Translations under genes and position numbers: made by a program
Assembly: GCA_010909165.1 (NCBI GenBank)
Contig: MU008182.1
Span: forward strand, 558,001-622,000
Length of the DNA stretch: 64,000 bases
From: Anthoceros angustus
Lineage: Eukaryota; Plantae; Anthocerotophyta
Direction of reading: 5' to 3'
The notes under the pieces: generated by a model
Told to the model about the DNA's origin: nothing
Databases searched by the model: none
Seen by the model: the letters and a program-made list of their open reading frames with translations, nothing else
Part shown: piece by piece, positions 1 to 64,000 of the stretch
Position numbering within the stretch: position 1 is the stretch's first letter
How the letters are laid out: every line of letters starts with the position of its first letter

Positions 1-1102
1 GTCCTTTGCTCAGCAGTTTAGCAAGCGCCCATATTCATAACCTTCACTTCCACGCCAATTGAACAGACCCTCCCGCCCAGATAATAATCCGTCTTGTCAT
101 CAGAGTTTCGGACTTCTTAACGTCTCTTTGAAACCGCTGTGCTCACGATACTCGGGAGCCCACTCCCCGTAATTTCGAGAGAACGAGACTGCCGCGTCTT
201 CGTGATATGCAGAGGGATGAACGATGAAACCAGATGGGAAATTGAAACCCTGGATTCCTGGCGTGTGTTTGTTTGTTTGTCTTTAGTGTATGTAGATACA
301 TCCGGGGGCCGTGTTTTGTGCGGAAAACTTTGGGCTGACCTTGTCTTGCTCTTCATAGATATTCCCTAGTAAGAGGTAACGTTCATCCCCGTCCTTCAGT
401 CGTTTGTCGCACCAAGGGGACACCTGGAGATGTTGATGGATGTCGAAATTGCAGAATCACCATGAAACGTGTGACCAAGGTGTCAAGCTCATGAGACCCA
501 CAAGGGCCTTGACGACGAGCAGCACAGATGAGTGTTGGCAGGAGAGTGATGCAATGGTTGAGGCTTTTAGTGTTTTCCGCATTATGTACGTACCATTAGG
601 GGATCGGGCATGAGGAGTTTGCAACACTGAGATAATTCGGACTTCCTTCATCAGATTTCTGCAGATCAACAAGGTGTTGATCTCGCAGAAGAACTGTTGC
701 AGCCTTTCAAGCTTGCAAAGACTACAAGCAACATGTAGCTCGAAATTAGATCCCTACGCAAGGTGTGCCACCTACTAAATATGTGTCAACTATGGCAAAT
801 ACAATCAATGACAGGATTTAAGGCACAACACGAGACAAGGTTCGAAAGTTCAAAGTCCCTGCTTGTCTGCACAGCAGCAACCAATCTTGCCTCGCCGACT
901 GGTCCGAATTCGGGCAGCAAATGAATAGGTATGTGAGTCCACCGTCCAGTGAGTTCCTCCACCTCCTAAATTGCTTCAGAATCCATCCTGCACCGCCGAA
1001 TGCCACCTAGGAGATCTATGTTACAAAACAAGTGTGCAAATAGTGTGATCCGTCACCTGGCATGCATGCACCATGATATACAGTCCGTCAGTCCCCTCGC
1101 GG

Positions 1103-1843
1103 TCACATACCCATACCCGCCCCCCGCAGGAAGCCACGATCGCTCAAGAACTGAATCAGGTCCTTAGCCATGGCGTCCGGAGAAACAGTGTCCCCACACT
1201 TGGAATATAGATCAAGCACAATCTCCGGCTTCTCAGGCACTTCGTAGGGGTCATCAATCCCAGTGAAGCCTTTCAGCTTGCCAGCCCTTGCGAGCTTGTA
1301 CAGCCCCTTGCAGTCACGCTTCTCACAAACCTCCAAGGGCACCTTCATGTACACCTCGATGAACTCGTCCTTGCTCACCAGGCTCCGCACAAAGTCCCTG
1401 TCCTTTCTGTAAGGAGAAATGAAGCTCACCAGCGTGATAAGCCCGGCATCCGAGAAGAGCTTTGCCACCTCGCCGACTCTCCTGATGTTCTCCTCCCGGT
1501 CAGCCTGAGAGAAGCCGAGGTTCTTGCACAGGCCATGCCGAATGTTGTCCCCATCCAGGACGTAGCTCAGCTTCCCCAGGCCCGTAAGGTACCGCTCGAC
1601 CGCACACGCCACAGTGCTCTTCCCGGATCCGCTGAGCCCCGTGAACCACACAATGCAACCCTTCTGGTCCAGAATGTTCCTGCGATGCTCCTGAGTCACG
1701 CACCCCTGATGCCACTTCACGTTGGGGCACATTTGCGACTGTGCATGTGCCATGGTCGCGAACCTCCGACACCAGGGATTTCCGACCGATTTAGTCGCTC
1801 CCACCAAGGTGGAGGTGGACAACCCTCCCATGTGCTGCAGCAT
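1103..1843 (-). CDS. APK: Adenylyl-sulfate (APS) kinase, plant-type, uninterrupted ORF; start codon uncertain (1843, 1831 or 1753)
   Basis: P-loop [41 protein letters not shown] and [23 protein letters not shown]; plant-like N-terminal NVKWH..LDQKGC segment. Confidence 0.95.
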
Positions 1844-3584
1844 AGGGAAGAGATCTCATTTATCCCACGCCCGCACCAATTCGGAAGAGCCGCAAGCAGG
1901 AAGCAGGAGGCAAGCAAGGAAGCCGAGTCAGTTCGTTCCTGCGGATGGCATTCCTTCAGTCACAGCAATAGCAGGCGCGAGCATGGGCCAGCCGGTGCTC
2001 CGTACGACAAGCGCAGTCTGCAAAGCAGCAGAAAAATTCGGCAGAGCGGCGTGGCCAGGGTCCGCCCCTGGTCACTCATTACACCACAAAGTGCCCCGAC
2101 CTGCGGGATCCCGGTGCCGCATGTTTTCCTCTTCCCAATAATAGACAGTCAGTCGACGCCGCTAGAGAGAAGAGAGAGAGAGAGCGATCCGCTTCCTCGC
2201 CGTGATAACAATTTTGAAAGCACGGAACACCGATCTCGACACGTTGAAAGTGGGGACATGATGTGCGCTGAGCTGAAGAAATAAAGGTGGTCACGAAACG
2301 GCGATCGAGGATCACAAAACAAAACAGGAGGCAGCAAGTGGCCACACTTGGGCCATCAACTGGTCCGTGATCGGATTCGGTGTCATGCCCCAAATACCCT
2401 GACATTCTACTGCTCGATGTCGGGACAAGATATTGACTCCTTCAAAAGCACATGGAACTGGTTGACCCCTCAACGACGGGCCGTTTTGAGTTTTTTTTTT
2501 CAAGGATATTCACCTGAAATTAAAGTAAGATTTTTTTGAAGTCATATTAATAATTTTACGACGAAAACAATAGTAAATTTCCAACAAGATTTTCTTCCAA
2601 CAAGGTATCACATGACTGAAACCAATCAGATCTCAAATTATTCATTCGATCGACATAAAACCGATCCTCAAAGAACACCCTCTTTCTTTACTTCAATGAC
2701 GAGTTTAACGATCAGAAACAGCATGATCCATTTTTCTTATGCAACCAAGGTATTGACATGTGTCCATAATACAAAACATTGAACAAGAGCCCAACAAAAT
2801 CGCGGAGGCACCGGGCCACCATCCTCTCTCTCATGGTTCCGAGTTTGGAGCTTAGCAAAGAAGCAGCTATGGTGTTTGCAAGCCATATGGAATATTAACT
2901 ATGTTATGCATAGTTCTCAGCAAGACTCTTGACCACCGGCTCTAGTGGGTGATGTAGTTCATTAATTTGATCAATTTGAAGAAGTTGCATATATTTACTG
3001 TGACCTCGGGGGTCGCCTTTGATGTCCTCTAGTAGACGGGTTTATTCATCTCTCTTTCCTTAGTACAAACTTACTCATATATACATCACATATTCCGGAA
3101 TTGGGAGCATGGAGTTATGTATTTGTACCCATAAAACCCTTATGGTAGGCCATTTATTAGGGCTGGTCATTGTGCGTTGTTCCTCCCCCATGGCAGGAAG
3201 CATGTTCGCTTAGGTTAGTTTCGCATGAGCCCGTGCCCGGATGCAGGCATCACTACGCGATAGATTGCAAAGCGGAGATGAACCTAAAATTGGTGCATGG
3301 GGCTGGGCTCCCTATTTCACGCAGCCTGGTCTTTATTTAGTGGTGCCAATAGAGTTAGAATTGTTTTTGACCATTGCTTGACGTCGCTTTCATGACTTCC
3401 TTGCTTCCCTTTCATCTTCCTCGGTGTTCCAAAGAAGTCTCTGCAGAATGTTTTCTCCATTCCCATCATGTGTTGGATTTTAGTTCTCCACTACTAGTGG
3501 GCAATCAATCTTAGTGTCCAGCCACTGAAGAGTTACTGCACGGTAGCTCTACAGAGGTTTCATTTTCGCAACTACACTCCGGTC

Positions 3585-4507
3585 ATGGCAAACAATCCTC
3601 ACAAGATGTGTCAAATCCACCAACAAAGAAGGCACGTCGACAGTGGACAGCATAGGAGTTGATTGTGCTACAGGCTGCAAGGAGAAAGCAAGGAGAGAAC
3701 CAAATTCACAATTCGGTGGGCATCTATCTCAACCGAGTGCCTTGACTAGAGTGCCAGCAGGACTGCAGCCCAATCTTACAAAGACAAATGGGAATCTCTC
3801 TTGACTGATTACAAGAAAATCAATGATTTCCAGAAGACTATACCAAGTGGCAAAGATGGATATTGGGCTATGGATTCGAAAAGCAAAGCCAACTACACCC
3901 TACCAACTAACTTCTTTCAAATTGTGTATTTTTTTAAAATTATGTACTTTTTTAAAATTGTGTACTTTTTTAAAATTGTGTACTTTTTTCAAATTGTGTA
4001 CTTTTTTCAAATTGTGTACTTCTTTTAAATTGTGTACTTTCAAATTGTGTATGACCACACGGATTCGTGGTGTAGCTTGGCAACAATGAATCTAGAAGGG
4101 CTTGTCTTTGATTCGTGTAACTTGAATTCAGAGAATGCAAGTGAAGTGCAATTCGAATTGTTTGGAGAAGCTGGTATAGATGGAGTCCAACATAATGAAG
4201 GCACAAATACAAGATCTTGTGAAGAAAATGAAACAAGAAAAGAAAACAGGCTTTCAAGAGTGTTCAAGGGTTGATCCCAGTTTTGCAGGCAAACAAAAAG
4301 GTCCTGGTAGAATCCATGAGCAAGACACACACACAGACCATACAGTTTGAGATGAAGAAACACGGTGACATGGTGGATCTGGAAAAGCAGAAGCTCGAAA
4401 AATCGGAGCAACTAGCAGTCGGTTACATTCATGCTATGACCATAATAGGAGATAGCTTGAACTTCTTGGGAGAATCCATACTTAGAGCAACACAGAAACA
4501 TCACTAG
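3585..4507 (+). pseudogene. Myb/SANT (trihelix-like) DNA-binding protein of a Harbinger element, disrupted
   Basis: Fragments KKARRQWTA*ELIVL and YKDKWESLLTDYKKINDF..YWAMDSKSKANYTLP, plus a C-terminal coiled-coil-like ORF at 4271-4507. Confidence 0.65.
3915..4050 (+). repeat. 18-bp minisatellite (caaattgtgtactttttt), about 7 copies
   Basis: Visible tandem units; translates as FFQIVY repeats. Confidence 0.9.
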
Positions 4508-5818
4508 CTAGACGCTTTGTCGTCTATGTCTCTCAGTACGAGGAGTATTTTCCCGTACATGTTCTATTAGCACTCGCCGCAATGTCTGAGATTCTGCAGC
4601 ATTATCTTCAATCTAGCAATCTAAGTGCTGTTTGTTCTTCTTGTTTTCCATGTGTATATCCTTCATTTCAGAGATTTATAGTGTGTCTGGCGAATTTTGG
4701 GACAGAAAACTTGGAAAATGAAGGTGAAAAATTTTGCAAGGATCTCCTATGTTTACTGCATCCTACAACATCGCAATAGATCGAAGTAGAAGAGTGTTTC
4801 TAATTAAAAAGGTCGGACTTTGGGTCTAATGCTCAACCCAACACTGGTATGATCAACCAAGGCATGTTAGGGTAACCTGCATCTCCAACAAGGAATTCTC
4901 CCACATGCCCACCTGCCAATTAAGAGCATTGCTGGCCCTTGCAATCGACTACCAGCACACACATCCTTGTAGATTCTTGAGTTCCTCAAAATTCGAGCAT
5001 CGTTGGCATTGCCTGGCCAATCGGTGACAACATCTAAAAATCGTTTGTTAGGCCCTACGATGGCCTGCATGGCCATTTTATACTTCCCATACCTCCCAAA
5101 CCAGTCTCTTGCAAATTCTTGAGGCCCAAATTCGACCTCAAAGTGGGTTGCATTGATAGCCCCACAAAAGTTTGGGATCCCATGCATTCTACTAAAGCCT
5201 TGTTTCACAAGGGCTTGTCTAGACCTTCATCACTAGGCCATGCTAGGTGCCCTTTGCCACAAAGGAGAAGAGCTTTTACAAACCTCATACAGATATCATG
5301 GACAATTGTGGTGCCTACACTAAAACATTCCCCTAGGCTGAAGTAACTATCTCCTTTAGCAAATCTACGTAAAGCCATAGCCATTTATTTGTGGACTGGC
5401 AACACTCTGTCTGGTATGCTGTTAAATCCCTCCACGCTCGGAGTCACCATGAGCAGCTGTACTAACTCACAAAGATAAGAGAAGGAGCTAGGCTTGAAAC
5501 GGAAGAATTGGGCAAACCTTGCTTGATTTGGGACAACAACCACATTTCTATAGAGAAGCCAAAAATCCTTGACACGGGTTTGATGTAATATTGCCCGCAA
5601 TGCAATCCATGCCAAAGCGCTGGCATTTTGTCTAAAGAAGCAAGAATTGCCAAACAAGCATTCAGTCCAAGAATGGATGCTTGCAATTCTATATTTTCGG
5701 CCTCTCCTAGGTGGGTTAACAAATGTATTATAAAGCAATAAGAATCTTCCATTCTCGAAAGTCGATTGGGAAATACCTGCACCTCCAATAACACAATTTT
5801 GTCAATGGCGCTCGCCAT
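4508..5818 (-). pseudogene. PIF/Harbinger (DDE_Tnp_4/HARBI1-like) transposase pseudogene
   Basis: FAQFFRFKPSSFSYLCELV; HK*MAMALRRFAKGDSY; CGAINATH; WPGNANDARILRNS; EFLVGDAGYPNMPWLIIP. In-frame stop at 5385-5387; frameshifts near 5210 and 4910. Confidence 0.85.
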
Positions 5819-6119
5819 GGGTATGGAAGTGATGCAGGCACGGACAAGAGCGCGCACTAAATACAAATGCACACAAAAAAATTTACCTGCTATTCCGGTC
5901 GATTACTATCAACCCTCCATTGTTGGTGCCTAGCTGGGTGTTCATTTTGTGCATACGAACAGCCGAACCTGGGCCCTTCAAAATTCCACGGGCTCAGGTT
6001 GGTGCTCGTGAAAAAGCCCTTAGTAGAGTTGGTTGTAGTTCGCTCCTGTTTCTCCCGCTGTGCGCCTTCTCTCTCGGTCCCGTTGCGACCACTAAGCCAG
6101 CTCCAGACTCGTGGGAGCT

Positions 6120-7482
6120 ATGGCCGTTGTATTGGATGTTTCTAGCCACCAGGGGCTGAAGCAGCTGGACGAGTATCTGCTCACGCGGAGCTACATTTCG
6201 GCGTAAGTCATGTCCCTGCCTTTGGCCCTTTTGGTGGATTTGAGTGTTTGGTGAAAGTGCTGTGTATGGTGCTGGTGTCGTGTGTTGCTATCTGCTTTGT
6301 TTGTCTAATTCGGACTAGAGGTTGACATCGTGGTGCATCGTCCAGCTACCAGGCTTCAAAGGATGATCTGGCCGTATACGCTGCTTTGAGGGGGATCCCC
6401 GCCGCCGATCTTATCAATGTCTCCCGGTGGTATAGGCACATCAGCGCTCTCCTGGGCAGCAGGTTGGGAACATAGCACCTGGATCTGGTTTGAGATTGGA
6501 TATCTGTCTTTGCTTTGTGTCCTTGACACTGCGTTTGGCTCGACAGCTTTCAGGGCCAAGGTGCCGGTGTCGTGATCGGAGGCGGGTCCACGAGCCGGGA
6601 GTTCGTCCCTCCTCCGCCGTCTGCCCCTGCCGCTGTGCCGGAGGCTCCTACCACACCTGCTCCTGCGGAGGCTAAGCCAGCTCAGGTAAACTACTGGAAG
6701 AGGGCAAGACTGGCTCCAGTTTGTGGGGAAACTAGTCTAACTGTGTGTTCTTTCCAGCAGGCAGCAGATGACGATGATGACCTGGATCTTTTTGGAGAAG
6801 AGACGGAAGAAGAGAAGGCTGCTGCAGCTGAGCGAGAAGCTGCTCTTAAGAAGGCTGGAGAGAAGAAGAAAGTTGGTCAGTATTGGTGTGCGGGATGTGA
6901 GCTTTTCTCGAGCAGGAGCAGCTTTGCTGTTTGATCGGGATGTGAAGTCTCATTCGCACTTCGTCGGGGGAGTGTTCTGGAACACCCTTGCCCTAATCAT
7001 GTTCATGCTGGTGATATTGGCAGTTGGGAAGTCTTCTGTCCTGCTCGACGTGAAGCCTTGGGACGATGAGACGGACATGGTACAGTTGGAGGATCATGTC
7101 CGCAGGGTTCAACTGCCCGGTCTTTTGTGGGGTGCCTGTAAGTACATATTATTTTCTGGTTCGTGGTATTTTGGTGTCTTGGGATTCTCCTTCCCAGCTT
7201 TAGTCATCCTGTTTGTCTTGCCCGGTGGCCCGCAGCCAAGCTACAGACAGTCGTAGCAGGAATCAAGAAGTTGACAATCATGATGACCATCGAGGATGAT
7301 TTGGTCTCTGTGGATAACCTAATTGAGGATTTTCTGTTGACTGAGCCTGCCTCCAATTACATCCAGAGTTGCGACATTGTTGCTTTCAACAAGATCTGTA
7401 AGTTTCATGCAGCTGTCGTCAGTTTGTATCAAAGTCGTCTCCATGTCGTGTCCTGGCTTCTGACTTCAGTGTTGCCGCAGAA
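6120..7482 (+). CDS. EF1B: Translation elongation factor 1B (alpha-like); exons 6120-6202, 6346-6462, 6547-6685, 6758(6761)-6875, 7024-7137, 7236-7397, 7481-7482
   Basis: [68 protein letters not shown]; all introns GT-AG and frame-consistent. Confidence 0.95.
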
Positions 7483-8130
7483 CTGGGTTCCTACAATTTT
7501 GGACGGCGTTTAGGACGAGCGTTTAGGATTAGTTGCCAATTCCACTTTTTGGTGGCCTAAATTCGTAGCCCGCAATTTCGTGAGCTATGTGCGACTAAAA
7601 TTTTGACAAAACGATGGAATAACATAATATCCTTCGTGTATGGATTGGCTCTTTGTCGGATGGGTGTCCTGTGTTATGTGCCCAGTCGAGCATGCATTCG
7701 GTGTATCTGTAATTGGTGACCTTTCAAGACCTTCTACATCTCACGCCAGCCCGCAGTATTATTGGTACAAAAGGTACCAATGAATTGAGTGCATAAAGTT
7801 TACTGAGATTCTTAGATAGAGACATAAAATTGACAATGCAGTTTGAAGTTTATAGCGATTATCAACCTTGTGTGCTTGTCAGCTACGAGAGTTCAGATTG
7901 TTCCACAAAGCTGCAAAGTAGAGACAGGTGAATCAGAAAAAATTGCGGACATTACAGAGTACTGCCTTTGAAATGAATGATGAAGGCATCAATCCTGCAC
8001 CTGCCTTGTCATCGTACCCCCTGTGACTCCTACTCCTGAGAACCGATGAAACCAAAAACAGGCTTACTGAACTGAACAAAGATAGCAACTTTGTCTCTTT
8101 GTCCTTGATGGAGTTTGTGTAACAAGCTTG

Positions 8131-8450
8131 ACCGATGGTCTCACAGGATCTGCCGAAAATTACAGCCACAGAGTTCAGGAAATGCAGCCCCTTGAAGGCC
8201 TCGTGTGAAGGAACGATACTCACAAATAAGCCAAGTTTTTGTGCCCTCTCACAAGACGTACCGTAGAGACAAGCCACGGCCTAAACCATGTTAGGAGGAA
8301 GGGCCACCGATATCACGGATTATGAGCTGAAGTCCGATGGTCTCACAGGATCCGCCGACAGTTACAGCCACAGAATTCAGGTAGTGCAGACCCTTGAAGG
8401 CCTCCTGTGAAGGAATGGGCCACCGATACCACGGATCATGACCTGAAATT
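8131..8450 (+). repeat. Dispersed direct repeats (~85 bp at 8131 and 8335; ~30 bp at 8300 and 8417)
   Basis: ccgatggtctcacaggatc..cccttgaaggcctc.tgtgaaggaa occurs twice; gggccaccgata.cacgga..atga.ctgaa occurs twice. Confidence 0.8.
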
Positions 8451-8940
8451 GGTTTGTTTCTGGAAACCCAAGAGAATAATGAGGATTAGAGTGAAAAGAC
8501 TTGCCACTGTGTATTTACATAACAAGTGCTCTAAATATGAATCGCACTCAGGACCTTCCGCTTCTTTATGCGGTGCTCTAGCCATCTGAGCATCAGAGCT
8601 GGACGATCAGATCTTGTAGTTAGGCAAATTATAAACGCTCCTTTTTGGATTATCTAAATATGTGTATGTCATTGCAAGTTGGCGGACACACGAAGCTGGC
8701 ACCACATAACCTCAACCGGCTGGACATGCTTCTATCCATGATGTGGGTTGCGAATGCACTTCTGGCAGGGTGGCTTGAGATGTATCTCTAGGGTAATGGC
8801 GTAAGCTTCTTCATGGAATCCTCATCTTGTGCACTACCTTGTCCGTGGCAGGCCAGTTATGGTGATAACAAATTATTTCAAGCCTAAATAATAGGTTCCC
8901 ACATGTCTAGGTTCCGGCATATGGCATAGCTAGCTTCTGG

Positions 8941-11900
8941 TCATGCCCACACACGATGATCTTCCTTTCGATCAACGCATGAAGAGTTCAGATTTGTCCC
9001 TTCTTCCTTTATTTTGGAAAAAAGCTGTTTTAGACTTGCATATATACCTTCACTCTCTGGGTGCTTGTTATCCCCCACCCAGAAACTATGAACCAGCCCG
9101 TCCATGTCTGTCCACCAGCTCTGGCCTGGTTGCTTCCATGCCCCGATTCCAGTTCTCTGCGCCTGCATCTCCTGGGCTTGCTCCCACATCTGGGCGCTGC
9201 TATATATGTTCGACATGGAAACATATGCTGCAGCATCCTTTTTGTCTAGCTTCACGGCTTCATCAAAAGCATGTCGTCCTATCTCCACGTTACTCCACTT
9301 TCGACAAGCACCCATTATGTTGTGCCAAACAGCAGCATCAGGCAGTACAGGCATTGTCCTTGCCAACGCTAGTGCTTCATCCAGTTGGCCTGCGCGACCT
9401 AGGAGATCCACCATGCATGTATAATGCTCCGTCATGGGTGCAATCCCATACTGTCTGCTCATGGCTTCAAAGTACTCTCGCCCCTTCTTCACTAGACCCG
9501 TGTGACTGCATACAGTTAGTACACTGAGGAGTGTCGTGCCGGTTGGTTGTATTCCATCCTTTATCATCATGCGAAACAAGTGAAAGACCACATCACTGTC
9601 TCCTTGACGGGTGTACCCTGCAATCAGTGCATTCCAGGCGTCAACATCTCTTCCTGGCAATGCGTCAAACACCTGCTGTGCATGAACCATGCTCCCAGAT
9701 TTTGCATACATAATTATCAAACTGACAGCTACAAGTCCATCAGCTTGAAGTCCTTGTTCTTCAATCTGTGCATGAAGCTGCCGTCCCAGATGCAAAGCTG
9801 CCAAATTTGCACATGCCTGCAGAAGGCAAACAAATGTGACAGAATCGGGTGCGATGATGCTTTCTTCTTGCATAACCCTGTAAAGATGCAGGGCTTCTTG
9901 CCCCATGCCCTGCTGGGAATACGCTGCTATCATGGCAGTCCAGGTTACCACATTCTTCTGACCAAGTTCATCAAAGACGCCCTCAGCATCCTCTAAGCTG
10001 CCACACTTCGCATACATGTTGACCAAGCTGTTGGCTACAAACACATCAGCATGAATCCCTTGTTCTTTAATCTGTGCATGTAATTGCCTCCCCATCTCCA
10101 AGGCTGAGACACCTTCACTTGCACATGCCTGTAAAAGGCACCCAAATGTAACACAATCCGGTGCGGCAATGCCTTCTTCTTGCATAGCGCTGTATAGATG
10201 AAAGGCTTTCAGTCCCATGCCCTGTTGGGAATATCCTGCTATTAGGGCATTCCATGTCACTACATTCTTTTGACCAAGCCCGTCAAACACGTTTTGAGCA
10301 TCCTCCAAGCTGCCACACTTTGCATACATGTTGACCAAGCTGCAACCGACAACCACATCAGCCTGAAGTCCTTGTTCTCCAATCTGAGCATGGAGCCCCT
10401 TTCCGTTTTCCAAAGCTGGGGCACCCAGACTTGCACATGCCTGCAGAAGGGACACAAATGTCACAGAATTTGGTGCAGCCATTCCTTCTTTGCACATTTC
10501 CCTGTACAAATGAAGGGCTTCCAGCCCCATGCCCTGCTGTGAATATCCAGCAATCATGGCGTTCCACGTTACCACGTCTTTCTTAGGAAGCCCGTCAAAC
10601 ACTCGTTCAGCATCTTCCAAGCTGCCACACTTTGCATACATGTCCACCAAACTGTTGGCTACAAACACATCCTCTTGAAGTCTTTGATCTCTGATTTCTG
10701 CATGAAGCTGCTTCCCCTTCTCCAAACCCGGGGATCCCACACCTGCACATGCCTGCAGGAGGCACACAAACGTCACAGCATTGGGTGTGACAAAGCCTTC
10801 GTCTTGCAAGGCCTTGTAAAGATAAAGCCCTTGGTGACCCATTCCCTGCTGGGAATACCCTGCAATCATGGCATTCCAAGTCACCACATCTTTCTGATGA
10901 AGCCCGTCAAAAATTTTCTGAGCATTTTTCAAGTTGCCACACTTAGCGTATGCTGCGATCAGAGTGGTTGCTGCAACGACACTTTTCTGACCTAGTCCAT
11001 CGAACACAATCTGTGCATCCTTTAGGCTGCCACACTTTGCATACATGTTTACAAGGCTGCCACCTACGACAACATCAACGTCCAGTCCTTGTTCACCAAT
11101 CTGTGCGTGAAGCTGTTTCCCCTTCTCCAAAGCCAGGCTACCGACACTTGCACATGCCTGCAGGAGAGACACGAAAGTCACAGCGTTTGGTACAGCAACG
11201 CCTTCTTCTTGCATAGCACCGTAAAGATGAAGTGCTTCCTGACCCAAGCCTTGCTGGGAGTATCCTGCTATCAGAGCTGTCCAGGTCACCACATCTTTTT
11301 GACCAAGTCCGTCAAACAATTGTTGGGCATCTTCCAAGCTGCCACACTTTGAATACATGTTTACCAAGCTGTTGGCTAAAAGCACATCAGCTTGAAGTCC
11401 TCGTTCTCTAACTTGTGCATGAAGCTGCTTTCCCTTCTCCAAAGCTGGGGTACCCACACGTGCACATGCCTGCAGGAGAGACACTAGTGTGACAGCATTG
11501 GGTACAGCGATGCCTTCTTCTTGCATGGCACTGAACAAATTAAGGGCTTCCTGACCCATACCCTGCTGGGAATATCCTGCTATCAGAGCTGTCCACGTCA
11601 CCACATCCCTTCTACCAAGTCCGTCAAACACTCTTCTGGCATCTTTCAAGCTCCCACACTTCGCATACATATCTATCAGGCAATTAGAAACAAACAAATC
11701 AGGGTCAACCCCACTGGCCAACACATCAGCATGCACCTGCTCCCCAGTTCGTAAGTCTGCTCCCCTTGCGCAAGCCTGAAGGGCTGCTACAAATACATGG
11801 CCATCTGGCTTCACAGGTGACTCGAGCATTCCATGATACAATTGAATGGCCTGCTTAGCTTGTCCATGCTTAACATGTGCAGAGATTATGGAGGACCACA

Positions 11901-12423
11901 TAAAGGCATCTGGTTTCGGAGCCATGGTGAACACATCCATCGCTTCCTGCAACCTAGCATGAGAAGCATACATTCGCAAGATGTGGTTGCACAAGAACGT
12001 GTACAAGTCATACCCCCCTTTAACTGTAAGGGCATGGACCCGGCGACCCAGAACCAGATCCCTGCCAACCACACATGCTTTTATGACTGTATAGAGAAGA
12101 GATTGGGAAACAGGATAGTCTGCCTGCACCAAAACCCCCATAGCCTCCACAGCCTCCGCGAGCTGCCCTTCGCGACACAGTTTCTTCACAGTGTCAGCAA
12201 TTACTCCCCTTTCGTATCCTGCAGGCCACGGAGGCTGACAATCCTCTGGCACCCTCCGGTTGGATGTAGCAGCACGACGACCACCCATCTGCATTTCCAG
12301 AGCAGCCAGGTGCGCCTTCACCCGATCTGCCTTGCAAAAATTGTGTACAAGGCTGTGTCGCCCTCTGCATGAATGACGTGCAACGCGCCAGCCAACCATA
12401 ATTGGCACAAGCAGACGCTGCAT
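8941..12423 (-). CDS. PLS-class pentatricopeptide repeat protein (organellar RNA-editing factor type), 1160 aa, intronless, E/E+ C-terminus, no intact DYW domain
   Basis: Repeated P (DVVTWTALIAGYSQQG), L (NAVTFVSLLQAC) and S (ANSLVNMYAKCGSLEDA) motifs; E domains (EHYTCMVDLLGRAG, WHNIMGACRKWSNVE); PG box PGQSWW..VHSFWVGDNKHP. Confidence 0.95.
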   Translation of the reverse strand: MQRLLVPIMVGWRVARHSCRGRHSLVHNFCKADRVKAHLAALEMQMGGRRAATSNRRVPEDCQPPWPAGYERGVIADTVKKLCREGQLAEAVEAMGVLVQADYPVSQSLLYTVIKACVVGRDLVLGRRVHALTVKGGYDLYTFLCNHILRMYASHARLQEAMDVFTMAPKPDAFMWSSIISAHVKHGQAKQAIQLYHGMLESPVKPDGHVFVAALQACARGADLRTGEQVHADVLASGVDPDLFVSNCLIDMYAKCGSLKDARRVFDGLGRRDVVTWTALIAGYSQQGMGQEALNLFSAMQEEGIAVPNAVTLVSLLQACARVGTPALEKGKQLHAQVRERGLQADVLLANSLVNMYSKCGSLEDAQQLFDGLGQKDVVTWTALIAGYSQQGLGQEALHLYGAMQEEGVAVPNAVTFVSLLQACASVGSLALEKGKQLHAQIGEQGLDVDVVVGGSLVNMYAKCGSLKDAQIVFDGLGQKSVVAATTLIAAYAKCGNLKNAQKIFDGLHQKDVVTWNAMIAGYSQQGMGHQGLYLYKALQDEGFVTPNAVTFVCLLQACAGVGSPGLEKGKQLHAEIRDQRLQEDVFVANSLVDMYAKCGSLEDAERVFDGLPKKDVVTWNAMIAGYSQQGMGLEALHLYREMCKEGMAAPNSVTFVSLLQACASLGAPALENGKGLHAQIGEQGLQADVVVGCSLVNMYAKCGSLEDAQNVFDGLGQKNVVTWNALIAGYSQQGMGLKAFHLYSAMQEEGIAAPDCVTFGCLLQACASEGVSALEMGRQLHAQIKEQGIHADVFVANSLVNMYAKCGSLEDAEGVFDELGQKNVVTWTAMIAAYSQQGMGQEALHLYRVMQEESIIAPDSVTFVCLLQACANLAALHLGRQLHAQIEEQGLQADGLVAVSLIIMYAKSGSMVHAQQVFDALPGRDVDAWNALIAGYTRQGDSDVVFHLFRMMIKDGIQPTGTTLLSVLTVCSHTGLVKKGREYFEAMSRQYGIAPMTEHYTCMVDLLGRAGQLDEALALARTMPVLPDAAVWHNIMGACRKWSNVEIGRHAFDEAVKLDKKDAAAYVSMSNIYSSAQMWEQAQEMQAQRTGIGAWKQPGQSWWTDMDGLVHSFWVGDNKHPESEGIYASLKQLFSKIKEEGTNLNSSCVDRKEDHRVWA

Positions 12424-13011
12424 CTACATAGTCATCGCCTAAACCCAAAACCCAGCTCCTCTCCGCCAGCTGGGCTGATTCTGCTTGTATCCATGGTGGC
12501 GAAAGACACTTGCTTCCGCAATCCCAACACCACGTTTCAGAACGCATCCTGTACCAATTCGAGAAAGCGGTATGTTGAAAGTGCTGAGCATCTGGTGATG
12601 GTCTGTGGATTCAAAACAAGCTGTCCCAAGACTTCAGACGAACAAATTGATAACTGCGGGTTAACGAAACCACGGTAGAAGATCATACATTAGAACAAGT
12701 AGACTACAGCTCTTTGAGCTTCTCCTGCTGCCATGGCTTCCCGAAATGAATCCTAAGCAAGCCGAACCGTAGGCCCGGATCCAAACCTCGGTAACGACCT
12801 CTGCCTTTCATTCCCTGCCAGCCGAGAGACTGGTCCTCAATCGGAAAGCATCAAGGATCTGTGAATGTGGCGTACAGCCTTGAAGGGAAAATTCGAATTG
12901 GGTCTGGCACGTTTGATTGCAGGACACCCATTTGTTGGAGTAACAGGTGTGAAGAGAGTGAGATCCGCTTGAGCAGTCTGTGTGCTCTGGTTGCGAGCAG
13001 GCACATGAACG

Positions 13012-15389
13012 ATGGCGAGCTTAACAGGAACCCCTTGTTTTTTGTCGCTGTCCCTGGGCTTGCCTCACTCCAAGTCTCAGGGACTAATTCTGAAAGCAGC
13101 TGTCACCTCGTGCGACTTCAGAAAGGCAGCTGTTCCCAGCATTTGCAGCGCGCAGGGTAGGATTTCCAGAAGTCCGGTTTTTGTTGCGTCTTCAGTCTCT
13201 GCTGGAGATGCATTATCGGATTCAAGTGACGACGGGGTGAGTTCTAGTTCCAGCTCTAATAGCTCCGAATCATCGTCTAGTAGCAGCAGCAGCAGCTCCT
13301 CATCCGATGATTCGGACTCAGGCTCTGGTTCCAACTATCCATTCTTGCCTTCCAGGCACGCTTCAGAGAAAACAGGGGGAGACAAGGCCAAATCTTCAGC
13401 CCAGGCTGCGTTGGAGAAAGCTATGGCGTACAAAAAATCCAAGGGACTAGTCGCTGGTCAGCAAGCGAGGACGTTCTCCTCGCCTCCTGCTCGCCCTCGT
13501 CCTCCCTCTGGCGGTGACGTTCCTCAGGTGGAGGTTATTGCAGGAAAGCCTTTTGGATCATCCTTGAAGCCCTATGCTTCTCCGGAGTTATCCTCAGGGG
13601 AAGGTGGTAAAGATCTGGCCAGGGCAGATGGTGGTGTCGACACATCCTCTCCAGCTCAGCAAGTGGATAAGGAGAATGTGTCTGTGGATGACCTCAGGAA
13701 GCAAGACGAGGACAGCTTAACGGAGGCCCGAGAGCTTCCGACGCAAGGAGAAAGTAGAAATTCCGTAGGTGAGGAAGCCAGTAGAAATTCCGTAGGTGAG
13801 GCAGCCCTCTCCGCTTTTCAAAAGGCAAAGGCTTACAAACAACAGCAAGCAGAAATGGTGGCTGCTTTGCAGGGGAAGGAAAGTGTGGAAGTTGGTGACC
13901 CTGCTTCCGAGGAGAAGTCTGACTATTTGGAGGTGGAGATCTACACACGAGATGGAGTGATCAAACGAAAAACACAGAAACCAGAAAAGGCGTTTTCTTT
14001 GGTGAAGGAGTCAAAGAAGAAAGGAGTTTCACAATTGGATTTCACTGGATTAGGCTTTGCGGATAAAAAGAGTTCCAGCACTCCTGCTGGGTTGATGAAA
14101 GGTATGGAGATGGCTGCCCCAACCAAGCTCCCAGAAGTGGAAATCATAACTAGGGACGCTGGAAGTGCTGGGATTCAGGATGCAGACACTGAGGGCTCTC
14201 TCTACAAACCGAAGGTCTCTACATGGGGAGTTTTTCCAAGACCAGCCGATATTTCGAAAACAGTAGGTCTGCAACATGCCTTGGATATGATTGACTGCTC
14301 TGCGATGACTTTGACATGACCATCTGAATGTTGCATTGTACTCGAAGTCCCGATGTCGTGTTTATAAGGCTGGTTCGTTTGTCAGTATGGAGGAGGTCGA
14401 ACGATCAGGCCTGGGGAGAGTCTGGAAACGGAAGAGGAGAAGGGAATAAGAGAAGCACGAACAAAGAAGTTGCTTGATGATTATCGTCAAAAAATGGGCT
14501 TGGATGTGGACCCACGGATGAAGGCTGCGAGTGAGAAGGTCTAAACCTTTCATCAGTTTCCTATGCTGGTCCAGAGATGGCTCGTCTGGTTCTGGCACAT
14601 GAATTCCCTTGCGAAGGATGCACATGACTCACTAGTTCGTGTTTTGCAGGAAATCAAAGAAGGTGAGAACTTGATGGAACAAGGAAGCATGAGGGAAGCG
14701 TATGCGGTCTTCCAGGGCGTCTTGGACAGAATGGCTTTTCAGGTATGATACAATCGAGATCTTAGATTCACTCTAACTATGACCCCCGGATGAAACCCTC
14801 ACGAAAGCTGACTGATTTGTGCTCCAGACTGAACTACATGGCCTAGCAGCCTTGCAGAGTGCTGTGTGCTTGGAAGCTATCGGCAGGTGGGTCGATAGGA
14901 ACTCTCTGAACAGCGTCGCAGAGCAAAGCACTTTTTGCGTGTCTTGCTAACCCACAACTCTTGACTAGGTCCACGGACGCCAAATTGCTGTATGAGAAAC
15001 TCATAACGCATCCGAACTTTGGTGTGCGGAAGAAAGCCAAGCAGTTGCTGTTTGGCTTCCAGGTAAGAGCTAGACAAAGCACGGGGAGGGGCAGAGGGGA
15101 GGGGGGAAGAATGCGGGAAGCTGGCTCCACTCTGAACGCATGTGGTTCTTATCAGCGTGTCTTTCGCATGTTTCAGGCAATGGACACGCTAAAACTATCT
15201 TCGAATTACAACTGGGACAGTGAGATTTACCGAAAGTACTTCGACTCTTTTGCAAATGGGTACAGCAACGCCTACAAGCGGGAAGAAGAAGACTCGGATT
15301 ACCCCTTCTTATTAAGAATTCTACCTTACGCCGTCCTCTTGTTCCCAATTCTCCTAATCGTAGCTCTTGCCGCCATGAAGAGGACTTGA
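13012..15389 (+). CDS. Conserved plastid-targeted membrane protein, Arabidopsis At2g38780-like; exons 13012-14262, 14386-14538, 14650-14742, 14828-14886, 14969-15062, 15177-15389
   Basis: Transit-peptide-like N-terminus; LYKPKVSTWGVFPRPADISKT|YGGGRTIRPG; TELHGLAALQ; YEKLITHPNFGVRKKAKQLLFGFQ; C-terminal hydrophobic helix; splice phases consistent. Confidence 0.85.
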
Positions 15390-15686
15390 GATGTGTCGCA
15401 GTCTGGCCTCTTCTTGCATTGCGAGCTGCACTTGCTACCACACTTCCCCGGGAAAAAATGAGCATCCAATACGCTGTCAGTTGCTGGGCGGTTAGAAAAA
15501 AATTGTCAATTTCAATGGCGATATCGGGCAGGTACTAGAAACAGCACAACCTTGGGGAAAAAAATGTTTGGTTGTGTTCCGCAGTCTTCCAGGCTTCCTC
15601 CTCCTTGTTTGCTGTACACCGAAGCAACAGCACGGAAGGAAGGAAAGTCGGGAGGATTATAGTTGTCTCCACTTCGTGTAACCGTA

Positions 15687-18600
15687 CTAGCTTACAGGAG
15701 ATAGCTGCGAGGGCGGGTCCGAGGAGTTCGGTACACCGGTCCCTGGTACCCTGCAGCCCTCTAGCATGAAGACCACCTCCGTCATGGAGGGTCTGTCGAT
15801 GGGGTCGGGAGCAGTACAGAGAAGCGCCACTTTCACAGCTAGCAGGAACTCTTCCCACTCACTGGAGTCAGGGTCCAGTTCCAGCAAGCTCGGGTCGAAT
15901 AGTTCTGAAACCTGCCCTGTTTGGAGCTGCCGCTTCACCCATTTCACGATGTCCTCATTTTCAGAGAAAACCACTGGCCTCTTTCCTGTGAGGAGTTCCA
16001 GCAAAACCACTCCAAAGCTGTATACATCCGCTTCTCTGGTTAGCTGCCCGGAGATGTTGGCTTCAGGGGAGACATACCCTAAGGAGCCTACAGGAGTAGA
16101 GGAGGAGGACGGGTCCACAGGAGTCACAGATAGCTTGTCCAGGCCGAAATCCGAGAGGTGGGCCTCAAAGTCTGCATCGAACTGAACGTTATTTGGCTTC
16201 ACGTCACCGTGGACAATGGGAGGGCTGCATTGGGTATGCAGGAAGGAAAGCCCACGAGCCACTCCCAGCGCAATGAGGTGTCTCATTGGCCAATTGAGAA
16301 TATGGCCTTCCTGATGAGAAGCTTCTTGCAGGAGAGCGGCTAGATTACCATTGGGCATGTAGTCGTATACTAACAGCTTCACATCTCCACTCACATAGTA
16401 ACCCCGTAAAACTGTGAGGTTCCTGTGCTTCACTTTGCCCAGCATTTCTGCTTCTGCTCTGAAGAGGCTCTCCTCCACCACGCCGTCAGGCAGCCTCCGC
16501 ACAGACAGCACGGTTCCATCATGCAGTACTGCCTTGAACACGATACCATGTCTCGTTCTGCTTACGACGTGCTCCTCATCAAACTGACCTGTACCCTCAA
16601 CTATGTTGCCGAAATGGAGGGGACTGTTGAACATCACTAGCTTCCGATCTGGTGACGGTTGCTCCTTGACGAGTGTCTTGTCGGACCTTAGCAGTAGCAG
16701 GAAAAAGTAGGTAGCCAGGATAGCCAGTACGATGAACAGTAGAGATCCACCAGCAGCTCCTATGCCAATAATAGCTGCCTTTCCCAGGCCGGACTTTTTC
16801 CCGCTGACAAAACAGGACACGTTCAACGGAGGACCACACAGCAAGGCGTTGTCCGCAAATGAAGTCCCGTTGAATCTCTGGATAGATGGGGGGATAGCAC
16901 CTGAAAGATCATTACCCGAAATATTGAGGAAGACTAGATCAGGTGAGCTGCCCAGGGTAGGCGGAATTTGCCCACTGAATTTGTTGTCAGAAAGATCCAA
17001 GGAGCTCAGCATGCTCCAGTTGCCCACACCTGGAGGAATGCTATCCGAAAGTTCGTTGCTAGACAAATTGAGATCCACCATACTAACCAGATTCGCAAAT
17101 GAGGATGGAATACCTCCTGTCAAATGATTCCCAGCCAAATAGAGAATCCTTAGCTTGGACAGGCCACCCAGGCTCTGCGGAATATTACCCGTCAGGTTGT
17201 TCTTGCCAAGGTCGAGGACTTCAAGTTGTGCCAGTGCTCCCAACTCCGATGGAATGTTACCCACCAGCTTGTTACCACGGATATAGAGAAAAGCCAGGGT
17301 GCCGATGTTCCCCATCTCAGTAGGGATCCCACCGATGAGCTGGTTGTTCGAAAAATCTAGAAGCTGAAGACTGCTAAATAGTCCCAAGTCCGCAGGAAGA
17401 TTGCCAGAGAAGAGGTTGTCATTCAGCTGGAGCACCTGCAGCCCAGGGATACTGGAGATCGCACTGGGAATGTTCCCACTTAAAGAATTAAATGACAGGG
17501 AAAGGTTCCTAAGGCTCTGTAAGTTGGTAAGCTCCGTGGGTATAGAACCCGACAGGTTTAGGGCGCTAAGATCCAGCACCTGGAGAGAGGAGAGATTACC
17601 GAAAGATCGAGGGATAGGTCCTGAGAAGCTGTTTCCTCTAAGATTCAGGACCTGCAATCTCGGCAGACCCGCAAGCCAAGGAGGAAGACTGCCCGAAAGC
17701 GAGTTATTCCTCAAGTCCAACACCTCCAAGTTCACTAGCTGGGAGAGCTCCCGAGGAATCTCCCCAATGAGACCGGCGGAGGAGATCGACAAGCCTTGCA
17801 GGTTCTGCAGATTGCCTAGCTCAGGTGGAATTGGCCCTGACCATGTATTACCGCCAAGAGATAGCTCGCGTAAACTGGGCATGGCTCCTAAGGCCGACGG
17901 AATTGGTCCCAGGAAAAAATTATCAGCCAAAGACAAAACCTGTATATTCTGTAGCTGACTGAGCTCTGCTGGTATTTGCGAGGTGAGGGAGTTGGCCTGC
18001 AGATCCAGGGTGATCAAGTTTCGCAAGCCTGTAATGCCCAGAGGTATGATACCACCAAGGAAGTTGAATGAAAGGTTCAACAGCTGCAAATTCGACAATT
18101 GCCCAAGAGCCTGCGGGATGGCACCCTGAAAGCCATTCTCACCCAAAGAAAGGATCTGAAGAGCAGAGAGGTTGCCCATAACTGCCGGTACCTGCCCAGT
18201 GAGATTGTTGTGACTGAGGTCTAGGACGCTGAGGCCATTCCATACCCCAAAAGAATCAGGAACGGGTCCAGACAAACCATTGTGACTCAAGTCAAGAGTC
18301 TGGAGCCCCCTTGGAAATGACAGCGATGATGGGATGCTCCCATCCAATATGTTGTGGCTGAGGTTGAATGTCTGCAGAGCCGACAAACTACCAATCTCCT
18401 GCGGAATAGGCCCCGACAACAGGTTCTGCGAGAGATCCAGGTTGTTAAGACTAACACAGCCGGCAAGTTGCAAGGGTATACTTCCTGACAGCTGGTTGCT
18501 GGCAAGATCGAGCGTCTTGAGGGACTGGAGATTCCCCAGCGTCGCAGGTATGGTCCCAGAAAGCTGATTGTAAGCTAAGTTCAAAACCTGCAGCTGCAAC

Positions 18601-19137
18601 AGGTTTCCGAACGACTGGGGTATCTCCCCTGTCAGATTGTTGCTATTCAGAAACAGCATACGCAGCTGAGTGCAATTTCCGATAGATGAGGGAATAGGAC
18701 CAGCGAAATAATTTCCATGAAGGCTGATTCGCTGAAGCTCACTCAGTGTTCCAAGAGACTCTGCAGGCAGCAACGTTCCAGGAGATCAGAACTGAACTGT
18801 TTCGGAAAGATTACATAGAGCAAACACAGTGTCATCCGCAGGAGAGGAGCGCACCTGAAAGTGTTCCTTGCAGCAGCAGACCCGGTAACTGCAAACCAGT
18901 GACCCTCGCACTCCCTGGATTCTTGCATAGGACGCCCTTCCACGAACAGGGAGCGCCATCTGCCACATCCCATGTGCCAAGCTGGTTACCAAGATCCACC
19001 AACCCGGCCCTGAACGCCCGTAACGCAGCAATGTCCCGGTCCAAACTCCCGCTCTCCTGGCCAGCGCTCTCATTCATAAACAAGCCGCAAATCAGCAGAA
19101 GCAGCAACCCCAGAGTCAGGGCCGCCGGTCCTTCCAT
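15687..19137 (-). CDS. MUS: LRR receptor-like kinase of the MUSTACHES/MUS-like (At1g75640/At4g36180) clade; exons 19137-18855 and 18760-15687, 1118 aa
   Basis: Signal peptide, LRR N-cap (PCSWKGVLC), many LxxLxLxxNxLSGxIP repeats and a TM helix. Kinase signatures FDEEHVVSRTRHG, LSVRRLP, LLQEASHQEGHILNWPMRHLIALG and HGDVKPNNVQFDADFEAHLSDFGL. Confidence 0.9.
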
Positions 19138-22100
19138 CCTACGATCTCAGCTGGTGGCGCATTCCCCTCAAAGAAAACCTGGTGCACCAACAGAAATTCT
19201 GCCGCAGTCTGCTATCCTGAAGCTGGTCCCTGACAGAGTCCTCATGACGGGTCCAATGCAACGTCAAACAACACACTTCCAACTGTCGTACTATCCGAAA
19301 ACTGCACGACGGACAGGCCACGCAATCCATCCATATAACCTCCTGCCTTGGTGGAAAACCCTGGCAGGCAACTCCCTCAGCATCCCTCCCGCTCCAACAA
19401 ATTATCCTATCCACCAGCACACCTGTGCTCCAGCTCTGAGACGATCACACTCCCGCCTTCCCTTCCACGGATCCGCACCTTCCTCATCCGCTGCTCCTTA
19501 AAATACAACCTTCCCAGGCACTTCCCAGGCTCCCCCCGTTCAATCCTTCAAGCCGAATGCACGTCCATCGGCATTGCTTGAGCGAGGAGGCTGCAGCAAT
19601 CCCGCCTCCTCCCTATCCACACTCCCGATCGATCCAACACCCCCCTCCCGCCCAGCTGACAAGTCTCACTTCAAGCCCGGCAATTTCCAGAGCCTGAAAA
19701 CAGAAGAGCTTCGGAAGATGGCTGACTGGCGCACTTCAAAACCAGTCTCTGCAATGCAATGCAATGCAATGCAATGCAAGGCAATGCAGCTCGCTTTCCT
19801 GGCCTGAGTCAGGCAGGAAAGCTCCCTGCAAGAATGCGCGCAGCACAGCCTGGCTTCAAATCGTGCTGCAAGAAGGGAAGAATTGTCCAGGCCCGGAATC
19901 ACCCACCACGGCTCCCGGAAAGGAAAAGACACATTCGGCGGGTGTCAGGTAAAGGAGCAATAGCAGTCCCAACAAAGCGAAGGCAGCGACGGGAGCCCGA
20001 GATGAGCGAGCTGGCCAGTAGTGGCGGGTGCGGGAGACGCGCACGCACCCCGAGATGGCGGCAAATATACGGGGCCGACCGCTTCCCGGTCAGAGACCAC
20101 TACAACTTCACATGCAATGCGGGATAACCACGATACGCGAATTCCTTCACAAAAGCTTCACAATTCGCGTTTCACACGAATCGCAATCCGACCGCGAGCG
20201 ACCGCCTTCCACCCTCGTGGATATTTTGTTCCAAGGACATCCTCCATTTCGGGCATTTCGGGCATTTCGGGCATTTCGGAAATTCGAGTCCCTCTGCGTA
20301 AATCGTAACTTCACCGTGGCAGCAACCGTTGGGCCCACGGCCCGAGCAAAGTCACGGGATTGTCGCTTGCGCAGACTGCCAGCTGCCGCGCACCGTAGCC
20401 GGTCGCAGGGCGCCAACGGCAGCCGCGTCAGGCGACCGTTGCGGCTCGGCCACCGGGAGCAGCCGGTGCGGCAGCGGTGGTGGGTGAACGGAACTGCAGG
20501 ACGGGGCCGTGCATGGGAACGGGGCCCGTTGGGCGGTGGCAGAGTTATGAGGCAGCGGAATTGTTAAGGTTAGGGAAGATGCGCAGCTGGGGATGTCTGT
20601 AACTGTAAATGCGCCTGAACCTGAATGATGACGACGGTGGGGGCAGCGGCCAGTGGGCGGGCCGCGGGCCGTGTCGACATTGTCAACTCAAACGGGGCGG
20701 GCCCCGCCGCTACTGTAATTGTGTGCACGCCGGACGGGCCTATCGCAAAGACATTATACGGCGACGCTCTCGTGCTGTTACTCGTTCGCAGGAGGAGGCT
20801 GTGGCGAAGAGGGGACCACCGAGGCGGAGCGTGCGGGCGAGAACCACGCTCCCCGTGAAGTTCGAACCCGGATGGGCGGTTAGGTCGCACACACGAACCG
20901 GACCGGGGGTTTAGGTGGCGAGTCGTGAGTCGTGAATCGTGAATCGTGAATCGCGACTGACAGCATCTTGGCACGAGTCGCGACCCGCGACTCCATTCAA
21001 TTCTGCCGTGGCCGCCGTTGGCGCCATGCAGGCCGCATGGCCTAGGGCGAGGGCGCGATGGCGGACCGGTGGAGAGCAGAGGCTTTTAATGCGGGTTCTG
21101 GAACAGCACGTCAAGCCGACTCCGGCCAAAAAGGTGGTGGGTGGGAAAGCGGCCTTTTCTTCCGCTTGCAGCCTTCGGATGCTGTTAGGGGCCGGGGCCG
21201 GGGCGAGGGAGTCGTACTGGCTTGACGCAGAGCTGTACAGGCCAGCTGCCAGCTTGCTGCGTTGCACCCAAGACAGGACAAGGCGCATGTATGTAGGCAG
21301 ACCATGCCCGTTGTTCCGCTCGGCTGATCAAAGCCGTGACTAGCAGTGATGCAGGTTTTGGGGAGGCCATGGTACCGTGGGCCACACCACCATCGTGTTA
21401 GGGATTGGGAGTATCATTGACGCCGTGTTGCCAGAGAGCACTAGGGCGGGGCAGGTATTGGGTGGGCTGATTTCACAAGAAAGACAGCTTCTTCTGCTTC
21501 GGCTGTTGGGGCCCGTCGTCTTCCCTTGTCCTTCTCCCACACATCGTCGTAAAGAATGTGTGTCGGATGGTCTGTCTCAATTCTTGCATTTTATATGTAT
21601 ATCTTCCCGGCCAGCGCGGATGGCTGGGCCGGCGGGACCAGTGGGATCGGATAAGATGGAAATATAGGTTACCTGATGAGATAATAGCAGCTTACATCGG
21701 GGGGTGGAGAATGCCTGGACTGGCACTCAGGACACTGGACTCTAGGGCTGCGACCCTGGGCTAGCGACAGAACTGGATGTCTCTGATAACAATCATAAAC
21801 TTATTGCTCATCCGCAACGGAAGGGTTGCAGGAAGTATGTAAGCCGGCTGCATGGCCGTGATCACGACTGGACAACCATGGCCACAGCAAGTATGTATCA
21901 GCGTCTCCACAGCTTCCGCGCCTCTCGGGGTGTCGAGGGGCGACGGTGTCTCTCACTCACAGCGTGTCCCTCAACCACTTGAGAGCCCCAGCAGCAGCCG
22001 ATCTAATACCAGCGGGAGCGTCCAACACAAAAGGAGAAGCTTCAGAATGCGCGCATTCACTGACAACTCACCACTATACCTCAAAACTGCCTCACTGCTC

Positions 22101-22201
22101 AGACAGAAAAGGAAAGGAAAAAAGGGTTGGTGGGTTTTCTACAGTCCCCTCCTACGGAGGCACGGAGGCTCCCTAGCGGAGCATCGCCATGCACCCAGCT
22201 G

Positions 22202-25200
22202 CTACTTCGTCCGCAAGGTGTTCAGAACCCATATACAAGCCCTCACAACCATAGGGTAGAGAACAAGGCTGACTGCGACACTTGCTAAAGCACCTGCTAC
22301 ACCGATGGACGGGGCACTTGAGCTAGGCATAAGATATGAGGGCTCTTGTAACACCGATGACTGCAGAGTGACGGATCCGAACTTGCCACTCCTTCCTTTT
22401 AGCCTGTGAGGATTGCCACAACATCCATGCATCCACCAGGCAGCCAAATCACCAAGGTCTTGATTCAGGTTTCTGTGTTTGTCAACTCATCGTGCAGCAC
22501 ATTTACACATTTCACTTGCCCTCTGAACCTGCCCAATCTCCCCAAGTAGTTCACACACCGTTCTCAGGACATGAATCATACTGACTGCTACTGGTCAGAG
22601 TGGGGGAAGGAGGCTGCTTGAGCCGCTGCAAGATCAGACGTCATGCAGCACGCTGTCACAGGACAAAGACTCATTCAAGAGCTGAACAGCTGAAGCATAG
22701 CCGAAACAGAAGATGACTCCTTTCACAACATGACCATATTCTCAGCACAGGCCTCACGTCACTTTGCTATCCCACTGTAATCAGAACCCCAGAAAATCCC
22801 GAATCACAATTTTAGTTTCCACTGTACAAAGTCTTGTGACACCCTCAGGACAACATCAATCCCCCATCCCCGATCTATGTCCAAGACCTAAGTCAGTCAC
22901 ATGCCTTCTGAAATTAAGGACAGGTTTCTATGGTGCAGTTGGCTATTCAGTTCTGATACAGCCATCACGGTTCAGCACTCAACATCTCAAAGATCTGAAC
23001 GAAAATCGGCACTCCATATTCCTACTGGAGAGGTGTATATGCACTTACCCAGCAAAGTTCTTGACTGCTCCCCAAAGACCAGAATCACGTTTTTCATCAT
23101 CAACTCCTGCCAAACTTTCTGAGCGATCGGCTCCTGCAGTTGATGATGAAGACCTACCGCTAGCCTCTTGAGAACTTGCGCCTGTAGGACAGTTCATTCT
23201 GTGAGCATGGACACACCACAAAGAACTTTGCAAACAAGTTCAGAACAATGCATCATATGAACATCACAGCACAAAATACTTCTTGGGCACGGACTACATG
23301 TTCTCTCACTACTTGACATGTAATCTTCCTGTCAGATTGAGCCGGTGACAGATCACTGTATTCCGACAAATCTGTAAAGCATTCAAGCTTTATGTAATAG
23401 CTCTACACTTTTGCTATCTTAGACCTGGGTAGCTCAGGGAGATGCCAATACTCTTTCTGCTCTTTCTCCCTCGAGTAATCACATGCCCCTTCCAGCACTA
23501 GTGGTATTGCGGCTTTACTGCACACTCTTCTTACGCTGAGGCCTGCTGTTTGTGTTCATCCTTTGACCACCTCCCCGGAAACCCCTTGCCCTGTGTTGCA
23601 AGTTTGCCAAACTCTCCACAAGTGAACGCTCCGCTTCACTGAGGTTAAACAGCAAAGCCGATTAGTCTTCTTATGCCAGTCAAAGCCTTCTTGCACCATG
23701 CCCAGCAATAAGTTGAAGATAAAACAAGTGTGCACCTCAAGCGAGTCGGGATGGTAACCTTGACCGTGAAATAGTGGTCGCCCCTTACAGATGGCTTGTT
23801 CAATTTTGGCACCCCAAGCCTTCCGATCACAAGGACATCACCTGGTTGTGTGCCAGAAGGTATCTGGAGATCAGTGACGCCTTCGACAGTTTTGACCTAT
23901 GATTCAAAGATCAGTTGTCAGAGGAGGATTCTAACAGAATGTACGTATAAGTCCCAACAAAGCATGCCAACACCCATTCTCTTCCAACAGCGACTAATGA
24001 AGAGAATTGATGTAGGAAAAACCTGAATGACTGTCCCAAGAATAGCATCAGTGACACTAATTGTCACCGTGGAGTACAAGTCCATGCCATCCCTTTGGAT
24101 GCCAGGAGCTTCTTTTACATTCAGAAAGACATACAGATCCCCAGGGGCCCCCCTGCACACATGGTAGGCAACAGTGACAGACTGAAACACACACTTTCAG
24201 CACAATGCAGCACATCCACTACTATGGCATACGTAATAAGCTTTGGATTGCGCACCAAGAACTTACCCCCTTGGACCGGCATCTCCTTCACCTCGAACTC
24301 TGAGGGTGCTGCCACTGTTGACACCAGGAGGGATCTTCACTTTTATGCTTTTTTTCACCCGCAACCGCCCCTCTCCACTACATTTTCTGCAGTAGTCTGA
24401 GATGACTTCACCCTCACCTCCGCAGGTTGTACATGTAGAGACCTAAACCACACAAGAATTCACGATAACAGTATCTTATAGATAGCCCTGGTCAGACTTA
24501 CTGGCAAAAGAACAAGGCGAGGGTATGATCATGAGGCTCCAGATTCAGACTACATTACATCACAAAGGGAAATACATACTAGTAGGCAGTGCAAGTATGA
24601 CATGCGAGGAAGCACAGCTCTGAAACACACCTGCGAGAACCTGCCAAAGGGGGTCTCCTGTGTCCGCATCACCTGCCCCATCCCTCCACACGTTTGACAG
24701 GTCTTGCTACTCGTTCCCGCTTTGGCGCCACTCCCATCACATGTTCGGCAGGTCTCCAAATGAGAAGCTTCGATTTCCTTTTCAGCTCCAAAAATGGCAT
24801 CAGCAAACTCCAAAGAGATGTCAAACCTGCAGGTGCAGAAAACGGATGCATCAATCCTGAGATTCACCCAAGATATGAACAGCTGTCCAGCACAAGGTTG
24901 CCATCCCATCGTCCACTACCAACTGCACTAGCCTCTTCAATAAAAAAACTGACGTCATACCTTATGTCATCACCTTGCGCAGCAGCAGAGCGCTTGCGTG
25001 CTGTTCCAAAACCACCCATCCCCCCCATTCCTCCCATGCCACCCATGCCACCCATTCCTCCCATGTTGCCCCCAAAAAAGGATTCAAACAGATCGAAGGG
25101 ATTTGTCTGCATAACACGAGAACAAAATTACTGTTGTCAGAGACTCCAATCATGCTTCTTGGAACAGGCTGACGATCCAGCAAGCAGAGAGTTGGCAATC

Positions 25201-26308
25201 ATGGATTCCACGACTAATAAAGCCATCTTTCTAGCCAGCAACTTCTACAGTGGGCTTACAGCATATGCTCCTGCTGCTCCAGCTCCAGCTCCTGCTGCGC
25301 CAGCTTTAACTCCTGCCTCCCCAAATTGGTCATATAGAGGTCTTTTCTCGTCATCCGAAAGCACCTGCAGACGCACACATTTCATGCTTCAAACGATTGC
25401 AAATTCATATCTGAGCCAACTCAGGGAGCCTGCACCACATTGTGCCATACTTCGGACAGCAAAACGAAAAGGCAGCTAAATGGCTGCGAGTTCTAAACCG
25501 AAGGATACCTCATAGGCATTACTGATCTCCTTGAACTTTTCCTCCGCTCCAGGTTGTTTGTTTACATCTGGATGATACTGCATACAATCAACCATGTTTC
25601 TAAACACAGACCGTTGGGTAACAGGGCATGGAGGACCTGATGTGGAAGAAATGTTGTGCACATTGTGAAATGCTCAGGCAGGGACTGGCAGCCATGGCCT
25701 CACATCTTTCCGGGGAAATGAGGCTCGGATACCTGACGGGCCAATCGGCGGTAAGCCGATTTGATCTCTTGCTTGCTAGCACTCTTGGATACTCCGAGAG
25801 TGGAGTAGTAATCGACGGCCATACACACTTGCGGTCTGAATGAGGACCGAATTCCACGCGTTCCCGAACAAAATTGCACCTTGCTGCAAAAACTGGTCCA
25901 CAGGTAGCCATCGCCCAGCAAGAAGCTGGGGCCATCTCCACACAAAGCGCTCCATCTCTGACCAGCAATGTCCACCTCCCTGGATCTTCTCCTGCCCACA
26001 CCCACCTCACTCCCGGAATCCTTCCACGCAAAAAGCACATTCAGCTGCCTGCTCTGCCGCCTCCCTCGCACGCCAGCGCCAAACGCAGGCGCGTACTGGG
26101 GCGACACGGAAACGTGTCCTGAATCCCGACCACACAAAGCGAAGGCAGAGGCAGCGTGCTGGGAGGCTCCAGAAGCCAGCACAGAATTCACAGCACCAGC
26201 GTTGCCACCGGTCACTCTCCTCTGGCTGCCGCAGGTGCTGGAACAGGAAGTGGGCGTGCAGGCACACGTCGTCCAGGGCATTGCGGGTGCAAGAATTGTG
26301 GTGGCCAT
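22202..26308 (-). CDS. DnaJ: Plastid type-A DnaJ with C-terminal hydrophobic extension (DJA4-like); exons 26308-25733, 25577-25509, 25364-25260, 25106-24961, 24826-24631, 24442-24267, 24152-24023, 23896-23736, 23638-23535, 23181-23049, 22403-22202
   Basis: J-domain [27 protein letters not shown]|YHPDVNK, G/F-G/M region, four CxxCxGxG-type motifs and C-terminal beta domains. The joined CDS is 1998 nt and in frame. The last two exons and an intron-free exon 1 are less certain. Confidence 0.9.
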
Positions 26309-26602
26309 GGCCGTGCTCTGAGACCTCCCCTGCCTCCTTCCCTTCTCTTCCGCCCTCCTTCCCTCCTGGGATCTGCTCGCTCACACCAGAATCCAGTAGC
26401 CCATCACGTCGCCCGGGCCGGAAATGCAGAATTGGTGCATCGCAATCCACAAAGAGATCAACCTGAGTCCTGCGCAATCCTTGCCTCACGGCCCATATCT
26501 GGACGTAAAACCCGCCAAAATTGGTTTTGCAGACCTAGACAGATATATAGTGTGTGTAACCGGCGATGCCAGCGTCGTAGTTTTGTGGTATCTTTGTTGA
26601 TC
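26309..26602. promoter_or_regulatory. Putative bidirectional promoter between DnaJ (-) and COX16 (+)
   Basis: Divergent start codons only ~295 bp apart; GC-rich and CT-rich leader sequence. Confidence 0.5.
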
Positions 26603-27129
26603 ATGAATTGGACCAAATCATCCAGCTTCAGGAGGCGGGGCCGGCAAAGCCCCTTGTTGTTTGGAGTTCCGCTCGTCTCCTTCACCGTGTTAGGCTGGCT
26701 AGGGATCGGGTACATGGGGCAGGGAAGGTGGGTGGGTATCTTAGTGCCTGCTGTTGTTGCTGCTGGCTGTCAGGAGTTCCTCCAGGGCTCCATGGCTTGC
26801 CTGACCTGGGGTTGCTGCACAGGAAGCAGTTGAAGGACACCAGGGAAGACGTGGAGTGGGCGGTGATCAAGGCAACCAAATCTCTGTCCAGGGAGGGCCC
26901 CATTCCTGATGCCAAGCCTAGCAAGAAACTGGATCTGCAGCAAGAGTTGGAGGTGGTGGTGGCTCAGTTTATTTATGCCTTGTTCCCACTTGTTCCAAGT
27001 TCATGCTGAAGGGTGGTGGTGCTGAAGCATGGCTTGCGTTGCTCCTGGTGGCAGGCCTTGCGGAGTAAGGTGAATCTCGACATCGACTCCTTTGAGTACA
27101 AGCCCGTCCCCAGGCCCAGGAAGGAGTGA
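26603..27129 (+). CDS. COX16: Cytochrome c oxidase assembly protein COX16-like, 109 aa; exons 26603-26727, 26823-26952, 27055-27129
   Basis: SSSFRRRGRQSPLLFGVPLVSFTVLGWLG TM segment; EDVEWAVIKATKSLSREGP; LDIDSFEYKPVPRP; matches the plant COX16 pattern; splice phases consistent. Confidence 0.85.
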
Positions 27130-27906
27130 GTGGAGGATGCAAGATCTAGCTCTTTGGCGCTGTCCTCTTCAGTTCCTCAGACACCTGCCAGCATACCTAC
27201 AGGCAACAGAATCATCTCGCTCAAGCTGCTGGACCAAACCGTGGTGATGACAGCCATCGCGGATGCAAACTGCTGACGTAACCACAACTCCAAGCTTAGC
27301 AGTACCTGTTCTGTAGAAGCGTATGGCAGGCAGAGCTCTCTTTACCACGGGAGCAGTCTTCCTGCAGGCTAGCTCGTGGATCTAGAGGATAGAAAAATTA
27401 TGACCACTGGGACGATGAGCCCATCTGCTCGTCCTGATGAGAAACAGAAAGCAAACACCATGCCATGTACTGACAAGGCTGACAATTCCAGATGTATTAA
27501 ATCCACTGTCGTTCCGACTTGCCAGCCTGATGATGCTCTTCGAACTGCGCTGTAACCATGGCGCTAACCAGCGTACAATTCGAAAACCCACATGAAGCCT
27601 GTTTTCAGGAGCACACAATCCACGTTATGTGGCTGGGGCGTTCCCCAAATCGGTAGGTGGAAAGAGCTCGGGTTGCAGAGCAGGGCCCACGTTGGCTGAT
27701 GCAGCACAGAGGCAACTTGTCTGTGCCATGCCAGGCACGACGGCGCAACAGCAAACAGCGGTGCGCCTGCTCGCAACTTACTTGAGATTGCGAGAACGAG
27801 AATTGCGATAAGGACCTGACGTGAGCGATCCGGGAGCATCCTGCTCCCATTTCACACATCTGGGTTGCGGTGCTTTGCGGTGCGTTCCCCTGCTACCGCA
27901 GCTACG

Positions 27907-30900
27907 ATGGCAATGCCGCTGGCTGCATTACGCCGCCTCAGCCGAGCTGCGGTGTATCGGGCTCTGGAGCAGCGGCCTCTGGCCTGCTCCGCCACTCGCT
28001 ACGCCACGGTATGGTGTCTGCGGTCTCAGGCTCTGCGTGTCTGTCTGTGGTGATGGGCGATGCCCAAATTTGTTGCTTTGGACCCAATTGTGAGACACTG
28101 TTCTGACTCTGTCGTCTTCTTGTCCAGTCTGCGGTGGCTAACGAGGAAGACTACGCACGGTTCGAGAACATCAAAGAAAGGTCGCACGTGACTGTGCGTG
28201 CCTCTCACGCCTCTTGTTGCTTGTCTTGGGGCCACTTCATTGCGGTTGCTGTGCAGATGTTTTAAACCAGTTTTTTCCCGCAGTGGCCGAAGCAGCTCAA
28301 TGCTCCTTTGGAAGACGTGGATCCGGAGATTGCGGACATTATAGAATTGGAGAAGAATCGGCAATGGAAGGTTTGATATGAATTGCAGCTTCATTTCGCA
28401 ACTTCTGGCGGAAATGGATACAATTGGTTCAGCATTTCATCCTGTTTGGTTTTTCACTGTTGGGAATGTGTATCAGGGACTGGAGCTCATTCCGTCGGAA
28501 AATTTCACCTCCTCCTCAGTTATGCAGGCCGTAGGGTCGGTTATGACAAACAAATACAGTGAAGGATATCCTGGTGCCCGGTATTATGGAGGCAATGAGT
28601 AAGTTCCTCATCTTGTCTGTGCTCTAAAGGATGCAGGCGTCTCTCTGATCAAGTTACTCGTGACTTACCATGCGCTCTGGTTGCTTGTCTCTGCAGGTTC
28701 ATTGATATGGCAGAGAGCCTCTGCCAGAAGCGGGCACTGGAGGCTTTCAGGCTCGACCCAGCCAAATGGGGAGGTTAGATGTTTAACTATTGCCACCTCT
28801 TGCAAATCTCGAGTCTGGTGGCTGTGTATACGCTTGCGGCCAGGTCAAGCCATGTCGAGAGACTACACTGATGGACTCTGGAAATTTGTTTACTATGCAG
28901 TCAATGTGCAGCCTTTGTCAGGGTCTCCTTCAAATTTTCAAGTGTACACAGCCTTGCTGAAGCCACATGAGCGGATCATGGCTCTCGATTTACCACATGG
29001 AGGCCATTTATCTCATGGGTACCAGGTTTGTCTCTCTTACAATCTTTGTGCTATCTTCCCAGCAGTGTTAGAAACCCATTCACCTGCTCTGGGGCTTAAA
29101 CTGTTGGCTCACTTGGGGACCAGTCACCATTAGCTCCCATAAGTTTGTTTCTATTCTAAGCTGGGTAATCGTCCCCTCTGTGTCAACAGACGGATACCAA
29201 GAAGATATCAGCAGTCTCCATTTTCTTTGAGACTATGCCTTACAGATTGAATGAGGAGACTGGCGTCATTGATTATGATCAGGTACGCTCATGTTGGTTT
29301 CTGAACCACTGTTGTCACTCAGTTTCCTTTGCAAACTGACGTCAAGTTGAACTAAAAACTGCTCTTGGATGTCCCGTAGCTGGAGAAATCTGCAGCACTT
29401 TTCAGACCCAAACTTATTGTGGCTGGAGCCAGTGCATATTCTCGACACTATGATTATGCACGGATGCGCAAGGTAGAGATGGTGTTTGAAGCATTTTGAG
29501 AGCAGAATATTTGTCTTCACGTACCTGTTCTTACGTGGTTTCATAATAAGGCAGGTGGCTGACAAGCACAAGGCTATCCTACTAGCAGACATGGCTCACA
29601 TCAGTGGACTAGTGGCGGCTGGTGTCGTCCCGTCACCATTTGAATTTGCCGACATTGTGACAACCACCACTCACAAATCCCTTCGTGGCCCTAGGGGTGC
29701 TATGATATTCTTCCGCAAGGGTGTGAAGGAAGTGAACAAGCAAGGCCAAGAGGTCTGTTTTAATGTGCCACAATTGTCTTCCTATCTCTCTGATTTATGT
29801 GGCAACTTGTTGCAAATGCTCCGTCCCCTCTAAGAGTCAAGTCACTAATGTAGTGCATTCACCAGGTGCCGTATGATTTTGAAGACAAGATCAATGCTGC
29901 AGTGTTCCCTGGACTTCAGGGTGGCCCCCATAACCATACAATCGCTGGGCTTGCTGTTGCTTTGAAACAGGTCAGCCTGTGCTCACTAAAGGTTATAGAA
30001 ATATTCATTGATAATGCCTGTGTCGCTCATCAGTACGTTTGTCTTGGTGTTGGTGTTTGGCAGGCTGCTACACCAGAATTCAAAGCATACCAGGAGCAAG
30101 TCCTCAACAACTCTGCCCAATTTGCTAAAGTATTGTGCAAACGCAACTTTTGTCGCAGTGAGATGACAAGGGCTTGTTTGGACTGAGAAGATGCTTTTTT
30201 CTCTGGTAAATGTGTGCAGACTTTACAGGCAAAGGGGTATGAGCTCGTTTCAGGTGGCACGGACAACCACCTGGTCCTTGTGAATTTGAAAAACAGGGTA
30301 CTTTCTTGACTCCCAGACTTCATGCATCAAGGACTGGTTGTATGCATCTGCGCAGCACGCTGATGGTGCTTTGGTCTGCGGTTTTCCACTTGTGTCCAGG
30401 GTATAGATGGATCCAGAGTAGAGCGAGTACTGGAACTGGCCCACATTGCAGCAAATAAGAACACAGTTCCTGGAGATGTGTCTGCGATGGTTCCGGGAGG
30501 TATTCGTATGGGTGAGTTTCCGGACAGGTGTCATAGAAATGATAGTATGGCTTTCTGTAGGTGGGGGGCCGACTGATACAGTACTTCCTACCTGAGGGCA
30601 TTTTTAGAACAAGGAGCCTGATCTTTTGTGGAATTTTTGTGGCCCAGGAACCCCTGCCTTGACATCAAGAGGCTTCACTGAGGAGGATTTCGAGAAAGTT
30701 GCCGAATATTTTGACCGTGCCGTGCAGATCGCTGTGAAAGCGAAGTCTGTTTCAGGTGTGGAACTTAAGAGCTTCTTAACTGCGGGTCTTGTTGACTCTG
30801 GAAGTAGCTGATTCGGTATTCACATTCCCAACTTGAACGCAGGCCCGAAGCTGAAAGATTTCAAGACCGCTGTGGAGACGAATGCTGACGTTAAACAAGA

Positions 30901-30991
30901 AATAGCATCTTTGAAGCATGAGGTTGAAGACTTTGCCAAGCAGTTCCCCACGATTGGATTTGAAAAATCATCTCTGAAGTACAAGAACTGA
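27907..30991 (+). CDS. SHMT: Mitochondrial serine hydroxymethyltransferase (SHM1/2-like), 15 exons from 27907-28008 to 30843-30991
   Basis: Presequence [12 protein letters not shown]; [10 protein letters not shown]; [17 protein letters not shown]; [11 protein letters not shown]; [10 protein letters not shown]; PLP-lysine motif [13 protein letters not shown]; [12 protein letters not shown]; GGTDNH. Confidence 0.97.
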
Positions 30992-31862
30992 AGGTGTGTC
31001 CTCGCAGTTTATTCGTCTTCAGCACGCAGTGCAGTTGCCTAAAGACGGTTGTGCTTTCAGCATTAGTGTACCTGACTCTCTTTGTTTTGTTTCATCAGTT
31101 GTGCCTAAGCAAAATGTACATGCTGCTTACAGTGGGCAAGCGTAGCCTGCTCCCTCTCAGAGTTTGTGAAAAGACCGTAGGAAAGATCTAGTTTGCCCAC
31201 TAGAAGCTATACCATCAACCTCTAGGAACGGGGACAAGCCTGGAAGCTTGGAGGGTCTCTTTCTTACTGTCACTGTACATTTATTTGAAATCACTGGAAT
31301 GAAGTACTTCACTCTGCCGCTTTTGCTTTCTTCCTAGTAAAAAATTGGATCAGCAAAATTCATTATTCACAATATTTTGCTTCTCGACGTTTTTTGTTAG
31401 CAGTATTTATGGTGTGAAAGGAGGAAACGCCTGGGGTTTACCACTTGGCTCAAAGACCCAAGTAGTCCAGTTGATGAACTCCGGACACAAGTTCATACCA
31501 TGAACCTCGGGACTCTGCACCTGTTACGTGTAGCAGAACACACCAGGCATAAGCAGGCTTCAAATCCCAATGTTTGTGCAGAGGCCACGAGGGAACTTTG
31601 GCTCATCGCCACAAAAAATGTCCCTTCGCTGGGGAAAGAATGATGAAAGTGTCTCGAGGAGCTACAAGATGGCTCATCTCTCAGCTTCAGCTTAAACAGG
31701 CTGAGGACGACAAAAACAATGTGACAAACTACCCGGTAAGTACCTCAGCAAGGAAGGTCTCAAAATTGCGGAACATGTAGCTACACGGCGACACATTCAG
31801 TTCGTCATGCACCAACTGTCCTTTGAGGTTCAGCATTTTGAAAAACAAGCATGGGGAGTTGC

Positions 31863-32813
31863 CTACAAACCCACCTCGTTCTTGCTCATGTATCTCCTCT
31901 CATAAAGGCCAGTGACCTGATCAGCCACAGCCCACATTATGGCCTGTCCAGGTGGGATTCGCATGAGTCTGGGGAGCAGACCTTTCCACAGAGCCCGCAG
32001 CCCTTCCTCCTTGTAGATGTGCCCTATTGCATGAAACATGCCAGTGTACCTCACATCCCCGTGGTCTGCAAACCTGTGCTGTGCCATGAGCCGGGTCTTG
32101 ACAACATCGAAGGGGCCCGTGCACACCGGCCCGGCCACACCAGCCGTGAACCCCGAAATCATGGACTGCCAAGGCTGCAAAACCTGGCCATCCCCGTCAT
32201 TCTTATTCCAGAACAACCCATCGAACTTGTTCTTGGCGTAGAACATGACAGCCTGGTTGCACCCATTTCGCATAACCGTGGGGGATGCTCCAGCCCACAG
32301 CCCTGTGATCCCCTCCTGCTTCACGATGGTGGCAGCACAGTGCACGGGACCTCTGTACCTGAGCAGCTCGGGAGACAGCCCCCGCTGCTGCTGCAGCCTG
32401 ATCTTCACCACCTCGAAGGGCGTCACGATCACCAGAGCCTCCAGCACTCCAGCTCCGAATCCAGCTGCCACCCTGCTCCCCTCGCTCAGCCTGCCACTGC
32501 TGTCCGCCAGCGCTCTCTGCAGCACCGCGTTTGTGCCCATCCGCAAGGTGTACTTCAAGGTCAGGTGGGTGGCAAAGGGAGTGAGCCCCTTCCACAGCGC
32601 CCGCACGCCCTCCTCCCTCACAATTTTCAACCCGCAGTCCAGAATTCCCTTGTACTGCTTCGCCCGATCCAGCTGAAGCCGCGTCTTGATCACATCGATG
32701 GGCTGCAAGCACACTGCCTCCACCAGGCCGCCCAGAGACCCCGAGATGGCCTTGATGTGGGGCGGAATTGAGCTCTCCTTCCGCCGGCCAGCAGGGGGGC
32801 CATCCGAGCCCAT
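31863..32813 (-). CDS. SFC1: Mitochondrial succinate/fumarate carrier, intronless (start MGSDGPP at 32813)
   Basis: Three carrier signatures (PIDVIKTRLQ, PFEVVKIRLQ, PFDVVKTRLM); KGLTPFATHLTLKYTLRMG; RLMRIPPGQAIMWAVADQV. Confidence 0.93.
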   Translation of the reverse strand: MGSDGPPAGRRKESSIPPHIKAISGSLGGLVEAVCLQPIDVIKTRLQLDRAKQYKGILDCGLKIVREEGVRALWKGLTPFATHLTLKYTLRMGTNAVLQRALADSSGRLSEGSRVAAGFGAGVLEALVIVTPFEVVKIRLQQQRGLSPELLRYRGPVHCAATIVKQEGITGLWAGASPTVMRNGCNQAVMFYAKNKFDGLFWNKNDGDGQVLQPWQSMISGFTAGVAGPVCTGPFDVVKTRLMAQHRFADHGDVRYTGMFHAIGHIYKEEGLRALWKGLLPRLMRIPPGQAIMWAVADQVTGLYERRYMSKNEVGL

Positions 32814-35039
32814 CTCACCAGCCCTGGTCACGTGACTGAGCCCGGATGCGGGAAGGGGAATGGGCCTCCAGGCTCCCCAGATCCGCTGCCTGCCGGAGCC
32901 CGGAAGCTTCCCCTTCGTTCCACCCAAAATTCTGAGGGGGTCCCGGTGAATCTTTAACGCAACAATTGCGACTACGGGCCGAATTTATTGCCGCCCCCTG
33001 ATGCGTATCCGCAGAATGCATCATCTACAGGAGCTGTCGCGTTTCAGCCTCACGCCCCGACTCGACAGCGTGCTCCATATGATACAGTCACTGTATTCGT
33101 GGGGCCACAACGTCCCTGTTCAACCTCACCTCGTGATGAGAGACTGCCATATGTGTCCTTCGCGCTTCTGTACAGGACTCTTCCATGATGGCAGTGAAAT
33201 GCCTTGCCTAATGCGGATGCAATTGGGGCTTGGGCAAAAGAAAGCATACAAACAATCGCGATAAGAAAAGAAACCACAAAAACCGACGCATATTTTGGAT
33301 AATTATGATGTACAACAAGAGAATCTAACTACAGGTGGCATAGGTCTACCGTATGCATTTTGTCCCCAGACGAAGACGCCCGGTATTGAAAGCCCTAAGA
33401 AAGCAGGTGTAGAATTCATAATCTCTTGAAACGCTTTAGATCGGCTCGCTGTTGGTGGATGCCTTCAACAATGGTTATGATACAGCTTTGTAATTGGAGT
33501 CTCAAAGCCCAGAGCGGTGAAGACTAGAATTGGCTCAAGGTATACACGCAGCCACTTGAGACCACCGTCATACATATGATATATGAATCACTGTGTCACA
33601 GGCCATGGCCATGGTAATCTTGTCAGAACTGCGGTATGTTTGCTGGAAGGAGCATTAGAACATACTTCCATTGCTTGTTGCCATGTAGTTCTGTGTCCTG
33701 TTCTTCACCCCCTGGAGAAACTACTTCAGTCAATGCTGCAGCCATTCCAAGAACTCTTGTTTTAAACAGTAGTGGTGGAAGAAGCTACACAAAGCACGCG
33801 CACCTCCTGATATCATGTCTTTTAGGCGATTCGATCACAAAAATATCCATCATCCGATTCGACGGTTGATCCCTTTCGCCACCTACAACATTAACAACAC
33901 ATAGAAAGATCCAGGTCACATCCGGCATGCCGGCAATGTGCTGGGAAGTTCGGAACCAGTGTCTACCGCAAAATGTTTCTACGTTGAAGAGTGCTACGTA
34001 AAGCTAGAAATTAATTCAACTGCTCTGCTGCGACGAGACATTCGACTTCACAACTCTTCGCATAAACCACGATGAGCCAATCACTCTACTGGTAGCCACA
34101 AGTAATGAAATCTCCGCAGCAACAGCCTTGAGCTGCAAATTCAGAGATGCATATACTTGCCTTCCCATCCGTACATAGCATGGAGGCCCTTCTTATCCAT
34201 CCACAGCAGTCCTTCTTCTAGCGAGCTCAGTTCCACATCTGACAGTGGAGTCGGACCGGATTGCTGTTCCTTGGCTCCCGGACCACGCTTCACGAATGCA
34301 GACAATGTGATCCGCATCTTGCTCCCAACGTGCGAAGCCCCGGTTTCAAATTTTCCAAACCATATTCCCACACTACCACGCACCTGTTTCCAAACTCCCT
34401 CGCTCGCAGAAATATTCATATTTCATATCACGTTTCCTTGTGCAGCACTGCAGATATACTTGGAAGATAGTCCCCGAACTTGCCGATCCATACAAGAGGC
34501 TGCTCCTCACAGCCTGCAAGGGCCTGGTCTCAAAATCTTCCTTCCACAGCAGCGCGACATTGAACGAGGATGGCCGCGGGCGCCACAAGAACTTTCCGAA
34601 TACGTTTCGAAATTCGGATAATAGACTACTGAATTACAATTCAGCGCTAGGCTATAAAAGTTACATACGCCCTTTGCCTCGACTGACGAGAAGCAGCGAA
34701 GCCTCAAGCAAAACAGGCGGAGAGGCAAACCTCATTCTAGTCACTCTCACGGACCTAAGCTAGAGTTGCTTTACTTCTAGAAACCTTGTGTGGATGGCAA
34801 AACTTTTTCGATGCAAGTCGTTGTCAACGCAGAGTTCCTCTTTTTTTTACATAGATTCACTCCCTTACTCTAAAGCATTTGGCGCTCATGTCAGCTTTCT
34901 TTGAGAATCCTCCCAAGAGAACCAAAACAATTTAAACCTTCCAGCCATATTTGGAAAACCAAATTAGGAGAACAAGTTAAACATATATTGAGCTAGCGCC
35001 TTGCCATTTACAACCCCACATAGACTCCATAAATCCTTA

Positions 35040-35504
35040 CTACCTATAAGAGTTGGCAATGTTTCTCCAGTATCTCCAATGATCATTGGGATACGCTGGA
35101 GCAAGAGTACTAGCACTACTAGTAGCTGGCAATGATTGGTGTTGTTGCATTGAGGCAGCAACTTTATGAGTACCAAAAACTGGCCATAGCTCAGCACTAT
35201 AGCCTAACTTTCCCTCTTGGACTAATAGACCTTCTTCCATCAACCTTAGTATACTATCATACATCATATCGTTTGAATGCTCACTATCTTTTTCTTCCTC
35301 GTGTTTCTCAGTTGCTGAACTAACCATTAACTTTTCCACGCAACTAGATAATTTCCTAGCAGTTGAGTAAGCCATTACCTTTGCCATGGCAAATAATTTA
35401 CTCCAGCCTTGGTGCTCCAACGCTACAGCATTTGATATTTCTTCTATCGAATATGAGTCTCCAGTATATGAGTCTCCAGTATCATCCATCTTTTTTCTTT
35501 CCAA
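35040..35504 (-). other. Unidentified ~150-codon ORF/exon within duplication copy 1
   Basis: Open frame LEHQGWSKLFAMAKVMAYS..MMYDSILRLMEEGLLVQ; polypyrimidine acceptor ttcttcAG before 35504 and donor AG|GTAG after 35044. Confidence 0.35.
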
Positions 35505-35860
35505 CTGAAGAACAAAAGGAAGTGAAATAAATATATGGCTTTGTGAAATACTGGTCTATAATAGATAACCCTGTGTAGAAAGAAATCAGGAGGTTATTCC
35601 AAGAAATCTCCAATTAGAAGGTCACAATTGAAGGGTCACTCATTGAGCCATCACTAAAATTAATTTTGAAGAATTATTTTTTCTATTTGGTTCTTCTATT
35701 CTATTATGGATAATCTTATTATGGATAATAAGATTGACTCTTCACTAAAGTGAAACGATTGATTTTCTTCATGGAGTACAATAGCTAGTCCTTGTTTTAT
35801 AGAGGCTCCACGTCTCCTTTTTCTATTCTTAGTATGAACGGGTACAAAGAACTTGATTGT

Positions 35861-36031
35861 TTAGAGTGGTAAAGGCATCAGGTCGCAAAGGGAAAGTTTC
35901 TTTTCTCCCAGAAGCCCAATTATCGTGGAGAGTTGAAGAAGGATGCGACGTACAAGGTGAAGTCTACAGGTTGCAAACCCACTGCCAAACGAGGGCACCT
36001 CTTGAACACTATTGTCATAGACGACCGAAGA
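35861..36031 (-). pseudogene. Truncated 3' fragment of the beta-helix gene
   Basis: Homologous to the last ~50 codons at 38541-38699; CAA-to-TAA change (SPR*) and a short frameshifting deletion. Confidence 0.75.
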
Positions 36032-36679
36032 GTACTTGGGCCACATCCCGGCACCTTAACCCTGGACCGGCATGTGAGATGTGCCGAGTGTTGGAATTGG
36101 TACACCACGTTTCTCAACGATTCATAGCCGTTTCTTTCCAAATCTTCCCGTTTTCCGAGGTGTTTATTAGGCGGCAAAGATCGGCAGGATCTCATCAATG
36201 AATTAATGACCATCCATTACAAAATTAAACTTGAATTTTCAAGTCCATTGTCCATCCCGTAGACTCTCCCTCCCAAAGCTCAACACAACCTCCAATGTTG
36301 GGCTCATTTCAATCTTCAGAATCTATTTCACTTGTGGGTGTGTGTGCCCTCATCTAAGATGTTGTAGTTCTAATTGTCTGCTTGCAAATCGGAGATTAGT
36401 CTCATTCCATGCTTGGCTAGCTACCAAATTAGGGACAAAGAGTACAAACTATATCTTGGAAAAAGCTTGTGTTTGTGATCAATCCAAAACTCACCACCCA
36501 CATCTGTGTGCGGAGAAACTAAAGAAGTGGCAAGCTAAACCTGGTGATAGAGCTAGGAATTGAGAGAAGCGCTTGGAATTGCAGCAACAAAGGTGCCTCA
36601 TTAAACGGTCGTAATAGGCAGGTGTCCATTCCCAACCTGGCTCGCACGGCAACTGAGTAGTTCATAGGTAAAGCGCAAA

Positions 36680-37190
36680 GGAAACTAGGCAGAGGAACAA
36701 ATGGAAGCATGCCAGCGGGAGATTGAGGAGAAAGTTTTCCCAACCATCAATGTTGCCGCTAAGGCCTTCAACATTTCAAGCAAAGTGTGCATGATTTGCC
36801 CACAGGCAATGTGTAGAAGTGGAGGCTGATGGTGACCCTAGCATTGCAGATATGGATGAAGAGCAAGCTAGCATTCCAAGCAGTGATGCTATTGCAGTGG
36901 TTGGGCGCGTCGCATAGGGTTTTCCATCACGAAGAGATTGCTCAAGGGAGGCAGCCGTATTGCATATATCCTGCAGTTGCGTACCATGGAGAAGCTTCTC
37001 GCTGCTAACTCTAAGGAGAAGAAGTCCTTTGCATATTCCTAGCTTGTAACAGCAGATGAGTGGATCACAACAGAGGCAAGAAGCAAGGAGGAAAAGGCTC
37101 CTCTATTAGAAGACAAATGAAAGAAGGAGCAAGCTCGTATCCCGAAAAGAGTGAGAAAGGAAGCGGTTGTAGTTGAATGGAGAAACGAAA
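36680..37190 (+). mobile_element. Possible pogo-like transposase remnant (psq-type HTH and basic C-terminal tail)
   Basis: AEEQMEACQREIEEKVFPTINVAAKAFNISSK resembles an HTH_psq; LVTADEWIT..KEEK..KKEQARIPKR is pogo-tail-like; stops present. Confidence 0.3.
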
Positions 37191-37227
37191 AACACATGGT
37201 CTCAATATCTTCCTACCACATAAGCGC

Positions 37228-38699
37228 GCCGCGGGCGCCACAAGAACTTTTCAACGACGTTTTGAAATTCAGGTAATTGACTACTTAAATTACAATTCAG
37301 CACTAGGCTATAAAAGTTAAAATACAGCCTTTGCCTCGCCTGAAGTAAGCAAAAGCGGCGAAACTTCAAGCAAAACAGGCGGAGAGGCAAACCTGATTCT
37401 AGTCACTCTCACAGACCCAAACTAGAGTTGCTCTACTGTGGGAAACCTTGTCTGGATGGAAAAACTTTTTCGATGCAAGTAGTTATCAGTACGTAGTTCT
37501 TTTGTTTTTTTTATGCATAGATTTGCTGCCTCACAATAAAGCACTTGGTGCCCATGTCAGCTTTCTTTGAGAGTCCTCCGAGCAGAACCAAAACAAGTTA
37601 AACCTTCCAACAATATTTGGAAAACCAAATTTGGAGAACAAGTTAAACATATGCCGAGCTAGCGCCCTGCCATATACAACCCGTGATGAACTCCATAAAT
37701 TCTCATTACCTATAAGATTTGGCAATGTTTCTCCAGTGTCTCCATTGATCATTGGGATAAGCTGGAGCTGGAGTATTAGCACTACTAATAGCTGGCAATG
37801 ACTGATGTTGTTGCATCGAGGCAGCAACTTTATGAGTACCAAGAACTGGCCATAGCTTAGCATTGTAGCTTGATTTTCCCTTTTGGACTAATAGACCTTC
37901 TTCCATCAACCTTAGTGTTCTATCATACATCATATCGTCTGAATGCTCACCATCTTTTTCTACCTCATACTCACCATCTTTTTCTTTCTCATGTTTCTCA
38001 GTTGCTGAACTAACCACTACCTTTACCACGCAACTAGACAATTTCTTAGCAGTTGAGTAAGCCATTACCTTTGCCATGGCAAATAATTTACTCCAGCCTT
38101 GGTGCTCCAACGTTACAGAATCTGATATTTCTTCCAACACTATCGAATATGAGTCTCCTATATCACCCATTTTTTTTCTTTCCAATCGAAGCAAAATAAG
38201 ATAGAGCTTTGTGAAAGGAAGCAAAATAAATAAAGAGCTTTGTAAGATACTGTTCAAAAATAAATCACCATATATAGAAAGAAATCAGGAGGTTTTTCTA
38301 AGAAATCTCGGATTAGAAAGTCACAATTGTAGGGTCACTCATTGACCCATCACTAAAATTAATTTCGAAGAATTATTTTTTTATTTGATTCTATTATTCT
38401 ATTATTATTATGGATAATAAGATTGACTCTTCACTAAAGTGAAATAGTTGGTTCTTGTTTTATAGAGGCTCCATGTCGCCTTTTTCTATTCTTAGTATGG
38501 AAGGGTATATAGAACTTTATTATTTAGAGTGGTAAAAGCATCAGATCGCAGGGGGGAAGTTTCTTTTCTCCCAGAAGCCCAATTGTCGTGGAGAGTTGAA
38601 GAAGGATGCGGCGTACAAGGTGGAGTCTACAGGTTGCAAACCCACTGCCGAACGAGGGCAACTCTTGAAACCTGGCTCGTTGTCATAGACGACCGAAGA
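37228..38699. repeat. Copy 2 of the ~1.46-kb direct segmental duplication; overlaps the 3' end of the beta-helix gene
   Basis: Collinear with 34573-36031. Confidence 0.92.
37706..38257 (-). other. Unidentified ORF within duplication copy 2 (paralog of 35040-35504)
   Basis: Same reading frame kept open; ends SYR with a conserved AG|GTAA donor-like site. Confidence 0.3.
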
Positions 38700-40795
38700 T
38701 GTTTGCACCCCGAAATCCAAGCCGGCTTCGTCCACAAACTGGACCTGCTCAGCATTGAACACGTCGTAGGAGATGGTGTTGAGGTTGGGAACGCTTTGGA
38801 GCCCGTTACAGTTGGCCAGGTACCCAGGAAGGGACTTGTTGTACCGCTGCGGGTCCACCACGGTGATGCGCAAGCTGTTCTCCGTCGGAATTCCACTGCA
38901 ACATTCAACAACGTTGCGACGCATCACCGATTTGCATTTCAGAGATTCGATCTCCCTACTAAAACAGACTAACCGGTAGACCAGCGGGCGCTGGCACGAT
39001 GCATGGTCTGTTGGTGAGACTGGAAACAAGATTTATGTTTCCAATTGCAACCGTATTATAGTCTGGAATAGCTACCTGCAATTTCCTGTGACAGCCGCCG
39101 TGGGCTCGGTCCCGGCAGGGTTGCAGTCGATGCCGTTGATGGAGGTTCGCGCACAGAAATCTGTGAGATAAGGGTAGGCCTGCAGCGGATGCAACCAGAG
39201 ATGGACGACATGTAGTTTGGAACCCTAGGCAAGAGCATGCTTATGGTGAACATGAGGATGCATGTGTGGGGAAAGGAATAGAATTCGAACCTGCCGGATC
39301 GCGGTGGAGTTGTATTGTGCAATCCGTGTGGCCTCCCAGTAAGTGCCGGGGTCCGCGGCGCAGTTGTTGATGTCGTAGTTCTGGCAGCTGATCCAGCCTG
39401 CCTGATACCGGGGTTCCACCACCAGCAAGCTGGAAACTGCGTTGTTCTTGCCAGTGTTGAGTTTCACTCCGTTGGTGGTGTTGTAGCACACTCCGCCCTC
39501 CACAGTCACGCCGGAGGAAGCCCAGTCCAAGTAGATGCAGTGGACGCCGTTGATTATGTAGTTGCAGGAGAGGCGGTTTCCTGGGTTCACCCAGTGGGTG
39601 TCGAAGTAGATGCTGCCGGAATCGGCTGTGGTGGTGAAGTCCGGGGTGACATGGATGTAGTTGTTCACGATGGTGGTGAGCATGCAGTCGCCGACGTTGT
39701 GCGCGTTCTTCCCGCACTGAATCGCTGTGAAGACGTTGTTCTCCAGGTAGTTGTTGGCTATCGTCACTCCAACTGTCTGCCTGTTCTTGTCACGGTCATG
39801 GAACCATGATTTGAATCATGAGCTGTTTCAGGACATGCTTACAGTGTTTACAAGCTTGTCGAATGTACAAACCTGTAGAGACATATGCCGTCCGTACTGC
39901 CGTAGATCCTGCTGTTGGAGATGACGACGTCAGATCTCTCCAGGTTTGGCCCATCGCCATTGTAGCTCAATCTGACCGCAGCGAAATTGGAAGTCTCTGT
40001 CCGGATGAGCAACGAATCCAGGAGCGTCTGGTTTGTTCTCAAGACGTCTATCCGTCCATGCACCGTTGCCTGATCATATGCATGAACCCATCCATGGCAT
40101 GAGCGGAAGGTGAGACAAGAAACGTTTTTCGCATCACAAATGAATTTAGTATTTGTGTGCAGCTGGCTTGCATGATGCATGCATTGGTACCTGGACAATC
40201 TGCACTCCCCACGACCCGAACACAGAAATTGCTGGGCAGTTGGCATTCTGAGAGTCGCCTTCGGGCAGCGTGGTAGAGCAGTTGGCATACGTTTCCTGCT
40301 CAGGGAGGCGGAACCCAACGTTCTGGATGAGCACATTGTTGGTGTTCCAGACGAGGATTGCTGGGACGGAGTCATCCGCCGTGGAAACGTTGAATCCCCG
40401 ACCTTGTTCTCCACTCGCAGATCTGAAGATGGTGCACTGGTACTCCTTACGGAACTCGATACTTTTGGACACCGTAATGTCCTTCTGGAGCGTGAGAATC
40501 ACGGTCTGGGTGTTGGGATAGTTGGTGCGAGCAACAATGTCGCTGGCGCTGTGCACATCCACGGTCACCGCCTGGTCTACTGATGTGCATGGTCCCCCTG
40601 CCACACGTGATGACAGGCAACCTTGTTGACGAAACTTTTCAAGGAGCAAGCATACTAACAACCAATGAAAACAGCTATATCAAAGCTTGACTTGAAAAAA
40701 TTATCACCAGTTGCTGAAGCAAGCCTGGAGTAGGAAGGAAGTAGGAGCAGACACAGCAACAGCCATACACAAAAGAGAGCCTTGCCAGGAGACAT
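38541..40795 (-). CDS. Secreted right-handed parallel beta-helix (pectin-lyase fold) protein with GH141-like motifs, ~554 aa; exons 40795-40708, 40621-40191, 40069-39873, 39780-39291, 39179-39076, 38895-38541
   Basis: Signal peptide MSPGKALFCVWLLLCLLLL; beta-helix rungs (VTIANNYLENN, TTIVNNYIH); DSGSIY..GNRLSCNYI..CIYLDWASSGVTVEG..YN..NGVKLNTGKNN; FVDEAGLDFGVQTSS. The joined CDS is 1665 nt and in frame. Confidence 0.8.
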
Positions 40796-41399
40796 GGCTA
40801 AATCTGTTACAGTAGAAATAGAAGCTGCCCAAGTGGATGTAGCAGTGTGGAAGCTGCCCAGACAAACGCTCGTCGATGATTCCATTTCCAGATCTGGCAT
40901 GCCTTTTAAGGAATTCATCGGCTTGCTGTCTGATCGTTGTAAAGTGGTTAACGCAATGCCATGTTAACGCCGTGTCGAAGTTTTACCGTGCGCAGTGATT
41001 GAGTTGGATTTCTCCTCGATCACTAATCATGATGTGTCACCACAATCCGACACATGCTGGGTTCGGCATGCAAAACCCCCTTCCTTCGGAGGAAGATGTC
41101 AAGGGCCTCACGTAATCATCAATCCATGTCACACTCCATGGCAGACAGAAAAGACGTCTTGAATACAGACAGCAAGCTAGCTTGCCGAGGGAGAGGACAT
41201 GGCCCTCGAATTCCAGGCTTCCGTGCGACGTCGTGTTTCAAGTGTCGTCCTCTGAGCACCCCTGTTGAAGAGTATACCCACATCTGAAATGAGCTTGAGT
41301 GTTGGTTTTTACTCTGTCCAATAGCTGCAGGGAAGCAGCCAAGCTCCTGTTAGAAGACACGTTTCTTTAGTCCTAGTGGCCGTGAGTTCAATTCATCAG

Positions 41400-42010
41400 A
41401 GGAACTGTACTACTTCTCCCGATCAGATTCTGCAAAGTTGGCCATCTCGGCAACAGAATCTGAATCTGATGCGCCTGTGCCACCAGACTGAGTCCTACTG
41501 GGAGAAAACTTGCTACAATCTAAATCCAGCAAAGAGCTGCGGTCATCTCAACTGTAGTCCTGTACACGTGCACCCTCGGGTTCTTGGATACGTGACGGCA
41601 GCTTCGTTACATGATACAAGGAGGCTTCGTATCGAACCCAGCCCTTCCTTCATTTCCGGTCGCTCTGGTGATGTCCTTGGCAAGCACTGTGCAGCCAGAG
41701 CGCAAGTACTGTGGATTGATGCCTTCCCAGCAGGAGTATAGAATATATCCAGCAGACAGGGGTCAATAAGACGTTCCCAACCCCCGTTTCTCATGACAGA
41801 AACTGCCAGATTCTCCAGGCTTGCGTCCCTACTGCGCCGCAGAACATCCCTTGGAGATTCAGCAAAGATGACTTCCAGCAAGCAGCACCACGCCAACGCT
41901 GTAGACATCACGTTTGGCCGCCCAGTACTGGAAGGTATTGTAGTACTCCCGGTCCATGTAGCCGATGGCGCCCTGTATACCTGCAGTTGACACATAAAGC
42001 TTGAGCGGTT
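41400..42010 (-). pseudogene. Receptor-like kinase C-terminal fragment (subdomains VIII-XI), frameshifted and 5'-truncated
   Basis: STAGIQGAIGYMDREYY..DVYSVGVVL, then a frameshift to LLEVIF..LIDPCL..ALAAQCL..ERPEMKE. Confidence 0.8.
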
Positions 42011-43214
42011 TGTGGAAGGAGGCAACTCTCATGGATCTGGGGTTATGTTGGAAGGACGATGTCTGGGTGCATCCAAGCTTGAGGCGGGTTCTGGGTTGCT
42101 GATTGATCTTGCAACGTGTCAGCTTGGGACAGTACCCAAAGTTTTTCTCAGTCGCTCTTTGCTTGGTTGTTTGGGCACCAAATGGTGGATGGTGGTGGTG
42201 ATTCACTACCCTTGCTCAAGGTTCTGAAGAAGAGAGGGGATGCCACAAGGTTCTGACGAAGAGAGGCGATTCATCTTCTGGAACCTTTGAGATTGCCGAT
42301 GAATCAATGCTACAAAATCTTTTCCACAATAGGAGGCCCAAGCATGGTTTAGGGCTACCAAGCAGGACAAGAAGCCCATTGTTTAAGGCTAAGAAGATAG
42401 TCAATCCCTGACAGGGTTGATGCTGGTGACTTCTGGCTGATGTGAATAGCACTCTCAAATCCTTCAGTGTCGATTTTTCCTCACCTTCAAAGAGCATAGC
42501 CTTTCAGTTTTTCCTCAGCTTTAAAGAGCACAGCCCCTCACTTCATATTCTAAGATCACAATTTATTCCTTCCTCTAAGTCTATACCAGTAAGTTCATGT
42601 CTTTTGGCCATCTTTTGGGTAGGGAAGTTCATGTCCTTTGGCCATCTTTTGGGTAGGGAAGTTCATGTCCTTTTGCCATCTTTTGGAGCTCCCTACCCAA
42701 GGTCCTGCAGATACCAGAATATATCAGAGATTTGCTGTTTTCTTAGCCTAAACTAGGTTTCTTAACCACTGCAAGGGCTTCTTAGTCCTAAACCACCGCT
42801 TGGGCCTTCCTGTCGCGGAAGAGGTTTCGCAGCATTGATTCATCGGCAAACCCAAACGCTGCAGAGGATGCATCCGCTCTCTTCTTCAGGACCTTCTGCA
42901 AGAGTTGATGTTCTTTAGGATCTCCCGGTTGTCTCAAATTTTCCAAGGCAACAGGTTTTGAGGGGTGCTCAAGAAACCGGAGCACGGTGGCTGGGTGCAG
43001 CAGGTCCAGTCCAGGACAGATGGTGCTCAATTTATGGGGGCAGCTGCTGCCCCACTCACTTTCTCACATTCTGAAGGTCAGGTGCTTGGGCCTTCGCCAA
43101 TCCAAGGTTTTGGACCAGCCCACGGGCAGGTTGATGTGCCTCAAGGGGCTTAGCAATTTTTCGTGTCTGCACAGGCATTAGGATATGGGGGTGCACAGGG
43201 CCAGGGCGTCCTTC

Positions 43215-43560
43215 CTATTTAGGGTCAAGGATTAGTTCCTGCTCAGGGACAAGGCTTCGTTCCTCCACAGGGTCAAGGATTAGCTCTTGCACAGGGTGAA
43301 GGATTCGTTCCTTCACAGGGTCAAGCCTTCGTTCCTCCACAGGGTCAAGGATTAGCTCTTGCACAGGGTGAAGGATTCGTTCCTTCACAGGGTCAAGCCT
43401 TCGTTCCCCTACGCAGTCAAGGATTCGTTTCTGCACAGGGTCAAGGATTCGTTTCTGCACAGGATCTAGGATTCGTGTCTGCACAGGATCAAGGATTCGT
43501 TTCTCCACAAGGTCAAGGATTTGTTCCTGCACAGGGCCAAGGTTTCCTTACTACCCAAGG
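43215..43560 (-). repeat. 24-bp minisatellite (LDPVQKRI-type frame) with a 72-bp higher-order duplication
   Basis: gtcaaggattcgtttctgcacagg units. Confidence 0.9.
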
Positions 43561-43939
43561 CCAAGGCTTTTGGCCCTGCACATGGCCAAGGCTTCGTTCC
43601 TAATAATGATGATTTTTTACTTTGATAATGATGATAATGAGGGTTGAATACAGCACATGAGCTGCTACAACAAACCCCTTAAACAAGAAGTCAATCATAG
43701 AACTTGACCTCCTACAACAAACCTAGCCATCAAGCTCTTAAACAAAGAAAAAAAAACAAACCTAGCTTGATCTAGCCATCAAACTCTTGAACAAGAGAAA
43801 AAACAAATCTAGCTTGGTATAGCCATCAAGCTCTTGAACATGAAAAGATAACTCTAGCCATCAGCTCCTTTTTTTTTTGCAAAAACTTTTTAACTGATAA
43901 ATACCATCAAGCTCTAAAACAAGAAGAGAAAGAGTAGTC

Positions 43940-44190
43940 TCTTAAAGAAAGAGGGAAACAGTATCTTAAGCAAAATAATAAGTACATAAGAGAGAAACCG
44001 TATCTTAAAACAAAATAATAAGTACAGAAGAGAGAAACAATATCTTAAAGCAAAATAATAAGTACAGAAGAGAGAAAGAGTATCTTAAAACAAAATAATA
44101 AATACAGAAAAGAGAAGAGAGAAACATTATCTTAAAGCAAAATTATAAGTACAGAAGAGAGAAATAGTATCTTAAAGCAAAATTCTAAGA
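43940..44190 (+). repeat. ~39-bp A-rich tandem repeat (aagtacagaagagagaaacaatatcttaaagcaaaataat), about 6 copies
   Basis: Visible tandem units. Confidence 0.9.
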
Positions 44191-44463
44191 ACTAGCCATG
44201 AAGCCTAATCCCGGATATGTTTGAGATAGCTCGGTATTCTTCTGAAGTCCGGCATGATGATTCCCTAGGCCTCTACACGGTGTGCAAGTGAGTATTACGG
44301 GTACTAATTACAGTAGTAATATCAACATCTGCAAAAATTAAGTACATAACGCCCAGACAAGGGCAAAAGCAATATGAAGAAAACCGATGAGCGGTCTACA
44401 CTTCCTACACATGCACGTAAATAATGACCGAATTAACATAAACGACCGAAGTCAATCATCGGT

Positions 44464-44725
44464 CCCTCCCAAGGCAATGTTTAGGAGTTTAGTTACCTAC
44501 TGTGCCTATAATATCATATAGGGAAATAAAGTATCTATAAAGGTTATACCACTGAAGTTCTTTTGATAATGTTGTGGAACTTGGACACACATTAGCCCCT
44601 CCCAATGCAATGTTTAGGAGTTTAGTTACCTATTGTGCCTATAATATCATATAGGAAAATAAAGTATCTATAAAGGTTATACCACTGAAGTTCTTTTGAT
44701 AATGCTTTGTGGAACTTCGACACAC
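44464..44725 (+). repeat. Tandem direct repeat, period 133 bp, 2 copies
   Basis: ccctcccaa.gcaatgtttaggagttttagttacc..ttcttttgataatg at 44464 and 44597. Confidence 0.9.
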
Positions 44726-45134
44726 CAAACGTTGGGCGGATAGGTACATAATGAATTTTTCGTTAATCTCTCTAAAGGCATATCACTACCTATAGCGTGG
44801 GGCTTGCTCATGTTGATGTTTGCTGTGTGCACCCAAAATGGTTGGTTTGTAAAACCGATTGCTCTGTACTTTTGGGTAAACCTGATAAGGGCGGTTCCCT
44901 GTTGAATTGGGGCCTCGTTCATTTTTTCGAACTTAGAGCATTTCATGAAACATCTTTTGATCAAACGAAAGACCTAACCAAATCCTGAGGCCAAGACAAA
45001 ACGGGTTGGCGTCTTTGTTTTGGTTTTCTACAATTCGTGCAGCGAGGTGTAGCGGGTGGGAGTCCAATTCAGCTTTGAACTAGATTATGGTTACATATTT
45101 GAATTTATATTGTGTATTTCAATCAGAATTAGTC

Positions 45135-45310
45135 TTGTAGGGCTCTCGTTACAACAAGTGGGCTCGTAGCGCTTTTTATAGCAGCAGGCGCCGTAGGACT
45201 TTTTACAACACGCGGCCCCGTAGGGCTTTTTACAATAGGCGAACTTGTAGGGCTTTTTACAAAAGGCAGTCCCATAGGGTGTTTTACAACAAGCAGTCTC
45301 ATAGGGCTTT
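45135..45310 (+). repeat. ~28-bp degenerate tandem repeat (gtagggctttttacaaca..), about 7 copies
   Basis: Recurring gtagggctttttaca core. Confidence 0.85.
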
Positions 45311-46189
45311 CCTAAGCACTGTAGAAACGCTAAAGAAACCTAACCCTACAAAAACAATATTCTTAATTTCTTTGCAACATTCATAATTTAACTCGTTCTT
45401 AAGCAACTCCTCCTTGTCATGCCGTGTAACACTAATCTCTGCACTTGGGTTTAGTGTCTGATTAGCATTAATTAATCTAATTACTTATAGTTAAGTAAGA
45501 AGTCAGTAAAAATTAATCTAAAGTGCTTATGGTAATTAAGTACTGATTAGTGTTAATTAAACATGGTTAGCAATAGCTAAGTGGATAAACACAAGTAATA
45601 TGATTTAGCATATTCCTTACATATTATAGTGTATTCTTAGGATATTTCTGGCATATGCTGATACCAATAGAATATCTTAGGAATATACCGATGCCAAGTG
45701 CTAGTATACATAGACCTTTTCACAGAGGACAAGCTCAGATTATAGCTTGTCCTCTGCATATGCAATGCGAGAGTGTTGTGAGAAGGCCAAAGCTATGACT
45801 CCGAGAGCGATGTATGAGGAATTTGCATGTTGCTCTCGTGGGGAGAGTGTGTTTGTTCCACAACATGCGAGCTACTCTCTCTTATTGTTATTGGTTTGCA
45901 CCTATACTTGCATATTAGATTTTTTTTGCTTGGTTGTTTGTTGAGGAAGTGCGTATATGAATTCAAGTGCTTACCTCATGCGACGAAGGTGATATATAAT
46001 TTATTTAGATTAAATTTTAAGTAATTTCTCCACTTTTTTCTATTTCATGTATACGGTACAGTTTAGGTACATGTGAGTACTTCCATATGTATTTGAATTT
46101 ATTCATATTAGTTTTTCTATGATATTCTTCTTTCTTTTTTTCTTTATGTAATTGAGTACTTAGAAATAAAATCTTTTGAATAGACTTGC

Positions 46190-46660
46190 AAGCACGAGAG
46201 CTGCCAAGAGAAGAGCGGCATTGCAAATGCAACAAAAAAAAGACATTTTAGCCCACAGAGTGGCTAACAAGCCAATCACCCCCAAGGCACTAAATGGGCC
46301 ATTGGTCATTTTCGAGTGAAGGTCTCAATGGCAACCATCAAGCGATTCATCAAGAAAGAATGCATTATCTAGAGTGTCAACCAACTGGACTTATAACGTA
46401 GACGCTTGCGACCTTGTGCATCTCCTGAAGGTGAAAAACTATTATATGTTTGGTTTGTGACAGAGAAGGAATTGGAGCTGCAAAAGATATTGAAATATAT
46501 AAACAGGCGAAAATTTTCTATGAGCAATTACCCGAAGAAGTGCGGAATAAACGGGCTCTCATATTTTCAAATGGTTGGGCCTCAGGATTCAAATGTAAAC
46601 ATGGTATAGCATGACATGTAGAGCGTAGAAAAGCTCGGGCTTAACCCCGCAGTTAAGTTC
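46190..46660 (+). mobile_element. pogo/Tigger-like (CENP-B HTH) transposase remnant
   Basis: EGEKLLYVWFVTEK, then a frameshift to DIEIYKQAKIFYEQL..LIFSNGWASGFKCKHGI; matches the CENP-B-type HTH pattern (LY.WF..KA..F...L...F..S.GW...FK.RHGI). Confidence 0.65.
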
Positions 46661-47387
46661 AAAGAGCTCAAATTGAGACTTCTTACATAGGTATAGAAGA
46701 TTATCTCTTTTTGTTCTCATGAGATTCTTTAAAAATGTTTTGGGCAGTTTTTTTCCCATCATACTTCTGCATATGATACAATTTTTTCTTTATTTAAAAA
46801 TTGAAAAAAAAAAAACAAAGCAACCCTATTATGCTGTACTCATTTTGACACTAGCTCTGGACAATTGAAATGATTATTTGTCTTCTTTTTGGGCGGAGCT
46901 GAAGCTCCGATTGGCATGCACACCAAGCTAAGGCTCCGCCGGTCAGAAACTAGCTCCCGTCGGCGTCCACACGATCATATCACGCTCAGGCTCGGCCAAT
47001 CACAGGCTGGCAAGTTGCAAGCTCGATCGCGGCCTTGTGAAATGCATGACTAGGCATGCAGGTCTGGCTTGCGATTGCTTTGCCATAATCCTAGTCGATC
47101 GAGCCAGTCCACAATTGATGATTTTGTGCCCGATGAGTGCTAAGAGGAGCTAAAGCATAAAAAAGAAAAGCAAAAATTTTAAGGTGTTTAAATCGATATA
47201 CCATACCGTATAGTATTATGGTGTTATGTCACAGACCATCTGACACATTCCCTTGAGCGAGAGCAGAGAATGGACCTCCTGCTGCCCTTGTAGGATAGAG
47301 CTAGGGCCGGAACGCCGCTGGCTGCGGATGCACCACAACACGTTTGCCCTCACCATCATATCGAGTTTCTTCAGACCAACTACAAAC

Positions 47388-47588
47388 TAGTCCACATCCA
47401 CAAGTCTACAGCAACTATGTGAACTTCACGAATTGCGGACTAGTCCACACCTATAGCCCTACACCGACCGTATGAACTTTACGAACTAAAGACCAGTCCA
47501 CACCCACAGCCCTACGGCAGCCGTATGAACTTTATGAACTAGAGACTAGTCCACACCCACAGCCCTACTGAGACTTAAAGGGAGGGGA
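47388..47588 (+). repeat. ~54-bp tandem repeat (~3.5 copies) followed by a polypurine-tract-like aaagggagggga
   Basis: actagtccacacccacagccctac..ccgtatgaacttt units; purine tract at 47577-47588 typical of an LTR-element 3' region. Confidence 0.7.
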
Positions 47589-48524
47589 TTTTATACAAAC
47601 ATATAAAATCTCATAGGATGTTATTGATTTATTTATTAAACAATAAGGTATACATATCTATTATGTAGTACCAATAAGGAGTGAGCACCACCCAAAAACT
47701 GAAGTTAGGGTTTCGTCCGCAGGATGAAGTGCTTGGCTTTGGATGAGCAAGGCCGAGCGCTTGGATGGGAGAGCTAGCAATGATTTTGTGTGGAGTCTTG
47801 ATGCTGTAGCCAACAGGCGTGGATGGCTAAGATTCTAGCTTGTACTCTGTTGTAAATAACGAGCAGCATCTCGTGTAACGTGGCCTGCGAGTCGTCAAGG
47901 ACGGTGGGCTACTTGGAGCTTGGATCCTAGTATGTATTGAGAGGAAGATACTATTGTGAGGTCCCACAACTTGCAGATGTAGCAACGAAGTTGTTGAACA
48001 ATCCTCCAACAGCAACTAGAGGGCAAAGGAACTGGAGCGTATGGGAACATGTCAGTAGGAAACAATAAAATATTGGGAAAGGTGGCCTGCAGCAAGCACA
48101 CGCAAGGGAGGTTGTATGTAGAGGTCCTCCTATAAGAGGAGGAGGACTTAACAAAGTAAAGTATCACGTCTTGCACTTCCATACTCGCGAGTCCTTTACT
48201 CCTTGTAAAGGAATTTTGTGCCGGCTGCAAGCCAATGCAGTGTCTGGTAGAGAGGAAGTTTGTGGTGGTCAGAGTACTTGGTAGAGAGCTCGCTCTCCAC
48301 GGGCGCCTCGACGAGTGGCTCCCCTTGTGAATGGTTGCTGTGAAATTGCTTTGCTTTGGGTGTGTAGCGATGCCCAAGGAACTCTCGGCTCAAGGGTAGA
48401 CTACAGGGAAAGACTCCCTGGAGGTTCTCGCTGTCTGGTGTCAAAACCATAGCAACCGGCCCAAGGAAGAACTTGCTGGCTTGTAGACGGACCCCAAGCA
48501 GTTGTGCCATAAGGGCGAGTCGGG

Positions 48525-48590
48525 GTCAGTGAGCCAGAAGTGAAGTTAGATTAGGACCTCCTAATCTAACTTCACTTCTGGCTCACTGAC
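48525..48590. repeat. Perfect 32-bp inverted repeat with a 2-nt loop
   Basis: gtcagtgagccagaagtgaagttagattagga-cc-tcctaatctaacttcacttctggctcactgac. Confidence 0.97.
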
Positions 48591-49029
48591 TCGGAGGACG
48601 ATGAGTTGAGTTGATCGTTGAGGAGGATGATGAGTAGAGGATTAGAGTGTAGGAAATAGTGGAAGGCCAAAAGCAGAGCCTAAGGGACGAATCCCAAATT
48701 TGTAATAAGAAGGTGCCCAAATTGTTGGAGGAGTTAGTCTTAGAGGTGGGGACGAAATCGCGGCGTGGGTCAGGGAGTCCGTGGACGCCCGTGGTGGACT
48801 CCTTTCCGCTGAGGCATGGCCTTATACAGTTGTGTAGTGTGTCGGGAGTGGGTCCTGAGGGGACTGAGGTTGTGAATGGGTGCAGGCAACGATTGATCTC
48901 GCAGAATCCGGCTGTTCACACAAGTCTCATGGGACTAAACCCAACGTACTGAGCGACAGTGGGATAAGTGTGGCCATTAGAGGGTGAATCTCGGAAGCCC
49001 CAGGGTTTTCCTCCCACAGCCAACCAATC

Positions 49030-49200
49030 GGCTATCAGCCAGAGTTTCTAATACTATGGTGGACAACAGGAAGGGACACGTGCTGATCAATGGATATGCT
49101 CCTAAGCTCGTCCTCCTTGAAACAAGAGCGCAGCCGGTGATCATTGGCAAGAACTTGGCAACCATATTGCACTTGAGTGGTCCAGCCTGCGTCGCTCACC
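49030..49200 (+). mobile_element. Ty3/gypsy aspartic-protease remnant
   Basis: GHVLINGYAPKLVLLETRAQPVIIGKNLA; canonical LLDTGA motif mutated. Confidence 0.6.
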
Positions 49201-50549
49201 CTGGAATATTCGAAGAGCATCAGTGTCAGGAGACTACCAAGACTGCCAGGACTGTCCCAGCCATGGGACATGATCCTGATCGGGATATTGGGTCGGTGGC
49301 CTTAGAATGTGATCCCACGGATCAGCTGGACATGCGGCAACCATATCGCCGAACACGCTAAGGTAAGGAAAATGAACACAAACTTAACCAATATTTTCCT
49401 TTATGGCATATTGCATGTATTTTGGATGATTTGCTGCTGTCCCATAGAGATGTACAAAGTTTAGGAGATAACCATCACTGGAGCATGGATTTTCATCTGC
49501 GACCATTAGCACGTTCTGTGTGCTAGAAATAATGTAAGTGCAACATACCCTACTAGAAAAGGGCAGCCTATGTTACAGTCGTTGTTGCAATTTTATGTTA
49601 CACTTCCAAATTGCAACAAGCTATGTAGGCTTGGTATTAAGTTTGACACTATTCCCTTCTCATTTTGTCACCATCTTAACACGAACCTGACTCTCTCCCT
49701 CATCACCTCACCCTCCTAAGTACACCCTCTCTCTCACAAGCATTGTTTATGATTTCAAACATATACTATGCAAACCTGCTTATGTTACAGTCCTTTGTTA
49801 CAATTTCATGTAACACTTTCCATTTGGAACACTCATTAAGTTAGTTGGCTTGGTGTTAAGTTTGTGATACTCTTCTCCACCTTCTCTCACCATCTTAACA
49901 ACATGCAAGTGGTCTGTTGACCTTACACCTCACCATTAAGAGCTTAGCATTAAGTTTGTTGGCTTGGTGTTAAGTTTGTGATTTTCTTCTCCACCTTCTC
50001 TCACCATCTTAACAACTCGCCTTTGGTCTCTCCTTTCACCTCACACTCCTAGTTAATGCTCGATGACACCCATTTTATAATTTTTCCCTCTTTGTGTTGC
50101 AACATGTGTTCCCTCTCACGCTACTATTTTATTCTTCCCTCTTGCTTTTCCTACATGATAGTAACCAGGAACTCTATCTCTCTCCCTGTGGTTGTCATTC
50201 TCTTTCCATTTTGCCTCCTTTGCATAGCTATGCATTTATAATCTACCTTCCCTCTTCAATGCACCCTTGTGTCCACATCTGGTTTTGTTTTTAAGCTCCA
50301 CATACACAATTGAAAACTCTTGTTTTTACCTGATTATGTATAGTAGGATTCTAGATTATTTATATGTCTATCTATATATACGGTTTGCAAGACCCACTTG
50401 TTGTGTATATTCCTATATATATATGTATATATATATATATATATATACGTATTTATGTATGTATATATATGTATTTATACTTACATATATTTGTAACCTA
50501 AACATAATATTATTTACCTATGTCTAAGTTCATGGGTGCGAGGCTCACT

Positions 50550-50990
50550 CTACGTTCGGAGACAAGGAGGAGGACGGGGAGAGGAGGAGGAGGAAGAGGA
50601 GGAGAGGAGGAGAGGAGGAAGGGGAGAGGCAAGGAGGAAAAGGGGGAAAGGGATATGAGGTAGAGGAGGAGGAGGAGTAGGAGGAGGAGGAGGAGGAGGA
50701 GGAAGGCGAGAGGGAAGGAGGAGGCGAAGGAGGGAGGGGAGATTATAAGGAGGAGGAGGGAAGATGGAAAATAAGAGGAGCAAGAGGAGGGAGAGGATGG
50801 AGGTAGAGGAGGAGGAGGAGAGGAGGAGGAGGAGGAGGAGGAGAGGAAGGGCGAGAGGGAAGGACGAGGAGGGGGAAAGCGAAAGGACAGGAGGGGGAGA
50901 TTATAAGGAGGAGGAGGGGAAGATGGAAAATAAGAGGAGCAAGAGGAGGGGGAGAGGGGAAGGAGGGGGAGGAAGGAGGGGGCATCATAT
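50550..50990 (+). repeat. Polypurine (GGA/GAG) tract with an internal ~100-bp duplicated block, preceded by (TA)n at ~50410-50470
   Basis: Almost pure A/G on the + strand; gattataaggaggaggag..gaagatggaaaataagaggagcaagaggagg occurs twice. Confidence 0.95.
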
Positions 50991-51209
50991 ATGTAAGTTT
51001 TCCTTTACTTTCCAACATGGATATGACGGACATTTTGACTCGACTACGGTTCTTACCAGCTACCCAAATTTTGATTGCGAATTTGAAAGGAGACGGCGTG
51101 GTGACGGTGGGGCCTCGCGGTCGAATTGTGCGCGGTGGCACGTGATCGCAGATACGTCGATGGCGTGGCGTCCACGTTCGGCAAGCGAATGTGCGCTTAT
51201 CGCCCAATG

Positions 51210-53797
51210 TTGCCGTGGTAGTGCGGTGTTCAACGCCTGGGCGTTTCACAACCCGGTGCGGTGGCAAGATGCCACTCACCTTTGCTAAGTACAAACAGCC
51301 TCCTCTTCTATCTTTTCCGACGGATCACGCTTTCACTCTTGGTCCGGACCGGATCTGCTCCTCCTCATTTGTGGGTCCCACCGGATCCGCCAAAGAACTT
51401 GGTTTTGTACGAATGCCGATTTGATGTCACCGGACATTGCGCGTCCACCGTGTGCTCACCCTTTCTCACGATGGTGCGGATGCTGGTACTTCGGTCTACG
51501 AGGAATGGGTTTCAATCTACCACCGCAAAGAATCGGGTTGAGGATGGATAGTCTTTCCAATTGTGCCCGACATCCCCGTGCCACCCGCGATTGCGCTTGG
51601 TGTGATGTGCTTCAAGTAAAGGAAACAGTGAAAAATAAACACCAACAAGTCCGGATCACTGCAGGGAAGAGTGCGTGTGAATTGCGGTGCACAAGGAGGG
51701 GCGGAGAACCACCGCCCACCGAGGGCATTTTGGAGCAACCTCGCCGAGAGAGGAAAGTGGCATCAAGGAAGATCCATGAACCGTGTCAGATCCGGATCAT
51801 GGTTGAGTGCCGTGTTTAGCGGGTGAGGCAAATGAGGACTTTCGAGCTCGAATTCGAACCCACCACCGGTGGATGGTAATGCGCCTCTTACTTGGGATAC
51901 TTTTTTCAGCTCGCTGCTTCCATTTTTGCTCGCCATCGGACACATGGCCAATTGACTTTGTTTCCGCTTGTTATTTCACCGTAGTTGCACTGCACTCTTC
52001 GAGCTCGGCCCGCTCGCAAATCGCAGTCCGCTATCTAATCGAGTCTAAGCTCGTTGGCGCATGAGCAGCACGTGAATGGAGTGCCGTGGCCGCGTGTGTT
52101 CAACTCGCCTAGACGTCACAACCGAAGCGGCAAGATGCCACTCACCTTTGCTGTACAAACCTCCTCTATCTTTTCCGACCGGATCACGCTTTCACTCTTG
52201 GTCCGGACCAGATCCTCCCTCCTCATTTGTGGGTCCGGTTCACGGATCGGCCAGCAACTTGGTTTTGTACGAATGCCGATTTGATGTCACCGGACATTGC
52301 GCGTCCACCGTGTGCTCACCCTTTCTCACGATGGTGCGGATGCTGGTACTTCGGTCTACGAGGAATGGGTTTCAATCCATCCCGATCCGCAAAGAATCGG
52401 GTTGAGGATGGATAGTCTTTCCAATTGTGCCCGACATCCCCGTGCCACCGCGATTGCGCTTGGTGTGATGTGCTTCAAGTAAAAGGAAACAGTGAAAAAT
52501 AAACACCAACAAGTCCGGATCACTGCAGGGAAGAGTGCGTGAATTGCACAAGGAGGGGCGGAGAACCACCGCCCACCGAGGGCATTTTGGAGCAACCTCG
52601 CCGAGAGAGGAAAGTGGCATCAAGGAAGATCCATGAACCGTGTCAGATCCGGATCATGGTTGAGTGCCGTGTTTAGCGGGTGAGGCAAATGAGGACTTTC
52701 GAGCTCGAATTCGAACCCACCACCGGTGGATGGTAATGCGCCTCTTACTTGGGATACTTTTTTCAGCTCGCTGCTTCCATTTTTGCTCGCCATCGGACAC
52801 ATGGCCAATTGACTTTGTTTCCGCTTGTTATTTCACCGTAGTTGCACTGCACTCTTCGAGCTCGGCCCGCTCGCAAATCGCAGTCCGCTATCTAATCGAG
52901 TCTAAGCTCGTTGGCGCATGAGCAAAGACGTGAATGGAGTGCCGTGGCCGCGTGTGTTCAACTCGCCTAGACGTCACAACCGAAGCGGCAAGATGCCACT
53001 CACCTTTGCTGTACAAACCTCCTCTATCTTTTCCGACCGGATCACGCTTTCACTCTTGGTCCGGACCAGATCCTCCCTCCTCATTTGTGGGTCCGGGCCA
53101 CGATCCGCCAGAACTTGGTTTTGTACGAATGCCGATTTGATGTCACCGGACATTGCGCGTCCACCGTGTGCTCACCCTTTCTCACGATGGTGCGGATGCT
53201 GGTACTTCGGTCTACGAGGAATGGGTTTCAATCGCTATCCGATCCACCGCAAAGAATCGGGTTAGAGGATGGATAGTCTTTCCAATTGTGCCCGACATCC
53301 TGTACACCGCGATTGCGCTTGGTGTGATGTGCTTCAAGCGAAGAAACAAAGGAAAATAAACACCAACAAGTCCGGATCACTGCAGGGAAGAGTGCGTGAA
53401 TTGCGGTGCACAAGGAGGGGCGGAGAACCACCGCCCACCGAGGGCATTTTGGAGCAACCTCGAGAGAGGAAAGTGGCATCAAGGAAGATCCATGAACCGT
53501 GTCAGATCCGGATCATGGTTGAGTGCCGTGTTTAGCGGGTGAGGCGGATGAGGACTTTCGAGCTCGAATTCGTAACCCACCACCGGTGGATGGTAATGCA
53601 CCTCTTACTTGGGATACTTTTTTCAGCTCGCTTCCATTTTTGCTCGCCATCGGACACATGGCCAATTGACTTTGTTTCCGCTTGTTATTTCACCGTAGCG
53701 ACTGACTCTTCGAGCTCGGCCCGCTCCGCAAATCGCAGTCCGCTATCTAATCGAGTCTAAGCTCGCTGGCGCATGAGCAGCACGTGAATGGAGTGCC
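51210..53797 (+). repeat. Three tandem copies of an ~860-bp GC-rich unit inside the CCCTA element
   Basis: Anchor ggcaagatgccactcacctttgct at 51263, 52129 and 52987. Confidence 0.95.
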
Positions 53798-55416
53798 GGT
53801 GGCGCAAATTGGAGGACAGCTTCCATGGTTTTATGCTTAGCTTCTTGGAGTTAACGCTTTTTCCGTCCATCTTTACCATGCTAGACCACCACTGGCATGA
53901 CCGACGCATTATGCATTGTAAGGTTCATGGATGAAACTTGTTTGTTCTCACAATGTAGGAATTTGATCATGTTTGGTATACGCTTGCTCAAATCCCGAGG
54001 AAGGTGTGAACCGAACTTTATTGATTTCTGTATGTACCGCTTTGTTTTGTCCTTAGTTTGCTCTGCGTGTGGTCTCGCTTGTTCAAATTATTAGATTGCG
54101 CTTTTGCAAGTGGGCCAAAGAATGTGGTAGCTTGACTTTTGATGGAAAGGCTCTCGAGCAAGTGATGGAAAATCAGAAGAGATGGGTGGGATTAATGTCA
54201 AGTCGTCGGCTTGCAATGTAGCTTGTGCAATTTCCGTCCACCTTACAACTGACATGCTTGTCGTTGTTGCACGATGAAAGGAATGCAACTAGTCACAGAG
54301 CTTGAGATGCACGCGTCTCAACTATTATAACTAAGGTGAAAATGTTCAAAACTATGTTCTTTTGCCACGGCTTGAGGGTCAAGCTTTATAAGGAGAAGGA
54401 GGAAGGAGGAGGAGGAGGAGATGGGGAGGAGATGGGAAGAAGGAGGAGGGGAGAGGAAAGGAAGAGGAGGAGGCCTGCTCCATGCCGTGATTTTAAGTAG
54501 AGACCCGCTTCACGTGATTCAATTTTTCAGGCGCGTAACCAATGTGACATGATGTTGGTGAAGGGATTGTGGCGGGCGGATCATGTGTACACAAGAAGCA
54601 AATCTTGTACTTGCGAGCATTGCAAGGTCGAGCCAAGACCGTACATCGTGATTTCTGTCAAATTTTTCAGTTGTTGCGTAACTAGCTAACGGATCAACAG
54701 CTCACGGATGCGTCACAATAAGGTGTTAGGTGGGACAGTATCTTCTTGGGCGCCATGGTAGGAAGCCGATGGCTATTGGTGACGTGGGAAGGACAAACCG
54801 CAAGCCGGCATGCTATAAAGTAGGGGTATAAAGGGCCGTCGATATTTACACATATAGTAAATACAAGGTATCATAGCATGAATATGTACAGACCAGTGTA
54901 CGTATGTAATACACGTAATATACAAACTTATTTTATATGAAATTGAATACGCCCGTATAGCACTTAAAATAATATAGTACATTTATCGCCGTAGACTACA
55001 TGCGTATAGTATAAGGATACATGTATTTATACATGGTCGTATTGATGGGCGTATCGGTGGTAACTACCTAGTAAAACATGGTATTCCAAAGGGCAAAAGT
55101 AAAAGGGCAATGGTGGATGGGGAGGAGGTTCGGTACCAAGCCTCCAAAAGTGTTACAAGACCTCTCTTGTAACACTTTAGATGTTGCAATCATGTTGCAA
55201 TTTTGACAGAGGGCACCTCTCACTTCATCTTAACATAATTGCAACACCATTGCAACATGATTGCAACAACAGACGTGGTATGGTTTCCAAGCCAAAGTGT
55301 AACAAGGGGCCCAAAAAGTGTTACATGGCCCCAAAATTGCAACATGAGTGTTACATCAAGGGGTCCAAATCTTAACATAAAGTGTAACATAGGCTGCCCT
55401 TTTCTAGTAGGGATAT

Positions 55417-56218
55417 GAAGTAGAAATAAGCTAAGGTAAAGATAAAGAGCACCCTAAAATGACTAAAACTAAAGTATCTTCATGAAAGACTAAAATTAAA
55501 GTATCCTCTTAAAAGTGAAGGCAAAGAAAGGCCAAGGGCCAAGGGCCAAGGGGATAAAGTCAAGTGCCAATAGGAGTTGTGGCAAGTTGTTATCATGCCA
55601 CTTGCAATGAGCTAGGAGCTAGGGAGTGTGCTCTAGTGGTATATAGCAGCATGCTCCTGTGTTCCTAGCTAGCAATAAAGTAGAAATAAGTTAAGGTAAA
55701 GAGTGCCCTAAAATAACTAAAACTAAAGTATCCTCTTGAAAGTGAAGGCAAAGAAAGGCCAAGGGGTAAAGGGGCAAGTCAAGTAGCCAATAGGAGCTGA
55801 AGCAAGTTGTTATCATGCCTCCTGCAATGAGCTAGGAGCTAGGGAGTTAGTCTCCTATATAATCTAGGCTACCTTGTAGCATAGTGTGGTGTGCTCTAGT
55901 GGTGTGTAGTGACATGCCATGTGTTTCCTAGCTAGCAATACCCCATAATGCTTGGGGATTGTTTGTCTTTCATTTTTTATAAAGGGAAGCACCAACTAAT
56001 GGGCTTGCGTGATCGGTAGTCTAAGCTTGAGTTCCCTTTTGCAGAGTGAGCTCACTTTGTGAAGGCTGGTGCTGGAATAAGGTGCCAGTGAATCCATCCC
56101 AGTAGGTCTAGACTTCCTCGCCTATGAGATAGGGTGCCATGCTTGAAGGCATCAGTTCTCTCTTCGGTTTAATTGGACGTTGTCCTCATGCTTGTGAGGT
56201 GTGTGTGAATTCCGGACA
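55417..56218 (+). mobile_element. LTR-like segment containing a ~260-bp tandem duplication (55417-55677 and 55678-55940); probably the host of the CCCTA insertion
   Basis: Duplicated aagtagaaataag..cctagctagcaata blocks; ends tccggaCA, roughly inverse to TGtcagga at 49224; no matching TSD found. Confidence 0.4.
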
Positions 56219-56289
56219 CACATAAGCTTGGGAACATTGAAGGCACCTGGTTTTTGCCCGGACAGACCATTCACTTCAAGGGACAGCTT

Positions 56290-57152
56290 CAAAAGCAAGC
56301 TTAGCTTTCACAAGTCTGCTATATCCTGCGACCCTGCGATCTGCATCAAAAGAGTGGTCGGAAATCTTTGGCAGGGCTTATAGGCTTGAAAAATATGAAA
56401 AATGGAGTGTTGGACAGTGCAGGGCTGCATTCGAAGGGCCAACTCCAGCTGCACGCGCAAGTTCGGTGAACAATCGAAGTTGCAGGAAGACTGGATGGGC
56501 ATGTGTCGACGTCGTCTGCCAACGACTCGCGGGGCAGCTTGCCGCCACCATCCTTGGACGTAGCCCAGCCCGCACAGCTCTTTGCTCAGAAAGTAGTTTC
56601 TCAAGATGAAATGGTCACCCTCTCCGGTAATTCAATCCAGCCAAACAGAGCTCCCATAGACTGCATGCAACATTTTTATTCTGAACAGCTCTGAATGACC
56701 TTTTTTTCACACTGAATGTCTCACCCAACTTGTTTCAACTTCTTCGTGGACACATATCAATTTGGCAAGCTCATTCTGGGACATGCATTCGCGAACCGCA
56801 TCTACCCCTCCAACCCAGATACCACATCGGACGCCAAGTATGCCAAGAAGCTGAACCAGCTGTGCCCAGCTGCAGCCCCAGCCATAGTGCTGGTGAACAT
56901 GGAGCCCACCACCAAGAGGTTTGACAACAGGTACTACTCCCAGCTGCTCAAGAACAGAGACCGTTTCACATCGGACCAGGTGCTGGCTAGGAATCCCGCC
57001 ACCCGCCTACTGTGGTGAAAAATGCCAACAGCCAGACTCAAGTTTCCGCTCTCCAAGTTCACATCAAGGCTATGGTGCACATGGGCCAAGTAAAGGACGT
57101 CACAAGGAGCCAAGGCAACGTCAGGCTGAACTGCAGCGTCTTCAATTCGTGA
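56290..57152 (+). pseudogene. Class III secretory peroxidase pseudogene; the N-terminal exon with the distal His was not found
   Basis: GRLDGHVS..LPPPSLDV..LFAQK..EMVTLSG; FANRIY..KYAKKLNQLCP; FDNRYYSQLLKN..FTSDQVL; AMVHMGQV..QGNVRLNCSVFNS*; several frameshifts. Confidence 0.9.
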
Positions 57153-57550
57153 CACCACTCTTCTGTCTTCACCCCATTTGTACCAATACCATTCGTAAGT
57201 ACAGATGTCAAAGAAAACCTGCTGCAACCTGCCTCACATGAGAAGCGCTTCTCACAATGTTCACTCACAAAACTACCAAAGCATGGCCAAAGAGGATGAG
57301 CACGATCTAAGCGACACAAAAGTTATTCCATACTCAACAGAGGGGGTAGAGTAGTTCACATCCCTTCTTGCAGCCTGCAGTCATGTGGGCTTGGTGAATG
57401 CAGCCGGCCGGCAGTATTTTAAAGCAATGTCAGAAACATATGGAATACCCCCAATATTGAGCACTACATCTGAAGAAACATTGACGTACGTAGTGGGCCG
57501 TGCAGGCTACTTGTACGATGCGGAACCTTTTCTGTAGAGCATGCCAGTTA

Positions 57551-57718
57551 GGCATGGTAGTGTGGGTTTGACATCTGTGCTTTTTGCGTGGCATGGTAGT
57601 GTGGGTTTGACATCTCTGCTTTTTGCGTGGCATGGTAGTGTGGGTTTGACATCTTTGCTTTTTGCGTGGCATGGTAGTGTGGGTTTGACATCTTTGCTTT
57701 CTGCATGCAGAAAGCATG
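57551..57718 (+). repeat. 39-bp tandem repeat, 4 copies (gcatggtagtgtgggtttgacatctttgctttttgcgtg)
   Basis: Near-identical head-to-tail units without spacers. Confidence 0.95.
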
Positions 57719-58969
57719 GCAATATAGAACTTGGAAGATGCTACTCAATCAGCTATTGCAACATGAAGCGATCAACAGCCTGCTAGCTATGTGCTCATGT
57801 CCAATATGCATGCCGATGCTGTTACTGTTACTATTATAAAGAGGGTAATTTCGCACTGAAGCCACACACCAGGAGGCCAGGACGCTAGCAGGTGCACGTT
57901 GGAGGAAGCAAACACAGGTAAACCATATGAAGAAATCTGCTGGTACTCAAACGAAGACGAGACGGATGATAATTCCTAACCTCTCCGAAGGGAACCTAAG
58001 CTGTTTCGTCAGCTTGCTCTCATTAGGATTCGCCATTTTTGTAAGCTGTGCTCCTTGAACATGCACCGCCACTTTGCATTCACTCTCAGTCTCCGGAAGC
58101 CAAGATGTTTGGAGCAGACTTTGCACAGGGTCATCATTGGCTGAGTGGTATAGAGGAGGACACTTAAAGCTATAGCTTCCCTCGCTGCTGAATACCATTG
58201 AGTGAGGAGGGCTCCTAATTATAATCGTGAAGGGTTCGATGTGGATTTGGGATGCTATTATTTTTGAAAAGAAGCTACGTTTTTGAAAAGAAGGGCCAAT
58301 AGCCAACAAATAGAAGAAATTGCTGAAACTATTAGCACTGGACAACGGGATTGCAAGATTGTTCAAGAGTTTCTTTTTCAGCATCATAGTTTCTTCGTGG
58401 ATCCATACTTCATATTAAAGCAACTGATAACTAAGAAACGAGACTACCCCTAGCATCTCGAGAAGACAATGTCTTAACACAAGTGGACAAACTGAGAGCT
58501 GCAAAAAGTGAAGCTTGCGCAAAGAGCTGTACAAACCTTCACCAGCAATGAGACGCTCAAGCTCGCTGGAGACCGAACTGGGGTAGTACCGAACATCGTG
58601 ACAATATTGCATGAACAATGTGCGTAAACTCCTCATAGTACCTACGTCCTGGCGAGTAGTACTTGCCTCCTTAGTTGGACAAGTTACATCTTGCTCAACA
58701 CCAAAAAGTTGCCCTTGCTTGATCTTTAGTTAGTGCATGCCTACTTAGGAAATGTGATTCGTGTGGATGTTCCAAGTTCTGACAAATTGTGTCTTCTCTC
58801 AAGGTCATGATAAGTATCCAGCATTGATGTGTCCAAGGAACTCGGCCCTCTCATATTAGTAGTTCCTGTGTCAATTCGCATGGAGCATTCAAGTATTATG
58901 TATGAGTTCTTCTATTGAAGAAAAGGTAGCCCTTGCTTCATCCTAATACAAGCCTACCTAATTATTTTT

Positions 58970-60823
58970 TCAAAAATTAGCCCTTGCTTCATCTTCATAC
59001 AAGCCTACATACGGAATGTGATTCGTACCTTCGGTAGATATGTTACGTTCTCCCAAAGAGTGTCTTGTCTCAAAATTATGATGAATATCTTGTATCCATG
59101 TGTCGAAGGAACTTGGTATCATCGACTCATGGTTCATTTCTTCAATAGTACCACCTTCATGGGCATTCAAATTTTCCATGCTTATAGCAACACCTTCGGA
59201 GGCAGTCAAATTTTCCATGCTTATAGCAACACCTTCGGAGGCATTCAAATTTTCCATGCTTATAGCAACACCTTCACGGGCATTCAAATTTTCCATGCTT
59301 ATAGCAACACCTTCATGGGCATTCAAATTTTCCATGCTTATAGAAACACCTTCACGGGCATTGAAACTGTCAAAGCTCATAGGATCTTGCATTCTTCCTT
59401 CTGCAGAGATCGCCAATAACAATGTTAGCATCCTGGAATTATAATTTATATGACTATCCTCTCACTATGATAAAAAGAAACAAATTGCGTTTTTGCAAAA
59501 AAAAAAATGCTTCACTTCATCCTTACGTATATATGGAATTTAACCAGTCATACCTTCGTTGAACATTGTCGTCTCAAGGGTGCAAACTTTGGGGACAACA
59601 TGCAAACTCTCTGTTGGCGAATAATGTGTTGTCTGACCTTGCTGGCGACTTTCTCTTAGAGATGCCTCTAACCAATCAAGTAGCCCCCTATTTCCAGCAG
59701 CATTGAGAGGATTCATTCTTTTATCCTCGTTCTTGCCATCCAAATTCGCATCCCTCATGCCTAGAAAATTTTGGAAAGTTTCTAGTTTACTTGTAGAGTT
59801 ACTCAACTCATAGTCAATAATTGTGTCCCCCTCCTTGTCAAGTGGGTCTACCTTCCATACTTCTTTGCAAAGCTGTTTCTTTTGCTTCTTCAAGGCTCGC
59901 CATTCCTCCTTCTCCTTTGCGGTTGAACGTTTCTTTTGAATTGGCCGGTTGCTATTATCAGCAGAGGATCCTGTAGCAGCTCCACCTGCATGAGAAGGCT
60001 TAGGTGTAGCTCTACTTTTAATTTTTGCATTCCTAGCTTTGGGTGCACGATTCGTGATGATGGGCCTTGAAGGATCCCTTGGCTTGCCTTTCGAGACTAG
60101 TGCACGTGCTCTTCGTCTTGGCTGCGAAGGAATATTGCCCCCATTCTTAGGATCATTCTTAGAACCTAGATGATGTCCTCTCTGTTTTGGCTGCAAAGGA
60201 ATATTGCCCCCAGTCTTTGGCTTGTTCTTCGAACCAAGAGGACGTCCTCTTCGTTTAGGTGGTGGTTGCAAAGGTACCAGTGCACCAATGCCATCAGCGG
60301 CACCAGCACTATCAACGGCACCAGCACCATCAACGACATCAACGGTACCAGCACCATCGACATCAAAGGCTTCAATGGTATCAGCGGCATCATAGGGCGC
60401 ATCATAGGTATCCCAAGCATCATAATTGTCCATGTCAGCACGGCCACGTGCACCTTCACTACCATGACCTGCATTAGCGGCATCAACTTCATCGCAGCCA
60501 ACTCCTTCTTCATTGCAATCAACTACATCGTCGTATGATGGCTGGCTAGACGAGCTGTGGCTAAATTGCGCACCCGAGTCAGACGAGCTGTTAGATGGAC
60601 CTGAGTCAGACGAGCTGCTGGATGCACTTGAGTCACCTTCTTCTTCATTGGATGATGAGTGGGCAGACCAGCTGCTAGATGCGCTAGAGACAACTTCTTC
60701 ACATGTTTTATGTAGTTCGGCAGCTCCGATGTCCACTCCTCCACCCTCTTGCAAAGCTTTTGGATCAGACAATGATGGTCCCTTATCCCTTGTCTCTACC
60801 CCCGGAGTATTTGCAGTACCCAT
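58970..60823 (-). CDS. Putative spliced AT-hook protein (~566 aa), acidic/Ser-rich, with 13-aa repeats; exons 60823-59554 and 59400-58970; start and 3' end uncertain, possibly TE-encoded
   Basis: Long ORF with KRRGRPLGSKNKP and two degenerate copies; phase-1 GT-AG intron at 59553-59401 joins in frame to (EGVAISMENLNAH)-type repeats. Confidence 0.55.
59155..59365 (-). repeat. 39-bp coding tandem repeat, 5-6 copies
   Basis: ttcaaattttccatgcttatagcaacaccttc.. units. Confidence 0.92.
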
Positions 60824-61299
60824 TCTACCTTGGTCAAATCTTAGCTTAGCTCGGATACATGCATGCGTTAGGACTGTTAGATTATTGATCACCATTGGCA
60901 AAAGTAAACAGAAGTGACGCAAAAAAGTAGATAAGAAAAAATGTATAACCGACAAGGTATAACTAACAAAGTAGTATATCTTAGGAGTTGTTGTGACAAG
61001 GTACATACCTAACTAAGTATATCTTCGGCGTTGTTGGGACTTGGCATGTTGTCAAAGCTCGAAATCTGATTGTGTGTCTTCCATGTTGTACGCTAAGATG
61101 ACAGTAGCCTAGTAGCTATTCTTTGCAATATAAAAATAAAACAAGATAGGCAAAATCAAAACAGAGTTGAGAAAAAACTCACGGAACAAGAGGATAAAAA
61201 TATAGTTCAAGCCACCTATCCACACATATATAGAGACTAAAAAAACGCTAAGGACTCGACGAAAGACTAAGGAAACAAATAGACTCGCACAAAAGAAGT

Positions 61300-61768
<469 letters not shown>

Positions 61769-61779
61769 CTTCTAGTATA

Positions 61780-62591
61780 AGTAATGATGGTAAAACTTAG
61801 CTTAGGGCTTAAGGAAGATAGTCGGCTTTTAGCAGTTACTTTGGAAATGATGTAAGCCTTCGTATAAAAGGAGATGACGCTAGTCTTAGAGGGGCATCTT
61901 GTGATCCTAGCATTGGGAGCTACACTCGTGAGGATAGGACTTTGGAGCCTAAAGACTTTGGGAGCCTGGAGTGTGAGCATGTCTAGAAGGATTCTAGCAC
62001 TTGGGAGCTACACTCTTGTGAGAATAGGACTGTGGTGCCTAAAGGCCTTGGGAGCCTAGAGTGTGAGCGTGCTAGAGAAGAGTTGTTTGAAGAGGAGATC
62101 AAGGGGAGAGAGATAAGCTCCTAGCTTAGGCAAAGATGGGGAGCTCTCTTTGATCTCTCATGTATTCTTGTTGACTCTTGCTGGAATAAAACACAGGCCG
62201 GCCGACGCGAGTCGTCCGTGGAAGGACAGCTGGCTACTTGGCCTAGTGCGGTGTCCGGTGATGGTTTTGTCACTAAGCTGCGTGGCCTCCACCGCTAAAA
62301 GGGTGTTACTTGTGGTATTAGAGCTCAAGGTTGAAGCATCTTTTAGCTAGGGCGTTAGCGGAGATGGCTGATTCTCAAGAGCCAGCAGCGAGAGTAGCAG
62401 CGGAAGAAGAGAGAAGGCTCCTATGTTGGAGACCGCAATGGATGAGCCTCAGATGGAGCCACTAATTCCTGGAACGGCAGAGGCAGATACCTCTGGGCCG
62501 AAGACCGCCACCATGCCACAAGAGGAGCTTCAAAATCTTTTGAGGAGAATGGAAGCTAAAGAGCAATAAGTATAAGGAAAAAGAAAGCTCG
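61780..62591 (+). mobile_element. 5' LTR, tRNA-iMet-type primer-binding site and start of gag of an LTR retrotransposon, interrupted at 62592
   Basis: tataaaagg at ~61863; internal ~83-bp duplication; tgttact end near 62310; PBS-like TGGTATTAGAGC at 62313-62324 (one mismatch to TGGTATCAGAGC); downstream MADSQEP.. frame with stops. Confidence 0.65.
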
Positions 62592-64000
62592 CCCTACTAG
62601 AAAGAGGGGTGTTTTACAAAACCCCTTTTGCAAATCCCTTTTGACTGGAGGTGCTACCTCCTTCCTTGTCGTCCATGCTTGCGCGCAGCCGCAAGGCGAA
62701 CATGAAGAATGATCGACGTGATTCCCGGGCGGAGCAATCCGCCAGTTGGTGGAGGACGATCAATTTTGGCTTCATGCTCTTGCCATACCGCACGGGTTGC
62801 TAAGTACACGTGGTACCAATGCTCAATTCACGTTGAATTTTGTCATGTATCTCCTTCGTTGTGGGACGAGATAGCGAGATTGTGCAGACACTCGTCGAAG
62901 ATCGACCGACTGACTCCCATCTCGCGTATCGAGAAGTTCACCAAGATTCTACTCTCATTGCGCCCAAGGTGCCCACCGTACTCCATAACGCTTTTGTTTT
63001 GGCTCTTATTATGCTGCAATTCTATGGTGCTGATGCTCTGCAATTCTATGGTGATGATGCTCTGCAATTCTATGGTGCTGATGCTCTGCAATTCTATGGT
63101 GCTGATGCTTTGCAATTCTATGGTGCTGATGCTCTGCAATTCTATGGTGCTGATGCTGTGCAATTCTATGGTGCTGATGCTCTGCAATTCTATGGTGCTG
63201 ATGCTCTGCAATTCTATGGTGCTGATGCTCTGCAATTCTATGGTGCTGATGCTCTGCAATTCTATGGTGCTGATGCTCTGCAATTCTATGGTGCCGGCGA
63301 TGCTGCAGTTCTATGGTGATGCTCGCAATTCTGTGTCGATGCTGCGCTTATGGTGCTGATGCTCTGCAATTCTATGGTGCTGATGCTCTGCAATTCTATG
63401 GTGCTGATGCTCTGCAATTCTTGTTACGCTCAGATGGCAACATAGCGGGGTGTGCAGTGGAGCCCCCGGATGCTGTTGATGATGTTTTTTTCCTCCCACC
63501 CTGACAATCCAAGTGTTTGTTGGGTCCCTACCAGCATGTGCGAACCTGAATTTCCCACAACTATGTCAAACGTAGTTGTGGGAAATTCAGGTTCACACAT
63601 GCTGGTAGGGCGTGAAGAGATAGAAGCGCAAGGCACTTAGGCTATTGTTGAGAGGGCCTCAGTGGCTGTCCTCCTCTTGCTGCCTGAATTTAGAAGCGCT
63701 GAGTACTGTGTGTGAGCATTGGTGTAGGGATGGGTTGGATTATGCCTGTGATGGAGACTTTGCTTTTGCAACTGGATGCACTCACTGATTGTTGAAAGAG
63801 GACTGCTGGACTGTGAAATGTTTGTCCCAGAGTGATTGTGATGCTATCGAAGTATGTGTATATGCCTCCTGCCAAGGTTGTGTGCTCGTTTTGGCTTGAA
63901 ATTTTGCAACTTTGTAATGATGGATCAAGGATTTTGCTCCTGGAGGAGGTTGAGGAATCTAGCTAAGGCTTTGGGGCAGACATTTTGGTGGAAGCTGTGC
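62592..64000 (+). mobile_element. Left end of a second CCCTA-terminal CACTA-like element; the other end is outside the window
   Basis: Starts ccctactagaaagagggg, sharing CCCTACTAGAAA with the complete element; palindromic subterminal ggggtgttttacaaaacccc. Confidence 0.65.
63010..63420 (+). repeat. 24-bp minisatellite (gctctgcaattctatggtgctgat), about 16 copies
   Basis: Near-perfect tandem units. Confidence 0.97.

Follow-up and report, generated by a model that had tools for sequence, protein, structure and literature searches.

Among proteins built on a right-handed parallel beta-helix, the closest described counterparts of the gene presented here are the members of glycoside hydrolase family GH141. 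They include the alpha-L-fucosidase BT_1002 of Bacteroides thetaiotaomicron (PDB 5MQP), Xyn141E of C. thermocellum and marine endo-fucanases, and in BT_1002 the residues D523 and D564 have been reported to be essential (PMC12786026). In this study, we analysed a window of 64,000 nucleotides from the hornwort Anthoceros angustus and followed up a minus-strand gene at 40795..38541. Like BT_1002, the family to which this gene belongs shows a right-handed parallel beta-helix and the motif series N.I / G(I/V)..G.G / CM.N / D.AG(I/V)Y / YL..D..SS..TV, and the identity to BT_1002 (16%, Z 25.1-25.6) is the highest among the structural matches. The similarity is, however, marginal and invisible to single-sequence searches. 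The family is also shorter (about 540 versus about 620 amino acids), without a detected GH141_M middle domain (PF21231, matched by none of 32 family rows at E<=1 in a Pfam scan), and it differs in having a eukaryotic signal peptide, about 17 cysteines in a conserved pattern, a Cys-rich C-terminal region and spliceosomal introns. Our favoured reading, to which we give a probability of roughly 0.6, is that the locus holds a working nuclear gene whose product is a secreted beta-helix glycoside hydrolase and which descends from an ancestor shared with the Zygnematophyceae.

Gene model and predicted protein

The features of the locus are as follows.

40708..40795, minus strand: exon 1, start codon (40795-40793) and signal peptide; 29 codons plus 1 nt, following intron in phase 1 (from the translation)
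40191..40597, minus strand: exon 2, N-terminal cap and first beta-helix coils with GPC...SCTI...CPA motifs (from the family alignment)
39873..40069, minus strand: exon 3, beta-helix coils with GRID...DS...SN motifs, ending in phase 2 (from spliced contigs and the family alignment)
39291..39780, minus strand: exon 4, conserved core holding the candidate active site (from the translation, family alignment, AF2 model and profile alignment)
39076..39179, minus strand: exon 5, with which the Cys-rich C-terminal region begins, YPYL..FC....NG..CNP....TGNC (from spliced contigs and the family alignment)
38541..38895, minus strand: exon 6, C-terminal region with F.D...DFG...S......F.SCPRS.VG; stop codon 38543-38541 (from the translation and the family alignment)
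38443..38540, minus strand: 3' untranslated region, extending at least to 38443, the point reached by transcript-like contigs in runs X2 and X3
35884..36006, minus strand: dead partial copy covering the gene's last 41 codons (from tblastn, blastn and ORF pairs)

In the window sequence the gene consists of six exons and five introns of 110, 121, 92, 111 and 180 nt, in that order, every one of them GT..AG, and the summed exons (1641 nt) encode 546 amino acids plus a stop codon. Six in-frame GT-AG exons had been foreseen in the original prediction, with a length estimate of about 554 amino acids, and transcript support for the junctions had been set there as a check. The evidence for splicing comes from assembled contigs of relatives, not from reads of the Anthoceros angustus genome, and from runs that are not on record as RNA. 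In each of four runs, from three close relatives, one contig of about 2 kb with 90-95% identity to the window spans the six exons and skips the predicted introns; four introns are absent exactly, and the skip over intron 1 deviates from the prediction by 1-4 bases and leaves 1-4 additional letters at the joint. The exon 2/3 joint (40069|40191) is present in these spliced contigs and the exon 5/6 joint (38895|39076) was seen in all four runs, which places the last acceptor at 38896/38895 and not at 38958. A 567-amino-acid model using the acceptor at 38958 was rejected, being contradicted by both the spliced contigs and the family alignment, and a seven-exon model with the donor 38975/38974 was rejected as frame-inconsistent. 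Upstream of 40795 there is no further ATG as far as the points where the transcript contigs of the relatives begin (about 40854-40861).

The plant gene is real and spliced, its splicing being seen in close relatives. It is not a chance set of open reading frames, since homologues of exon 4 reach E=5e-86 and the translated exons cover the family alignment in collinear fashion, the five larger ones in order and with the residues of three split codons included. Third codon positions hold 24 of the 40 listed differences from a relative's transcript (p=5e-4), an excess that points to purifying selection. The dead fragment at 35884..36006 lies inside a 1.5-kb segmental duplicate, in which 34525-36031 copies 37197-38699 at 81.5% identity. 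A mitochondrial carrier gene in the window takes a tree position inside the embryophytes but outside seed plants and Marchantia, which fits the original guess of a hornwort host, and a comparison with two loci of sample SRR33208241 gave no synteny beyond the gene itself.

Translation of exon 1 gives a typical signal peptide, with a hydrophobic core followed by ...ASA|T, and the 546-amino-acid protein contains no second hydrophobic stretch or membrane helix, so that secretion is predicted. The mature protein carries 17 cysteines and six N-x-S/T sequons. The signal peptide, the many cysteines and the lack of a transmembrane helix had all been claimed before and are confirmed by the translation; the motifs quoted at that time were all located in exon 4, apart from F.D...DFGV..SS, which is in exon 6.

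Fold, family and taxonomic range

Structure prediction indicates that the protein adopts a right-handed parallel beta-helix of the pectin-lyase type. The AF2 model of the homologue P0011 has this fold at pLDDT 90 and pTM 0.90, the model of the window's exon 4 translation reaches pLDDT 89, and the earlier assignment to the beta-helix proteins is thereby upheld. Compared with beta-helix enzymes, the P0011 model gives Z values of about 25-26, and in the structure searches GH141, epimerases, lyases, NosD and tailspikes tie within 1 Z unit. The exon-4 core folded alone matches many beta-helix families at Z 9.5-11.5 and singles out none. The best shape matches in the ESM Atlas (TM 0.70-0.72 over about 430 residues) are all bacterial PF13229 proteins, and one of these clusters carries GH141_M; most language-model neighbours are likewise bacterial Beta_helix proteins of similar size, while one Atlas neighbour cluster is fungal.

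With the exon 4 translation as query, the gene finds 120 matches among 1.84 billion representatives, and 53 of these lie below 1e-30 (E=5e-86 to 1e-30). The named members come from Spirogloea, Mesotaenium, Closterium and Netrium, all zygnematophytes, and from one diplonemid transcript; the range stated here rests on named matches, ten strong matches being unnamed Logan sequences. The nearest relatives of the plant gene are algal, at 45-55% identity, and the searches found no family members among named land-plant proteins. In the exon-4 region 23 positions are invariant, including D31, D53, H62, D85 and K106, and the core residues and Cys pattern of the family are all present in the window's exon 4 (the first row of alignment A2). 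Pfam and NCBIfam scans of each exon translation gave no match, a PDB sequence search with exon 4 alone returned one chance match, a word-indexed search with exon 4, in which the length filter admitted a single fragment, yielded nothing, and weak matches to PF13229 Beta_helix appeared in 13 of 32 family rows (best 2.8e-7). A limited, targeted literature search yielded no relevant paper on hornwort or zygnematophyte genes of the GH141 or beta-helix type. The family that the gene belongs to is small and unnamed, multi-copy in zygnematophyte algae and without Pfam, NCBIfam or CAZy-style annotation.

Two familiar groups of beta-helix proteins can be set beside it. The plant GH28 polygalacturonases, PL1 pectate lyases and CE8 pectin methylesterases, which act on the cell wall, share the fold and are secreted; their structural alignments, however, are shorter and lower-scoring (about 280-300 residues, Z 22-24), and their Pfam models match neither the window's exon translations nor 27 homologues, in agreement with the original view that the protein is none of these enzymes. 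The best whole-chain shape matches are the bacterial PF13229 right-handed parallel beta-helix repeat-containing proteins, some of them also annotated as NosD, Pel9A-like or DUF1565, which have the C-terminal motif F.D...GDF.L...SP in common with the family. In contrast to them, the window's exon translations stay below all Pfam thresholds, and no bacterial protein is detectable with exon 4.

Relationship to GH141 and the candidate active site

BT_1002 is the only beta-helix PDB chain picked by both family profiles, being the top PDB match of profile A1 and the sole match of A2, at marginal E values of 0.0036 and 0.036, respectively (177,635 sequences). In the HMM alignment, D53 and D85 of the family fall on BT_1002 chain positions 528 and 569. 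These are 41 residues apart, which is the spacing of D523 and D564, and the offset of +5 between chain index and BT_1002 numbering was deduced from this spacing and from the chain length. The codons of the two residues in exon 4 are 39623-39621 (within DSGSIY) and 39527-39525 (within YLD), and both are invariant across the family, which makes the two Asp candidate catalytic residues. When the exon-4 core model is aligned structurally with BT_1002 (model residues 1-133 with chain 401-566), the implied coil register differs from that of the HMM alignment, so that the equivalence of the two Asp with those of BT_1002 is not confirmed in three dimensions. Judged from these sequence comparisons, the likeness of the family to GH141 appears real but remote. 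The resemblance to GH141 claimed at the outset therefore stands insofar as BT_1002 is the only credible PDB profile match and the Asp residues align, and it has to be qualified by the distance, the marginal E values and the failure to detect GH141_M.

According to our favoured reading, the nuclear gene would encode a secreted right-handed parallel beta-helix protein of 546 amino acids, glycosylated and rich in disulfides, which most likely acts outside the cell as a glycoside hydrolase on a cell-wall or mucilage polysaccharide. The two Asp, on adjacent coils of the helix, would provide acid/base-nucleophile chemistry as in GH141, whose distantly related bacterial members act as fucosidase, xylanase and fucanase. 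Both the hydrolase activity and a cell-wall or mucilage substrate are thus put forward as the probable function.

An alternative, which seems unlikely to us, is that the fold is the same and the chemistry another one or none, so that the protein would be a PL6-like or AlgE/AlgG-like lyase or epimerase, or else a wall protein without catalysis that binds glycans or serves in adhesion. Many different activities are built on beta-helix scaffolds, and AlgE epimerases, PL6 lyases, NosD and adhesins reach structural Z values level with those of GH141; AlgE4/AlgE6, AlgG and the PL6 lyases have the top or tied value (24-26). On the other hand, the identity to alginate epimerases and PL6 lyases amounts to 10-14%, no profile match to epimerases was obtained, and the family profile matches the alginate lyase AlyF-OU02 at chance level only (E 0.8-1.1). 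BT_1002 alone was picked by both profiles and agrees motif by motif around the two Asp, and the 23 invariant polar or Gly core positions suggest an active site over a mere scaffold.

Descent of the gene

Three Closterium genes have an intron that agrees in position and phase with the one between exons 4 and 5 (39180-39290, phase 0), a point at which many truncated models of the family break off; the intron between exons 2 and 3, also in phase 0, has such a counterpart in one Closterium gene, P0042. These two shared introns imply that a single eukaryotic gene, already with introns, was the ancestor of the plant and algal genes, and that any bacterial transfer would be older than the common ancestor of plant and alga. 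We suggest that the plant gene was inherited from an intron-bearing gene of the ancestor shared with the Zygnematophyceae. Its absence from the named proteins of other land plants would then be due to later loss in most of their lineages.

It had been proposed that the gene was transferred from a bacterium to a plant, with nesting within bacterial clades as a check. No bacterial protein at E<=1e-3 to exon 4 is among the matches listed from the 1.84 billion representatives, a word-indexed profile search returned family members and no bacterial relative, and a scan of 185,579 bacterial and archaeal genomes with profile A2 gave 16 pattern matches and no relative. As these searches produced no bacterial sequence relative with which the gene could nest, such nesting is not demonstrable. 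The proposal has thus lost ground, the nearest relatives being algal and two introns being held in common with them, and the present evidence adds no demonstrated bacterium-to-plant gene transfer. In its recent form, a lineage-specific transfer from a bacterium into the hornwort, it would account for the lack of named land-plant members and for the bacterial-type fold; but with algal relatives at 45-55% identity and no bacterial one detected, two introns matching Closterium genes in position and phase, and ordinary plant genes around the locus, we regard it as highly improbable.

An ancient transfer is a different matter and, while tentative, deserves more weight. A bacterial Beta_helix/GH141-like gene may have entered the lineage of Zygnematophyceae and land plants, or an earlier one, and later have gained introns, signal peptide and disulfides while diverging past sequence recognition; this is compatible with inheritance from the shared ancestor and merely adds an earlier step to it. 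The bacterial Beta_helix proteins among the closest ESM Atlas shapes and most of the language-model neighbours are consistent with such an origin, as are the exclusively bacterial PDB profile matches, the narrow eukaryotic range of the family and the alignment of the F.D...GDF.L...SP motif to the bacterial parallel beta-helix protein 9rx2. Against this, the representatives, profile and genome searches offer no bacterial relative, so that no tree nesting is possible, and the fungal Atlas cluster and the diplonemid relative leave an old eukaryotic origin equally plausible.

The plant could also have gained the intron-bearing gene from a zygnematophyte-like alga rather than vertically, which we consider improbable. 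The patchy range, named only from Zygnematophyceae and this plant lineage, would fit, and the tree built on exon 4 places the window clade together with unnamed sequences and a Spirogloea gene (SH-aLRT 88) and not outside all algal genes. However, in an old multi-copy family vertical descent would likewise be expected to give a plant gene whose sister is a single clade of algal paralogues, and such descent needs only about two losses if bryophytes are monophyletic, and the deep nodes of the tree are unresolved.

Vertical inheritance from the shared ancestor therefore remains our preferred account. In a more far-reaching version, which is speculative and which we think rather doubtful, the gene would be what survives in land plants of a new carbohydrate-active enzyme family, one that branched off far from the bacterial GH141-type beta-helix hydrolases and was acquired by ancient transfer before the split of Zygnematophyceae and land plants, expanded in the mucilage-secreting conjugating algae and kept only in hornwort-like plants, where it might remodel RG-II-like pectin or a mucilage rich in fucose or xylose, perhaps within the mucilage cavities in which cyanobacteria live.

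Families common to only Zygnematophyceae and one bryophyte lineage reveal which part of the inheritance of the first land plants was later discarded by most of their descendants. Here, an unannotated family is multi-copy in algae known for copious mucilage, and its two invariant Asp provide a testable active-site hypothesis. If the protein is a hydrolase, the family would form a new eukaryotic branch beside GH141 and would offer a handle on mucilage or pectin turnover in hornworts and their algal relatives.

Gene model, splicing and genomic setting

On reading of the minus strand of 38400-40900, six exons join in frame as had been predicted.

Exons of the beta-helix gene, by sequence reading of 38400-40900
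40795-40708, minus strand, exon 1
40597-40191, minus strand, exon 2
40069-39873, minus strand, exon 3
39780-39291, minus strand, exon 4
39179-39076, minus strand, exon 5
38895-38541, minus strand, exon 6

All five introns (110, 121, 92, 111 and 180 nt) start with GT and end with AG, and the coding total is 1641 nt, that is 546 codons and a stop, somewhat short of the 554 or so amino acids first proposed. Each exon was translated singly; every motif quoted in the original prediction was found in these translations, and the three codons split by introns encode Gly, Arg and Ser. Exon 1 encodes a classical signal peptide, in which a hydrophobic core is followed by ASA before the predicted cut. The mature part, with its 17 Cys and six N-x-S/T sequons, contains no second hydrophobic segment, in agreement with the earlier description of a Cys-rich protein with a signal peptide and no TM helix.

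Transcript support, the lack of which had been named beforehand as refuting, comes from assembled contigs of four small runs from three coded organisms. These contigs are 90-95% identical to the window and come from relatives rather than from reads of this genome; no run matched the stretch at a high share, and none has been registered as RNA. Each run yielded one contig of ~1.9-2.1 kb that spans all six exons. Introns 38896-39075, 39180-39290, 39781-39872 and 40070-40190 are exactly absent, and intron 1 is absent to within a few bases, the joint having 1-4 extra letters. As cDNA-like, spliced copies of the orthologue from close relatives, the contigs confirm the gene model, and with it 38896/38895 as the last acceptor. 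Forty differences from the window are listed for one relative's contig, and 24 of them are at third codon positions (p=5e-4), an excess which indicates that purifying selection acts on the gene. A 44-nt stretch, 39359-39402, encoding ..GWISCQNYD.., is matched alone, with 2-3 mismatches, by other longer contigs (0.5-6.8 kb) in all four runs; these are probably transcripts of paralogues in related species.

The window bears ordinary plant genes.

Other features of the window
31866-32816, minus strand, single-exon gene for a mitochondrial succinate/fumarate carrier (PF00153), by protein similarity
34525-36031 and 37197-38699, 1.5-kb tandem segmental duplication, 81.5% identity
35884-36006, minus strand, fragment of the beta-helix gene within the duplicate, which copies its last 41 codons and 3' UTR
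35040-35504 and 37706-38257, minus strand, ORFs of a neighbouring small gene, also copied
41543-42206, minus strand, ORFs with receptor-like protein kinase motifs, directly upstream of the beta-helix gene

The carrier shares 73-78% identity with land-plant proteins and 66% with that of Mesotaenium. A tree with Mesotaenium as the root places it inside embryophytes, outside seed plants and Marchantia and next to sequences without a species label, a position that would suit a hornwort host.

Distribution and descent of the family

With the exon translations as queries, Pfam, NCBIfam and the PDB sequence search gave no match, and a word-indexed search with exon 4 returned one fragment only; an exhaustive HMMER search was therefore chosen, using exon 4, which is the largest (163 aa) and bears the motifs. 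It gave 120 matches among 1.84 billion cluster representatives, 53 of them below 1e-30 (identity 40-55%; best 76%). Cluster look-ups and a second word search named as sources Spirogloea muscicola, with many copies, tandem arrays and fused models, as well as Mesotaenium endlicherianum, several Closterium strains and Netrium digitus. Neither the HMMER search nor the word search found a land plant among the named matches. The exceptions beyond zygnematophytes are one distant diplonemid transcript and Logan/JGI sequences without a source label, of which the strong matches cluster with named Closterium proteins in a well-supported clade. The putative diplonemid protein (P0106, from the Namystynia karyoxenos transcriptome and possibly a contaminant there; E=1e-5 to exon 4) retains the core motifs and the C-terminal tail GDL.L...S....PGF....F.SIGPQ. 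No bacterial sequence relative was found among the exon-4 HMMER matches examined, by a word-indexed profile search or by a scan of 185,579 bacterial and archaeal genomes.

The exon translations tile an alignment of 27 homologues collinearly, the split-codon residues fitting. The exon-4 core is polar and conserved: 23 of its positions are invariant, among them three Asp, one His and one Lys. Several models, P0002, P0004, P0122 and P0123 from Spirogloea and P0005 and P0127 from Closterium, reach 1000-2077 aa with two to four whole beta-helix units; these are probably tandem gene arrays that annotation has merged, and in both genera the family has thus been strongly amplified locally.

Intron positions were compared with three Closterium genes with available DNA (L003, L004 and L005). 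The exon 4|5 intron (phase 0) lies at the same position in all three, and the exon 2|3 intron (phase 0) is also present in one. Many family models that are truncated or wrongly called, one from Spirogloea among them, also break at the 4|5 point and continue with V (GT...). Two paralogues in the plant DNA sample SRR33208241 (L001:4539-6572 and L002:4642-6583), 76% and ~60% identical to the window in exon 4, retain most introns of the gene. The last intron is lacking in both, and within the exon-4 region L001 is interrupted by an additional one. The flanks of these two loci show no synteny with the window; L002 adjoins a PP2/F-box gene.

From the introns shared with Closterium it follows that the gene of this plant and those of the algae go back to a single eukaryotic gene that already had introns; independent acquisition from a bacterium by this plant is ruled out. 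With introns in common with algae and no bacterial relative found, horizontal acquisition in the form originally proposed is unsupported. Vertical descent with about two land-plant losses is the simplest reading. Transfer of the gene from an alga to the plant would also account for the shared introns and retains some probability, since the family tree does not resolve its deep nodes, though we regard it as quite improbable.

Fold and relation to GH141

The fold was modelled on the 541-aa Mesotaenium homologue P0011 with the family alignment (pLDDT 90, pTM 0.90), and is predicted to consist of a right-handed parallel beta-helix and, after it, a C-terminal region that is Cys-rich and partly helical. 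Its best VIA-align matches (Z ~25-26, all within one unit) are AlgE epimerases, a phage tailspike, NosD, PL6 lyases and the GH141 alpha-L-fucosidase BT_1002 of Bacteroides thetaiotaomicron, the last with the highest identity among them (16%), whereas plant and fungal GH28 enzymes gave fewer aligned residues and Z 22-24. The gene's own exon 4 is confidently modelled as helix coils (pLDDT 89), a fragment that does not discriminate between beta-helix families. Language-model neighbours are Beta_helix clusters, mostly bacterial and one fungal, and PF13229 (Beta_helix) matches weakly in 13 of the 32 family rows scanned. All of the best ESM Atlas matches to P0011 are bacterial PF13229 proteins (TM 0.70-0.72 over ~430 of 541 residues), and one match cluster bears a GH141_M domain. 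Given these bacterial neighbours in shape, the family as a whole may have come from bacteria long ago; however, such an origin cannot be demonstrated, as the searches found no bacterial relative in sequence.

BT_1002 (PDB 5MQP) is the founding GH141 enzyme. It ranked first when the whole-family profile was compared with all PDB sequences, at a marginal E=0.0036; second was 9rx2, a bacterial parallel beta-helix protein, with the C-terminal F.D...GDF...SP aligned too. BT_1002 was also the sole PDB match of the exon-4 core profile, again at a marginal E=0.036, with a series of motifs matched. The invariant Asp residues of DSGSIY and YLD align in the core profile with BT_1002 chain positions 528 and 569, a gap of 41 residues that equals exactly the gap between Asp523 and Asp564, the chain positions being offset by +5 from BT_1002 numbering as judged from chain length and this spacing. 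Both residues are essential for BT_1002, according to a passage in a 2025 GH141 fucanase paper (PMC12786026) citing Ndeh et al. 2017. However, when the exon-4 core is aligned to BT_1002 by structure, the coils come to lie in another register, and the Pfam scan found the GH141 middle domain in none of the 32 family rows. Because of the marginal E-values, the differing register and the undetected middle domain we treat the family as a distant relative of GH141-type enzymes rather than a member; the likeness proposed originally stands as a remote one.

Proposed function

The protein would enter the secretory pathway, carry disulfides and glycans and act extracellularly. By the GH141 alignment, two Asp on adjacent coils would serve as acid/base and as nucleophile or base in the hydrolysis of a glycosidic bond. 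Lyase or epimerase chemistry, in keeping with the PL6 and AlgE neighbours in fold, or a non-catalytic binding role is a less likely alternative. GH141 enzymes attack RG-II, xylan and fucoidan at fucosyl and xylosyl linkages, and mucilage is abundant in both zygnematophytes and hornworts; for the substrate, a glycan of mucilage or pectin is therefore a reasonable, if speculative, first guess. Targeted literature searches gave nothing on GH141 or on beta-helix families for either Zygnematophyceae or hornworts. The family is new and unannotated within the well-known secreted beta-helix carbohydrate-active proteins, and its distribution in algae and a probable hornwort is of interest.
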